From assembly GCA_964016885.1 (NCBI GenBank), contig OZ024764.1:8308001-8372000 (forward strand): a stretch of 64,000 nucleotides of DNA. Direction: 5' to 3'. The translations under genes were made by a program, and so were the position numbers. Within the stretch, counting starts at the first letter, position 1. Each line of letters begins with the position of its first letter. The stretch is from Eledone cirrhosa. Lineage: Eukaryota. Under the pieces are notes generated by a model. It did no database searches. It was not told the DNA's origin and saw only the letters and a program-made list of their open reading frames with translations. Positions 1 to 64,000 of this stretch are shown in pieces.

Positions 1-217
1 ATATTTAACGTAAGATATGGGAAAATAATTTTTAAAAAATCAAGACATAGATTTTATCCACAGATTTTGTGAATATATATATAATATATATATATATATT
101 TCGGAAAAAATGAAACGGAATTTCATTTCCCATACTTATATATATATTTCTATATATATAAACGGAAAAAATGAAATGAAATTTCATTTCCCACTCTTAG
201 TACGGCTGTTACTTAAA

Positions 218-291
218 TATAAGTATGTATACGTACATACATATATGTATACAGACGTACAGTAGTATGTATATATATATATGTGTGCATG

Positions 292-357
<66 letters not shown>

Positions 358-405
358 CTACTGTACGTCTGTATACATATATGTATGTACGTATACATAC
401 TTATA
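218..405. repeat. Inverted repeat (~60-bp arms) around a (TA)n core
   Basis: aagtatgtatacgtacatacatatatgtatacagacgtacagtagtatg (221-269) is mirrored at ~354-402. The ORFs on both strands start with the same peptide. Confidence 0.9.
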
Positions 406-528
406 TCTATATATTTATATATATATATATAAAGGTTTACATATACATAAAGTTATAGATATATATGCTGCAACTGGTCACTTTTTGGCTCTATGAAGAA
501 TTAACAAATTAAATAATCAGAGCAATAT

Positions 529-630
529 ATCATAAATCATGTCCTTAGAATTATTAGATAGAATATATACTAATTGGAAGAGGAAATGGTATATATTCTA
601 TCTAATAATTCTAAGGACATGATTTATGAT
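529..630. repeat. Perfect 42-bp inverted repeat with 18-nt spacer
   Basis: atcataaatcatgtccttagaattattagatagaatatatac (529-570) and its exact reverse complement (589-630). Confidence 0.92.
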
Positions 631-716
631 TTATATATATATATATATACAAGTGGAAGCTTAGTAAAATCCAAGCTTTGGCTGCGGGCAAGCAAAGTCG
701 ACCTACAATATATATA

Positions 717-919
717 TAACGAAGGAGGTGTGGTAAGGAACCAGATGGACCATAACGCACCAGAGTACTCAATACTTAGGGTAGTAGAGTGGGTAATAGG
801 AAAATGTTTGACCCCGATGGCAGAGCTCAAGCCGTTTCAACGGCTATTTCTAGACTAAATTCAGTTCAGAAATAGCCTTCGAAACGGCTTGAGCTCTGCC
901 GTCGGGATCACATATTTTC
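717..919 (-). mobile_element. Small Penelope-LTR-like element with a fold-back end and the 3' half of a hammerhead motif
   Basis: Homologous to 21098-21247 in the opposite orientation. 800-919 is an imperfect palindrome. It contains GAAA-CGGC-loop-GCCG-TC (881-903) and is flanked by (TA)n. Confidence 0.55.
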
Positions 920-1077
920 ATACATATATATATATATCATCATACATACATAGATATATATAAATATATCAAAAACACAGTCTTAGTTATGAAATGATAT
1001 AAATAATGTTTAGTTTTTCATGTTTCAATATATTACAGTACCCAAAGCCTTAGGGGTGAGGTTGGTAGCAACAACAG

Positions 1078-1545
1078 GGATATGGTTGTGTGGTTAAAGT
1101 CTTTGCCTCATAACCACAAGGTTCAGGGCTCAAACCCCCTCCCTGTACATGTTGGCTGTGTGGTTAAAGTGTTTGCTTCATAACCACAAGGCTCAGGGCT
1201 CAAGCCCCCTGTACATGTTGGTTGGTTAGTGGTGGCTGTGTGGTTAAAGTTTTTGCCTCATAACCACAAGGTTCAGGGCTCAAGCCCCCTGTACATGTTG
1301 GTTGGTTAGTGGTGGCTGTGTGGTTAAAGTTTTTGCCTCATAACCACAAGGTTCAGGGCTCAAGCCCCCTGTACATGTTGGTTGGTTGGTTAGTGGTGGC
1401 TGTGTGGTTAAAGTTTTTGCCTCATAACCACAAGGTTCAGGGCTCAAGCCCCCTGTACATGTTGGTTGGTTAGTGGCAAGATGTCTTCTATTATAGTCTC
1501 AAGTGAGAGGAATGTTGAAACAGAGACCCAGAAGAAGCCTGTCAT
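1078..1545 (+). mobile_element. tRNA-derived SINE whose head is tandemly amplified (~80-bp unit, 5 copies)
   Basis: The unit ggtggctgtgtggttaaag...ggttcagggctcaagcccc carries A/B-box-like motifs. The last unit runs into a SINE body (ggcaagatgtcttctattatagtc). Confidence 0.7.
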
Positions 1546-1685
1546 ATGATATTTTATACACCCAATTGATTCAGGAAGATGTTAGAAGGAATTACTACTA
1601 AAATTATTAATTATTTCATTACTAAGATACTAAGATAGTAACTTAACAGGTGGTTCTTATATAAAATTATGTTGGAAGATTTTAA

Positions 1686-1800
1686 TTTTACCCTTTAGCA
1701 TTATCCGGCCAGAATTCTCTCATCTCTTTCTGTTCAAACTGGTTGTAACCAGCTGCTCATACTGATGTTAAGGTATTGTTCTCAAAATAAATAATATAAA
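1686..1800. mobile_element. Terminus of a piggyBac-like MITE (single unamplified copy)
   Basis: ccctttagcatt terminus. It is the reverse complement of the 93-bp satellite monomer at 9321-10996. Confidence 0.6.
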
Positions 1801-2299
1801 AATCTCTTAGATTTGATATTATGTGAGATATAAAGTCATTACAATGAAAATATAAAAGTAAATATAGAGTAATGTAAATGCTAAATGTTTCAATTAAAAT
1901 GAAGAATTTTGAGAGATTTACTAAAATTGTTTATTATTTCATTATTAAGATAGTAACTTAACATGTGGTTCTTATATAAAATTATGTTGGAAGATTTTAA
2001 ATTAAATAGGAACACTGTATTTCAATTAATTAATGAAGAATTTTCAGAGATTTACTAAAACTATTAATATTGCAAGATACCAACTTGACATACAGTTCTT
2101 ATATAAAATTATGTTGGAAGGTTTTAATATAAATAGTGACACTGTATTTCAATTAATTAACAAAGAGTTGTTTATTAAAAAAGAGTTGATTAAAATTATT
2201 ATTTCATTACTAAGATAGTAACTTAACATGTGGTTCTTATATAAAATTATGTTGGAAGATTTTAATTTAAATAGAAACACTTTAAAACAGGTGGCTTTG

Positions 2300-2705
2300 T
2301 TTCATAGAACCAGAGATATATTTGGCCAGGTTGGTACCAAAAGGGTTAAATAGAAGCCCTTGAAATTGGGAGATTATGTTCCATAGAACCAGAGATAGTT
2401 TTGGCCAGGTTGGTACCAAAATGGTTAAATAGAAGCCCTTGAAATTGGGAGATTATGTTCCATAGAACCAGAGATAGTTTTGGCCAGGTTGGTACCAAAA
2501 GGGTTAAATAGAAGCCCTTGAAATTGGGAGATTATGTTCCATAGAACCAGAGATATATTTAGCCAGGTTGGTACCAAAAGGGTTAAATAGAAGCCCTTGA
2601 AATTGGGAGATTATGTTCCATAGAACCAGAGATAGTTTTGGCCAGGTTGGTACCAAAAGTATTAAATAAGAACCCTATAAAACAGGTGGCTTTGTTTCAT
2701 AGAAG
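2300..2705. repeat. 79-bp minisatellite (~5 copies) containing a MITE-like terminus (aaagggttaa)
   Basis: catagaaccagagat recurs at 2382, 2461, 2540 and 2619. Confidence 0.88.
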
Positions 2706-2762
2706 CAAAGCTGGTTTAAGGGCCCGGTTTGAGTTTTAGTTTGGGTGGGAGTATGGAAAGTG

Positions 2763-5468
2763 TTAAATATCTGCAGGTGGGACAGTTAGCAGCCCTGTAG
2801 ATTTCAGCACATCAATGCCATGATGGAGGGCGCACACACGAGGGCAACCGAGGGCCACAAGAGAATTAGCAAAATCCGACATGGTCTTGACAAGGGTTCC
2901 TATTACTACCTTGACCTGAAGTCGGTGGTTGGTGAGGATTTGGGCCATCTGTGTTGAGGTGAGGGTCCCGTCAGCATTGAAGGCGTTCTGGAAGGGAATG
3001 TTAATACTGCCAGGAATGGTGCCTCGTTTGAAATCTTCTGAGGATCTTATATCTATGACCAACAACTTGGGTTTCGCAGTCGAGCTCCTCATGTCAGCAG
3101 CCGTCCTCAGTTCCCCGAGGTCAATCAAATCTTCGGCCGATATCCTTGGACATTTCTCCACCTTCAGTTCCTCGATGGGAATGTTGTCTTTGGTGAGGTC
3201 GTGGTTGGCTACAGAGGTGGTCAGCTGGTGGCTGTATTCTTTGGGGAAGTAAGATGCGGTGGTTGTTGTTGTCGCTGTTGTCCGTGAGTGAGACCACGTT
3301 GCTTTCTTCGAGACGTGGGCATGCTGGCGAAATGTGGCACTCTTTGGCGTGCTGCAGAAGATCTTGATGGAGTCCTGGACGCATTTTTCGATGTCAATTT
3401 CAGGCATGTCGGAGAAGAGGAGGATACAATCATTGAAGCCGTATGCTAGCAATCCGTCTCGGAGCTGGTGGAGAATAGCAACACCAATGCACAGCGGAAA
3501 CGATGAGTTTCCGAGCAACAGGGTGTCCCAGAGGTGGACGATCTTGTGCAGCGGGAATACATGGGCATACATTGTTAGGAACCAAGGAATGGCGTACAGG
3601 TCTGGAATGAAGCCGATGGTGTCAAGGTGGTTACTCAATTCTGGGTCATGATAGGCAATCAAGTGAGAAAAAACAGCTAGATATTCCTGAATAACAGGTG
3701 AATTGTCTTTCAGGAAGAACTTGTTCAGGTATTTCGGTATGAAAGCATCAAGACAGGCAAACGCAAGGGCTTCGTTATTGAAATTCAGGGCCAGGAATGG
3801 AGCACACAGAGAATCAAGACCTTGCCAGTACACATACTCTGAATGACTGATTATCCAGGCTTTTAGAATCCTTTTGAATTTTCTATGGGCTTCAGGTGAT
3901 GAGAGGAGTTCATGGTACTGGTGACAGCGGGGTATGTCCACTTCTATCTGTCGGTCAGTCGGTGTAGGGGTCTCCTTATCAATGGAATCATAGCGGGCTT
4001 GGATGTCTCCTTCCACCTCAAGTAGGGCTGACCAGACCTGGGCACGGTACAGTGGTGGTGTGTCGACTCTGGCTTCTCTCCAGATGTGGGCCTTCTTAAA
4101 CGGGTAGCCCTTCAGCAGGCGTTCATATAGAATGATGCGGTGGAACTGGTACTCCACGTCTTTCTCTCGAATGATGAGGGGCAGCGTGGCTGCCTGAGAC
4201 AGGTCTCCACTGCTTGGAGATGTCGGCAGACCCCTCAACATTTCTTTCTCGTCCTCCAACAGCGGGTAGTAGCAAGCATCTCCAACAGCCCTCAGTCTGT
4301 CTCTAAGCTGTTCCTGGGACAACATAATTATCGTGTTGTCCAAGAGTTCGGATTGGTCGCGTTTTTGACCAAACCATTCGCCGGTGTTTAAGATAAAGCA
4401 CGGCAAGAGTGTAACCGGTGGCCGCGATTTAATTAAGCCGGCGCGCTTAAGGACAGACTCAAGGTCTCCCCCAGCCAGTCTCCACAGGTAATAAACCTCC
4501 TCCATCGTGCGTTGAGAGAGTTTGTCGGTTTTCTTCATCAGTGCTATTTGGACCTCAGTGGGGAGCTCCAAATGCCGTAGGTCGACTTTACTGCTGAAGA
4601 ACTGGATGCCGTTCATGTACGGAACCTCCGGTGGCACTTTCACGGCAAATGCTTCATGCTGGAGCAATTCCAAGGGGGACAAGCGGTCTTTGGGATTCAG
4701 CGTTAGACATTTGCGTAATATGTCGAGCATCGCTGGGGAAATTTCCTTCGTGACGTCTTCTAGCTTGTTGTCCTTCAAAATGATGTCGAAGGGTTCATAT
4801 TTCGAGGTGACGAAGGCGAGGATTTTGTTGATGGTTTGCTGCAGGGACAACGAAGGCCACAACTGGCACCCAGCTAACGCCTCCAGCAGGACGAGACCCA
4901 GGGACCAAACATCGATCTTCGGTCCTAGATTCGGTTGTACGATAGCATTGCTGTATTCATCAACCACCACAGGGCCTGCACAGATCACCTCCGGTGCCAT
5001 GTAACGGACCAGACCAATGGGGTAGGCCACGTTCTGCCCAGATTCAGTCATATAACTCATACCATATTTAGAAATCTTTACATTTCCTTCGTTATCAAAT
5101 AAAACAGTGTCAGGGCTTAAGTTCTTAATGATGATATTCTTCTTACTCAGATAATCAAGGCCTTGGGCAATATCGTAGGCCATATTCAACAGGTCCTCTT
5201 CGCTAGTGGGGACTTGGTCCTTAATCCGTTGCCTCAGATTCTGCTTGTAATGCTCGGCCACGACAATCAACCGCTCCTGTTTCCCACGCGATATGTGTAT
5301 ATACTTGCAGAGGCTGGGATGCTCCAAGGTGATCAGATACTGGAATTTACCCAATATCTTGATGGAGTTCGGAGTCAGAGGTAAACCATTTGCCCCGCAT
5401 TTGTCGTTCGGGTGACATGAGGCAAAAAACGTTGTCACACTAAACTCGGCTTCCCCCACCGCCGACAT
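2763..5468 (-). CDS. TBCK: TBC domain-containing protein kinase-like protein (pseudokinase + Rab-GAP TBC + rhodanese-like), 901 aa, single coding exon
   Basis: N-terminal CGANGLPLTPNSIKILG. Degenerate kinase motifs (IKNLSPD in place of HRDLKPE, KYG in place of DFG, APE kept). TBC fingers IEVDIPR and YWQG. C-terminal VIDIRSSEDFKRGTIPGSINIP rhodanese fold. Uninterrupted ORF. Confidence 0.96.
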   Translation of the reverse strand: MSAVGEAEFSVTTFFASCHPNDKCGANGLPLTPNSIKILGKFQYLITLEHPSLCKYIHISRGKQERLIVVAEHYKQNLRQRIKDQVPTSEEDLLNMAYDIAQGLDYLSKKNIIIKNLSPDTVLFDNEGNVKISKYGMSYMTESGQNVAYPIGLVRYMAPEVICAGPVVVDEYSNAIVQPNLGPKIDVWSLGLVLLEALAGCQLWPSLSLQQTINKILAFVTSKYEPFDIILKDNKLEDVTKEISPAMLDILRKCLTLNPKDRLSPLELLQHEAFAVKVPPEVPYMNGIQFFSSKVDLRHLELPTEVQIALMKKTDKLSQRTMEEVYYLWRLAGGDLESVLKRAGLIKSRPPVTLLPCFILNTGEWFGQKRDQSELLDNTIIMLSQEQLRDRLRAVGDACYYPLLEDEKEMLRGLPTSPSSGDLSQAATLPLIIREKDVEYQFHRIILYERLLKGYPFKKAHIWREARVDTPPLYRAQVWSALLEVEGDIQARYDSIDKETPTPTDRQIEVDIPRCHQYHELLSSPEAHRKFKRILKAWIISHSEYVYWQGLDSLCAPFLALNFNNEALAFACLDAFIPKYLNKFFLKDNSPVIQEYLAVFSHLIAYHDPELSNHLDTIGFIPDLYAIPWFLTMYAHVFPLHKIVHLWDTLLLGNSSFPLCIGVAILHQLRDGLLAYGFNDCILLFSDMPEIDIEKCVQDSIKIFCSTPKSATFRQHAHVSKKATWSHSRTTATTTTTASYFPKEYSHQLTTSVANHDLTKDNIPIEELKVEKCPRISAEDLIDLGELRTAADMRSSTAKPKLLVIDIRSSEDFKRGTIPGSINIPFQNAFNADGTLTSTQMAQILTNHRLQVKVVIGTLVKTMSDFANSLVALGCPRVCALHHGIDVLKSTGLLTVPPADI

Positions 5469-5568
5469 CGTTTCAGTTATAAATAAATAAATATATTATC
5501 AATATACATACATATATCTTTTTTACATATATTTTGGTAGCTTATAACCTCTCCAAGTTTCTTCAATG

Positions 5569-5569
<1 letters not shown>

Positions 5570-5604
<35 letters not shown>

Positions 5605-5655
5605 CGTGTGTATATATATATATATATATATATATGTGGATTATATATAGGTTAG

Positions 5656-5688
<33 letters not shown>

Positions 5689-5772
5689 ATATATATGTGG
5701 ATTATATATAGGTTAGTAGTGTGTGTGTGTATATATATATATGTGGATTATATATAGGTTAGTATATATATC

Positions 5773-5803
<31 letters not shown>

Positions 5804-5830
5804 ATATATATGTGGATTATATATAGGTTA

Positions 5831-5886
<56 letters not shown>

Positions 5887-6068
5887 ATATATGTGGATTA
5901 TATATAGGTTAGTATATATATATATATATGTGTGTGTGTGTGCGTGTGTGTATATATATATATATATATATGTGGATTATATATAGGTTAGTATATATAT
6001 ATATATATGTGTGTGTGTGTGCGTGTGTGTATATATATATATATATATGTGGATTATATATAGGTTAG

Positions 6069-6123
<55 letters not shown>

Positions 6124-6145
6124 GTGTGGATTATATATAGGTTAG

Positions 6146-6212
<67 letters not shown>

Positions 6213-6265
6213 GGATTATATATAGGTTAGTATATATATATATATATATGTGTGTATGTGTGTGT
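5570..6265. repeat. Compound minisatellite: ggattatatataggttag + (TA)n/(TG)n
   Basis: About 10 copies of the unique core separated by variable dinucleotide runs. Confidence 0.88.
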
Positions 6266-6339
6266 TCTTTGAGTACAGGTAAAAAGATATTACAGTTCAG
6301 TTCAGTTCAGAGATGAAAATAACACAAATTAGAAGTTTG

Positions 6340-6725
6340 TTATGTGACCGAGGGGAGATACTGACAGAAACAAACGGGCCATAAAACCCCAGTAAATTCG
6401 AATCATATATATATATATATATATATATATAATGTCGAAGTCCACCTGGTTGCGGCGGGGCTGATAACGTTGTTAGAACTCAATGTATTTTAGAAAGGAT
6501 AGTTATGGTGAGAGTCGGCAGTGTGACCAGTAGTTCTGGTGGGAGGTGGTCACGGCCTAGGGTTTCCTCGAGAAAAGAAAACAAAAAATCCGGGTGACAG
6601 GGTCATTTACCATTGCTGGTCGATACATCGATCGCCAACCGTTCGATCGACCCGCTGAAACGATCGTAAAACAATGACCTAACTCTCTACCAACACTTGA
6701 CTTGACTTGACTTGACTTGACTTCT
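6340..6725 (-). promoter_or_regulatory. CpG-rich putative TBCK promoter / 5'-UTR with candidate UTR intron
   Basis: Locally CpG-rich with several tcgatcg palindromes. Minus-strand donor G|GTAAAT at 6610 and pyrimidine-rich acceptor tttgtttctgtcag| at 6361. Confidence 0.4.
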
Positions 6726-6746
6726 GTTTTTATTGTTCAACACACA

Positions 6747-6789
<43 letters not shown>

Positions 6790-6847
6790 CTTCTACCTGT
6801 TTGTTGTTAGAATTCCATGTGGCCTTGAAGTGATGGCGTCAGCGAGA

Positions 6848-6908
6848 TTAATCGTTAAGTGCTAAAGTTTGTAGTAGGTGCTCAGCGCCTAAGGTTTCCT
6901 CGAATCCG
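6848..6908 (-). CDS. Unknown gene, last coding exon (GFEETLGAEHLLQTLALND*)
   Basis: Acceptor catttcag|. Phase 2 matches the exon at 13552-13615. Repeats the ExLGxEHL motif of exon 3. Confidence 0.65.
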
Positions 6909-6922
6909 CTGAAATGACAGTC

Positions 6923-6960
<38 letters not shown>

Positions 6961-7161
6961 ATGTATATATATATATATATATATAAGTATGTGTGTGTGT
7001 GTGTATTTATGTGTATATATATCTACGTGTGTGTGTGTATTATTTTCTTTGGTGTAAACAGGTAAAAACAACAGGTAAATCCGTTCTTCGAAGACGAAAG
7101 CTCCACAATAAATTATATTCCGGCACCAAAGAAACTCCAGAAATATCACAGAATATCTATC

Positions 7162-7224
<63 letters not shown>

Positions 7225-7396
7225 ATATATATATGTATATAAATAGCTAAATATATCTCACAGTTTAGCTAATGTCTAAATAGTATGTCTTCTAAACAAA
7301 CAAACAAACAATAGATTACTGTGTTGCTCTCCTTGGTGAAACTCTATCCGTGGTTGGTAGCTCCGATATACGGACATATATATATATATATCTTTG

Positions 7397-7433
<37 letters not shown>

Positions 7434-7762
7434 ATAAATATATGTATATATATATCTTTGTATATATATATATATATATGTATATGTGTGTGTGTATAAA
7501 TATATGTGAAAATACAGGAACAAAATAACTAAAAATTTCACAGTCCAGCCATTATTTAAAGATCTTCTCAAAGAGACATTTCAGGCTGACATTGGACGGT
7601 TATTATTCCATTAACTGGAGAAGATAGACTGCAGACGAAATACACGAACTCCATGTTTTCGACAACAGATTTGACGCCCTCCGGAAGTTACAATTCGATT
7701 ATCTCCCCCTTGATGATCCAAGCGAGTTTGTCAGCCTTACCTCACCTTGAAATTAGTCAAGA

Positions 7763-8752
7763 TGGTGTGGTGTGGTGTGGTGTGGTGTGGCATGGTGTAG
7801 TATGGTATGGTGTGGCGTGGTGTAGTATGGTATGGTATGGTATGGTGTAGTGTGGTGTAGTATGGTATGGTGTAGTGTGGTGTAGTATGGTATGGTGTAG
7901 TATGGTATGGTGTGGTGTGGTGTGGTGTGGTGTGGCATGGTGTAGTATGGTATGGTGTGGTGTGGTGTAGTATGGTATGGTATGGTATGGTGTAGTGTGG
8001 TGTAGTATGGTATGGTGTAGTATGGTATGGTGTGGTGTGGTGTGGTGTGGTGTGGCATGGTGTAGTATGGTATGGTGTGGTGTGGTGTAGTATGGTATGG
8101 TATGGTATGGTGTAGTGTGGTGTAGTATGGTATGGTGTAGTACGGTATGGTGTGGTGTGGTATGGCATGGTGTAGTATGGTGTGGTGTGGTGTAGTGTGG
8201 TATGGTATGGTATGGTGTAGTATGGTATGGTGTGGTATAGTATGGTGTGGTATGGTGTGGTGTAGTATGGTATGGTGTGGTGTAGTATGGTATGGTGTAG
8301 TATGGTATGGTGTGGTGTAGTATGGTGTGGTGTGGTGTAGTATGGTATGGTGTGGTGTGGTATGGTGTAGTGTGGTGTGGTGTATGTATGTATGGTGCGG
8401 TGTGGTAGGGTGGTGTGGTGTAGTATGGTATGGTGTGGTGTTGTGTAGTGTGATATGGTATGCTGTGGTGTGGTGTTGTATGGTATGGTATGGTACGGTG
8501 TGATGTGGTATGGTGTGGTGTGGTGTAGTATGGTGTGGTGTGGTGTAGTATGGTGTGGTGTAGTACGGTATGGTATGGTGTGGTATTGTATGGTGTGGCG
8601 TGGTGTGGTATGGCGTTGGATGGTGTAGTTTAGTATGGTGTGGTGTGGTGCGGTATGGTATGGTGTGGTGTGGTATGATGTTGTATGGGATGGTGTGGTG
8701 TAGTGTAGTGTGGTGTAGTGTAGTGTAGTATGGTATGGTATGGTATGGTATG
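7763..8752. repeat. Pentanucleotide satellite (GGTGT/GGTAT/AGTAT)n
   Basis: Direct reading. It explains the His/Thr/Pro/Tyr ORFs. Confidence 0.95.
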
Positions 8753-9026
8753 AACCTGTAGCTCCTGATTTCTTCCTGAGTGGTATTGACCATGAATGGA
8801 TGAAAAGCAAAGTTAACCTCGGCGAGATTTGAACTTAGAGAGCTGGAATGAATACTACAAGGCATTCTATCCAATGTTCTAACGACTTAGCTAATTCACT
8901 GCCTCATCAAGATGGATGCAAGCCTAAATAAAAAAGAATCTGTGTGCTGCAATGGTCAAGTGAGGACTCTTGAGCTCAATCTTTGTCAATGCCTTACCAC
9001 TGCCTCAAGAAGAAGGAACATCTATG

Positions 9027-9318
9027 ACAGCCATGCGCAACCTGTGGCCTGCGAGGCTTTCTGAATGGCTCCCCTAAGTCACCCAAGTGAAATCTTTCTG
9101 ATATTTTTACCCCAACTTTTCAGTCGTAATTTATCTTTCTGTCATTTTTACGATCGAGGAAAACAACATGTAGCAATTCTGAAGAAACAAATCAAAACAA
9201 CCTGAGTTACCACTCTTTCTTTTAATGTGGGCACGAATGTAAATTAACTTTTGCGACTCACCTGATGATCAGCCATATCTCATGTGACTCACTTCTCAAA
9301 AAAGGTTGCCCATGCCTC
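9027..9318. mobile_element. hAT-like MITE (partial second copy at ~11280-11372)
   Basis: Imperfect TIRs cagccatgcgcaacct / aggttgcccatgcct. The internal sequence is shared with 11280-11372. Confidence 0.55.
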
Positions 9319-9320
9319 TA

Positions 9321-10996
9321 CTAAAGTGTTAACATCAGTATGACCGGCCAGTTATGGCTGGTTTGAACAGAAAGAGATGATAGAATTCTAGCCAGATATG
9401 GTCGGTTTAAATGCTAAAGGGTTAACATCAGTATGAGAGGCCAGTTACAGCTGGTTTGAACAGAAAGAGGTGAGAGAATTCTGGCCAGATATGGCCGGTT
9501 TAAATGCTAAAGGGTTAACATCAGTATGAGAGGCCAGTTACAGCTGGTTTGAACAGAAAGAGGTGAGAGAATTCTGGCCAGATATGGCCGGTTTAAATGC
9601 TAAAGGGTTAACATCAGTATGAGAGGCCAGTTACAGCTGGTTTGAACAGAAAGAGGTGAGAGAATTCTGGCCAGATATGGTCGGTTTAAATGCTAAAGGG
9701 TTAACATCAGTATGAGCGGCCAGTTATGGCTGGTTTGAACAGAAAGAGGCGAGAGAATTGTAGCCAGATATGGCCGGTTTAAATGCTAAAGGGTTAACAT
9801 CAGTATGAGCGGCCAGTTATGGCTGGTTTGAACAGAAAGAGGTGAGAGAATTCTAGCCAGATATGGTCGGTTTAAATACTAAAGGGTTAACATCAGTATG
9901 AGCGGCCAGTTATGGCTGGTTTGAACAGAAAGAGATGATAGAATTCTAGCCAGATATGGTCGGTTTAAATGCTAAAGTGTTAACATCAGTATGAGTGGCC
10001 AGTTATGGCTGGTTTGAACAGAAAGAGATGATAGAATTCTAGCCAGATATGGTCGGTTTAAATGCTAAAGTGTTAACATCAGTATGAGTGGCCAGTTATG
10101 GCTGGTTTGAACAGAAAGAGATGATAGAATTCTAGCCAGATATGGCCGGTTTAAATGCTAAAGGGTTAACATCAGTATGAGAGGCCAGTTATGGCTGGTT
10201 TGAACAGAAAGAGGTGAGAGAATTCTAGCTGGATATGGTCGGTTTAAATGCTAAAGGGTTAACATCAGTATGAGCGGCCAGTTATGGCTGGTTTGAACAG
10301 AAAGAGGTGAGAGAATTCTGGCCAGATATGGCCGGTTTAAATGCTAAAGGGTTAACATCAGTATGAGCGGCCAGTTATGGCTGGTTTGAACAGAAAGAGG
10401 TGAGAGAATTCTGGCCAGATATGGCCGGTTTAAATGCTAAAGGGTTAACATCAGTATGAGAGGCCAGTTACAGCTGGTTTGAACAGAAAGAGGTGAGAGA
10501 ATTCTGGCCAGATATGGCCGGTTTAAATACTAAAGGGTTAACATCAGTATGAGAGGCCAGTTACAGCTGGTTTGAACAGAAAGAGGTGAGAGAATTCTGG
10601 CCAGATATGGCCGGTTTAAATGCTAAAGTGTTAACATCAGTATGAGAGGCCAGTTACAGCTGGTTTGAACAGAAAGAGGTGAGAGAATTCTGGCCAGATA
10701 TGGCCGGTTTAAATGCTAAAGGGTTAACATCAGTATGAGAGGCCAGTTATGGCTGGTTTGAACAGAAAGAGGTGAGAGAATTCTAGCCGGATATGGCCGG
10801 TTTAAATGCTAAAGGGTTGACATCAGCATGAGTAACCAGTTATGGCTGGTTTGAAAAGAAAGAGGTGAGAGAATTCTGGCCAGATATGGCCGGTTTAAAT
10901 GCTAAAGAGTTAACATCAGTATGAGCGGCCAGTTATGGCTGGTTTGAACAGAAAGAGGTGAGAGTATTCTGGCCGGTTTAAATGCTAAAGGGTTAA
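9321..10996. repeat. 93-bp satellite (~18 copies) made of a piggyBac-like MITE terminus
   Basis: The unit ttaacatcagtatg...tttaaatgctaaaggg is bounded by TTAA. Monomer homologues occur at 1686-1775 and ~53075-53140. Confidence 0.92.
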
Positions 10997-11077
10997 TGTT
11001 TTGCTTGAAGTAAATTATTATTCTATAATTTGTATATACTAATAAAAAGATCAAATGTCGGGCAAGTGTGATTACAT

Positions 11078-11266
11078 AATTGTTTCTACTTTAGGCACAA
11101 GGCCAGCAATTACCCAGTGCATTACTGGTACTTTATTTTATCGACCCCGTAAGGATGAAAGGCAAAGTCAACCTCGGCGGGATTTGAACTCAGATCATAA
11201 AGGGAAGTAACTATGCTGGAAAGCATGGCGTCCGACCCTCCACCGATACTGCCAATCCACCGCCCA
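11078..11266 (-). mobile_element. tRNA-derived SINE family B (other copies at ~8755-8905, 21010-21098, 31568-31725, 31842-32035, 32065-32255, 36505-36630)
   Basis: Shared ttgtttctactttaggcacaaggccagc...aacctcggcgggatttgaactcag. The B-box gagttcaaatc lies on the minus strand. Confidence 0.8.
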
Positions 11267-11654
11267 AGTGTGATCACATAATGGGGGCATGAATGTAAAT
11301 TAAGGCTTGCGGCCCACCTGATGATGAGCCATATCTCATGCGGTCCGCTTCTCGAAAATGGTTGCCCATGTCTGATCTATGATAATAGGTCTACTGGATT
11401 GGACTGACCTGGAGCTAAACAAAAACAAGAAGACAGGATGGCCACAGCTGGAGCATCTTTGATCATAGGTCTCCTGGATCATTGAGATGGAAACAAGCCC
11501 TAAAGGAAAGGATCTGCGTAGTGCGATGGTTAACGCTGTCAATACCTCACCACCGCCTCAAGAAGATGATGATGGTGATGGTGATGATGATGATGGTGAT
11601 GAGCAAGACTCAGACATTCTGAATAGATAGATATAATCACATATGTATATATGT

Positions 11655-13510
11655 TCCCACCCAGCCCACACTGTAAAGTGGTCATGTAGGTGTCACAACA
11701 AAAAGCACCCGGTCCATACTGTAAAGTAGGTGTCACATCAAAAAGTACCCAGTCCACACTGTAAAGTGGTCATGTAAGTGTCACAACAAAAGGTACCCAG
11801 TCCACACTGTAAAGTGGTCATGTAAGTGTCACAACAAAAAACACCCAGTCCACACTGTAAAGTGGTCATGTAGGTGTCACAACAAAAAGTACCCAGTCCA
11901 CACTGTAAAGTGGTCATGTAGGTGTCACAGCAAAAAGTACCCAGTCCACACTGTAAAGTGGTCATGTAGGTGTCACAACAAAAAACACCCAGTCCACACT
12001 GTAAAGTGGTCATGTAGGTGTCACGACAAAAAGCAACCAGTCCACATTGTAAAGTGGTCATGTAGGTGTCACAATAAAAGGCACCCAGTCCACACTGTAA
12101 TGTGGTCATGTAAGTGTCACAATAAAAAGTACCCAGTCCACACTGTAAAGTGGTCATGTAGGTGTCACAATAAAAGGCACCCAGTCCACACTGTAAAGTG
12201 GTCATGTAGGTGTCACGACAAAAAGCACCCAGTCCACACTGTAAAGTGGTCATCTAGGTGTCACAGCAAAAAGTACCCAGTCAACACAGTAAAGTGGTCA
12301 TGTAGGTGTCACAATAAAAAGCACCCAGTCCACACTGTAAAGTGGTTGTGTAGTTGTCACAATAAAAAGCACCCAGTCCACACTGTAAAGTGGTCATGTA
12401 GGTGTCACAATAAAAAGTACCCAGTCCACACTGTAAAGTGGTCATGTAGGTGTCACGACAAAAAGTACCCAGTCCACACTGTAAACTGGTCATGTAGGTG
12501 TCACAACAAAAAGCACCCAGTCCACACTGTAAAGTGGTCATCGAGGTGTCACAGCAAAAAGTACCCAGTCCACACTGTAAAGTGGTCATGTAGATGTCAT
12601 GACAAAAAGTACCCAGTCCACACTGTAAAGTGGTCATGTAGGTGTCACAATAAAAAGCACCCAGTCCACACTGTAAAGTGGTCATGTAGGTGTCATAATA
12701 AAAAGCACCCAGTCCACACTGTAAAGTGGTCATGTAGGTGTCACAACAAAATGTACTCAGTCCACACTGTAAAGTGGTCATGTAGGTGTCACAACAAAAA
12801 GTACCCAGTCCACACTGTAAAGTGGTCATGTAGATGTCATGACAAAAAGCAACCACTCCACATTGTAAAGTGGTCATGTAGGTATCACAATAAAAAGCAC
12901 CCAGTCCACACTGTAAAGTGGTCATGTAGGTGTCACAGCAAAAAGTACCCACTCCACACTGTAAAGTGGTCATGTAGGTGTCACAACAAAAAACAGCCAG
13001 TCCACACTGTAAAGTGGTCATGGAGGTGTCACAACAAAAAGCACCCAGTCCACACTGTAAAGTGGTCATCTAGGTGTCATGACAAAAAGCACCCAGTCCA
13101 CACTGTAAAGTGGTCATGTAGGTGTCACAATAAAAAGCACCCAGTCCACACTGTAAAGTAATCATGTAGGTGTCACAATAAAAAGCACCCAGTCCACACT
13201 GTAAAGTAATCATGTAGGTGTCACAATAAAAAGCACCCAGTCCACACTGTAAAGTAATCATGTAGGTGTCACAATAAAAAGCACCCAGTCCACACTGTAA
13301 AGTAATCATGTAGGTGTCACAATAAAAAGCACCCAGTCCACACTGTAAATGTGGGTGGCGTTAGGAAGGGCATGCAGCTGTAAAAACCAAGCCAAAATCA
13401 GTTCTGTATGAGCAGGACATGGTCACCTGACCTAGAATTTCTCACAACAGGACAACTCGTGTAACCCATGCTAGTGTGGAAAAATGGACGTTAAATGGTG
13501 ATGATGTTGA
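11655..13510 (+). repeat. 48-bp minisatellite (~35 copies) within an RTE/SINE 3' tail
   Basis: The unit cccagtccacactgtaaagtggtcatgtaggtgtcacaacaaaaagca runs into ttaggaagggcat...ggacgttaaa(tga)n. Confidence 0.9.
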
Positions 13511-13551
13511 TAAACTCCAGAGAGAGTCAATGTGTTGTCACATGGACATAC

Positions 13552-13615
13552 AGCGTTTCTAGGGCATTTTTTGAAAACCTGGCAGAGTCCATCTCCTCTT
13601 CAGATCTGAACACAG
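13552..13615 (-). CDS. Unknown gene, coding exon 4 (AVFRSEEEMDSARFSKNALETL)
   Basis: Pyrimidine tract plus aatcag| acceptor and CT|GTATGT donor. Phases 1/2 fit both neighbouring exons. Confidence 0.65.
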
Positions 13616-13894
13616 CTGATTTCTTCCAGAGAAGGAGAGAGATAGTGAGAGAGAGAGGAAGTGAGAAAGAGATATAGAGGGATAATGAACCCTAGTAGTA
13701 CACTGGTACATTGTTAAAATTTCTCCTGTTTTTCTTTCTTCTGTCTTAGCAAGTTTCAAAAGACATGCTACATGTTTATTGTCAGTATCTTAATACCATC
13801 CTTCAGACATGGCAATGGTAGTAGCAGTAGTAACAGCAGTAGTAGTAGTAACAGTAATAGCAGCAGCAGTAGCTGCATCACTCAAACACTATTT

Positions 13895-15210
13895 CATCAT
13901 CATCATCATCATCATCATTGTTTCACATCCATCGTCCACGCTAGCATGGGTTAAACGGGAATTGTCCCACTTGAAGCAAGATTGATCGGGTGACCGCGTC
14001 TCGCTCGTATAGGACTGTCTGGCAGGTTTTCTACAGCTGGATGCCCTACTTAACACCAACCACACATTTACAGTGTGGACTAGGAGCCATTTTACCATGT
14101 CTCCCACACGACCCCTTTACAGTGTGGTCTGGGAGCCTTTTTACTGCGTCTCCTACATGACCCCTTTACAGTGTGGACTGGGAGCCTTTTTACTGCGTCT
14201 CCTACATGACCCCTTTACAGTGTGGACTGGGAGCCTTTTTACTGCGTCTCCTACATGACCCCTTTACAGTGTGGACTGGGAGCCTTTTTACCATGTCTCC
14301 TACATGACCCCTTTACAGTGTGGACTGGGAGCCTTTTTACTGTGTCTCCTACATGACCATATTTACAGTGTGGACTGGGAGCCTTTTTACTGTGTCTCCT
14401 ACATGACCCCTTTACAGTGTGGACTGGGAGTCTTTTACTGTGTCTCCTACATGACCTCTTTACAGTGTGGACTGGGAGTCTTTTACTGCGTCTCCTACAT
14501 GACCCCTTTACAGTGTGGACTGGGAGCCTTTTTACTGTGTCTCCCACATGACCCCTTTACAGTGTGGACTGGGAGTCTTTTACTGTGTCTCCTACATGAC
14601 CACTTTACAGTGTGGACTGGGAGCCTTTTTACTGTGTCTCCCACACGACCCCTTTACAGTGTGGACTGGGAGCCTTTTTACTGTGTCTCCGACATGACCA
14701 TATTTACAGTGTGGACTGGGAGCCTTTTTACTGTGTCTCCCACACGACTCCTTTACAGTGTGGACTGGGTGCTTTTTGTTGACACCTACATGACCTGTTT
14801 AGTATGGACTGGATGTTCTGTGGTACCAACATAAGTTTACAGAGAGAGGGTGGTGTGGGCAGAAGTGGGAGGATGGAGTAGGGGTAATGGAGTGGGGTGT
14901 ATATTTGGTTAAGAGGTGCCTACTGACTGAAGGTTAGCTCTGCATGTAGGGGAGGTGTGTCTTCTGTATTACTACGTAGCACTAAAGATCTCAGTCCAGT
15001 GACATTGTCTTAGAGAGGTGTAAGTGTGCAAGGTTAGATTTTATCAGATCGTCCCAGGTTTTTCTGGGTCTACCTACTCCGTAACTACCATCAATTTTGA
15101 TCACCCTGCACTTTTTTATACAGCTGTCGTCTTTCATGCACATCACGTGACCATATCAACGTAATCTTCTCTCAAGTAAACAGCATCTGATCCCTCTTAT
15201 TCCTTATTTC
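13895..15210 (-). mobile_element. 3' fragment of an RTE-like LINE with an internal 49-bp tandem array (14065-14795)
   Basis: Degenerate RRLR(W)YGHV and GRPRKTWDD motifs at 15050-15180, the shared 3' tail, and a (GAT)n end. Confidence 0.75.
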
Positions 15211-15278
15211 TCACATTATAAATATATATATATATACGATATATTAACAAATGGAAACTATATTTATAAAACCATATT

Positions 15279-15343
15279 TATTTCATTATACATATTTCAA
15301 GGACACCAAGTTAAATTATGGTGTGCTTTCATCAGATAAAATA
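15279..15343 (-). ncRNA. Type I hammerhead ribozyme motif (minimal stem III)
   Basis: TATTTTAT-CTGATGA-AAGCACACCA[loop]TGGTGTCCTT-GAAA-TATGT-ATA-ATGAAATA. Stems I and II pair and the core is intact. Confidence 0.8.
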
Positions 15344-15513
15344 TAATATAGAGCAGTTTTATAAATAAATTTTGACATACCCTTAAAGAATGCGACCATT
15401 ACTGTTGGAAGCTCCCGAATAGTGCTTTATATCAGTTATAAAAATATTTGCTTGTTGTATCCCAACAATTTAAATAGAACTTCTACATATATATATATAT
15501 ATTTATTAAAATA

Positions 15514-15580
15514 ACAGATTAAAGTTTAAGCAAAGAATCGCTGCTTTCACCCTTAACGGGATCTTCTGAAACTAACAAAG
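15514..15580 (-). ncRNA. Hammerhead-like motif with variant core CAGAAGA (left arm of inverted repeat)
   Basis: AGTTT-CAGAAGA-TCCC.GTTAA.GGGT-GAAA-GCA[loop]TGC-TT-AAACT. Confidence 0.5.
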
Positions 15581-15774
15581 ACCACATCTTAAACGACATC
15601 TTTTATACCATAAACGTGGTTCTGTCTTTGCGCGTAATTGTTTTCACCGCTCCTATTAATGACGTATTATTCTTTTTTCCCGTTCTTTGCCAGGGAACGT
15701 TTCCACGAACCAAAGTATCGTCTTCCTGTCTTCCTCCGGTTGCAACGTTTTTTGAAATATCCAGTTCTGCGTTT

Positions 15775-15850
15775 ACAGATTGACTTTGTTAGTTTCAGAA
15801 GATCCAGTTAAGGGTGAAAGCAGCGATTCTTTGCTTAAACTTTAATCTGT
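15775..15850 (+). ncRNA. Hammerhead-like motif with variant core CAGAAGA (right arm of inverted repeat)
   Basis: Same fold. Stem I is extended by acagattga/ttaatctgt. The arms at 15499-15580 and 15783-15865 are near-identical inverted copies. Confidence 0.5.
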
Positions 15851-16164
15851 TATTTTAATAAATATTTGCTCTACGGTTCATATATATTTGATATATATTT
15901 TCCTTATCGAGCCCTCTGGATTTTAGTCTTCAATTTTATTATTATTACTAATATATATATATATATATATATATTTATTTACACACACACATATAGACAC
16001 ACACACACACATATACCTAAATGAAAACTAAGTATTCAATAATAAGGAAAGAACCTACTATTTCTACCAACTTATTCTGTCTACAGTCATTTTACGGCAC
16101 CAGAGTCAGTCAAGAGCATATATAAGACGGAACGGTCGATAGTGTCAAAATACACACACATGAA

Positions 16165-16510
16165 GGGGAGGTGTGGTTAGTGGTTAGTGGTTAGAGCATT
16201 GGCCTTGCAATCGAAAGGTTGGGAGTTCAATTCTCAGACCGGGTGATGTGTTGTTTCCTTGAGCAAGACACTTTATTTCACATTGCTCCAGTTTACTCAG
16301 CTGTAGAAATGAGATGATAGGGACTGGGGTCCCTATCATTCCACTGCAAAATGGTTGTGTAGGTTCGACGGAAAAAAAAAAAAAAGCACCCAGCACTCAC
16401 TGTAAATGAGGTTGGTGTTAGGAAGGGCATCCAGCTGTAGAAATCAAGCCAGAATGAGTTCCCGTCCCACCCTTGCAAGCAGGGAAAAGCGGACGTATGA
16501 TGATGATGAA
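16165..16510 (+). mobile_element. tRNA-derived SINE family A with RTE-type 3' tail (also 34980-35120, 43630-44010, and 53680-54065 minus)
   Basis: A/B boxes (tagtggttagagc...gagttcaattc), central ttgagcaagacactttatttcac, and tail ttaggaagggcatccagctg...(GAT)n. Confidence 0.82.
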
Positions 16511-16929
16511 CACCAGGTCTGAACACAGTAGAACCGAACTCCCACTGTCATCGACTCCGTCTCTATCTCACCCTCCCCATCTCTCACTATTGTGAGCAAA
16601 TTGTGTCGTGGCTTCAATGCCAGGACTGAGTTTGACTGGACTGTAATTGACTGGTGGCTTGCTCGAGTGTGTGTGTGTGTGTGTGGGGGGGGTCATGCAG
16701 TGTTAGTAGCTTAGTGTCAACGAAACCAAGATAAGAATCAGCCTAATGAGACTCCAGGTTCAAGACAGACTTTAACTCTGCAATGGACTGGGGTTTTGTC
16801 CAAGAGGGAGCCTAGTACTCTGTTGTTTAACATCAAGGAAACTGAGAAAAGCATCAGCCTGGTAAAAATTGAGTCTAAAGACAGACATTAACCATGCAAT
16901 GGACTGCCGTTCTGTCCAGGGGGGAGTCA

Positions 16930-17826
16930 TGTAAGGTTCGTACATAGAATTACGATGGAAGGTTTCTAGATAAATATAAACACTTTAACCCTTTCATTAC
17001 CATATTTCTAATGAAAGACACTGTTTGGAACATAACTTAAGAAAGGTTCTTACATAAAATTATAATGGAAGGTTTTTAGATAAATATAAACACTTTAACC
17101 CTTTCATTACCATATTTCTAATGAAAGACACTGTTGGTGTTTGGAACATAACTTAACAAAGGTTCTTACATAAAATTATGATGGAAGGTTTTTAAATAAA
17201 TATAAACACTTTAACCCTTTCATTACCATATTTCTAATGAAAGACACTGTTGGTGTTTGGAACATAACTTAACAAAGGTTCTTACATAAAATTACGATGG
17301 AAGGTTTTTAAATAAATATAAACACTTTAACCCTTTCATTACCATATTTCTAAGGAAAGACACTGTTGGTGTTTGGAACATAACTTAACAAAGGTTCTTA
17401 CATAAAATTATGATGGAAGGTTTTTAGATAAATATAAACACTTTAACCCTTTCATTACCATATTTCTAATGTAAGACACTGTTGGTGTTTGGAACATAAC
17501 TTAAAGGTTCTTACATAGAATTATGATGGAAGGTTTTTAAATAAATATAAACACTTTACCCTTTCATTACCATATTTCTAATGAAAGACACTGTTGGTGT
17601 TTGGAACATAACTTAACAAAGGTTCTTACATAAAATTATGATGGAAGGTTTTTAGATAAATATAAACACTTTAACCCTTTCATTACCATATTTCTAATGA
17701 AAGACACTGTTGGTGTTTGGAACATAACTTAACAAAGGTTCTTACATAGAATTACGATGGAAGGTTTTTAAATAAATATAAACACTTTAACCCTTTCATT
17801 ACCATATTTCTAATGAAAGACACTGT
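16930..17826. repeat. 116-bp satellite (~8 copies) containing a TTAA-CCCTTT MITE terminus
   Basis: cactttaaccctttcattacc recurs at 17091, 17207, 17323 and onward. Confidence 0.9.
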
Positions 17827-18316
17827 CCCCTATGATTTTCAAATAATTCTGAAAATAATAAAAAATTCGGAAGCGATTAGTAAAATCATTTTCTTATCAT
17901 TAAGTCTTGTTTTGAACATAACAGAGGGTGGGGCCCTCCTAATTTGGCACACCCTCTCATAAATATATAAATTGGAAGAGGCTATGTAGCCGGTAAGAGT
18001 GCCAGGCACCATGAGTTGCGGACTTTTACGGTTAGAGTTAAAAGAATTTGAAATCTTTTCCACCATCAATCGTTAAAAAAACAAGTTAAAATCATTTAAT
18101 CGTCCATTGGTAACGTACCTTACACTTTAGTTACATACACCATCACCATCATCTTCGTTTAACGTCCATTTTCCACGCTGGCATACACGTAAATACATAA
18201 ACAGGTAGACAACAGAAGGAAGTGGCTGGTGAAACGCTATAGCGATGTGTATTGCGTCCATTTAGGGTTTACCGGCTAGGGGGGTTATTTATATAGATAT
18301 AAATGTATCTATTTAC

Positions 18317-18757
18317 CTTTATTCAAAGCTTCTATAGAGATTTTCACCAGTTTCACCGGAACAATGATACCACGACTTTTTTCGACTTTCTGGTCCTTAT
18401 TATTGTCACCATTGTTGCTGTTGCTGTTACTATTGTTGCTGTTACTGTTGTTGCTGTTACTATTGTTGCTGTTACTGTTGTTGCTGTGACTATTGTTGCT
18501 GTTACTGTTGTTGCTGTTACTGTTGTTGCTGTTACTGTTGTTGCTGTTACTGTTGTTGCTGTTACTATTGTTGCTGTTGCTGTTCTGGGGCTCAGGTATA
18601 CGGAGTAATTTACTCAGTTCTTGCTTCACCGATTCTTCCAGGTGTTCGCTCCCTAAAGATTCCTGCAAACAGTCCTGGAGTCGCTGGGACAAAAGGACCT
18701 CTGGCACATACATTATACTGTCCCTCTGTCTCTCTAGCTGTTGTTGTACGTCGCTCT
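18317..18757 (-). CDS. Unknown gene, coding exon 3 (includes Asn/Ser repeat)
   Basis: Open frame SDVQQQLERQRDSIMYVPEVLL...ESLGSEHL...(NSNSN)n...EALNK. Donor AAAG|GTAAAT. Confidence 0.7.
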
Positions 18758-18764
18758 CTTTGAG

Positions 18765-18806
<42 letters not shown>

Positions 18807-18812
18807 AAACAC

Positions 18813-18887
18813 GGCTTCTCTCTAGTAACTCAGCGGTTCTCTCTGTTGAGTGTGCTTTTCTCTCGTATTCACGCACGGTCTCTCTCC
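18813..18887 (-). CDS. Unknown gene, coding exon 2 (GRETVREYERKAHSTERTAELLERS)
   Basis: tatag| acceptor and C|GTGTTT donor. Phases 1/1 are consistent, but the splice sites are weak. Confidence 0.55.
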
Positions 18888-19003
18888 CTATATATATATA
18901 TAAAGTATTTCTGTAGGACAATAAACTACTGGTAAATGAAATAATTATCTTATGTTGTTTTTTACGTAACTATATGTGTGTATATATATATATATATCAA
19001 AAC

Positions 19004-19088
19004 CGTATGTTTTTTTCGCTTCGTTGGAACACCACCATGTCTTTCGTTGTTGTGGTGTGAGCTGTGTTGTCGGGTTCGTCGATGGCAT
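19004..19088 (-). CDS. Unknown gene, first coding exon (MPSTNPTTQLTPQQRKTWWCSNEAKKTY)
   Basis: ATG at 19088 next to a CpG-rich region. G|GTTTTG donor in phase with exon 2. Confidence 0.55.
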
Positions 19089-19280
19089 AAACTGATTACG
19101 TCATCGAAGTAGGCGAATTGTGCACTCTGACGGACTTCCGTCGGTTTCGACGACGAATTTCCTAGTCTTCTTGTGAAATTAACGTTCAAGAGTCTGAGCT
19201 TTCCACAGGTACGTGTACGCTTAACGAAGTAGTAAATCTCAGGGAGACTTAGTGCGACATGGCACAATCAGACGAATAAA
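19089..19280. promoter_or_regulatory. CpG-rich putative (bidirectional) promoter
   Basis: High CpG, a tacgtca CRE-like motif, an acttccg ETS-like motif, and a + strand donor CAG|GTACGT at 19208. Confidence 0.45.
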
Positions 19281-19544
19281 CAGCAGTAGTTTTTATTTAA
19301 GCAAGGTAGATAACTGTGAGCTATCTTATATCGGTTCAGAAACTGCACTAGTAACCTCCCTTGAAAATGCACGACCACACTGTATTGTTTAACCTTTAAT
19401 CAGCTTTTAACAAGGAGCCATGTGACCAGCGGTATATCGCAGCCATGACTATCACGTCCTATTTTTAGTATTTTTCTTCTTTTTTTCCCCCCAAATCCAG
19501 TCATTGGACTGCGGCCATGCTGGGGCATGAGCTACAAGGGGTAT

Positions 19545-20680
19545 AGTTATAATAATAATGAAATTATTGTGTACAGTGCTCAGGTGCACTACAACTCATC
19601 AAAGGTGCATGTATAGTACATAGGATAATGTACAAATGTCAGGAAAATGAACAGTGTATGAGTCATGATATAATAACAATAACAATAATGAAATATTGTG
19701 TACAGTGCCCAGGTGCACCACAACTCATCAAAAAAGTGCATGTACAGTACATAGGGCAATGCACAAACATCAGTAAAATGAACAGTGCACGAGTCATGAT
19801 ACACACATGTGTGCATGTGTATGGAAGGGGTACATCTGGTGTAGTTTTGGCGTATTTCGGGAAGCATGAGTGTCTTAAAGGATGCAGTGTCTCGGCAGCT
19901 AACAATTGACGCAGGCAGTTTGTTCCATGCTTCAGCAACTCTGAGCGTGAAAAAATGTCTGCGAAAGTCATGGGAGCTGTGCTGTTTTCTTATCTTGTAG
20001 GCATGTCCACGTGTGTTAGACACATGGAGATCAAAGAGGCGCTCAGGGTTGCAGTTGGCGAGATGGTTAAAAACTTTGTGGGTATTCACCAAGTCCATTG
20101 CCAGACGTCGGAGCTTCAATGAATCCATGCCCAGGGAAGCAAGGCGTTCAGAGTATGGTAGGTGTCTGATGGAGGGTATGCGCTTGGTTGCACGTCTCTG
20201 AACAGTTTCCAGGAGGTCAATGTTCCGAGCAAGATAGGGGTTCCAGACTGATGATGCGAATTCCAAGTGTGGTCGCACCATAGCTGTATACAGTTTTAAA
20301 TAGATGGCTGGAGAGCGGCTAACAAAGGTCTTGCTGAGTGATGCCAAGACACCCTCGGCCTTCTTGACAATCTTTAAGACATGCTTTGTCCAACGCAAAT
20401 CGTTGCTGACAGTAATGCCCAGGTCACGTTCACAAGAGGACTTTTTGATGTCAGTGTTGTGGAGGGAGTATGTGGAAGCTGGATTTTTCCTTCCAAAATG
20501 CATGGTGGTACACTTGTCCACAGCCAGCTTCAGTTGCCAGTCTGTGATCCATTGCTGCATTGTGTCCAGGTCTGATTGTAGGAAAGAGTTGTAAATTTCA
20601 GGATCAGTCCTTTTGATTTCAAGGTACAGCTTGATGTCATCTGCATATTTTAGTACCGTGGCATTCTGTAAGTTGGCATA
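19545..20680 (-). mobile_element. 5'-truncated CR1-like LINE (RT C-terminus) with duplicated 3' end
   Basis: YADD, VRPHLEFASSVWNP, VQRRATK, TRGH and WNKLP motifs. (TTA)n tail. The 3' UTR is present twice (19545-19655, 19670-19790). Confidence 0.9.
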
Positions 20681-21097
20681 TACATACTTTAGTTGATCAT
20701 ATACATACGTATATCATCATCATTGCCACCAATTCTGTACTGAGGCGGGGCCACTGATCTTCTGAAGCCAGGGATCTGTGTTTCACTTATGTACGGTCTC
20801 ACGTTCCATCGAATGCTTAGGGGAGGTCCAACCCTTTGTTTGTCAAGATTTCTACGGCTGGAGGCCCTTCCTTTCACCAGCCCCTTTACAGTGTGTACTG
20901 GGTGCGTTTATCGTGTAAATCACTAACATTAGGGAGGTTGTCAAGCCCTTGACACAATTGGAGGGTAACATTATACATATATATATATATATGCATATAT
21001 ATATATATATAATTGTTTCTACTTTAGGCACAAGGCCAGCAATTACCCAGTGCATTACTGGTACTTTATTTTATCGACCCCGTAAGGATGAAAGGCA

Positions 21098-21245
21098 AAT
21101 TCTGGACAGTCCAGAATTAGCCGTCGAAACGGCTTGAGCTCAGCCGTCGGGGTCCTACTCGTTCCTATTACCCACTCTACTACCCGAAGTATTGAGTACT
21201 TTGGTGCGTTATGGTCCACCTGGTTCCTTACCACATTTCCTTCGT

Positions 21246-21247
<2 letters not shown>
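21098..21247 (+). mobile_element. Second copy of the 0.7-0.9 kb element, with the 3' half of a hammerhead
   Basis: Hairpin aattctggacagtccagaatt, then GAAA-CGGC[loop]GCCG-TC-GGGG. The 5' side is truncated at a SINE junction. Confidence 0.55.
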
Positions 21248-21276
<29 letters not shown>

Positions 21277-21300
21277 ACAATTAATAAAGATGGTGATGTG

Positions 21301-21417
21301 ACAAAAATCGTTTATTCGTTATAATTATTTCAACGGTTCTCCCATGCAATCAAGATGTAATTCATCCATTTGTTGCTGTTATGAGAACGGTATCCTCAGA
21401 TGAAATTCGATTTTGTT
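21301..21417 (-). ncRNA. Type I hammerhead ribozyme motif
   Basis: acaaaatcg..tttcat-CTGAGGA-taccgttctc[long loop]gagaaccgtt-GAAA-TAATT-ATA-acgaa..cgatttttgt, with palindromic TAATTA in stem III. Confidence 0.72.
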
Positions 21418-21605
21418 ATATGCTGCCGGCAGGAAAAACATGTCCTTCTGCTCGGGTGCCCAGCAGATATATGAGTTCCTGAAAGGGTCTCCCAGCCGTC
21501 GTATTCACTAGAGTAAAGTGCTATCCATGTGTCAATTAGCGAAATCAAGATATATATATATATGGATATAATATAATATGAAAAGATGGTTGAAAGAGTT
21601 CCATG

Positions 21606-21677
21606 TATTTTATTATGCGCATTTCAAAAACAAATATCATCCATGGGATGATACTTGCGTTCTCATCAGATAAAATA
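21606..21677 (-). ncRNA. Type I hammerhead ribozyme motif (best preserved)
   Basis: TATTTTAT-CTGATGA-GAACGCAAGTATCATCC.CAT.GGATGATATTTGTTTTT-GAAA-TGCGC-ATA-ATAAAATA. Perfect 8-bp stem I and palindromic TGCGCA. Confidence 0.85.
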
Positions 21678-22114
21678 GGGAGACATGATATGAAGTTTAA
21701 AAAAACACTTGCGAGCAGTGAAATGTTAAATCTACATATGAAAAATAAAATAAGATGGATATATAAGATTGGGAAAAAAAGAAGGAAGGGGGAAGGAAAA
21801 GGTAAGGAAGAGGAAGAAAGAAAATAAAGGATGACGGGGCAGGAGTATAAGAAGGAAGGATGAGAGAGGAGGAGAAATGAGTGAGAGAGATATTTGCATT
21901 GCTTTATTTGCATTGCTTTAGTGTGTTACAATAAAACTCACCTCCTACATATATATATATATAGATATATATGCCCACGAGGAAGATAGACGTTAAACAA
22001 TGATGATGATGTTATATATATATATGTTAAGTATTTCCATGGAAAAGGTAAAGGAAAGAAGAGTGCTCAATGTATAGTACAGAGCTATTTAATTAGATAA
22101 TAAACAACACAAAT

Positions 22115-23026
22115 AAGCACCAAATCCACACTGTAAAGTGGTCATGTAGGAGACACAGTAAAAAGGCTCCCAGTCCACACTGTAAAGTGGTCGTGGAGGA
22201 GACACAGTAAAAAGGCTCCCAGTCCACACTGTAAAGTGGTCATGTAGGAGACACAGTAAAAAGGCACCCAGTCCACACTGTAAGGTGGTCATGTAGGAGA
22301 CACAGTAAAAAGGCTCCCAGTCCACACTGTAAAGTGGTCGTGTAGGAGACACAGTAAAAAGGCTCCCAGTCCACACTGTAAAGTGGTCATGTAGGAGACA
22401 CAGTAAAAAGGCCCCCAGTCCACATTGTAAGGTGGTCGTGTAGGAGACACAGTAAAAAGGTTCCCAGTCCACACTGTAAAGTGGTCGTGTAGGAGACACA
22501 GTAAAAAGGCTCCCAGTCCACACTGTAAAATGGTCGTGTAGGAGACACAGTAAAAAGGCTCCCAGTCCACACTGTAAAATGGTCGTATAGGAGACACAGT
22601 AAAAAGGCTCCCAGTCCACACTGTAAAATGGTCGTGTAGGAGACACAGTAAAAAGGCTCCCAGTCCACACTGTAAAGTGGTCGTGTAGGAGACACAGTAA
22701 AAAGGCTCCCAGTCCACACTGTAAGGTGGTCGTGTAGGAGACACGGTAAAAAGGCTCCCAGTCCACAGTGTAAAGTGGTCATGTAGGAGACACAGTAAAA
22801 AGGCTCCCAGTCTACACTGTAAAGTGGCCATGTAGGAGACACAGTAAAAAGACTCCCAGTCCACACTGTAAAGTGGTTGGTCTTAGGAAGGGCATCCAGC
22901 CATAGAAAACCTGGCATATACTGTCCTATAAGAGCGATGCAGTCACCCAACCAATCTTGCTTCAAGTGGGACAAAACCGTCCAACCCGTGCTAGTGTGGA
23001 AAATGGGCATTAGACGATGATGATGA
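22115..23026 (+). repeat. 49-bp minisatellite (~15 copies) within an RTE/SINE 3' tail
   Basis: Unit cccagtccacactgtaaagtggtcgtgtaggagacacagtaaaaaggct, followed by the shared tail. Confidence 0.9.
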
Positions 23027-23157
23027 TATATCACTTTCAGTAGGACAAGGGGTCATCTGCTCTGGCTTGGTTCACATCTGGACAACTCGTCTAACACATG
23101 CTAGCATGGAGAAGTGAATTTTAAATGGAGATAATGACGATGAGCATGATGATATGT

Positions 23158-24240
23158 ATATAATAATGAAATTATTGTGTAAAGTGCTCAGGTGCACTAC
23201 AACTCGTCAAAGGTGTATGTATAGTACATAGAATAATACACAAATGTCAGGGAAGTACATGTGTGTATGTGTTAGCTGTAGTGTTGGCGGATCTCGGGAA
23301 GCATGGAGGCCTTAAAAGATGCAGTGTCTCGACAGCTAACAACTGATGCAGGTAGTTTGTTCCAAGGAGGTTTTAAAGGATGCAGTGTCTCGACAGCTAA
23401 CAACTGATGCAGGGAGTTTGTCCCATGGAGGTTTTAAAGGATGCAGTGTCTCGACAGCTAACAACTGATGCAGGGAGTTTGTTCCATGGAGGCCTTAAAG
23501 GATGCAGTGTCTCGACAGCTAACAACTGAAGCAGGTAGTTTGTCCCATGGAGGTTTTAAAGGATGCAGTGTCTCGACAGCTAACAACTGATGCAGGTAGT
23601 TTGTTCCATGGAGGTTTTAAAGGATGCAGTGTCTCGACAGCTAACAAATGATGCAGGGAGTTTGTCCCATGGAGGTTTTAAAGGATGCAGTGTCTCGACA
23701 GCTAACAACTGATGCAGGGAGTTTGTTCCATGGAGGCCTTAAAGGATGCAGTGTCTCGACAGCTAACAACTGAAGCAGGTAGTTTGTCCCATGGAGGATT
23801 TAAAGGATGCAGTGTCTCGACAGCTAACAACTGATGCAGGTAGTTTGTTCCATGCTTCAGCAACTCTGAGCGTGAAAAAATGTTTCCGAAAGTCATGGGA
23901 ACTGTGCTGTTTTCTTACTTTGTGGGCATGTCCACGTGTGTCCACACATGGAAATCGAAAAAATACTCAGGGTTGTTGTTGGCAACATGGTTAACAATTT
24001 TGTGGGTGTTTACCAAGTCAGTTGCCAGGCGTCGGAGCTTCAATGAATCCATGCCCAGGGAAGCAAGGCGCTCAGAGTATGGTAGATGCCTGATGGAGGG
24101 TATTCGCTTGGTTGCACGTCTCTGAACAGTTTCCAGGCGGTCAATGTCCTGAGCAAGATAGGGGTTCCAGACTGGTGATGCAAATTCTAAGTGTGGTCGC
24201 ACCATAGCTGTATACAGCCTTAAATAGATATCTGGAGAGC
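23158..24240 (-). mobile_element. CR1-like LINE 3' fragment with an internal 60-bp tandem expansion (23310-23855, ~9 copies)
   Basis: Near-identical to 35585-36480. The repeated segment encodes WNKLPASVVSCRDTASFK. Confidence 0.9.
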
Positions 24241-24385
24241 TATGTGTGTTGAACAATGAAAATAAAGCAACTGTCATAAATAAAGTTACATTCTTTATTA
24301 GTTCTTAATTAGTTTGTTAATTAAGAACTCCTTTTCGTCTTTTGTTTTATTTTCATTGTTCAAAACATTCATACACACACGTATA

Positions 24386-24459
24386 TTTATATATATACAT
24401 ATATATAGGAGGAAGTTATATATATATTAATACAAAGAGAGGGAATAGTGAGTGAGAGA

Positions 24460-24499
<40 letters not shown>

Positions 24500-24555
24500 T
24501 ATAGGAGGAAGTTATATATATATTAATACAAAGAGAGGGAGTAGTGAGTGAGAGA

Positions 24556-24593
<38 letters not shown>

Positions 24594-24649
24594 CATAGGA
24601 GGAAGTTATTTATATATTAATACAAAGAGAGGGAATAGTGAGTGAGAAA

Positions 24650-24709
<60 letters not shown>

Positions 24710-24761
24710 GGAGGAAGTTATATATATATTAATACAAAGAGAGGGAATAGTGAGTGAGAAA

Positions 24762-24801
<40 letters not shown>

Positions 24802-24857
24802 TATAGGAGGAAGTTATATATATATTAATACAAAGAGAGGGAGTAGTGAGTGAGAGA

Positions 24858-24925
<68 letters not shown>

Positions 24926-24977
24926 GGAGGAAGTTATATATATATTAATACAAAGAGAGGGAATAGTGAGTGAGAAA

Positions 24978-25017
<40 letters not shown>

Positions 25018-25073
25018 TATAGGAGGAAGTTATATATATATTAATACAAAGAGAGGGAGTAGTGAGTGAGAGA

Positions 25074-25125
<52 letters not shown>

Positions 25126-25200
25126 GGAGGAAGTTATATATATATTAATACAAAGAGAGGGAATAGTGAGTGAGAGAGATGTATATATATATATATATAG
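24386..25200. repeat. Compound minisatellite (ggaggaagttata...gagagggaatagtgagtgaga + (TA)n)
   Basis: About 8 copies with variable TA runs. Confidence 0.88.
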
Positions 25201-25395
25201 AGAGAGAGAGGGGTAGAAAGTGAAATAACAATATTAAGAGGCGAGTGTGAGAGATGTACATATATCATCATCATCATCATCATCATCATTAGCCTCATCT
25301 GAAATCGTCTCAACAATTCATCTCCACGTGGGTCTGTCGTTCATTGCTGTTGCCAAGTCCTGGATTTCAATACCAGAATCTCTGGAGATGATAAC

Positions 25396-26892
25396 GGGAT
25401 AGGAGAGCTTGTGGCCCCTGTTATTAGTGACTGCTTGTGGTTTCTATAGCACTAATGGGGACACAGCCTCAGAGGTGGCACGATGGCAGTGGCCAGCAAA
25501 TTGGGATAGGAGAGCTTGTGGCCCCTGTTATTAGTGACTACTTGTGGTTTCTATAGCACTAATGGGGACACAGCCTCAGAGGTGGCACGATGGCAGTGGC
25601 CAGCAAATTGGGATAGGAGAGCTTGTGGCCCCTGTTATTAGTGACTGTTTGTGGTTTCTATAGCACTAATGGGGACACAGCCTCAGAGGTGGCACGATGG
25701 CAGTGGCCAGTAAATTGGGGTAGGAGAGCTTGTGGCCCCTGTTATTAGTGACTGTTTGTGGTTTCTATAGCACTAATGGGGACACAGCCTCAGAGGTGGC
25801 ACGATGGCAGTGGCCAGCAAATTGGGGTAGGAGAGCTTGTGGCCCCTGTTATTAGTGACTGCTTGTGGTTTCTATAGCACTAATGGGGACACAGCCTCAG
25901 AGGTGGCACGATGGCAGTGGCCAGCAAATTGGGATAGGAGAGCTTGTGGCCCCTGTTATTAGTGACTACTTGTGGTTTCTATAGCACTAATGGGGACACA
26001 GCCTCAGAGGTGGCACGATGGCAGTGGCCAGTAAATTGGGGTAGGAGAGCTTGTGGCCCCTGTTATTAGTGACTGCTTGTGGTTTCTATAGCACTAATGG
26101 GGACACAGCCTCAGAGGTGGCACGATGGCAGTGGCCAGCAAATTGGGGTAGGAGAGCTTGTGGCCCCTGTTATTAGTGACTGCTTGTGGTTTCTATAGCA
26201 CTAATGGGGACACAGCCTCAGAGGTGGCACGATGGCAGTGGCCAGTAAATTGGGGTAGGAGAGCTTGTGGCCCCTGTTATTAGTGACTGCTTGTGGTTTC
26301 TATAGCACTAATGGGGACACAGCCTCAGAGGTGGCACGATGGCAGTGGCCAGCAAATTGGGGTAGGAGAGCTTGTGGCCCCTGTTATTAGTGACTGCTTG
26401 TGGTTTCTATAGCACTAATGGGGACACAGCCTCAGAGGTGGCACGATGGCAGTGGCCAGCAAATTGGGATAGGAGAGCTTGTGGCCCCTGTTATTAGTGA
26501 CTGCTTGTGGTTTCTATAGCACTAATGGGGACACAGCCTCAGAGGTGGCACGATGGCAGTGGCCAGCAAATTGGGATAGGAGAGCTTGTGTCCCCTGTTA
26601 TTAGTGACTGTTTGTGGTTTCTAGAGCACTAATGGGGACACAGCCTCAGAGGTGGCACGATGGCAGTGGCCAGCAAATTGGGATAGGAGAGCTTGTGTCC
26701 CCTGTTATTAGTGACTGTTTGTGGTTTCTAGAGCACTAATGGGGACACAGCCTCAGAGGTGGCACGATGGCAGTGGCCAGAAAATTGGGATAGGAGAGCT
26801 TGTGGCCCCTGTTATTAGTGACTGCTTGTGGTTTCTAGAGCACTAATGGGGACACAGCCTCAGAGGTGGCACGATGGCAGTGGCCAGCAAAT
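25396..26892. repeat. 107-bp satellite (14 copies) derived from LINE ORF2
   Basis: ggataggagagcttgtggcc recurs every 107 bp and the flanks continue the LINE frame. Confidence 0.92.
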
Positions 26893-26999
26893 CTTACTCT
26901 CCTTTTACGCACAACGACAGATATAAATGGGAGGCTGGCATATATCTCTCTCAAAGTCAGATGTCACCAGCTTATGTTCTGAATGTGTCGAAGCAGGCG

Positions 27000-27153
27000 A
27001 GTGTAGGTGACATCAAGGTGGTAGTGGTAGTAGTAGTGTAGGTGCCATCAAGGTGGTAGTGGTAGTAGTGTAAGTGACATCAAGGTAGTAGTGGTAGTAG
27101 TAGTAGTGTAGGGTACCATCAAGGTAGTAGTGGTAGTGTAGGGTGCCATCAAG

Positions 27154-27195
<42 letters not shown>

Positions 27196-27289
27196 TAGGT
27201 GCCATCAAGGTAGTAGTGGTAGTAGTAGTAGTGTAGGGTGCCATCAAGGTAGTAGTAGTAGTAGTAGTAGTAGTGTAGGTGCCATCAAG

Positions 27290-27334
<45 letters not shown>

Positions 27335-27567
27335 TAGGTGCCATCAAGGTAGTAGTGGTAGTAGTAGTAGTGTAGGGTGCCATCAAGGTAGTAGTAGTAG
27401 TAGTAGTAGTAGTAGTGTAGGGTGCCATCAAGGTAGTAGTGGTAGTAGTAGTGTAGGTGACATCAAGGTAGTAGTGGTAGTAGTAGTAGTAGTGTAAGTG
27501 TCATCAAGGTTGTAGTGGTAGTAGTAGTAGTAGTAGTAGTAGTGTAAGTGTCATCAAGGTTGTAGTG

Positions 27568-27603
<36 letters not shown>

Positions 27604-27746
27604 TGTCATCAAGGTGGTAGTAGCAGTAGTGTAGGTGCCATCAAGGTGGTAGTAGTGGTAGTAGTAGTAGTAGTAGTAGTGTAGGGTGCCATCAAGGTAG
27701 TAGTAGTAGTAGTAGTAGTAGTGTAAGTGTCATCAAGGTTGTAGTG

Positions 27747-27779
<33 letters not shown>

Positions 27780-27935
27780 TGTCATCAAGGTAGTAGTAGT
27801 GGTAGTAGTAGTAGTAGTAGTAGTGTAGGGTGCCATCAAGGTGGTAGTAGTGGTAGTAGTAGTAGTAGTAGTAGTGTAGGGTGCCATCAAGGTAGTAGTA
27901 GTAGTAGTAGCAGTAGTGTAGGTGCCATCAAGGTT

Positions 27936-27968
<33 letters not shown>

Positions 27969-28166
27969 TGTCATCAAGGTAGTAGTGGTAGTAGTAGTAG
28001 TAGTAGTAGTAGTAGTGTAGGTGCCATCAAGGTGGTAGTAGTGGTAGTAGTAGTAGTAGTAGTAGTGTGTCATCAAGGTTGTAGTGGTAGTAGTAGTAGT
28101 AGTAGTAGTAGTGTAGGTGCCATCAAGGTGGTAGTAGTGGTAGTAGTAGTAGTGTGTCATCAAGGT
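27000..28166. repeat. Compound minisatellite gtgtaggtgccatcaagg + (TAG)n
   Basis: The core is the reverse complement of the LINE codons for LDGTY. Confidence 0.88.
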
Positions 28167-28199
28167 GCTTTTGTTGTTTGGATGAAAGCATCCATGTTT

Positions 28200-30603
28200 A
28201 CAGAAGATCCGCCTTGCCCAAGTACAAAGCGAAACCTACAGTCAGTGGGCTCCTCCTAACCAAGAATACACACACCCCCATCCCAAGACCCTTACCCCCA
28301 CCCCCATCTACACCTAAAGCTATGTTGGTACCACAACATCCAGTCCGAAACAAATGAGGTCGTGTAGGTGTCACGACAAAAAACACACCGTCCACGCTGT
28401 AATGTGGCCGTGTAGGCAACACGGTAAAAACCTCCCAGTTCCACACTGTAAATGTGGTTGGTGTTAGGAAGGGCATCCAGCTGTAGAATACCCGCCAGAC
28501 AGTCCACGCTGTAATGTGGCCGTGTAGGCAACACGGTAAAAACCTCCCAGCCCCACACTGTAAACGTGGTTGGTGTTAGGAAGGGCATCCAGCTGTAGAA
28601 AACCCACCAGACAGTCCACGCTGTAATGTGGCCGTGTAGGTAACATGGTAAAAACCTCCCAGACCCACACTGTAAACGTGGTTGGTGTTAGGAAGGGCAT
28701 CCAGCTGTAGAAAACCTGCCAGACAGTCCATGCTGTAATGTGGCCGTGTAGGCAACACGGTAAAAACCTCCTAGAGCCCCACACTGTAAACGTGGTTGGT
28801 GTTAGGAAGGGCATCCAGCCGTAGAAAACCCGCCAGACAGTCCACGCTGTAATGTGACCGTGTAGGTAACACGGTAAAAACCTCCCAGTCCACACTGTAA
28901 ACGTGGTTGGTGTTAGGAAGGGCATCCAGCCGTAGAAAACCCGCCAGACAGTCCACGCTGTAATGTGGCCGTGTAGGCAACACGGTAAAAACCTCCCAGT
29001 TCCACACTGTAAATGTGGTTGGTGTTAGGAAGGGCATCCAGCTGTAGAATACCCGCCAGACAGTCCACGCTGTAATGTGGCCGTGTAGGCAACACGGTAA
29101 AAACCTCCCAGCCCCACACTGTAAACGTGGTTGGTGTTAGGAAGGGCATCCAGCTGTAGAAAACCCACCAGACAGTCCACGCTGTAATGTGGCCGTGTAG
29201 GTAACACGGTAAAAACCTCCCAGACCCACACTGTAAACGTTGTTGGTGTTAGGAAGGGCATCCAGCTGTAGAAAACCTGCCAGACAGTCCATGCTGTAAT
29301 GTGGCCGTGTAGGCAACACGGTAAAAACCTCCTAGAGCCCCACACTGTAAACGTGGTTGGTGTTAGGAAGGGCATCCAGCCGTAGAAAACCCGCCAGACA
29401 GTCCACGCTGTAATGTGGCCGTGTAGGTAACACGGTAAAAACCTCCCAGACCCACACTGTAAATGTGGTTGGTGTTAGGAAGGGCATCCAGCCGTAGAAA
29501 ACCTGCCAGACAGTCCACGCTGTAATGTGGCCGTGTAGGTAACACGGTAAAAACCTCCCAGACCCACACTGTAAACGTGGTTGGTGTTAGGAAGGGCATC
29601 CAGCCGTAGAAAACCCGCCAGACAGTCCACGCTGTAATGTGACCGTGTAGGTAACACGGTAAAAACCTCCCAGTCCACACTGTAAACGTGGTTGGTGTTA
29701 GGAAGGGCATCCAGCCGTAGAAAACCCGCCAGACAGTCCACGCTGTAATGTGGCCGTGTAGGTAACACGGTAAAAACCTCCCAGCCCCACACTGTAAACG
29801 TGGTTGGTGTTTGGAAGGGCATCCAGCTGTAGAAAACCCGCCAGATAGTCCACGCTGTAATGTGGCCGTGTAGGTAACACGGTAAAAACCTCCCAGTCCA
29901 CACTGTAAACGTGGTTGGTGTTAGGAAGGGCATCCAGCCGTAGAAAACCCGCCAGACAGTCCACGCTGTAATGTGGCCGTGTAGGTAACACGGTAAAAAT
30001 CTCCCAGACCCACACTGTAAACGTGGTTGGTGTTAGGAAGGGCATCCAGCTGTAGAAAACCCGCCAGACAGTCCACGCTGTAATGTGACCGTGTAGGTAA
30101 CACGGTAAAAACCTCCCAGTCCACACTGTAAACGTGGTTGGTGTTAGGAAGGGCATCCAGCCGTAGAAAACCCGCCAGACAGTCCACGCTGTAATGTGGC
30201 CGTGTAGGTAACACGGTAAAAACCTCCCAGCCCCACACTGTAAACGTGGTTGGTGTTTGGAAGGGCATCCAGCTGTAGAAAACCCGCCAGATAGTCCACG
30301 CTGTAATGTGGCCGTGTAGGTAACACGGTAAAAACCTCCCAGTCCACACTGTAAACGTGGTTGGTGTTAGGAAGGGCATCCAGCCGTAGAAAACCCGCCA
30401 GACAGTCCACGCTGTAATGTGGCCGTGTAGGTAACACGGTAAAAACCTCCCAGACCCACACTGTAAACGTGGTTGGTGTTAGGAAGGGCATCCAGCCGTA
30501 GAAAACCCGCCAGACAGTCCTATACGAGCAAGACAACCAATCTTGCCTCACGTGGGACAATTCCTGTCTAAACCCATGCTAGCGTGGAAGATGGACGTTA
30601 AAC

Positions 30604-30636
<33 letters not shown>
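28200..30636 (+). repeat. RTE-type 3' UTR insertion with a 112-bp array (~19 copies; shorter arrays at 41220-41800, 44230-44460, 60170-60410)
   Basis: Unit gtccacgctgtaatgtggccg...ttaggaagggcatccagc...cagaca, ending in ggacgttaaac(GAT)n. Confidence 0.88.
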
Positions 30637-30637
<1 letters not shown>

Positions 30638-30789
30638 CACTTCCATATAGCAAGATTGGTTCAATTGTTACTTGGAAGAGTCTAATCTTGGTGTGGTTGG
30701 AAAGATTTGAGCACCAGACTTGATCCATCTTGTTGCAAGCTGGCCATGCTGGGTCCTTTCTGGTGGCAAAATCCTTCTCAGAGTCACAA

Positions 30790-31721
30790 CTGTTTCTACT
30801 TTAGGCACAAGGCCAGCAATTATCATATGTTTTATCACCACCACCACCACCACCACCACCACTAGAACCACAATCATCACCACCATCATCATCGTCGTCA
30901 CCATCACCATCACCATCACCATCACCACCACCACCACCACCACCCCCAACATCATCACCACCACCACCACCACCACCACTAGAACCACAATCATCATCAC
31001 CACCACCACCACCACCACCACCACCACCACCACCACCAACATCATCACCACCACCACCACTAGAACCACAATCATCGTCACCATCATCATCACCATCACC
31101 ACCACCACCAACACCACCACCCCCAACATCATCACCACCACCACCACCACCACCACTAGAACCACAATCATCGTCACCATCACCATCACCATCACCACCA
31201 CCACCAACACCACCACCCCCAACATCATCACCACCACCACCACCACCACCACTAGAACCACAATCATCGTCACCATCATCACCACCACCAACACCACCAC
31301 CCCCAACATCATCACCACCACCACCACCACCACCACCACCACCACCACCACTAGAACCACAATCATCGTCACCACCACCACCCCCAACATCATCACCACC
31401 ACCACCACCACCACCACTAGAACCACAATCATCGTCACCACCACCACCACCAACACCACCACCCCCAACATCATCACCACCACCACCACCACCATCACCA
31501 CCACCCCCAACATCATCACCACCACCACCACCACCACCACCACCACTACCAACACTTTGAATAAATAATTGTTTCTACTTTAGGCACAAGGCCAGCAAAT
31601 ATCCAGTGCATTACTGGTACTTTATTTAATATCGACCCCGTAAGGATGAAAGGCAAAGTCAACCTCGGCGGGATTTGAACTCAGATCGTAAAGGGACGTA
31701 ACTATGCTGGAAAGCATGGCG
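30790..31721 (-). mobile_element. SINE family B insertion carrying a ~730-bp (ACC/ATC) minisatellite (30834-31555)
   Basis: Flanked by the apparent TSD tcagagtca(c/t)aa (30778-30789, 31722-31733). The SINE tail is present on both sides of the triplet array. Confidence 0.72.
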
Positions 31722-32539
31722 TCAGAGTCATAATGTAGTTTTGTAGTTTTCAAGAATGTCTTGCTAATGTGGTTTCATGTGGTACAGGACGCTAATAGCT
31801 TAAAATATTCAATACAACAGAACAATATCAATAATTAATAATAATTGTTTCTACATTTGACACAAGGCCAGCAATTACCCCAGTGCATTACTGGTACTTT
31901 ATTTTATCGACCCTGAAAGGATGAAAGGCAAAGTTAACCTCGGCGGGATTTTAACTCAGAATGGCAAGGGCCGTAACTCTATGCTGCAAAGCATGGCGTT
32001 CGACCCTCTACCGATACTGCCAGTCCTCCACCCTTAATAAATAACTATAATGATGATAATAATAATTTTTTCTACTTTTGGCACAAGGCCAGCAATTACC
32101 CCAGTGTATTACTGGTACTTTATTTTATCGACCCCAAAAGGATGAAAGGCAAAGTTAACCTCGGCGGGATTTGAACTCAGAATGGCAAGGGCCGTAACTC
32201 TATGCGCCAAAGCATGGCGTCCGACCCTCTACCGATACTGCCAATTCACCGCCCAATGATGATAATAATAATGATAATAAAGACCTTGGTGATACAATGA
32301 CTCCATTACTTGAGATAAACAACAACGCAATAGATGCATATATATATATATATATATATGTATATATGTGTGTGTGTGTGTGTATATATATGTATATATA
32401 TATATGTATATATATATAGAGAATAAGAAAAAGCGAAGTAGTTTAAGATGCTAAAGTCCTTTAATGATAATGTTGTGATATATATATGTATATATATATA
32501 TTTAACTTTTTGTCTGTTGATCTCTATATATGTGTGTAC

Positions 32540-32571
<32 letters not shown>

Positions 32572-32594
32572 ATGTATATATATATATATATATG

Positions 32595-32636
<42 letters not shown>

Positions 32637-32701
32637 TATGTGTGTGTTTATGTGTCTATCTACTCAGATCTCTAGAGAGAGAGAGATGGATAGATAGACA
32701 T

Positions 32702-32738
<37 letters not shown>

Positions 32739-32805
32739 CATAGAGAGAGAGAGCGAGAGAGATGGATAGACATACACACACACATCTATATACACACACA
32801 CACAC

Positions 32806-32860
<55 letters not shown>

Positions 32861-32913
32861 GATAGAGAGAGAGAGAGAGAGACATACACATACACACATA
32901 TATATACACACAC

Positions 32914-32960
<47 letters not shown>

Positions 32961-32971
32961 TAGACATACAC

Positions 32972-33006
<35 letters not shown>

Positions 33007-33449
33007 TGTCATTTTGTAATAACAAATTGCTGTATATTTATTTACACAGAGATAGAGAATGGCTACACGGGGTGGGGGTGTGACGTAAGATGTCCTGGTG
33101 GGGTGGGGGTGGGGGTAGAAGGGTGGCTGGGGTAGAGGGGTAGAAGGGTGGAGGGGTGGAATCTTTACATAGAAGAGCAATCACACAGCCACCTCTCTCT
33201 CTTTCTACAAAGAAAACACTGAACACAATGGAAGCTATCCATTATACTCTCTTGTTTGTATAAGGTGTTCACAGTGATGGTGTGTGGGTCGGTGGTTAGG
33301 AGTGTTGGTGTTGCAGCCATAAGGTCATAGGTTCGATTCCTGGACCAGATTGAATATTCAGTTCTTCAGCAAGATCTTTCATTTTTGTTGTTTTTTCATT
33401 ATAGGATGAGGACCCTACTATTATAAAAACACATAAGAAATGTGTCCTA

Positions 33450-33900
33450 ACAGATACAACCTTGTAGGAGACCAGCTAAACCTACATAGGTGTGAGCTGT
33501 AACAACATGATAGGACTGGGATCCCTATCATTAAAACACCCAAGAAACCTCCTATGAGATACAACCTTGTAGGAGTCCAGCTAAACCTCCATATGTGTGA
33601 GCTGTAACAACATGATAGGACTGGGATCCCTATCATTAAAACACCCAAGAAACCTCCTATGAGATACAACCTTGTAGGAGACCAGCTAAACCTACATAGG
33701 TGTGAGCTGTAACAACATGATAGGGCTGGGGTCCCTATATTAGATACAACCTTGTAGCAGGCCAGCTAAACCTACATAGGTGTGAGCTGTAACAACATGA
33801 TAGGACTGGGATCTTTCCATTAAAACACCTGAGAAACCTCCTATGAGATAGAACTTTGTAGGGGGCTAGCCAAACCTACATAGGTGTGAACTGTAACAAC
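33450..33900. repeat. ~105-bp tandem repeat (4-5 diverged copies)
   Basis: agatacaaccttgtaggag at 33452, 33557 and 33662. Confidence 0.85.
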
Positions 33901-33926
33901 AACAATATATATACACATACACACAC

Positions 33927-33979
<53 letters not shown>

Positions 33980-33981
<2 letters not shown>

Positions 33982-34580
33982 GATGGCTGCACCCTCGTTA
34001 TCGAGTATGGCCATTGCACAATATACCATTATTAATAATTATTAATTAATTTTATCGTGCAATGCCTGTGCATGAAGATATTTTTTAAAGTGAGGACAGA
34101 CTGTGCACTGAGCCAATCCCACTCTCTGAGAGACAGTAGCTATAACCTGAAAAGAAGAAAAGATCAACATCATCTGTAACTACTGAGCCGCAGGATTTAT
34201 ATTGGAGTTATCCCAGTTTCCTGAGTTACCTTCTCCTAGAAGAATGCCCTGACAAAGGCTAGGGGTCCTTTACTCACCATGTGATCGGGTGTCCAGCCCG
34301 ACTATTTCTATGTCCCCGCGCATATACATACACATGCACCCATGCATATACACATACGTATGTACATGTGTATATACATATTTACACACTTTTGGATGGC
34401 CGTTGACTCTTATGAGTTCTTCTGCCCTTTGTCAGCTTTTGCTTTTTGTCCTGCAGGGTGTCCAAAATCACCCTCCTCACCAAGTAAACTTGGTGGGGTT
34501 GCCGGTTTAGTTGCTGACGACCGGACCATGTGACAGGTTGTACTGGGTTACATGTTACCTGTAGCACTCAAGAGTGACCC
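33980..34580 (-). mobile_element. ~600-bp non-coding retroelement (RTE-like 5' UTR joined to a LINE-like 3' end); second copy at 40188-40775
   Basis: Two diverged colinear copies, both flanked by (TA)n, with a taggagaagg motif and a structured 5' end. Confidence 0.6.
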
Positions 34581-35327
34581 GATATAATATATACATATAT
34601 ATATATATATATACATACATACATACATATATACATGAGATTGGAAATAGCACTGAAAATATATTTAAGGGTCTGTTTTTCTTTTCTTTGATTCATCTCC
34701 TTCTCAACAAGAAAGATGTAAAAAAACTTAGCTCAACACTTAATTGGAAATCTTTAATTTTTAGATTTTAATCCTTATTAATTGTAATACTCAACATTTG
34801 ATAGGATGAATTTTACTAATACATCAAAACTTTATATACTTTATATACTTTACATACTTTATAAACATTATATACTTTATATACATTTTATACCTTATAT
34901 ACTTTATATATTTTATATACATTATATACTTTATATACTTTATATACTTTATATATTTAATATACTTTATATACATTAGGTGAAGGCGTGTGGCTGAGTG
35001 GTTAGAGAATTGGATTCACAATCTTGAGGTTGTGAGTTCGATTCGTGGACCGGGCGATGCGTTATGTCCTTGAGCAAGACACTTTATTTCACGTTGCTCC
35101 TTCTACCTGGAGTTGCGACCGATAGATAGTACTAGCAACTGGAAAGACCGACGGAAACATTGTTTCCTCGGTCCGATTTGACGAAAGTCGATCGATCCTT
35201 TTTATATTTTTTATAAAACTCTTTTTTAAAAGAATTATCCCTCTCGTTTTTTTCAATAATGTCACTTTGACAAATCAAAGAAAGGGAAAAAAAATCAGAT
35301 TCTTAAATATATTTTCAGTGCTATTTC

Positions 35328-35426
<99 letters not shown>

Positions 35427-35584
35427 TACACAGAAAGACAAATGTATATATATATATATATATATATACATATATTGATATTCATATACACACATACATA
35501 TAATATATACCAACACACACAAACACACACACACACATATATATATATATACACACACATAGGCATTTATATATGTATATATAT

Positions 35585-36465
35585 ATAAAAAGGACAGATC
35601 CTGAACACTATAGATCTTGCTTGCAGTCTGACCTGGACACAATGCAACAGTGGATCTCAGACTGGCAACTCAAGCTAGCTGTGGACAAGTGCACCACCAT
35701 GCATTTTGGGAGTAAAAACCCAGCGTCCACATACTCCCTCCACAGCACTAATATCAAGAAGTCTTCCTGTGAACGTGACCTGGGCATTACGGTCAGCAGC
35801 GATTTGCATTGGACGAGGCACGTCTCTAAAATTGTCAAGAGGGCCGAGGGTGTCTTAGCATCACTCAGCAAGACCTTTGTCAGCCGCTCTCCAGATATCT
35901 ATTTAAGGCTGTATACAGCTATGGTGCGACCACACTTAGAATTTGCATCACCAGTCTGGAACCCCTATCTTGCTCAGGACATTGACCGCCTGGAAACTGT
36001 TCAGAGACGTCGTGCAACCAAGCGAATACCCTCCATCAGGCATCTACCATACTCTGAGCGCCTTGCTTCCCTGGGCATGGATTCATTGAAGCTCCGACGC
36101 CTGGCAACTGACTTGGTAAACACCCACAAAATTGTTAACCATGTTGCCAACAACAACTCTGAGTGCCTTTTCGATTTCCATGTGTCTAACACACGTGGAC
36201 ATGCCCACAAAGTAAGAAAACAGCACAGTTCCCATGACTTTCGGAAACATTTTTTCACGCTCAGAGTTGCTGAAGCATGGAACAAACTACCTGCATCAGT
36301 TGTTAGCTGTCGAGACACTGCATCCTTTAAGGCCTCCATGCTTCCCGAGATCCGCCAACACTACAGCTAACACATACAAACATGTACTTCCCTGGCATTT
36401 GTGTATTATTCTATGTACTATATTGACGAGTTGTAGTGCACCTGAGCACTTTACACAATAATTTC

Positions 36466-36480
<15 letters not shown>
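35585..36480 (+). mobile_element. 5'-truncated CR1-like LINE
   Basis: RT C-terminal ORF 35573-36370 and a (TTA)n tail. Confidence 0.9.
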
Positions 36481-36497
<17 letters not shown>

Positions 36498-36728
36498 TAC
36501 ATATATTTGTTTCTACTTTAGGCACAAGGCCAGCAATTACCCAGTTCATTACTGGTACTTTATTTTATCGACCCCGTAAGGATGAAAGGCAAAGTTAACC
36601 TCGGCGGGATTTGAACTCAGATCGTAAAGGGATATATATATATATACATATATTGGGATATATATATATATATACATATATTGATATTCATATACACACA
36701 TATATATAATATATACCAACACACACAA

Positions 36729-36761
<33 letters not shown>

Positions 36762-36779
36762 CACACATATAGGCATTTA

Positions 36780-36823
<44 letters not shown>

Positions 36824-37286
36824 TTGATATTTATATACACACATACATATAATATATACCAACACACACAAAAACACACACACACACATATATATACACA
36901 CACATAGGCATTTATATATATATAGACATTTATACCAACACACACGAACATCAAAGTGTATGAGACAATAAAGATGTCTGACTACAAGGGTGAACCCCAT
37001 CCAATACCCTTATCCCACCCGGAAACTACTTCCCCGCATAACACCAGCCGATAGCAACCAACCCATTTTCAAACAAACCCACCTCCGCCGTCTTTTTAAA
37101 TAACCACATCACCCCCATGCTGCTATTATATAAACCTAGAAATCCAAAGTATGTTTTGCCTGTTTTGTTGTAAAACAAGACTTCCACAACACAGAATTTA
37201 ATTTATGTTAATACACCATTTCTATTTGTTTGTTTGTTTGTTTGTTTGTTTTTGTGTGTGTTTTGTGTGTGTGTTTTGTGTGTGTG

Positions 37287-37329
<43 letters not shown>

Positions 37330-37462
37330 GTGTGTGTGTGTGTGTGTGTGCGCGTGCGTGCGCGTGCGTGTGTGTGTGTATGTGTGTATGTGTGTATTTG
37401 TATATTTGCTTATATATATATATATATGTGTGTGTATGTGTGTCTCTGAGTGCGTATTTATA

Positions 37463-37600
<138 letters not shown>

Positions 37601-37601
37601 C

Positions 37602-37634
37602 CTTGGCCTTAACTGCCTCATCTATATATATATG

Positions 37635-37676
<42 letters not shown>

Positions 37677-37790
37677 GAAAAGAAATTGAAAATGAAATTG
37701 AAGAATATTTACTTACTTGCTTTACCGGTATATATATACCGGTAAAGCAAGTAAGTAAATATTCTTCAATTTCATTTTCAATTTCTTTTC

Positions 37791-37836
<46 letters not shown>

Positions 37837-37869
37837 CATATATATATAGATGAGGCAGTTAAGGCCAAG
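37602..37869. repeat. ~268-bp near-perfect palindrome
   Basis: Centre ccgg(ta)5ccgg. The arms appear to differ only in TA-run length. Confidence 0.92.
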
Positions 37870-40170
37870 AGACAGGCATGGAAAGAATGGAAGAACGGGG
37901 GGAGCAGGGTACATTACATAGAGACCAAGAAGGAAGCTAGGCGACAAGTTTACTTAGCTAGGAGGGAAGCAGAGGATAGAAAATTCAAGCATGTCTTGCA
38001 ACGTGAGGACCAGAAACAGGAGGTATTCAAGATTGCGAGGCAGTGTGTCAGAGAGAATTGTGATATCATTGGAGAGAAGTGTATCCGGAATGATGAAGGT
38101 GAGCTTGCCCTCACAAGTGCTGAGAAGAAAGATGCATGGAAGAGTCATTATGATAGATTACTAAATGAGGAGAATGCATGGGAAGAAGAGACCCTACCCC
38201 AAGTAGACCCTATAGAGGGGCCAGCAATACAAGTCAGCAGCAGCGTAGTAAGTAAGGCAATCAAAGATATGAAGATGGGGAAGGCAACCGGTCCATCGGG
38301 TATAGCTGCCGAGATGCTGAAGACATCTGGGTCTGTAGGTCACACTATAACCACACGTATTGTTAACCAGGTAATACTAGAAGGTGTCATACCAAAAGAT
38401 TGGTGCAGTAGCATCATTGTCAACTGCTACAAAGGTAAAGGTGATGCACTAGATATAAAGCTGATGGACAAGGTCATGAAAGTAACAGAAAGAGTTATAG
38501 CACAGTTGATGAGGGACCGGGTGAAACTAGACGAGATGCAATTTGGGTTTGTACCAGGAAGAGGCACCACTGATGCCCTCTTCCTTGTCAGGCAGTTACA
38601 GGAAAAGTACCTAGCTAAAAGTAAGCCACTCTACCTGGCATTTGTTGACCTTGAGAAAGCCTTTGACAGAGTTCCACGTGCTGTAATGTGGTGGGCTCTT
38701 AGAAAACTAGGAGTAGATGAATGGCTTGTGAAAGCGGTACAAGCCATGTATAGGGGAGCAGTCAGCAAAGTTATGATTAGCAATGAGTATAGCGAGGAAT
38801 TTAGCGTACAGGTTGGGGTCCACCAGGGCTCTGTTCTTAGCCCCCTCCTGTTCATCATAGTCCTGCAGGCAATAATGGAGGAGTTTAAGACCGGATGCCC
38901 ATGGGAACTCCTGTATGCTGATGACCTCGCACTTATAGCTGAATCTATGGTAGAACTAGAGAAGAAATTCCAAACTTGGAAGCAGGGACTAGAAAGAAAG
39001 GGTCTCAAAGTCAACATGACAAAGACTAAGGTCCTTGTAAGTAGACGAGAAAACAGAACCCAGATCCCCTCAGGGAAATGGCCTTGCTCAGTATGTAGGA
39101 AAGGTGTAGGTAGGAACTCCATTCTCTGCCCCAAATGCAAACAATGGGTACACAAGAGATGTAGCGGGTTCTCAGGAAGCTTAATTAAGAATGTAGGCTT
39201 CACATGCAGTAGCTGTGCTGGGACAGCAAGCAGCAAACAGCCACAGGAAACAAGTACCACCAATCTCTGGGAGGGCTCTGTCGAAACAGTAGACAGCTTC
39301 TGCTACCTAGGTGACCGAATTAGCAGCAGAAGTGGGTGTTCAGAAAGTACAATAACTCGGGTAAGAACGGGATGGAAGAAGTTTAGGGAACTACTACCAC
39401 TGCTAGCTGCAAAAGGCTTCTCCCTCAAAATGAAAAGCAGACTGTATGATGCGTGTATCCGAACGGCGATGTTGCATGGTAGTGAGACCTGGGCGCTGAA
39501 GGTGGAAGACTTACGTAGATTAGAGAGAAATGAAGCCTGCATGCTCCGATGGATGTGTAATAGTAATATACGCGAACGGCAAAGCATAAATGAATTGAGA
39601 GAGACTCTGAGCATAAGAGGAATCAAATGCTGTGTGCAGGAGAGGCGGTTGCGTTGGTATGGACATGTGATGTGTATGAAGGATGACAGCTGCATAAAAA
39701 GGTGCAGAGCACTAAAGTCGATGGAAACCGCGGAGTGGGGAGACCCAAGATGACCTGGGATGAGGTGATAAAAGCCGACCTTACCCAATTACACCTCTCA
39801 AAGGCGATGACACATGACCGTGACCTCTGGCGTCCCGCAGTAATACAGAGTACCCGACCTCCCATGGGTACAAGCTGAAGCATATAGACAATATGCCCCC
39901 ACACCCCTCACTGCAATGTGGTCGTGGAGGTGCCATGGCAAAAAAGCACCCAGCCCACACTGTAAAGTGGACGTGTAGGCGCCACGGAAAAAAAAGCACC
40001 CAGCACTCACTGTAAATGAGGTTGGTGTTAGGAAGGGCATCCAGCTGTAGAAATCAAGCCAAATCAGTTCCTGTATGAGCAGACACTGCCCACAACAGGA
40101 CAACCCGTCTAACCCATGCTAGCGTGGAAGAACGGACGTAAAACGGTGATGATGATGATGATGATGATAT
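37849..40170 (+). mobile_element. 5'-truncated RTE-like LINE; RT with an inserted PHD-like Cys/His finger
   Basis: QFGF..GRGTTDA, FVDLEKAFD, GVHQGSVLSP, YADD, CSVC..CPKC..HKRC..CSSC and RLRWYGHV motifs. The 3' tail is shared with SINE family A. Confidence 0.93.
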
Positions 40171-40819
40171 ATATATATATATATATATGGTGGCTGCCAA
40201 CTCGTTTTCGAGTATGGCCACTACTTTATATCCATGTAGGAGAACCCCTACCGATGCGCTGAACGGGTGTGGCTTTTTAGTCCAGCCAGCAACTTGAAAA
40301 CTCTGGTACAAACACTACACTTGTGACAATTACTGACACAGTGCTGGGCCCATGGTACCATGTGACGCCAAGTGCAGAGAGATCTCCAGATATAAAGCAA
40401 TGCCTGTGCCGTGTAGCTTTTATAGTGAGCAAAGGCACTGCACAAAGCCATTCCCACTCACTTAACCAAGATGATATTTACCAAAAAGAAGAACAAGTCA
40501 ACATCATGTTATATCAGAGTTTTCCTTCTCCTAGAATTCTGCCTTGACAAAGGCTAAGGGGTAATCTCTCCCGGTGATTTTGGATGGCCATTGACTCTTA
40601 AGAGCTCCTTTGCCCTTTGACAGGTTTTGTTTTTAGTCCTGCAGGATGTTCAAAGTTACCCTCCTCACCAAGAAACCTTGGTGGGGTTGCCAGTTTAGTC
40701 GCCAACGACCCGACCATGAGACAGGTTGTACTGGGATACATGTTACCAGTAGCACCAGCTGGTGACCTGACAGGTGTATATATATATATATATATATATA
40801 TACATACATACACACATAT

Positions 40820-41820
40820 ATATTGGTGGAACTGGGGAGTGGGGGCAGAGGTGATGGTTCCCCCCAATAATTATATTTTTCTCACCAAACAACCAAAACA
40901 CACATCTATTTGTAAATATACTACATTTTATGTACATGTTATGTGTATTGCATATTAAAGTTTTTTTTTTTCATGTCTCGGTTGATATTTAAAAATAACA
41001 TCTAAACTAATCACTACAACTAAATTGTCCCCCCCCCCCTACACTCACCAATTTAGAAATGCTTCCACCGCCTCTGTACATATATATATACATATATATA
41101 TATGTGTGTATGTATGTCATCATCATCATCATCATCAGGTTTAGCGTCCGTGTTCCACGCTTGCATGGGTTTGGACGGGGGTTTTCCCACTTGAGGCAAG
41201 AGTGGTTGTCTTGCTCGCATAGGACTGTCTGGCGGGTTTTCTACAGTTGGATGCCCTTCCTAACACCAACCACATTTACAGTGTGGGTCTGGGAGGTTTT
41301 TACCGTGTTGCCTACACAGCCACATTACAGCGTGGACTGTCTGGCGGGTTTTCTACAGTTGGATGCCCTTCCTAACACCAACCACATTTACAGTGTGGGG
41401 CTGGGAGGTTTTTACCGTGTTGCCTACACAGCCATATTACAGCGTGGACTGTCTGGCGGGTTTTCTACAGTTGGATGCCCTTCCTAACACCAACCACATT
41501 TACAGTGTGGGGCTGGGAGGTTTTTACCGTGTTGCCTACACAGCCACATTACAGCGTGGACTGTCTGGCGGGTTTTCTACAGTTGGATGCCCTTCCTAAC
41601 ACCAACCACATTTACAGTGTGGGGCTGGGAGGTTTTTACCGTGTTGCCTACACGGCCACATTACAGCGTGGACTGTCTGGCGGTTTTCTACAGCTGGATG
41701 CCCTTCCTAACACCAACCACATTTACAGTGTGGGGCTGGGAGGTTTTTACCGTGTTGCCTACACGGCCACATTTACAGCGTGGACTGTGTGTTTTTTGTC
41801 GTGACACCTACATGATCTCG

Positions 41821-41851
<31 letters not shown>

Positions 41852-41859
41852 ATGTATGT

Positions 41860-41893
<34 letters not shown>

Positions 41894-42205
41894 ATGTATG
41901 TATATATATATATATATGTGTGTATGTATGTATATATATATATATATGTACAGAGGCAGTGGAAGCATTTCTGAATTGGTGAGTGTGGGGGGGGGGGGGG
42001 ACAATTTAGTTGTAGTGATTAGTTTAGATGTTATTTTTAAATATCAACCGAGACATAAAAAAAAAACAACTTTAATATGCAATACACATAACATGTATAT
42101 AAAATGTAGTATATTTACAAATAGATGTGTGTTTTGGTTGTTTGGTGAGAAAAATATAATTATTGGATCACCTCTGCCTTCACCTCCCCATTTCCACCAA
42201 CCCTA
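40820..42205. repeat. Two inverted ~260-bp MITE-like copies (40820-41080, 41947-42205) flanking a 112-bp array
   Basis: The arms are near reverse complements, with termini cagaggc(g/a)gtggaa / ttccacc. Confidence 0.8.
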
Positions 42206-42322
42206 TATATATATAGACATATATATATACATACACACACACACATATATATCATCACCATCGTTTAACGTCCATCTTCCACTCTAGCATGGGTTAGACT
42301 ATATATATATATGGGTTAGACT

Positions 42323-42361
<39 letters not shown>

Positions 42362-42366
<5 letters not shown>

Positions 42367-43500
42367 AACAGAAAGAGTTATAGCACAGTTGATGAGGGAC
42401 CGGGTGAAACTAGATAAGATGCAATTTGGGTTTGTGCCAGGAAAAGGCACCACTGATGCCCTCTTCCTTGTGAGGCAGTTACAGGAAAAGTACCTAGCTA
42501 AAAGTAAGCCGCTCTACCTGGCATTCGTCGATCTCGAGAAAGCCTTTGACAGAGTTCCCCGTGCTATAATCTGGTGGGCTTATTAGAAAACTAGGAGTAG
42601 ATGAATGACTTGTGAAAGCTGTACAAGCCATGTATAGGGGAGCAGTCAGCAAAGTTAGGATTAGCAATGACTATAGCGAGGAATTTAGCATACAGGTCGA
42701 TCTCCACCAGGGCTCTGTTCTTAGCCCTCTCCTGTTCATCATAGTCCTGCAGGCAATAACGGAGGAGTTTAAGACCGGATACCCATGGGAACTCCTGTAT
42801 GCTGATGACCTCGCACTTATAGCTGAATCTATGGTAGAACTAGAGAAGAAATTCCAAACTTGGAAGCAAGGACTAGAAAGAAAGGGTCTCAAAGTCAACC
42901 TGACAAAGACTAAGGTCCTTGTAAGCAGACGAGAAAACAGAACCCAGATGCCCTCAGGGAAATGGCCTTGCTCAGTACGTAGGAAAGGTGTAGGTAGGAA
43001 CTCCATTCTCTGCCGCAAATGTAAACAATGGGTACACAAGAGATGTAGCGGGATCTCAGGAAGCTTAACTAAGAATGTAGGCTTCACATGTAGCAGCTGT
43101 GCTGGGACAGCAAGCAGCAAACAAGAAACGAATACCACCAAACTCTGAGAGTGCTCTGTAGAAACAGTAGACAGCTTCTGCTATGGATGTTCGGAAAGTA
43201 CAAAAACTAGGGTAAGAACGGGATGGAAGAAGTTCAGGGAGCTACTGCCACTGCTAGCTGCAAAAGGCTTTTCCCTCAAAATGAAAGGCAGACTGTATGA
43301 TGCGTGTATCCGAACAGCAATGTTACATGATAGTGAGACCCGGGCGCTGAATGTGGAAGACTTGCGTAGATGGATGTGTAATAGTAATATACGTGAACGG
43401 CAAAGCATAAACGAATTGAGAGAGAGACTGACAAGTGGGACAACTCCCGTCTAACCCATGCTAGCGTGGAAGATGGACATTAAACGATGATGATGATGAT
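42362..43500 (+). mobile_element. Degenerate second copy of the RTE-like LINE
   Basis: Highly similar to 38480-39610, with a frameshift, stops and deletions. Confidence 0.9.
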
Positions 43501-43577
43501 ATATATAAAATATGAGAAATATTTATTGCGTACACACGTTTTCAGATAAGAAATCTTGCAAAACAAATTAAAAAATG

Positions 43578-43633
<56 letters not shown>

Positions 43634-44546
43634 GTTAGAGCATTGGCCTTGCAATCGAAAAGTTGTGAGTTCAATTCTTAGACCGGGTAAGGTGTTGTTT
43701 CCTTGAGCAAGACACTTTATTTCACATTGCTCCAGTTTACTCAGCTGTAGAAATGAGATGATAGGGACTGGGGTCCCTATCATTCCACTGCAAAGTCGTC
43801 GTCGAGGAGCCACGGCAAACAAGCACCCAGCCCACACTGTAAAGTGGTCGTGGAGGCGCCATGGAAAAAAAGCACCCAGCACTCACTGTAAATGAGGTTG
43901 GTGTTAGGAAGGGCATCCAGCTGTAGAAATCAAGCCAGAATCAGTTCCCATCTCACCCTTGCAAGCAGGGAAAAGCGGACGTAAAATGAAATGATGATGA
44001 AAATGATGATGATATATATATATATATATATATTTCATTTTTTAATTTGTTTTGCAAGATTTCTTATCTTAAAACATGTGTTGAAACAGATATTGTTATA
44101 CTTTGGGAGGGTCCTGCTGTCAATAAAAACACACACACACACCTGTTGGTTTTCATTTCAATCTATTATAAATTTCCAGTTTCGAGGCCGAAACAAATGA
44201 GATCGTGTAGGTGTCACGACAAAAAAACACACAGTCCACGCTGTAATGTGGCCGTGTAGGCAACACGGTAAAAACCTCCCAGACCCACACTGTAAATGTG
44301 GTTGGTGTTAGGAAGGGCATCCAGCTGTAGAAAACCCGCCAGACAGTCCACGCTGTAATGTGGCCGTGTAGGCAACACGGTAAAAACCTCCCAGACCCAC
44401 ACTGTAAATGTGGTTGGTGTTAGGAAGGGCATCCAACTGTAGAAAACCTGCCAGACAGTCCTATGCGAGCAAGACAATCACTCTTGCCTCAAGTGGGACT
44501 ACCCCCGTCCAAACCCATGCAAGTGTGGAACACGGACGTTAAACGT

Positions 44547-44578
<32 letters not shown>

Positions 44579-45632
44579 GTTCGATAACTGGAAGGTTGTT
44601 CATATATTGTCAAAGCTTTTACCTCACACATTCTGTGAACCTCCACAGTGGCTGATTTCTCATTTTGTGTCTCTCCTTTGTTCTGTCCTACACTATCTTG
44701 TTTTTGTGTGTTGTGTGCTGTCACACTGCCTGACAGTGCTCCTTAGCATACCGTTCCATGTGTTTCCGTCTGTTGATCTCACTTGGACCAAGCCAAACCT
44801 AGCTTTATCCCAATGTACATCCTCCATCCAAGTCCTTTTTGGTGTTCCTGGGCCTCTACTGTCTCCCAGATCGACATTCCAAACCTCCGCTGCTTTGTTG
44901 CTATATCCATTTATAGAAAAAGCTTCAGGAGCAAACCTTGAAGATCCAGATACAACCAGTTTAAATGCTAAAGGGTTAAAAGGGGATACTTTTTCAGATA
45001 GTCATCATATATATTATGTGACAGAACAAAACACTTGCTTGACAGTTTCTTATAAAAATGTTTAGATTTACAGATCAAACCAACCTCTGCCCCTTTTGCT
45101 GTGTTCAGAGTTACTTTTGGGATCAATTGTATTTGGCAAGCTCCCTAATTCTTCAGATATGGCCCCCTTCTGACTTCATGTTGTTTCCAGTTTAACCCTT
45201 TAGCATTTACATTACTCTATATATACTATTGTATTGTCACAGTAAAGGCTTTACCTCACATAATACCTCACATAACATTTACATTACTCTATATATACTA
45301 TTGTATTTTCACAGTAAAGGCTTTACCTCACATAATATCTCACATAACATTTACATTACTCTATATATACTATTGTATTTTCACAGTAAAGGCTTTACCT
45401 CACATAATATCTCACATAACATCTCGTATACGAGAGACGTGTGTTGACGTGTGTGAACAAGCTCGGCTACCGAGTCGGATTTACTTACTCAAAAAGTGAG
45501 TTTTGATTAATTTTTTATACTGTAATATACGTTAACCCCTTGCCTTGGTCGTCAAACTTTGAGTTTATTTATTTTCGCCCCTTTTTGGGGCGAATTTTCC
45601 AGTTAAAAATTTATTACGGCAAACTAATAGAA

Positions 45633-47378
45633 ATGGACGGAATTTTCACATCTCATCCTAACGTGAAAGCCACGCCCCCTAAGAAAGGTGATACAGAGAA
45701 GCTAGAAGCACAAGGCTCTAAGTCTTCCCTCCTCACTTCTGCAAAAGAAACATGGAACACGGAATTAAAAGAAAAATTTGTAGAAATGGGTGAAAACCCA
45801 GAAAGTCACATAAACGCAGACAAAAACATCAACGACAATAACAGCAATAGTCACAACACCAACCAAGGAAAAAATAACGATAACACCAAACAAAGTGAAC
45901 CCACTACTGGTACCTCCTTTGCACAGGCGGTCCGGAAAACACAAACCTGCAAGCAACTGGACATTACAACTCTGAGAGAAAAGATGAAGGAAGCGAAACA
46001 GTATGTAACTTTCAAAGAAGGAGGAGACTTCACAATCACCTCCCCACAAGAAATCAAAAGAGACACGACGCTAAGAACGATATCTTTCAGAACAATTTCC
46101 AACATAACAAGGAAACCAACTCAATTATCCCAAAAAGAGATTGAGCTGGTCCTAAAAAATGTGTGGAGTGATATATCGTTCATACAAAAAGGGCCACTCT
46201 ATGGGAATATAACGGTCCTAATGAAGGATCAATTGACGGCCAGGAAATACTCTGTGGCACCAATTGTTTCCAAGATATATACATTTTTCCCCACATATTT
46301 AGGGAAAAGAACGCAGAAGATAAGGGTCTCCGGAATCCGGCCAAATGCATGCATTTCCTGGGTACTAACAGGATTTTTAGAAGACGAGGACGGAATCCTC
46401 TCAGTAGGAGAAGTCACCACAGACGTTTTCGGCGGTTTGAGCGTGGAGGTTCTGGTCCAAATGAGACCAGAACGAATCGCTAGAATACCACAGAGGGTGT
46501 CCCTCGATGGAGAAACATTTATATATATTTCAGCCGAGGGTAGGAGGCCCATATGTTACTACTGTTCAAGCAGGGGTCATCTAAGGGCTGCTTGTCCTCA
46601 ATTGACAAAAAAAAAGGCTCTTTTGCCTACACCCCACACACCACCACCGCCACCACCACCACCTCCACCACCACCACCACCACCACCACAACAACAACAA
46701 CAAAAACAACAGGGAAAAATAACACAAGACACGGCCCCACCCAAAACAACTCCCAAAACACACACAAATACAACAAAACCCCAAAATACACCACTACCCG
46801 ACAGCACGGACGAGGACCCAGCGGAAACGGCACCTAGTGACGAAGAGGGGGAACCCTTCCAACCTGTAAAAAGGAAAAAAAGAAAGCACCACTCGAACAT
46901 AAACGAAACAAACACACAACCACCAACAAAAACAAAACAAACAGAACAAACAAAATCCGCCCCACCCCAAAACATAACACATACAACAAAACGTAAGCAC
47001 ACACAAGAACAACAAACAAACACAACACAAATAAAACAGTATACATACATTAACACAAATAACAAAGAACTAGTAAAAACAATACACAAAGACCCTTTGG
47101 TGGAAACTGAAGGGCAATTCTTTGCAAGCGCGGCCAACAAACCGCATTTAAAAATGATAAGACTCCCAATGGACACCTATGCAAAACTAAGAGAGAACTT
47201 TCCTGAGGACGTGGGGAAAACATGTACTCGACCCTATAACCGCGTCCTCTTGAAACGTTTCCCCACCCACACCTCACCAAACACCCCCACTCCACCACAG
47301 AACAACACCCCACCAAACAACCCCTCCAATACGCCCATGGATATTGTGCAACCTGCTCCTCAGGAGCCGAACAGGTAG
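45633..47378 (+). CDS. LINE ORF1p (CCHC zinc knuckle, Pro/Gln-rich C-terminal half)
   Basis: First ATG at 45633 and a CYYCSSRGHLRAAC knuckle. Confidence 0.88.
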   Translation: MDGIFTSHPNVKATPPKKGDTEKLEAQGSKSSLLTSAKETWNTELKEKFVEMGENPESHINADKNINDNNSNSHNTNQGKNNDNTKQSEPTTGTSFAQAVRKTQTCKQLDITTLREKMKEAKQYVTFKEGGDFTITSPQEIKRDTTLRTISFRTISNITRKPTQLSQKEIELVLKNVWSDISFIQKGPLYGNITVLMKDQLTARKYSVAPIVSKIYTFFPTYLGKRTQKIRVSGIRPNACISWVLTGFLEDEDGILSVGEVTTDVFGGLSVEVLVQMRPERIARIPQRVSLDGETFIYISAEGRRPICYYCSSRGHLRAACPQLTKKKALLPTPHTPPPPPPPPPPPPPPPPQQQQQKQQGKITQDTAPPKTTPKTHTNTTKPQNTPLPDSTDEDPAETAPSDEEGEPFQPVKRKKRKHHSNINETNTQPPTKTKQTEQTKSAPPQNITHTTKRKHTQEQQTNTTQIKQYTYINTNNKELVKTIHKDPLVETEGQFFASAANKPHLKMIRLPMDTYAKLRENFPEDVGKTCTRPYNRVLLKRFPTHTSPNTPTPPQNNTPPNNPSNTPMDIVQPAPQEPNR

Positions 47379-47399
47379 GTCCTTCCTCTTTTAACCAAC

Positions 47400-50300
47400 A
47401 TGGCTGATATAAGAGTTGGGTTTCTGAATGTACGTGGCCTGGGACTGTCTTGGAAACAAGGCAAACTTTTAAACGATCTCAGGTCACATAGAATGGATGT
47501 AATGGCTATTTGCGAGTCCAGGATCAGCAGCGAGCACCAACTGGCGCCCCTCTTCGACGACTTTGAGATCTTCGCATCTCTCTGTCAACCGGGGGGTGGG
47601 GGTGGAGTTGTCGTTCTGCTGCGAAAACACCTGGGCCTCGCCATACAGAAGGTGCACCTGGACCCGGAGGGTCGACTGGTGGTTTTAGACGTCGGCAGTA
47701 GTGAAAGTGGAGCCCTTAGACTAATAGCTGTGTACGCCCCTTTTTGGGCAGCGCGGCCGGAATACTTCCAACGTCTGGAAACTTTTCTGGGAACGTCCCG
47801 CTCCTTGCTTTTAGTGGGGGACTGGAATGGTATCCTGGATGCACGTTGGGACTATGTAGGGGCATGTGCCAATAGAGGGGGGTGTAAAAGCCTCAAAAGG
47901 TTAATCGGCCGATTTGACCTGGCCGATAGATATCGACTAGATTTTCCGACTGTACCACTATGGACGTGGACCAATCGCAGTGGAACATCTAGGTCGTACC
48001 TAGATAGGGTCCTAGTTAGAGAGAACGATAGGGACACATTTAGCTGTCCAAAAATGTTCATGGTTGACTATTCGGATCACAAGTTAGTGACCTGCATAGC
48101 CAACCTTGATAGAACCCATAGACAGGGACCCGGTTACTGGAAGCTGAACTTGTCCTTACCGAGAAGCAAAGCTTACAGTAAACGGATTAGCACGTTAGTT
48201 AAGCAGAATTTGACAGGGGCAATTGTCAACAACAGGTGGTGGAGCTCTCTTAAGAGAGCAATTAGAATAGAATCGATAGGTTTTAGTCAGGAATTAGCAA
48301 GGGATAGGAACAAGACGGAAAGGGAATTAGTAGATAGAGTAGAAGAGGCGATTAGGAGTGGCAATGTAGCCGGCGTGCTGGCATCAAGAATGGCCTTAGA
48401 CCAGTTCTTTGAGGTGAAGCATGAAGGCTGCGTTGTCAGGAGTAAAATACGTGCTCTGGGTAATGAGGGAGCCAAAGCTGTAAGCTGGGCCCGAGTGACA
48501 GAGGCAAAAAGTGGGAACAAGTCCACGATTCGGTCTTTGAAGGACCAGGATGGGCGTGTGATCCTTGAACCTGGGCAGATGTGTGCGGCCTTTCAGCGGC
48601 GCTTTGCACGACTGTTCGAGAGGGGCGGCGCGCCGGGTGAGACTATGGATTTCAATCCATACCTCGACGGTCTGCCGCGCCTCTCGGACGCGGAGGCGAA
48701 GTCCTGCGAAAGGACGATTTCAGCTGCTGAGATAGGGGCGGCGCTGAGCCAATGCGGCAAACGCAAATCCCCGGGTCTCGATGGTCTACCATACGAGCTA
48801 TATGTAGCGATGCCGGACTTGTTCTCCGATATCCTCGAAGCGGTCTACTGCAACTGGCAGCAGAACGGGAGAATTCCCAGTTCTGTGACCAAGGGCGTAG
48901 TTACGCTGGTGAGGAAGGATGAGAACAAGGGGGATGACATAAGTAACTTCAGGCCCATAACTCTGCTAAATACAGAGTTAAAGATTTTGGCCAAGGTGTT
49001 AGCGAAGAGGTTGGCGCTTGTCGTTGGAAACCTGGTGGGAGAAGCGCAGACATGCGCAATCCCGTCCAGGTCCATTCACGACAATCTCCACCTTATGCGA
49101 TACATCATAGAGAGGGTAGGGAATGAACCCGGCTTTGGTGGGGCCCTGATCAACTTGGATCAATCTAAAGCTTTCGATAGGGTTGACCATCGTTACCTGG
49201 ATGCGGTGCTCGCGGCGGCAGGCTTCGGACCCGTTTTCAGGGGTTGGATTGCTGCGATGCACAGCAGCAACGTCTGCTCAAGGGTCAAGGTGAACGGCCA
49301 CCTCTCGGAGCCGTTCCAAATCATGCGATCCATCCGACAGGGATGCCCTCTCTCCTCCCTACTGTATGTGCTGGCTCTTGAGCCACTACTGCGGAAGTTG
49401 GAGCGGTTGCAGGGCATCCCTTTGGAACCGGGATTGCAGAAAGCGGCGTCGGCCTACGCCGATGACGTGACAGTAATGGTGTCGAAAACCTCGCAAATCG
49501 GTGAGATCGGCACCTTACTGGAGGAATATGAAAGGTTTACAGGAGCCAAGCTGAACCGGGACAAGTCCGTCGGTTTGCAACTCGGAACATGGAGAGGCAA
49601 ACCGATGCCCTCCAACGACGTCGTCGGACGCTGGACGGAGGGCCCGGTGAAGCTGCTTGGGGTCTGGTTCGGACCAGACCTCCAGGTGGAGAAAAACTGG
49701 AACGAGGTAACGGCCAGGGTGTTTGCACTCACCCAGAAGTGGGCCCAGTGCAAACTATCCCTGAAAGGTCGAGCGGAGGTGGCGAATACTTATATAGCAT
49801 CCGTCATCTACTACCGCTTGACCGTCGTGCCTTGCCCAGTGAAAAGACTCGCCAAAATGGAGTGCGCGCTGTTCCAATTTCTTTGGAACAAGCGGACCCC
49901 TTTGGTGAGGAGATCCATCTGCTGTCAACACCCTTCGAAAGGAGGGCTGGGGATGCCGTGGCTACAGATGCGTAAACACGCATTAAGGCTACGGCACCTC
50001 CAGGTATTCCTCACCGGTCAACCGGTGTGGGCCCCGTTTGTGAGGCGAGCCTTTCCCAGACTCGTCTCGCTCACCGAGCTGCAATCCTGGGTCAAGCAAA
50101 GACCGAGAAAAGTGGGCGACTGGCACATTGAATGTGCCCAGGCGCTCACGGCCCTCTGGAAAGCGGACCCGGCAATCAGTGGAGACTCCACCTCGACATT
50201 CTATAGAGGGTTGGTACGCAGCAGGTGCGACGATGCTCTCGGAGAAGCTCTAGGCATGGAGGAAGATGAACTGGCCAGTCTGTTCGGTAGGACGTTTGGC

Positions 50301-50837
50301 CCTGGACCGATGGACAACTTCCAAAAGTCCCTGGCTTGGCAGTGCTACCGAGGGGCTCTACCCGTTCGAGACAAGCTCCACAGGCATGGGAGCCTGGGTA
50401 GAGATCCTTTGAATAAGATCTGTCCGAGATGCGTGCATGATGACGAAACCGTTGCGCACGCATTCGTACACTGCCCAGGCATTGCTGACCTGTGGGGCTA
50501 TGTGGAACGACTACTGTCTAGGGTGGGACCAATCCGGTTGACCACCGAGTCCATTGTCACGATCAAACCGCCTCCCCCTTTCAAAAACGAAGGAGAGGCA
50601 GTTTTTCTCTGTGTGGTAGCCATGGCTAAAGAAGTTGTATGGTGGACGAGGCTGAAAGGGCTGAGGTCAGACACCTTTCTCTCCGGCCAACAACTGGTCC
50701 CCTTTTTCAAATACCATTTTAAAAGAAGGATCAGAATGGAGAGAGAGGTGCTCTACCCCAGCAAGTTTTATGAAAGGTGGGTGAAAGTAGGGAGAATGGC
50801 CAGAGTGAATGGGTCTTCTCTCTATATCAGCCTGTAG
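47400..50837 (+). CDS. LINE ORF2p (APE endonuclease + reverse transcriptase + C-terminal Zn motif), 1145 aa
   Basis: LNVRGL, GDWN, YLDR, SDH; SPGLDG, FRPITLLN, LDQSKAFDRV, RQGCPLS, YADD; CPRC..ETVAHAFVHC. Confidence 0.95.
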   Translation: MADIRVGFLNVRGLGLSWKQGKLLNDLRSHRMDVMAICESRISSEHQLAPLFDDFEIFASLCQPGGGGGVVVLLRKHLGLAIQKVHLDPEGRLVVLDVGSSESGALRLIAVYAPFWAARPEYFQRLETFLGTSRSLLLVGDWNGILDARWDYVGACANRGGCKSLKRLIGRFDLADRYRLDFPTVPLWTWTNRSGTSRSYLDRVLVRENDRDTFSCPKMFMVDYSDHKLVTCIANLDRTHRQGPGYWKLNLSLPRSKAYSKRISTLVKQNLTGAIVNNRWWSSLKRAIRIESIGFSQELARDRNKTERELVDRVEEAIRSGNVAGVLASRMALDQFFEVKHEGCVVRSKIRALGNEGAKAVSWARVTEAKSGNKSTIRSLKDQDGRVILEPGQMCAAFQRRFARLFERGGAPGETMDFNPYLDGLPRLSDAEAKSCERTISAAEIGAALSQCGKRKSPGLDGLPYELYVAMPDLFSDILEAVYCNWQQNGRIPSSVTKGVVTLVRKDENKGDDISNFRPITLLNTELKILAKVLAKRLALVVGNLVGEAQTCAIPSRSIHDNLHLMRYIIERVGNEPGFGGALINLDQSKAFDRVDHRYLDAVLAAAGFGPVFRGWIAAMHSSNVCSRVKVNGHLSEPFQIMRSIRQGCPLSSLLYVLALEPLLRKLERLQGIPLEPGLQKAASAYADDVTVMVSKTSQIGEIGTLLEEYERFTGAKLNRDKSVGLQLGTWRGKPMPSNDVVGRWTEGPVKLLGVWFGPDLQVEKNWNEVTARVFALTQKWAQCKLSLKGRAEVANTYIASVIYYRLTVVPCPVKRLAKMECALFQFLWNKRTPLVRRSICCQHPSKGGLGMPWLQMRKHALRLRHLQVFLTGQPVWAPFVRRAFPRLVSLTELQSWVKQRPRKVGDWHIECAQALTALWKADPAISGDSTSTFYRGLVRSRCDDALGEALGMEEDELASLFGRTFGPGPMDNFQKSLAWQCYRGALPVRDKLHRHGSLGRDPLNKICPRCVHDDETVAHAFVHCPGIADLWGYVERLLSRVGPIRLTTESIVTIKPPPPFKNEGEAVFLCVVAMAKEVVWWTRLKGLRSDTFLSGQQLVPFFKYHFKRRIRMEREVLYPSKFYERWVKVGRMARVNGSSLYISL

Positions 50838-51074
50838 GTGAAAGAAGAGGAAAAAGAGGAGACGAGGGAAGCACCTACTCTTTGTGCTCCTGAGGAGAAG
50901 GGTTACACATTTTTTCCGGGGTGTGTGCGACCCATGTTAATGCCCCCTCCCTATTGAGGACTTCGTTTGTTGTTGTTATTTCATTGTTATATTTTTGTAC
51001 TCGTTAATTATATGTAAACTTCCCCCCTTGTATCTGTCCCTACCTTTTGTGCCCTAGTGGCAAATAAAGAAACC

Positions 51075-53048
51075 ACTCTATATATACTATTGTATTTTCA
51101 CAGTAAAGGTTTTACCTCACATAATATCTCACATAACATTTACATTACTCTATATATACTATTGTATTTTCACAGTAAAGGCTTTACCTCACATAATATC
51201 TCACATAACATTTACATTACTCTATATATACTATTGTATTTTCACAGTAAAGGCTTTACCTCACATAATATCTCGCATAACATTTACATTACTCTATATA
51301 TACTATTGTATTTTCACAGTAAAGGCTTTACCACACATATATCTCATAACATTTACACTACTCTATATATACTATTATATTGTCACAGTAAAGGCTTTAC
51401 CTCACATAATATCTCACATAACATTTACATTACTCTATATATACTATTGTATTTTCACAGTAAAGGTTTTACCTCACATAATATCTCACATAACATTTAC
51501 ATTACTCTATATATACTATTATATTGTCACAGTAAAGGCTTTACCTCGCATAATATCTCACATAATATTTACATTACTCTATATATACTATTGTATTGTC
51601 ACAGTAAAGGCTTTACCTCACATAATATCTCACATAACATTTACATTACTCTATATATACTATTGTATTTTCACAGTAAAGGCTTTACCTCACATAATAT
51701 CTCGCATAACATTTACATTACTCTATATATACTATTGTATTTTCACAGTAAAGGCTTTACCACACATATATCTCATAACATTTACACTACTCTATATATA
51801 CTATTATATTGTCACAGTAAAGGCTTTACCTCACATAATACCTCACATAACATTTACATTACTCTATATATACTATTGTATTTTCACAGTAAAGGCTTTA
51901 CCACACATATATCTCATAACATTTACACTACTCTATATATACTATTATATTGTCACAGTAAAGGCTTTACCTCACATAATACCTCACATAACATTTACAT
52001 TACTCTATATATACTATTGTATTTTCACAGTAAAGGCTTTACCTCACATAATATCTCACATAACATTTACATTACTCTATATATACTATTGTATTTTCAC
52101 AGTAAAGGCTTTACCTCACATAATATCTCACATAACATTTACATTACTCTATATATACTATTGTATTTTCACAGTAAAGGCTTTACCTCACATAATATCT
52201 CACATAACATTTACATTACTCTATATATACTATTGTATTTTCACAGTAAAGGCTTTACCTCACATAATATCTCGCATAACATTTACATTACTCTATATAT
52301 ACTATTGTATTTTCACAGTAAAGGCTTTACCACACATATATCTCATAACATTTACACTACTCTATATATACTATTATATTGTCACAGTAAAGGCTTTACC
52401 TCACATAATATCTCACATAACATTTACATTACTCTATATATACTATTGTATTTTCACAGTAAAGGTTTTACCTCACATAATATCTCACATAACATTTACA
52501 TTACTCTATATATACTATTATATTGTCACAGTAAAGGCTTTACCTCGCATAATATCTCACATAATATTTACATTACTCTATATATACTATTGTATTGTCA
52601 CAGTAAAGGCTTTACCTCACATAATATCTCACATAACATTTACATTACTCTATATATACTATTGTATTTTCACAGTAAAGACTTTACCTCACATAATATC
52701 TCACATAATATTTACATTACTCTATATATACTATTGTATTTTCACAGTATAGGCTTTACCTCGCATAATATCTCACATAATATTTACATTACTCTATATA
52801 TACTATTGTATTGTCACAGTAAAGGCTTTACCTCACATAATATCTCACATAACATTTACATTACTCTATATATACTATTGTATTGTCACAGTAAAGGCTT
52901 TACCTCACATAATATCTCACATAACATTTACATTACTCTATATATACTATTGTATTTTCACAGTAAAGGCTTTACCTCACATAACATTTACATTACTCTA
53001 TATATACTATTGTATTTTCACAGTAAAGGCTTTACCTCACATAATATT
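51075..53048. repeat. 81-bp satellite (~24 copies; 3 more at 45203-45422)
   Basis: Unit catttacattactctatatatactattgtattttcacagtaaaggctttacctcacataatatctcacataa, with recurring 78-bp variants. Confidence 0.95.
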
Positions 53049-53448
53049 GAATCTATGAGATTTTGATGTTATTTATTTTGAGAACAAAACCTCAGCATCC
53101 GTATGAGTTGCCGGTTACGCCTGGTTTAAATGCTAAAGGGTTGAGGTGGGATATTTTTTTGGACAGTTATCATACATATTAAGTTAAAGATGAAAACATT
53201 TGCTTGAGAGTTTCTGACCACTGTTAAAAATGCTCAGATTTACAGATCTAGCCAACCCACTCTTCTCTCTTTGTGTACAATGTTATCTACGTAGCCAGTT
53301 GTATGTGACAAAACCTCAAGTAAACAATAAACACTCCAGGTTTAATAATTTACTTCCACCTGTTAATTACATCTCATTCGAACACCTGCGATCAGCCTGT
53401 ATATTTTAACTTGTTGATGTTGATAATGATTGTTTTCATATATATATA

Positions 53449-53525
<77 letters not shown>

Positions 53526-53613
53526 ATATATATATATATAAGTGTGTGTGTGTGTGTATATAAATATATATATATATATATATATAGAAGTGTGTGTGTG
53601 TGTGTATACATAA

Positions 53614-53675
<62 letters not shown>

Positions 53676-54381
53676 CATCATCATCATCACCGTTTTACGT
53701 CCATTCTTCCACACTAGCATGGGTTAGACAGGTTGTCCTGCTGTGGGCAGTGTCCGGTTGGCTGACCTTGTCTTGCTCATACGGGAACTGATTCTGGCTT
53801 AATATCTACAGCTGGATGCCCTTCCTAACACCAACCTCATTTACAGTGAGTGCTGGGTGCTTTTTTGCCGTGGCACCTCCACGACCACTTTGCAGTGGAA
53901 TAACAGTGACCCCAGTCCCTATCATCTCATTTCTACAGCTGAGTAAACTGGAGCAAAGTGAAATAAAGTGTCTTGCTCAAGAACACAACACATCACCCGG
54001 TCCGAGAATTGAACTCACAACCTTACCATTGCAAGGCCAATGCTCTAACCACTAAGCCATGTGCCTGCATGCATATATATATATATACCGAATTTTTAAT
54101 CCAAATTACATACGCACACACACTTATATATGTAGTCCTCAACATCTCACCAACCAACACAAGGTAAGTTCCCTAAAAATGTCCAATCACGTCCCTGTGA
54201 TTTGTTTGGTTCCTTAGAACTACCTATGGGGTGAAGGTGGTGGGTAAACCAGGTAAACAGGCTTTGTGTGATGTAGTCGTATTAGGCTTTCCTTCAAACA
54301 TATCATATATATCAAATATATCATATATACCATGACTGAATCTTAACCATCTACTATGTCAGGGTATGTCATGCATCATCT

Positions 54382-54448
54382 TATTTTATCTGATGGGGAC
54401 GTACTGTTGAAGTTAGCTCAGTACCTCTGAAATATGTATAATAAAATA
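54382..54448 (+). ncRNA. Type I hammerhead motif with core substitution (CUGAUGG)
   Basis: TATTTTAT-CTGATGG-ggacgtactg[loop]cagtacctct-GAAA-TATGT-ATA-ATAAAATA. Stems I and III match the 15279-15343 copy. Confidence 0.65.
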
Positions 54449-54469
54449 TACTTGATCACACGTATTAAT

Positions 54470-54635
54470 ATATAATAATAATAATAATGAAATTATTGTG
54501 TAAAGTGCTCAGGTGCACTACAACTCGTCAATATAGTACATAGATTAATACACAAATGCCAGGGAGGTACATGTTTGTATGTGTTAGCTGTAGTGTTGGC
54601 GGATCTCGGGAAGCATGGAGGCCTTAAAGGATGGA
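54470..54635 (-). mobile_element. CR1-like 3' tail fragment
   Basis: Matches 36320-36480. Confidence 0.82.
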
Positions 54636-54829
54636 GTATATATATATATATGTGTGTGTGTCATCATCATCATCATTTTACGTCCGCTTTTCCCTGCTTG
54701 CAAGGGTGGGACGGGTCCTACTCAGCATCTCTCCACTTGTCACGGTCCTTCGCCATCTCCTCTGTGAGTCTCAGCGATCTGAGGTCTGCTCTCACCACCT
54801 CCGCCCATGTTTTTCGTGGTCTACCTCTA

Positions 54830-54832
<3 letters not shown>

Positions 54833-54906
<74 letters not shown>

Positions 54907-54977
54907 GGTGTGTGTGTGTATATATATATGTGTGTATGTATATGCGTGTGTGCATATATATATATATGTATGTATAC

Positions 54978-55028
<51 letters not shown>

Positions 55029-55109
55029 TATATACATATATATATACATATACATATATATATGTATATATATATATGTATATAGATATATATATATATG
55101 TATGTATAC

Positions 55110-55160
<51 letters not shown>

Positions 55161-55441
55161 CATATATATATACATATACATATATATATGTATATATATA
55201 TATGTATATAGATAGATATATATATATGTATATATATATACATATATATATACATATACATATATATATATATATGTATATATATATAGATATATATGTA
55301 GATGTATATATATATATATATACATATACATATACATATATATACATATACATATATATACATATATATATATACATATATATACATATACATATATACA
55401 TATATATACATATACACATATATATACATATACATATATAC

Positions 55442-55489
<48 letters not shown>

Positions 55490-55635
55490 ACATACATATA
55501 CATATATATACATATATATATACATATACATATATATACATATATACATATACATATATATATACATATATACACATACATACATATACATATATATATA
55601 CATATATACACATACATATATATATACATATACAT

Positions 55636-55666
<31 letters not shown>

Positions 55667-55715
55667 CATATACATATATACACATACATATACATATATA
55701 TATACATATACATAT

Positions 55716-55746
<31 letters not shown>

Positions 55747-55928
55747 CATATATATATATACATATATACATATACATATATATATACATATATATATATA
55801 TACATATACATATATGTATACATTTATATATACATATACATATACATATATATATACATATATACATATATATATACATATATATACATATATATATATA
55901 TATACATATATTTATATATATATATATT

Positions 55929-55962
<34 letters not shown>

Positions 55963-56096
55963 CATATATTTATATATATATATATTTATATATATATATA
56001 TTTATATATATATATATATACATATATTTATATATATATATATTTATATATATATATATATACATATATTTATATATATATATATTTATATATATA
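54833..56096. repeat. Long degenerate (TA)n/(TACA)n tract
   Basis: Direct reading. Confidence 0.95.
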
Positions 56097-57975
56097 ACTT
56101 TGAACTTTGAACTTTGAAATGTTTTGGCCAGTATTGGCCCAGGCCATGTCTAACTTAATAGCACCACCTGGCGAAGTCTTTCAATTCAGGATTTGGGCAC
56201 CATGGCCCATTCGAGAAGAGAATTACTGTTTGCGGAGACATATCCGGGTGTGGGTGGTTTGTCCAGGATTACTTGGAGGAATTTGTCCAAAGACTTCTTG
56301 AATTTTGTGTGGTCAGTTTCTGTTTTGACGTGTCCTGGTGTGATGTTGAAGAGAGCAGGGCCGATTGAGGTGAAATAATTGTGCCGTATTGTTGTTATGA
56401 GTTGCGATTTAGATTTTTGAATGGGACGGATAGCACGGGGCCCAAGCCTTGGGTGTATCTTGAAGGCGATGCCAACATCATTTGAGCAGTGATGATGGAA
56501 CATTTTCCACATCATGCAGATAATATAACGCTCACGGCGACGTTGGAGTGAGTAAAGTTTCAGGTTTTCTAATCGACCCCAGTAGTCAAGGTCTGACATG
56601 CCATCTATCTTTTTCGTGATTGCCCTTTGAGGAGCTTCAAGTTTCATGATACTTTGTTTCGTGTGGGGAGACCACAGTGGACAACAGTATTCAAGGTGTG
56701 GTCGGGCGAAAGTAGAGAAGAGAAGGATAATGGTGTGGGAATCTCTCGACTGGAAGGTTCTGAGGATCCAGGAACACATTCTGCGGGCCATGTCAACTTT
56801 GCTGCTTATATGCGTGGTCCAGCTTATGTTGCTGTCCACGGTTACTCCCAAGTCTCTGATGTTGTTAGATGCCACGAGAGTTTCCCCGGAGGGAAGGGAG
56901 TACGGGAGTTTCAGAGCATCCTCTTTTCCAAAGTGGATCAGTTCGAATTTGTCTTCGTTCAGTAACATGTTGTTCTTTTCTGCCCATTGGGTAACAGCCA
57001 GTAGGTCTGACTGAAGGCTTATCCGGTCATCCACGCCATTGATGACCTTTTGGAGCTTGGAATCATCAGCGAAAATTTTAATGTTGCTGTGTTTGATGAT
57101 GTCAGTGATGTCATTAATATAGATGATGAAGAGAAGTGGGCCCAACACAGTGCCTTGTGGGACCCCACTACTGACTTTGACTGGGCTTGATTTGACTCCC
57201 TCAACTACAACATGTTGGGTTCTGTTTGACAGGAAGCTCTTGATCCACTGCAGCAGCTTTCCAGTGACACCAATATTGGACAGCTTTCTCAGTAGAATGT
57301 TATGATCAACCCTGTCAAAGGCCTTGCTGAAATCAAGGTAGATAACATCAGTGTTGGAACCCTCTCCAAGGCTCTCAAAATGTCATCAAAGTGATGCAGT
57401 AGCTGCGTCAGGCAATCCCTTCCATTACGGAATCCATGCTGGTTGGAGTTCAGCATATTGTTACTCTCAAGGAAGTGGGTCATTCGCGATCTCACCACTC
57501 GCTCAAATACCTTAATGATATGAGAGGTGAGTGAGATTGGACGGTAATTCACGGCAAGGGATTTGTTTCCCTTTTTGAAAACTGGGACAACAGACTGGGA
57601 TAGAAGGTTTTCTGGCACATATCCAGCATCCAGTGAGTTCCGCCACAGATTGGCAAGAGGAGATGCAAGTTGGTGTTGACACGCCTTCAAGACACAAGCA
57701 GGGAACCTATCGGGACCTACTGCTGAATTATGCTTGATTTCCTTTATTGCCGCCAAGACATCAGGGGCGCCAAACGTTATGTCCGATAAGGTGTAATGGG
57801 GAGTAACATCGCCGATACAGCCCAGATCGGCCATATCAGGATTGCTGAAAACAGAGCAGTATTGTTTCTGCAGTATCTCACCCATGGTTTTAGCATTGTC
57901 TTGAAGAGTGCCATTTTCATCAATTAGAGAGCCAACAGTAGAGCCAGTGATTTTGTGTTTTTTTGCAATGAAAAA
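56097..57975 (-). mobile_element. 5'-truncated CR1/L2-group LINE with a frameshift in RT
   Basis: Near-identical to 62175-64000. Frameshift near 57365. (TTCAAAG)n tail. Confidence 0.92.
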
Positions 57976-58277
57976 TGTATATATATATATATGTATGTAT
58001 GTGTGTATATATATATATATGTATGTATGTGTGTATATATATATATGTATGTATGTGTGTATATATATATATATGTATGTATGTGTGTATATATATATAT
58101 GTTTGTGTGTATATATATATATATGTATGTGTATATATATATATATGTATGTATGTGTGTATATATATATATGTATGTATGTGTGTATATATATATGTAT
58201 GTATGTGTGTATATATGTATGTATGTGTGCATATATATATATATGTATGTATGTGTGTATATATATATATATATATA

Positions 58278-58328
<51 letters not shown>

Positions 58329-58411
58329 ATATATATATATATGCATGTATGTGTGTGTATATATATATATATGCATGTATGTGTGTGTATATATATATGT
58401 ATATGTGTGCA

Positions 58412-58492
<81 letters not shown>

Positions 58493-58675
58493 GTGTATAT
58501 ATATATATACATAAGATGGACGTTAAACGATGATGATGGTGTATATATATATATATGTATATATGTATACATCATTTGATGTATATATCCTGATGATTTC
58601 TAAAGAATGAAACAGTTCTAGTCCTGTAGAATCTCATCTATATTAAAACTGTATATATATGTATATATATAAATG

Positions 58676-58725
<50 letters not shown>

Positions 58726-58733
58726 TGCATATG

Positions 58734-58765
<32 letters not shown>

Positions 58766-58787
58766 TGTATATATATGTATATGTATA

Positions 58788-58840
<53 letters not shown>

Positions 58841-58879
58841 GTATATATATATATATATGTATATATATGTATATATATG

Positions 58880-58912
<33 letters not shown>

Positions 58913-59057
58913 GTATATATATATATATATATGTATATATATGTATATATATATGTATATATATATATATATGTGTATATATATATATGTATATATATAT
59001 ATGTATATATATATATGTATATATATGTATATATATATATATATATGTATATATATG

Positions 59058-59088
<31 letters not shown>

Positions 59089-59103
59089 GTATATATATAT
59101 ATG

Positions 59104-59194
<91 letters not shown>

Positions 59195-59353
59195 GTATAT
59201 ATATATATGTATATATATATATAAATATATATATATATAAATATATATATATATAAATATATATATATATAAATATATGTATATATATATATGTATATAT
59301 ATGTATATATATATGTATATATATATGTATATATATATATATATGTATATATA

Positions 59354-59388
<35 letters not shown>

Positions 59389-59401
59389 GTATATATATAT
59401 G

Positions 59402-59440
<39 letters not shown>

Positions 59441-60065
59441 GTATATGTATATATAAATGTATATATATATGTATATATATATGTATATATATATATATAT
59501 ATGTATATGTATATGTATATGTATATATATATATATATGTATATGTATATATATATGTATATGTATATGTATGTATATGTATATATATATATGTATATGT
59601 ATATATATATATATGTATATGTATATATATATGTATATGTATATGTATATATGTTATATATATATGTATATGTATATATGTATATATATGTATATGTATA
59701 TATATGTATATGTATATATATATGTATATGTATATATATATGTATATATATGTATATGTATGTATATATATGTATATGTATATATATGTATATATATATA
59801 TGTATATGTATATATATGTATATATATATATATATGTATATGTATTTATATGTATATATATATATGTATATGTATACATATGTATATATATATATATATG
59901 TATATGTATATATATATATGTATATATATGTATATATATATATGTATATGTATATATATGTATATGTATATGTATATATATGTATATATATATATATATG
60001 TATATGTATATATATATATGTATATGTATATATATATATGTATATGTATATATATATATGTACAT
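57976..60065. repeat. (TA)n/(TATG)n tracts with a short unique island (58510-58650)
   Basis: Direct reading. Confidence 0.92.
58578..58638 (+). ncRNA. Type I hammerhead motif, intact core, weak stem I
   Basis: CTGATGA-tTTC.TAAA.GAAt-GAAA-CAG[loop]CTG-TA, with stem I tc/ga plus gatg/catc. Confidence 0.6.
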
Positions 60066-60869
60066 GTATCATCATCATCATCATCATCAGGTTTAGCGTT
60101 CGTGTTCCACGCTTGCATGGGTTTGGACGGGGGTTTTCCCACTTGAGGCAAGAGTGATTGTCTTGCTCGCATAGGACTGTCTGGCGGGTTTTCTACAGTT
60201 GGATGCCCTTCCTAACACCAACCACATTTACAGTGTGGGGCTGGGAGGTTTTTACCGTGTTGCCTACACGGCCACATTACAGCGTGGACTGTCTGGCTGG
60301 TTTTCTACAGCTGGATGCCCTTCCTAACACCAACCACATTTACAGTGTGGGGCTGGGAGGTTTTTACCGTGTTGCCTACACGGCCACATTTACAGCGTGG
60401 ACTGTGTGTTTTTTGTCGTGACACCTACACGATCTCATTTGTTTCGGCCTGGATGTTGTGGGACCAACATAACTTTACATTGAAAGGGGCGGTGTGGGTG
60501 GGGTGGAGGTGGTGGGACGGGGGGGTGTTTTGATAGAGGTGCCTACTGACTGTAGTAGGTTTTTACTTTGTATTTAGGTAAGGCAGGTCTTCTCTATTAC
60601 TGAGTACCGCCAAAGGTCTCGGTCCAGTATATATCATCATCACCATCATCACCGTTTTACGTCCGTTCTTCCACGCTAGCATGGGTTAGACGGGTTGTCC
60701 TGTTGTGGGCAGTGTCTGGTCGGCTGACCATGCCTTGCTCATACAGGAACTGATCTGGCTTGATTTCTACAGCTGGATGCCCTTCCTAACACCAACCTCA
60801 TTTACAGTGAGTGCTGGGTGCTTTTTCGTGGCGCCTACACGTCCACTTTACAGTGTGGGCATGTATATA

Positions 60870-63800
60870 TACATCAACTGGAAAAAAACATTCGAGCTAT
60901 CACCCAGCACCACCCTCCACTATCACCCCACTGCACAAACTCCCATTGCTGCCATTAACAAACAAACAAATTAACAACACACCAAAACAATTAAAACCAT
61001 CCACTCTCGCCTCTACATTTTTGCTTAACGCCCAAGGCATCAGCCCTTCCACCAATACTAAAAAATGGAAGATCAAATTCCTGGAGGACTGGATTGATGT
61101 CCATCCAAACCACATCCCTTTCTTCGTCCTCACTGAAACCCATCTCTGTAACCTCCACTTGGAAGCCGAGGTGAAAGTGAAAAATTTCAAAGCCATCCGT
61201 GCTGATCGCGCTGGCAGAAGAAAGGGCGGAACTGCCATTTATGTCCATAATTCTTTCTCAACAGAGGCTATGAACATATTCACTAATGGATACTGTGAAG
61301 CAGTCACTGTATTCAGTCAAACCAACAACCTATTAGTAGTTGGGCTCTATAGGCCACCCCAAACGCCTGTACCATGCTTCAAGGAATGCCTCAACAGCAT
61401 AAAGTGTTTCATCCAAGAGTGTCACCCTGACAACATCTTAATGATGGGGGACTTCAACCTCCCCGGAGTTGACTGGTCCACAAACAGCCTGCCACCAGGT
61501 TCTTCTGCCTCAACCTCTGACAGGGAAGCTGTGGAATCGCTTCTTGACTTCATGGATGATTTCTTCCTATCCCAACTGGTGCTCGAACCAACGAGGTGCC
61601 ACAAAAACGTCCTAGACTTAATTTTCAGCAATCACACTGACAATATCCACAATATTGCAGTGGAGAAAACTCTACTCTCTGATCATGACATGGTTCTCTG
61701 TGATCTGAGATTCCACCGTCCAATATACAAACCCAATGTCATCTCTCCTGTCCATCCGTTTGACGCTATGGATTTCCACAATGCAAACTGGGAAGCGATC
61801 AGTCATGATCTTGCACATGTCGACTGGTCCTTCACGCACACTCATACACCCACTAACATCAAAAAGTCCTGGCAGACATTTGTGGACACTGTTACAAACA
61901 TATGTGCTAAACACACCCCATTAAGAACTATAAACAAATCTAAGAGCAGAATCCCTAGAAATAGAAAAACGCTCATCAGAAAAATTAAGAGAACGAACAA
62001 AAAAATCAACAAGCTGAAATACTGTCAGCAGCAACACATCAACTTGACTGCCATTTCATCACTAGAGATTAAAAAACATAACCTCCAAAACAACATAATG
62101 TCCCTCATCAACAATCAGAGAAGAGCTGAAGAGGCCTGGGCCATTGAGAAGATCAAACTCAATCCCAAAGTGTTCTTTTCATTTGCAAAAAAACACAAAA
62201 TCACTGGCTCTACTGTTGGCCCTCTAATTGATGAAAATGGCACTCTTCAAGACAATGCTAAAACCATGGGTGAGATACTGCAGAAACAATACTGCTCTGT
62301 TTTCAGCAATCCTGATATGGCCGATCTGGGCTGTATCGGCGATGTTACTCCCCATTACACCTTATCGGACATAACGTTTGGCGCCCCTGATGTCTTGGCG
62401 GCAATAAAGGAAATCAAGCATAATTCAGCAGTAGGTCCCGATAGGTTCCCTGCTTGTGTCTTGAAGGCGTGTCAACACCAACTTGCTTCTCCTCTTGCCA
62501 ATCTGTGGCGGAACTCACTGGATGCTGGATATGTGCCAGAAAACCTTCTATCCCAGTCTGTTGTCCCAGTTTTCAAAAAGGGAAACAAATCCCTTGCCGT
62601 GAATTACCGTCCAATCTCACTCACCTCTCATATCATTAAGGTATTTGAGCGAGTGGTGAGATCGCAAATGACCCACTTCCTTGAGAGTAACAATATGCTG
62701 AACTCCAACCAGCATGGATTCCGTAATGGAAGGGATTGCCTGACGCAACTACTGCATCACTTTGATGACATTTTGAGAGCCTTGGGAGAGGGTTCCAACA
62801 CTGATGTTATCTACCTTGATTTCAGCAAGGCCTTTGACAGGGTTGATCATAACATTCTACTGAGAAAGCTGTCCAATATTGGTGTCACTGGAAAGCTGCT
62901 GCAGTGGATCAAGAGCTTCCTGTCAAACAGAACCCAACATGTTGTAGTTGAGGGAGTCAAATCAAGCCCAGCCAAAGTCAGTAGTAGAGTCCCACAAGGC
63001 ACTGTGTTGGGCCCACTTCTCTTCATCATCTATATTAATGACATCACTGACATCATCAAACACAGCAACATTAAAATTTTCGCTGATGATTCCAAGCTCC
63101 AAAAGGTCATCAATGGCGTGGATGACCGGATAAGCCTTCAGTCAGACCTACTGGCTGTTACCCAATGGGCAGAAAAGAACAACATGTTACTGAACGAAGA
63201 CAAATTCGAACTGATCCACTTTGGAAAAGAGGATGCTCTGAAACTCCCGTACTCCCTTCCCTCCGGGGAAACTCTCGTGGCATCTAACAACATCAGAGAC
63301 TTGGGAGTAACCGTGGACAGCAACATAAGCTGGACCACGCATATAAGCAGCAAAGTTGACATGGCCCGCAGAATGTGTTCCTGGATCCTCAGAACCTTCC
63401 AGTCGAGAGATTCCCACACCATTATCCTTCTCTTCTCTACTTTCGCCTGACCACACCTTGAATACTGTTGTCCACTGTGGTCTCCCCACACGAAACAAAG
63501 TATCATGAAACTTGAAGCTCCTCAAAGGGCAATCACGAAAAAGATAGATGGCATGTCAGACCTTGACTACTGGGGTCGATTGGAAAACCTGAAACTTTAC
63601 TCACTCCAACGTCGCCGTGAGCGTTATATTATCTGCATGATGTGGAAAATGTTCCATCATCACTGCCCAAATGATGTTGGCATCGCCTTCAAGATACACC
63701 CAAGGCTTGGGCCCCGTGCTATCCGTCCCATTCAAAAATCTAAATCGCAACTCATAACAACAATACGGCACAATTATTTCACCTCAATCGGCCCTGCTCT

Positions 63801-64000
63801 CTTCAACATCACACCAGGACACGTCAAAACAGAAACTGACCACACAAAATTCAAGAAGTCTTTGGACAAATTCCTCCAAGTAATCCCGGACAAACCACCC
63901 ACACCCGGATATGTCTCCGCAAACAGTAATTCTCTTCTCGAATGGGCCATGGTGCCCAAATCCTGAATTGAAAGACTTCGCCAGGTGGTGCTATTAAGTT
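60870..64000 (+). mobile_element. CR1/L2-group LINE ORF2 (APE + RT) with one premature stop at 63448-63450
   Basis: LTETHL, YRPP, GDFN, LDL, SDH; [31 protein letters not shown]; YSLQRRRERY. The frame continues to 63966. Confidence 0.93.

Follow-up and report, generated by a model that had tools for sequence, protein, structure and literature searches.

An adenosine at hammerhead core position 4 is the common state of a probable Hydra-clade Penelope-like family in Eledone cirrhosa

A repeat family of Eledone cirrhosa, here called family B, carries a hammerhead-like motif in which core position 4 is A instead of U, and this substitution (U4A) is the state of the family, not decay. The change likely cripples cutting, yet it did not stop family B from spreading. 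The explanation that we regard as probable is that the family B motif is hammerhead-shaped, with A4 family-wide, that it likely cuts poorly or not at all and is likely kept as part of a terminal region used by the element's own protein, and that the locus at which it was noticed consists of two abutting truncated insertions.

This locus lies within the window, i.e., the whole 64-kb stretch of DNA that was analysed. An earlier note, made from the letters of the window, had described three hammerhead folds there, one canonical and two with a CAGAAGA core in an inverted pair. All three are present: a type I descriptor relaxed at core position 4 gave 3 matches in the 64 kb, whereas 30 control sequences from a first-order Markov model gave 0.0 on average. 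The stems pair as that note had drawn them, except that one stem II pair of the plus arm is lost to a C>A change private to this copy. The features, in window positions, are as follows.

15234 to 15424, minus strand: 3' end of a family A element, assigned to the Hydra clade of Penelope-like elements, with terminal site 1 inside a (TA)n tract
15279 to 15343, minus strand: canonical type I hammerhead of family A (motif 1), from sequence and descriptor; core CTGATGA from 15335, AUA site with residue 17 at 15287
15421 to 15490, plus strand: family A tail (the stretch from site 1 to site 2), inverted here and in line after the hammerhead in other copies
15485 to 15500, no strand: (TA)n target tract common to both insertions, from sequence
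15499 to 15580, minus strand: short inverted arm of family B, site 1 end; variant hammerhead 15573 to 15523 (motif 2), core CAGAAGA at 15568 to 15562, residue 17 at 15528
15581 to 15594, plus strand: junction filler with a match in the family B ORF (3' part), and an identical string at the ORF end in locus L073
15593 to 15951, plus strand: long arm of family B, element 3' end, with site 1 near 15865 and the tail reaching site 2 near 15951; variant hammerhead 15791 to 15841 (motif 3), core CAGAAGA at 15796 to 15802, residue 17 at 15836
15952 to 15975, no strand: (TA)n target tract at family B site 2, from sequence

The locus is thus composed of two truncated Hydra-clade Penelope-like insertions of different families that abut in a (TA)n tract, and is itself an ordinary pair of dead copies bearing ordinary private changes. 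The family B arms, at 15499-15580 and 15784-15865, are 82 nt each, 99% complementary and separated by 203 nt, in agreement with the inverted partial copy recognised before; the 14-nt filler at 15581..15594 between them would be explained by a template switch. What did not hold was the grouping of the three motifs into a single ribozyme cluster, given that the canonical motif belongs to another family, with ORFs only about 40% identical. Rfam scans gave no hammerhead match at the locus, missing the canonical family A motif as well, and the fold of family B is not that of minimum energy (z 0.40 and 0.28).

Across the ~3-Gb assembly, different sets of genomic repeats are matched by the canonical motif and by the variant pair: for family A, a 24-letter pattern has at least 4,252 exact matches, and for family B, a pattern that leaves core positions 4 and 7 free has 19,499. 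Family B contains intact ORFs of 709 aa in which RT catalytic motifs and YIG-type motifs are recognised (RT/GIY-YIG), and its variant motif occurs ~200 nt 5' of the start codon and then again 3' of the ORF. In locus L127, for example, the motif is found at 950 and 4407, flanking an ORF at 1137-3275, and L073 likewise has it on either side of the RT/GIY-YIG ORF. Searches with the family B protein returned 504 homologues (best identity 56%), one of which carries PF01541, and Pfam gave no match on the protein itself. Its translation contains RWR, DKT and CNCRNRADC and, compared by eye, is consistent with the Hydra alignment that supplements PMC8557442 (here and below, published sources are cited for the parts consulted). 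For family A, ORF pieces with RWR, DKT and CNCRNKSNC were recovered upstream of the motif in L115 and L119-L122, and no intact full-length ORF was found in the 9 loci examined.

Judging from these motifs, and for family B also from the alignment by eye, both families would belong to the Hydra clade of Penelope-like elements, and the Penelope origin proposed earlier is borne out by the Hydra-type RT/GIY-YIG ORFs linked to the motifs and by the (TA)n targets. Family B displays the Penelope traits of a pseudo-LTR tandem, an inverted truncated copy, a tail and (TA)n flanks; what it lacks is a canonical hammerhead in the pseudo-LTR, because of A4. Since the clade is defined by protein, we file family B as a Hydra member with a variant motif. 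The family A motif is by these measures a type I hammerhead (CUGAUGA/GAAA/UA), with an 8-bp stem I, a long stem II and a 3-bp stem III closed by a 2-nt loop, and is predicted to need a dimer; stem II varies among related family A subfamilies with its pairing kept. A non-LTR retrozyme was rejected as the source of this locus, where both families are ends of ORF-bearing elements with no tandem units. Two further candidates were discarded: a supposed sister family with 75% protein identity is a rearranged family B copy, and a stem variant in L049 is represented by 2 copies only.

Other repeat families in the same genome share the layout of family B and have a canonical core. One of them, known by its motif, numbers 6,087 copies, with U4 in 99 of the 100 matches listed. 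No closer canonical-core sister of family B appeared among the matches listed for looser patterns or through the best outside homologue, the protein search being crowded by large families. Near families A and B, (TA)n tracts contain at least six more nested canonical-core families, and hammerheads with a U3-A8 covariant core occur in such tracts in L006, L084, L100 and L128. L283-L288 contain retrozyme-like arrays of ~430-bp units with a canonical hammerhead, some units having A at core position 4; A4 motifs of this array type number ~100 genome-wide.

Within family B, core position 4 is A in 16,808 of 16,965 copies matched with stem I and stem II fixed. Among 100 listed copies of the 157 with another base, 40 have G, 34 T and 26 C, a mutation-like mix, and the T copies are spread over both old and young subfamilies. 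The 34 loci examined yielded 15 ORFs of 708-722 aa; six of these long ORFs retain the upstream motif, which reads CAGAAGA in 6/6, and the other nine have no motif within 260 nt. Of the two origins considered in the earlier note, a family-level variant is the one that the counts of A and non-A copies in the same context support: CAGAAGA is the consensus of the genomic copies, and a majority of CUGAAGA, which would have meant decay, was not seen. We also considered 852 genomic CTGAAGA matches as a canonical subfamily and rejected them as mostly mirror strands of fold-back junctions; in 30 loci with CTGA before the family B stem II, 22 were fold-back mirror strands, 8 were other junctions and none was native. 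Among the 190 loci scanned, B is the sole repeat family with A4 as its common core. In sequencing run X5, a few contigs of low depth had this core as well; they possibly derive from the same animal's DNA and were left uncounted.

In the scenario that we propose, U4A would have arisen once in the master lineage of family B and would have been tolerated because cleavage is unneeded for insertion. A fold-back hot spot is centred on the family B core position 4, within a TTC-A-GAA micro-palindrome (L061-L072 and L131-L160), and accounts for perfect inverted junctions by the several hundred, in which the mirror strand has CTGAAGA; U4A possibly originated by loop inversion at this palindrome. In listed family B copies changed at the first C of stem II, about a quarter have G, which is above transversion expectation, and these copies possibly form a small subfamily with a shifted stem II.

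The ends of the copies bear on how such elements may insert. Copies of families A and B end at one of two fixed sites ~90 nt apart, and in 48/58 tail-out inverted pairs of family B one end is at site 1 and the other at site 2 (expected fraction 0.49, p ~1e-7), an approximate count that covers the loci examined, with noticed duplicates removed. The window follows this rule twice: the family B pair has a short minus arm to site 1 and a long plus arm to site 2, with a 14-nt piece of the element's own ORF between them, and the family A pair has a hammerhead arm to site 1 and an inverted tail to site 2, joined through a 4-nt microhomology. In another Penelope element, cutting and extension affect both strands of the target, and the tail is bounded by two internal positions at which reverse transcription begins (PMC11167929). 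By analogy, the two-site ends fit two-site initiation of reverse transcription: the element's endonuclease would nick both strands of (TA)n, reverse transcription of uncleaved RNA would be primed by each nick at one of the two sites, and the two resulting cDNAs would be linked through microhomology or by a short filler copied from a template, which would produce tail-out inverted pairs.

The family B motif has stems of 5 bp, 3 bp and 4 bp in type I order, with no compensatory changes within the family. Its stem III, 4 bp with a 9-nt loop, could fold as a monomer. Every position of the core CUGANGA ... GAAA ... UH is matched except U4, which is A. In 26 Hydra rows of File S2 in PMC8557442, U...U flanks on stem II are found in 14/26, U at the cut in 10/26 and CUGA in 26/26, and the U10.1-U11.1 mismatch is natural and tolerated (PMC3088659). 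Because U·U flanks and a cut-site U are common in published Hydra hammerheads, position 4 is the sole real departure of family B, besides its long loop III. From its sequence, the motif is thus very likely a hammerhead descendant.

The expected consequence of the U4A change can be approached from folding and from published mutants. The A at position 4 allows a competing helix to form between the two core strands (probability of the C3-G12 pair 0.26 vs 0.02 in a natural U4 copy), and the folding penalty is small, at 3.9 vs 3.4 kcal/mol, a gap of 0.5 kcal/mol. Single mutants of the CUGA turn all have low activity in the data of PMC9901934. In Poseidon, hammerhead mutants left insertion in vitro unaffected, and no RNA ends at the site were observed in the experiments reported in PMC11167929. 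As for copy starts, 626 family B copies begin at the predicted cut vs 952 at TT|AA, a control site 27 nt upstream, and in the canonical 6,087-copy family 46 start at the cut vs 35 at the control, so that this footprint does not separate active from dead motifs, and several of 30 inspected cut-site loci are local mutations instead of genuine starts. At a single locus, L281:1240-2150, family B forms six tandem 151-nt units, which begin at the predicted cut or one base from it at most and continue through the tail to reach into 5' UTR sequence. This array would count in favour of an active motif; it could have arisen through template jumping or later DNA amplification.

We then compared old and young family B subfamilies (18 old and 100 young alignments, many of the old copies picked by motif patterns). 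They differ at 0/51 positions in the motif, 0/23 in the spacer, 1/84 in the tail and 12/118 upstream, i.e., 12 subfamily-level changes in 118 nt upstream vs 1 in the 158 nt that stretch from motif to site 2. With three defining sites dropped, the contrast is 0/51 in the motif vs 9/115 upstream (Fisher p 0.033). In contigs from run X1, which are free of motif-based picking, motif variants are all at ≤7%, and six upstream sites vary at 15-51%. Since the spacer and tail are as conserved as the motif, the conservation signal belongs to the whole terminal region and is not ribozyme-specific. The intact remaining core positions and stems across subfamilies would also fit an active, selected ribozyme.

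These data have to be weighed against the possibility that the motif has no role at all, having been killed by U4A too recently to have decayed. Young copies are indeed only ~1.5% off their subfamily majority (3-6% for old ones), the conservation test is weak, many old copies having been chosen by patterns within the motif, and Naiad elements spread without canonical hammerheads; nevertheless, the excess of upstream changes over those between motif and site 2 recurs in the contigs, where no motif picking was involved, and we consider such a relic improbable. A more serious contender, although still on the unlikely side, is that the A4 core is an active natural variant that is still selected, with slow or protein-assisted cleavage. 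The other catalytic residues and the stems are identical between subfamilies, and the 4-bp stem III with its 9-nt loop could allow folding as a monomer; in vivo, natural U4C (in a viroid) and further core variants remain active enough (PMC3088659), and cleavage by the anole Penelope hammerhead depends on its protein (PMC11167929). That a CAGA-core hammerhead truly cleaves, helped by a retroelement protein or an unseen tertiary contact, accordingly strikes us as conceivable but doubtful: in the comprehensive mutagenesis of PMC9901934, as far as consulted, no CUGA mutant was rescued except by a C3-G8 swap, the conservation extends across the non-ribozyme spacer and tail, compensatory stem changes that would show selection on the fold are absent from family B, and no other repeat family with a common A4 core was encountered in the 190 loci scanned.

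Two other readings fare worse. A chance resemblance, with no descent from a hammerhead, could draw on the absence of an Rfam match, on a fold that is not the lowest in energy and on three departures from the textbook consensus, but the Markov controls gave 0.0 matches, the motif occupies the usual position of Hydra hammerheads, 2/3 departures are clade-typical and Rfam misses the canonical A motif likewise, so that hardly any weight is left to it. Nor do we give more than slight credence to a joint action of the three motifs on a host pre-mRNA, e.g., by cutting the intron of a minus-strand gene. Two of the motifs are on the minus strand, as are a TBCK-like ORF downstream (2766-5495; an uninterrupted 910 aa with kinase, RabGAP-TBC and rhodanese domains, apparently intronless) and a possible coding exon upstream (18314-18712; an Asn/Ser repeat with a GT donor). 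Against this, the motifs come from two unrelated insertions, of families that both target (TA)n and often abut, and the window copies have ordinary private changes. The possible exon may resemble the start of TMEM199/Vma12; the search found no homologue of it, and neither a second exon linking to it nor flanking exons of one gene around the locus were identified. An effect on a host intron is unsupported, and the intron position given in the earlier note was not confirmed. Elsewhere in the window, LINE-type open frames lie on the plus strand at 45507-50837 (623 aa and 1,152 aa) and 60811-63450 (879 aa), and look endonuclease- and RT-like by eye.

Penelope hammerheads, Hydra elements and inverted copies are already known. 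The role of Penelope hammerheads is described as unclear, and they may parasitise the elements (PMC8557442). A natural U4A hammerhead core was not found in the text of the literature searched, including PMC11014351; an A4 variant may already be listed elsewhere. Family B offers a natural experiment, being autonomous, with many intact ORFs and one core change, beside canonical-core families in the same genome. If the A4 RNA is dead, a Hydra family would have reached ~17,000 copies without cleavage and with its fold kept, which argues that RNA shape or terminal sequence matters above catalysis. If instead it cleaves, a natural purine in the uridine turn, fixed in a ~17,000-copy family and invisible to CUGA-based searches, would mean that the hammerhead core rule at position 4, along with search descriptors, needs widening.

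Among known systems, family B is closest in build to the Hydra clade as presented in PMC8557442 (Craig et al. 2021). Both have a single ORF with RT plus a GIY-YIG at the C-terminus, the RW[KR], DKT and CxCX5C motifs, no CCHH in the endonuclease core and (TA)n targets; a hammerhead close to the 3' end, its short stem II flanked by U...U and its cut site often a U; and inverted 5'-truncated copies with a tail. They differ in the core, CUGA being present in all 26 rows and canonical hammerheads being called universal in that clade, whereas family B has CAGA, as well as in the tail (~90 nt in B vs 30-40) and loop III (9 nt in B vs 1-3). Identity with the listed Hydra-1_Obim was rejected, as hammerhead and N-terminus differ by eye. 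Poseidon, a green anole element (Frangieh et al. 2024, PMC11167929), resembles family B in its two fixed ends bounding the tail, its AT-rich targets and a hammerhead near the ORF start, and the cutting and extension of both DNA strands described for it would give the inverted pairs seen here; it belongs to another clade, however, with a canonical core and a hammerhead that overlaps the ORF, whereas the family B motif lies ~200 nt before the start codon. Finally, the natural core variants of Perreault et al. 2011 (PMC3088659) and the minimal Penelope hammerheads of Cervera and de la Pena 2014 (PMC4209133) are, like family B, type I with one core change; U4C is known from a viroid and U3-A8 from Penelope elements, whereas U4A, which is not named in the consulted text of these two papers, is fixed in family B.

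Follow-up and report, generated by a model that had tools for sequence, protein, structure and literature searches.

We analysed a 64,000-nt window of the Eledone cirrhosa genome (contig OZ024764.1, positions 8,308,001 to 8,372,000), numbered here from its first letter. At 21301..21677, two hammerhead ribozyme motifs lie on the (-) strand, each inside an insertion of a different repeat family (A and B), and a TA repeat joins the two insertions. The features are listed with their strand and the basis of each assignment.

21891..21949, (+) strand: family A 3' tail fragment, inverted and attached to the A insertion on its 5' side; a 14-nt stretch is duplicated locally (match to copy L046)
21564..21890, (-) strand: family A, pseudo-LTR of a putative Hydra-clade Penelope-like element, reduced to its 3' part by 5' truncation and having the short 3' end (identity to copies)
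21606..21677, (-) strand: hammerhead 1, type I, family A (descriptor, alignment, local folding)
21550..21563, no strand: (TA)n run joining families A and B (sequence; 21 of 29 family A copies run into (TA)n at this point)
21270..21551, (-) strand: family B, 3' end of a second putative Hydra-clade element that looks older and is truncated on its 5' side (identity to copies)
21301..21416, (-) strand: hammerhead 2, type I, family B (descriptor, alignment to copies)

When the whole window was scanned with a hammerhead descriptor, four candidates carried CUGANGA, GAAA and UH in order, and three of them, with cores at 21669, 21399 and 15335 and all on the (-) strand, had paired stems; the fourth, at 34514, was dropped for its unpaired stems. 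In hammerhead 1, stem I is formed by 21677-21670 with 21613-21606 (8 of 8 Watson-Crick pairs), the core CUGAUGA lies at 21669-21663 and GAAA at 21625-21622, and the 37-nt stem II arm (21662-21626) has a G.U pair at its base and a C-U mismatch at 10.4/11.4; the palindrome is UGCGCA, the triplet is AUA, H17 is at 21614, and the cut is predicted at 21614/21613. Hammerhead 2 has the core CUGAGGA at 21399-21393, GAAA at 21331-21328, a 61-nt stem II arm (21392-21332) with U-U at the stem base and a C-C mismatch at 10.4/11.4, the palindrome UAAUUA, an AUA triplet, H17 at 21320, and a predicted cut at 21320/21319. Its stem I is broken at 21318 by an A-C mismatch at 2.2/1.2, one pair from the cut; apart from this mismatch, both motifs show CUGANGA, GAAA and NUH in type I order together with stems I, II and III. 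The predicted cuts are 294 nt apart, and the longest Met-ORF on the sense strand between them is only 20 aa. The earlier note had described two same-strand (-) type I hammerheads with intact cores, GAAA, AUA and palindromic stems III, whose cuts are 294 nt apart with no convincing ORF between them, and all of this, coordinates included, was reproduced. Both cores are intact, as that note states; stem I is fully paired in hammerhead 1 and mismatched in hammerhead 2.

Both motifs passed the same descriptor that was used on a 1-Mb genome sample, where this search, proposed in the earlier note, gave 50 matches compared with 0 on controls. In an Rfam scan of 16000-27000, a hammerhead was absent among the 32 matches up to E 10. 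Covariation of the stems among genomic copies was seen across families, in which stems I and II stay paired with different bases; inside family A or family B the comparison was uninformative, the copies being too alike for covariation to be visible. Judged by their sequences, both motifs are confirmed as real type I hammerheads.

A search with 21560-21760 revealed family A as a second family, with copies that were 93-96% identical. The copy in the window has a median identity of 95.3% to 41 loci hits (best, 96.8%), and its hammerhead is marked by an extra G in loop 2. Other family A copies reach variable lengths upstream, up to more than 1.3 kb further and into an RT-endonuclease ORF, and among 29 copies the 3' end was short and ran into (TA)n in 21, was long with a tail in 6 and was of another kind in 2. 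Attached to this insertion on its 5' side, 21891-21949 matches the long tail of copy L046 over 59 nt (94.9%) and runs opposite to the A body; a (TA)n run follows it at about 21950-21971.

The family B piece ends in (TA)n at about 21246-21272. Its median identity to 61 loci hits is 87.1%, and its best is 91.3% among the fetched B copies; the B stub is thus more diverged than the A stub (95.3% and 96.8%) and therefore likely the earlier arrival, although these relative ages come from identity to best-hit copies rather than from a tree, so that the insertion order is one that we infer. An allele with an empty site was not seen. Family B copies extend as far as about 640 nt upstream in the loci fetched first, and 21 of 29 have more family sequence upstream at the point where the window has family A. 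Their 3' ends were short and ran into (TA)n (9 of 29), long with a tail (9 of 29) or other (11 of 29), and both families share this pattern of variable 5' ends with common short or long 3' ends. Position 1.2, a C in hammerhead 2, is a U in 25 of 27 best-hit copies and in 19 of 22 copies picked by their upstream sequence, and the pairing base stands at 21318 in about 98% of the summed contig depth (contigs, three runs, one outside sample). The full core was kept in only 10 of the 22 family B copies picked by upstream sequence versus 34 of 35 aligned family A hammerheads.

The combination of the two pieces appears to be unique to this place. With 21290-21700 as the query, 43 matches were obtained (best 40 of 2376 candidates scored), and the whole query was covered by the window alone; all other scored matches were restricted to the family B part, from about 21551 down. 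A junction query gave 42 matches (best 40 of 821 scored), of which only the window crossed the junction and the other 41 stopped by query base 114. Because only the best 40 candidates were scored in each genome search, rare composite copies could be missed. Family A occurred at 45 other loci and family B at 64 others (partly overlapping sets), and both were present in 2: L003 holds A and B on opposite strands, and L060 holds them in reverse order, about 730 nt apart. Families A and B had no significant DNA similarity (best match, E 0.13), in line with the earlier statement that the two ribozymes differ and do not make a simple tandem repeat.

Copies of both families elsewhere in the genome encode RT and endonuclease, which answers the earlier question of linkage to RT/GIY-YIG ORFs. 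For family A, the RT and endonuclease frames were found by walking upstream in other copies, and in L099 one 541-aa frame, read from motifs, runs from the RT core to the endonuclease. These parents have RWI, DKT, YRDD, a CxCX5C linker, CNLC and CLH, with no CxxC between the two endonuclease strands. The family B parents have broken RT and endonuclease frames with DKT, YRDD, a CxCX5C linker and CxxC; L221 and L233 carry RT, endonuclease and the hammerhead 2 end all on one strand, and the proteins are about 42-57% identical to those of family A in aligned stretches. The Hydra clade comprises C-terminal EN+ Penelope-like elements defined by a list of motifs and by insertion into (TA)n (Craig et al. 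2021, PMC8557442). In a motif comparison with section 11 of that paper, the markers DKT, CxCX5C linker, CxxC and CxH were present and CCHH was absent, and insertion into (TA)n, 5' truncation, inversion and an optional tail were likewise found. The RWK position reads RWI in L111 (family A) and RWR in the homologues P0002 and P0003, and the family B sequence stops short of this region. Families A and B therefore match Hydra-clade Penelope-like elements by motifs rather than by phylogeny, and the earlier note was right to call the hammerheads Penelope-type with a palindromic stem III. The Neptune/Nematis clade was also considered; only one cysteine lies between LVY and YFG, and the linker is CxCX5C. 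The Neptune reading was dropped because the motif check fits the Hydra clade. Pfam did not recognize the family A RT or endonuclease, and a protein homologue search returned 4 proteins among 7998 scored.

The window itself holds no coding part of a Hydra-clade element. The RT ORF at 19589-20713 was rejected as a partner, having a weak RVT_1 match to the domain end only, and tblastn with Hydra proteins found no similarity anywhere in the window, this ORF included; it looks like a LINE 3' end. Elsewhere in the window, 2763-5495 (-) is an open intronless frame of 910 codons with kinase, TBC and rhodanese domains, presumably TBCK-like. As it was the only genome match among 18 candidates scored, it is possibly a retrogene that replaced its parent. 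A 1216-nt inverted repeat (56152-57367 and 62785-64000, 99%) lies inside LINE-type RT frames, about 16930-17830 is filled by a tandem array whose unit recurs roughly every 120 nt, and a 664-codon frame at 37759-39753 (+) has an RVT_1 and PHD-finger match. The output of a repeat finder on the whole window was dominated by microsatellites.

The abundance of hammerheads was estimated from 100 evenly spaced 10-kb stretches, which make up 1 Mb of the 3.0-Gb genome. The descriptor found 50 hammerheads in 31 of the 100 stretches, falling into 14 clusters, and no match on the reversed-only plus complemented-only controls of the sample. This rate of about 50 per Mb corresponds to about 150,000 genome-wide (111,000-197,000). 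Family A was found in 7 stretches (7 loci per Mb), or roughly 20,000 copies, and family B had 0 matches in the 1-Mb sample, which limits it to at most about 11,000 copies. Same-strand pairs of different families within 1 kb numbered 4 (330, 450, 612 and 976 nt apart) in 2 of the 100 stretches, which scales to about 6,000 places genome-wide (700-21,600), an estimate that rests on two stretches, with both L141 pairs coming from one fold-back insertion. That insertion (L141 4238-4870) has four hammerheads of two families, with a same-strand different-family pair on each strand. The window contains 3 hammerheads compared with 3.2 expected, and the closeness of hammerheads 1 and 2 is no more than chance in the genome sampled. 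The third type I hammerhead (core at 15335, (-) strand, in an element at about 15265-15360) has an imperfect palindrome (UAUGUA) and belongs to another, abundant family (a cluster of 17 of the 50 sampled matches); it too has a C-C mismatch in stem II. True head-to-tail repeats were seen at L171 6569-7935 and L146 6358-7234, with a period of about 525 nt, 98% identity and a hammerhead in each unit with the 8-nt palindrome CUAAUUAG. These repeats are better retrozyme candidates than the pair at 21301..21677, or may be partial-tandem pseudo-LTRs.

Folding predictions likewise speak against a functional pair. PMC4209133 suggests that Penelope-like element (PLE) hammerheads whose stem III is a short palindrome work as dimers and are poor cleavers even then, and PMC11167929 describes one PLE hammerhead as protein-assisted and dispensable for insertion in vitro. 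The calculated stem III duplex energies were -10.5 kcal/mol for hammerhead 1 with itself, -2.6 kcal/mol for hammerhead 2 with itself and +4.9 kcal/mol for UGCGCA with UAAUUA, which meet with three central mismatches. The dimer route is closed for hammerheads 1 and 2 because their palindromes differ, and the earlier proposal that the pair acts as a dimer falls with it. In local folding (span of at most 120 nt) hammerhead 1, which looks intact, formed; for hammerhead 2, the pairs of stem I beside the cut had a probability of 0. When the 411-nt region is folded as a whole, the prediction pairs one core with the other and contains neither hammerhead. The starts of the two hammerheads (21666-21650 and 21394-21381, (-) strand) are complementary over 9 plus 5 pairs; by prediction this would lock the two cores of a joint transcript, and the complementarity is probably a matter of chance. 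The 294-nt unit has 37% GC, and as a circle it would be 52% paired with a z of -0.39 versus 60 shuffles, without the high self-pairing of retrozymes. After cutting and joining at both sites, 7 of the 10 positions of the chimeric stem I would be paired, a better match than in stem I of hammerhead 2 itself. This one result speaks for a circle, and AT-rich stems may explain it. From these models, excision of a 294-nt RNA from 21301..21677 is not expected.

Elements of the Hydra clade are among the closest known relatives. As described in PMC8557442, they also have RT followed by endonuclease in one ORF, with DKT, CxCX5C, CxxC and CxH and no CCHH; they insert into (TA)n, carry a hammerhead near the 3' end and show 5' truncation, inversion and a tail. 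By our own reading of its File S2, U-U stands at the stem II base in 14 of 26 Hydra rows. However, the stem II arms found here (37 and 61 nt) are longer than in any Hydra row of that file, the stem III palindromes are perfect and 8 nt long, and RWI replaces RWK. A C-C or C-U mismatch at 10.4/11.4 occurred in 33 of 50 sampled hammerheads here (plain register) versus 0 of the 26 File S2 rows, a list compiled by a search in which paired stems were favoured. Comparison of the families shows that stem II remains paired around this mismatch although its bases differ, and that 10.1/11.1 varies. The metazoan PLE pseudo-LTR hammerheads of Cervera and De la Pena (2014, PMC4209133) resemble ours in being type I with a palindromic stem III and a long helix II, and occur mostly as single motifs in truncated copies, also as inverted pairs, and as supposed dimers. 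They differ in having a conserved G10.1-C11.1 pair and one additional base behind position 9; our two hammerheads have G.U and U-U at 10.1/11.1, where G-C was found in only 8 of the 50 sampled hammerheads. The literature searched holds no mention of the C-C mismatch, and Lunse, Weinberg and Breaker 2016 or Arkhipova 2017 may describe such a stem II variant; for cephalopod Penelope hammerhead ribozymes, the search returned only PMC8557442.

The earlier note had taken the locus for a single non-autonomous, ribozyme-bounded unit, which would be transcribed, cut at both hammerheads, circularized and spread as one element in the manner of a retrozyme. Two intact cores on the same strand, the missing ORF and the low GC agree with this proposal, and so do descriptions of metazoan non-LTR retrozymes (PMC7229834; bioRxiv 10.64898/2026.07.22.740005), in which type I hammerheads lie a few hundred bases apart at low GC with no intervening ORF; the 294-nt spacing is inside the range of metazoan retrozyme circles (170-400 nt, PMC7229834), and the 2026 preprint by Li et al. 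argues for an origin of retrozymes from PLE pseudo-LTRs. However, retrozymes as described there are tandem repeats with an identical hammerhead in each unit and form highly self-paired circles, whereas the locus is a single junction of unrelated ends. Two separate families of different divergence and apparent age lie side by side without tandem repetition, the junction was found at a single one of the 40 scored places, namely the window, rather than amplified, the palindromes are incompatible, the circle has no unusual self-pairing, and stem I of hammerhead 2 is broken. Largely refuted by the single-copy junction on sequence grounds, this reading is almost certainly wrong. It is also extremely improbable that both ends were integrated together in one event by an RT switching template between family B and family A RNAs. 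The two pieces lie directly next to each other, point the same way and share TA microhomology, but the B copy is at most 91.3% and the A copy up to 96.8% identical to its relatives, which argues for different times, and A has its own 5' inversion and TA end.

Best supported is a simpler history, and we are highly confident that the region consists of two truncated 3' ends of different Hydra-clade elements, likely joined by two separate insertions into one TA repeat. Each element's endonuclease would have nicked (TA)n, and its RT would have copied the RNA from the 3' end, stopped early and left a stub. Family B would have gone into a TA tract first. Later, a younger copy of family A would have entered the TA run bordering B on its 5' side, bringing the inverted tail piece that such elements typically have; 5' truncation, inversion and a tail are described for PLE insertions in PMC8557442 and PMC11167929. 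The hammerheads would be passengers, which in the parent element would process that element's own RNA as a same-family dimer or with protein help. An accidental, incipient retrozyme is a quite improbable addition to this history: chance neighbours from which read-through, with trans partner RNAs or an element protein, would occasionally release a chimeric 294-nt RNA. Transcripts of the roughly 20,000 family A copies could pair with hammerhead 1, PLE hammerheads can be protein-assisted (PMC11167929), and the chimeric stem I pairs at 7 of 10 positions. However, hammerhead 2 is predicted to misfold, the cores pair together in the 411-nt global fold even though hammerhead 1 forms at a 120-nt span, and PLE hammerheads are poor cleavers even as dimers (PMC4209133). 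We regard as very improbable the bolder proposal that accidental same-strand pairs of different families, numbering in the thousands owing to the accumulation of about 150,000 Hydra ends with hammerheads in shared TA tracts, act as a nursery of retrozymes in which some pairs, including this one, are cut in trans into chimeric circles with hybrid hammerheads, and in which the C-pyrimidine mismatch marks a protein-gated subtype.

Hammerheads 1 and 2 lie together by chance; they add new members to a known kind and are ordinary genome litter, and the locus itself is of little weight. It carries a caution: where a genome has about 50 hammerheads per Mb, finding two on the same strand within a few hundred nucleotides is not enough to call a retrozyme. 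With a long arm and, at the fourth pair, a mismatch of C with a pyrimidine, the stem II design shared by these hammerheads is a modest variant that can be tested. Chimeric circles from such pairs, if demonstrated, would provide a direct route from PLE ends to retrozymes.
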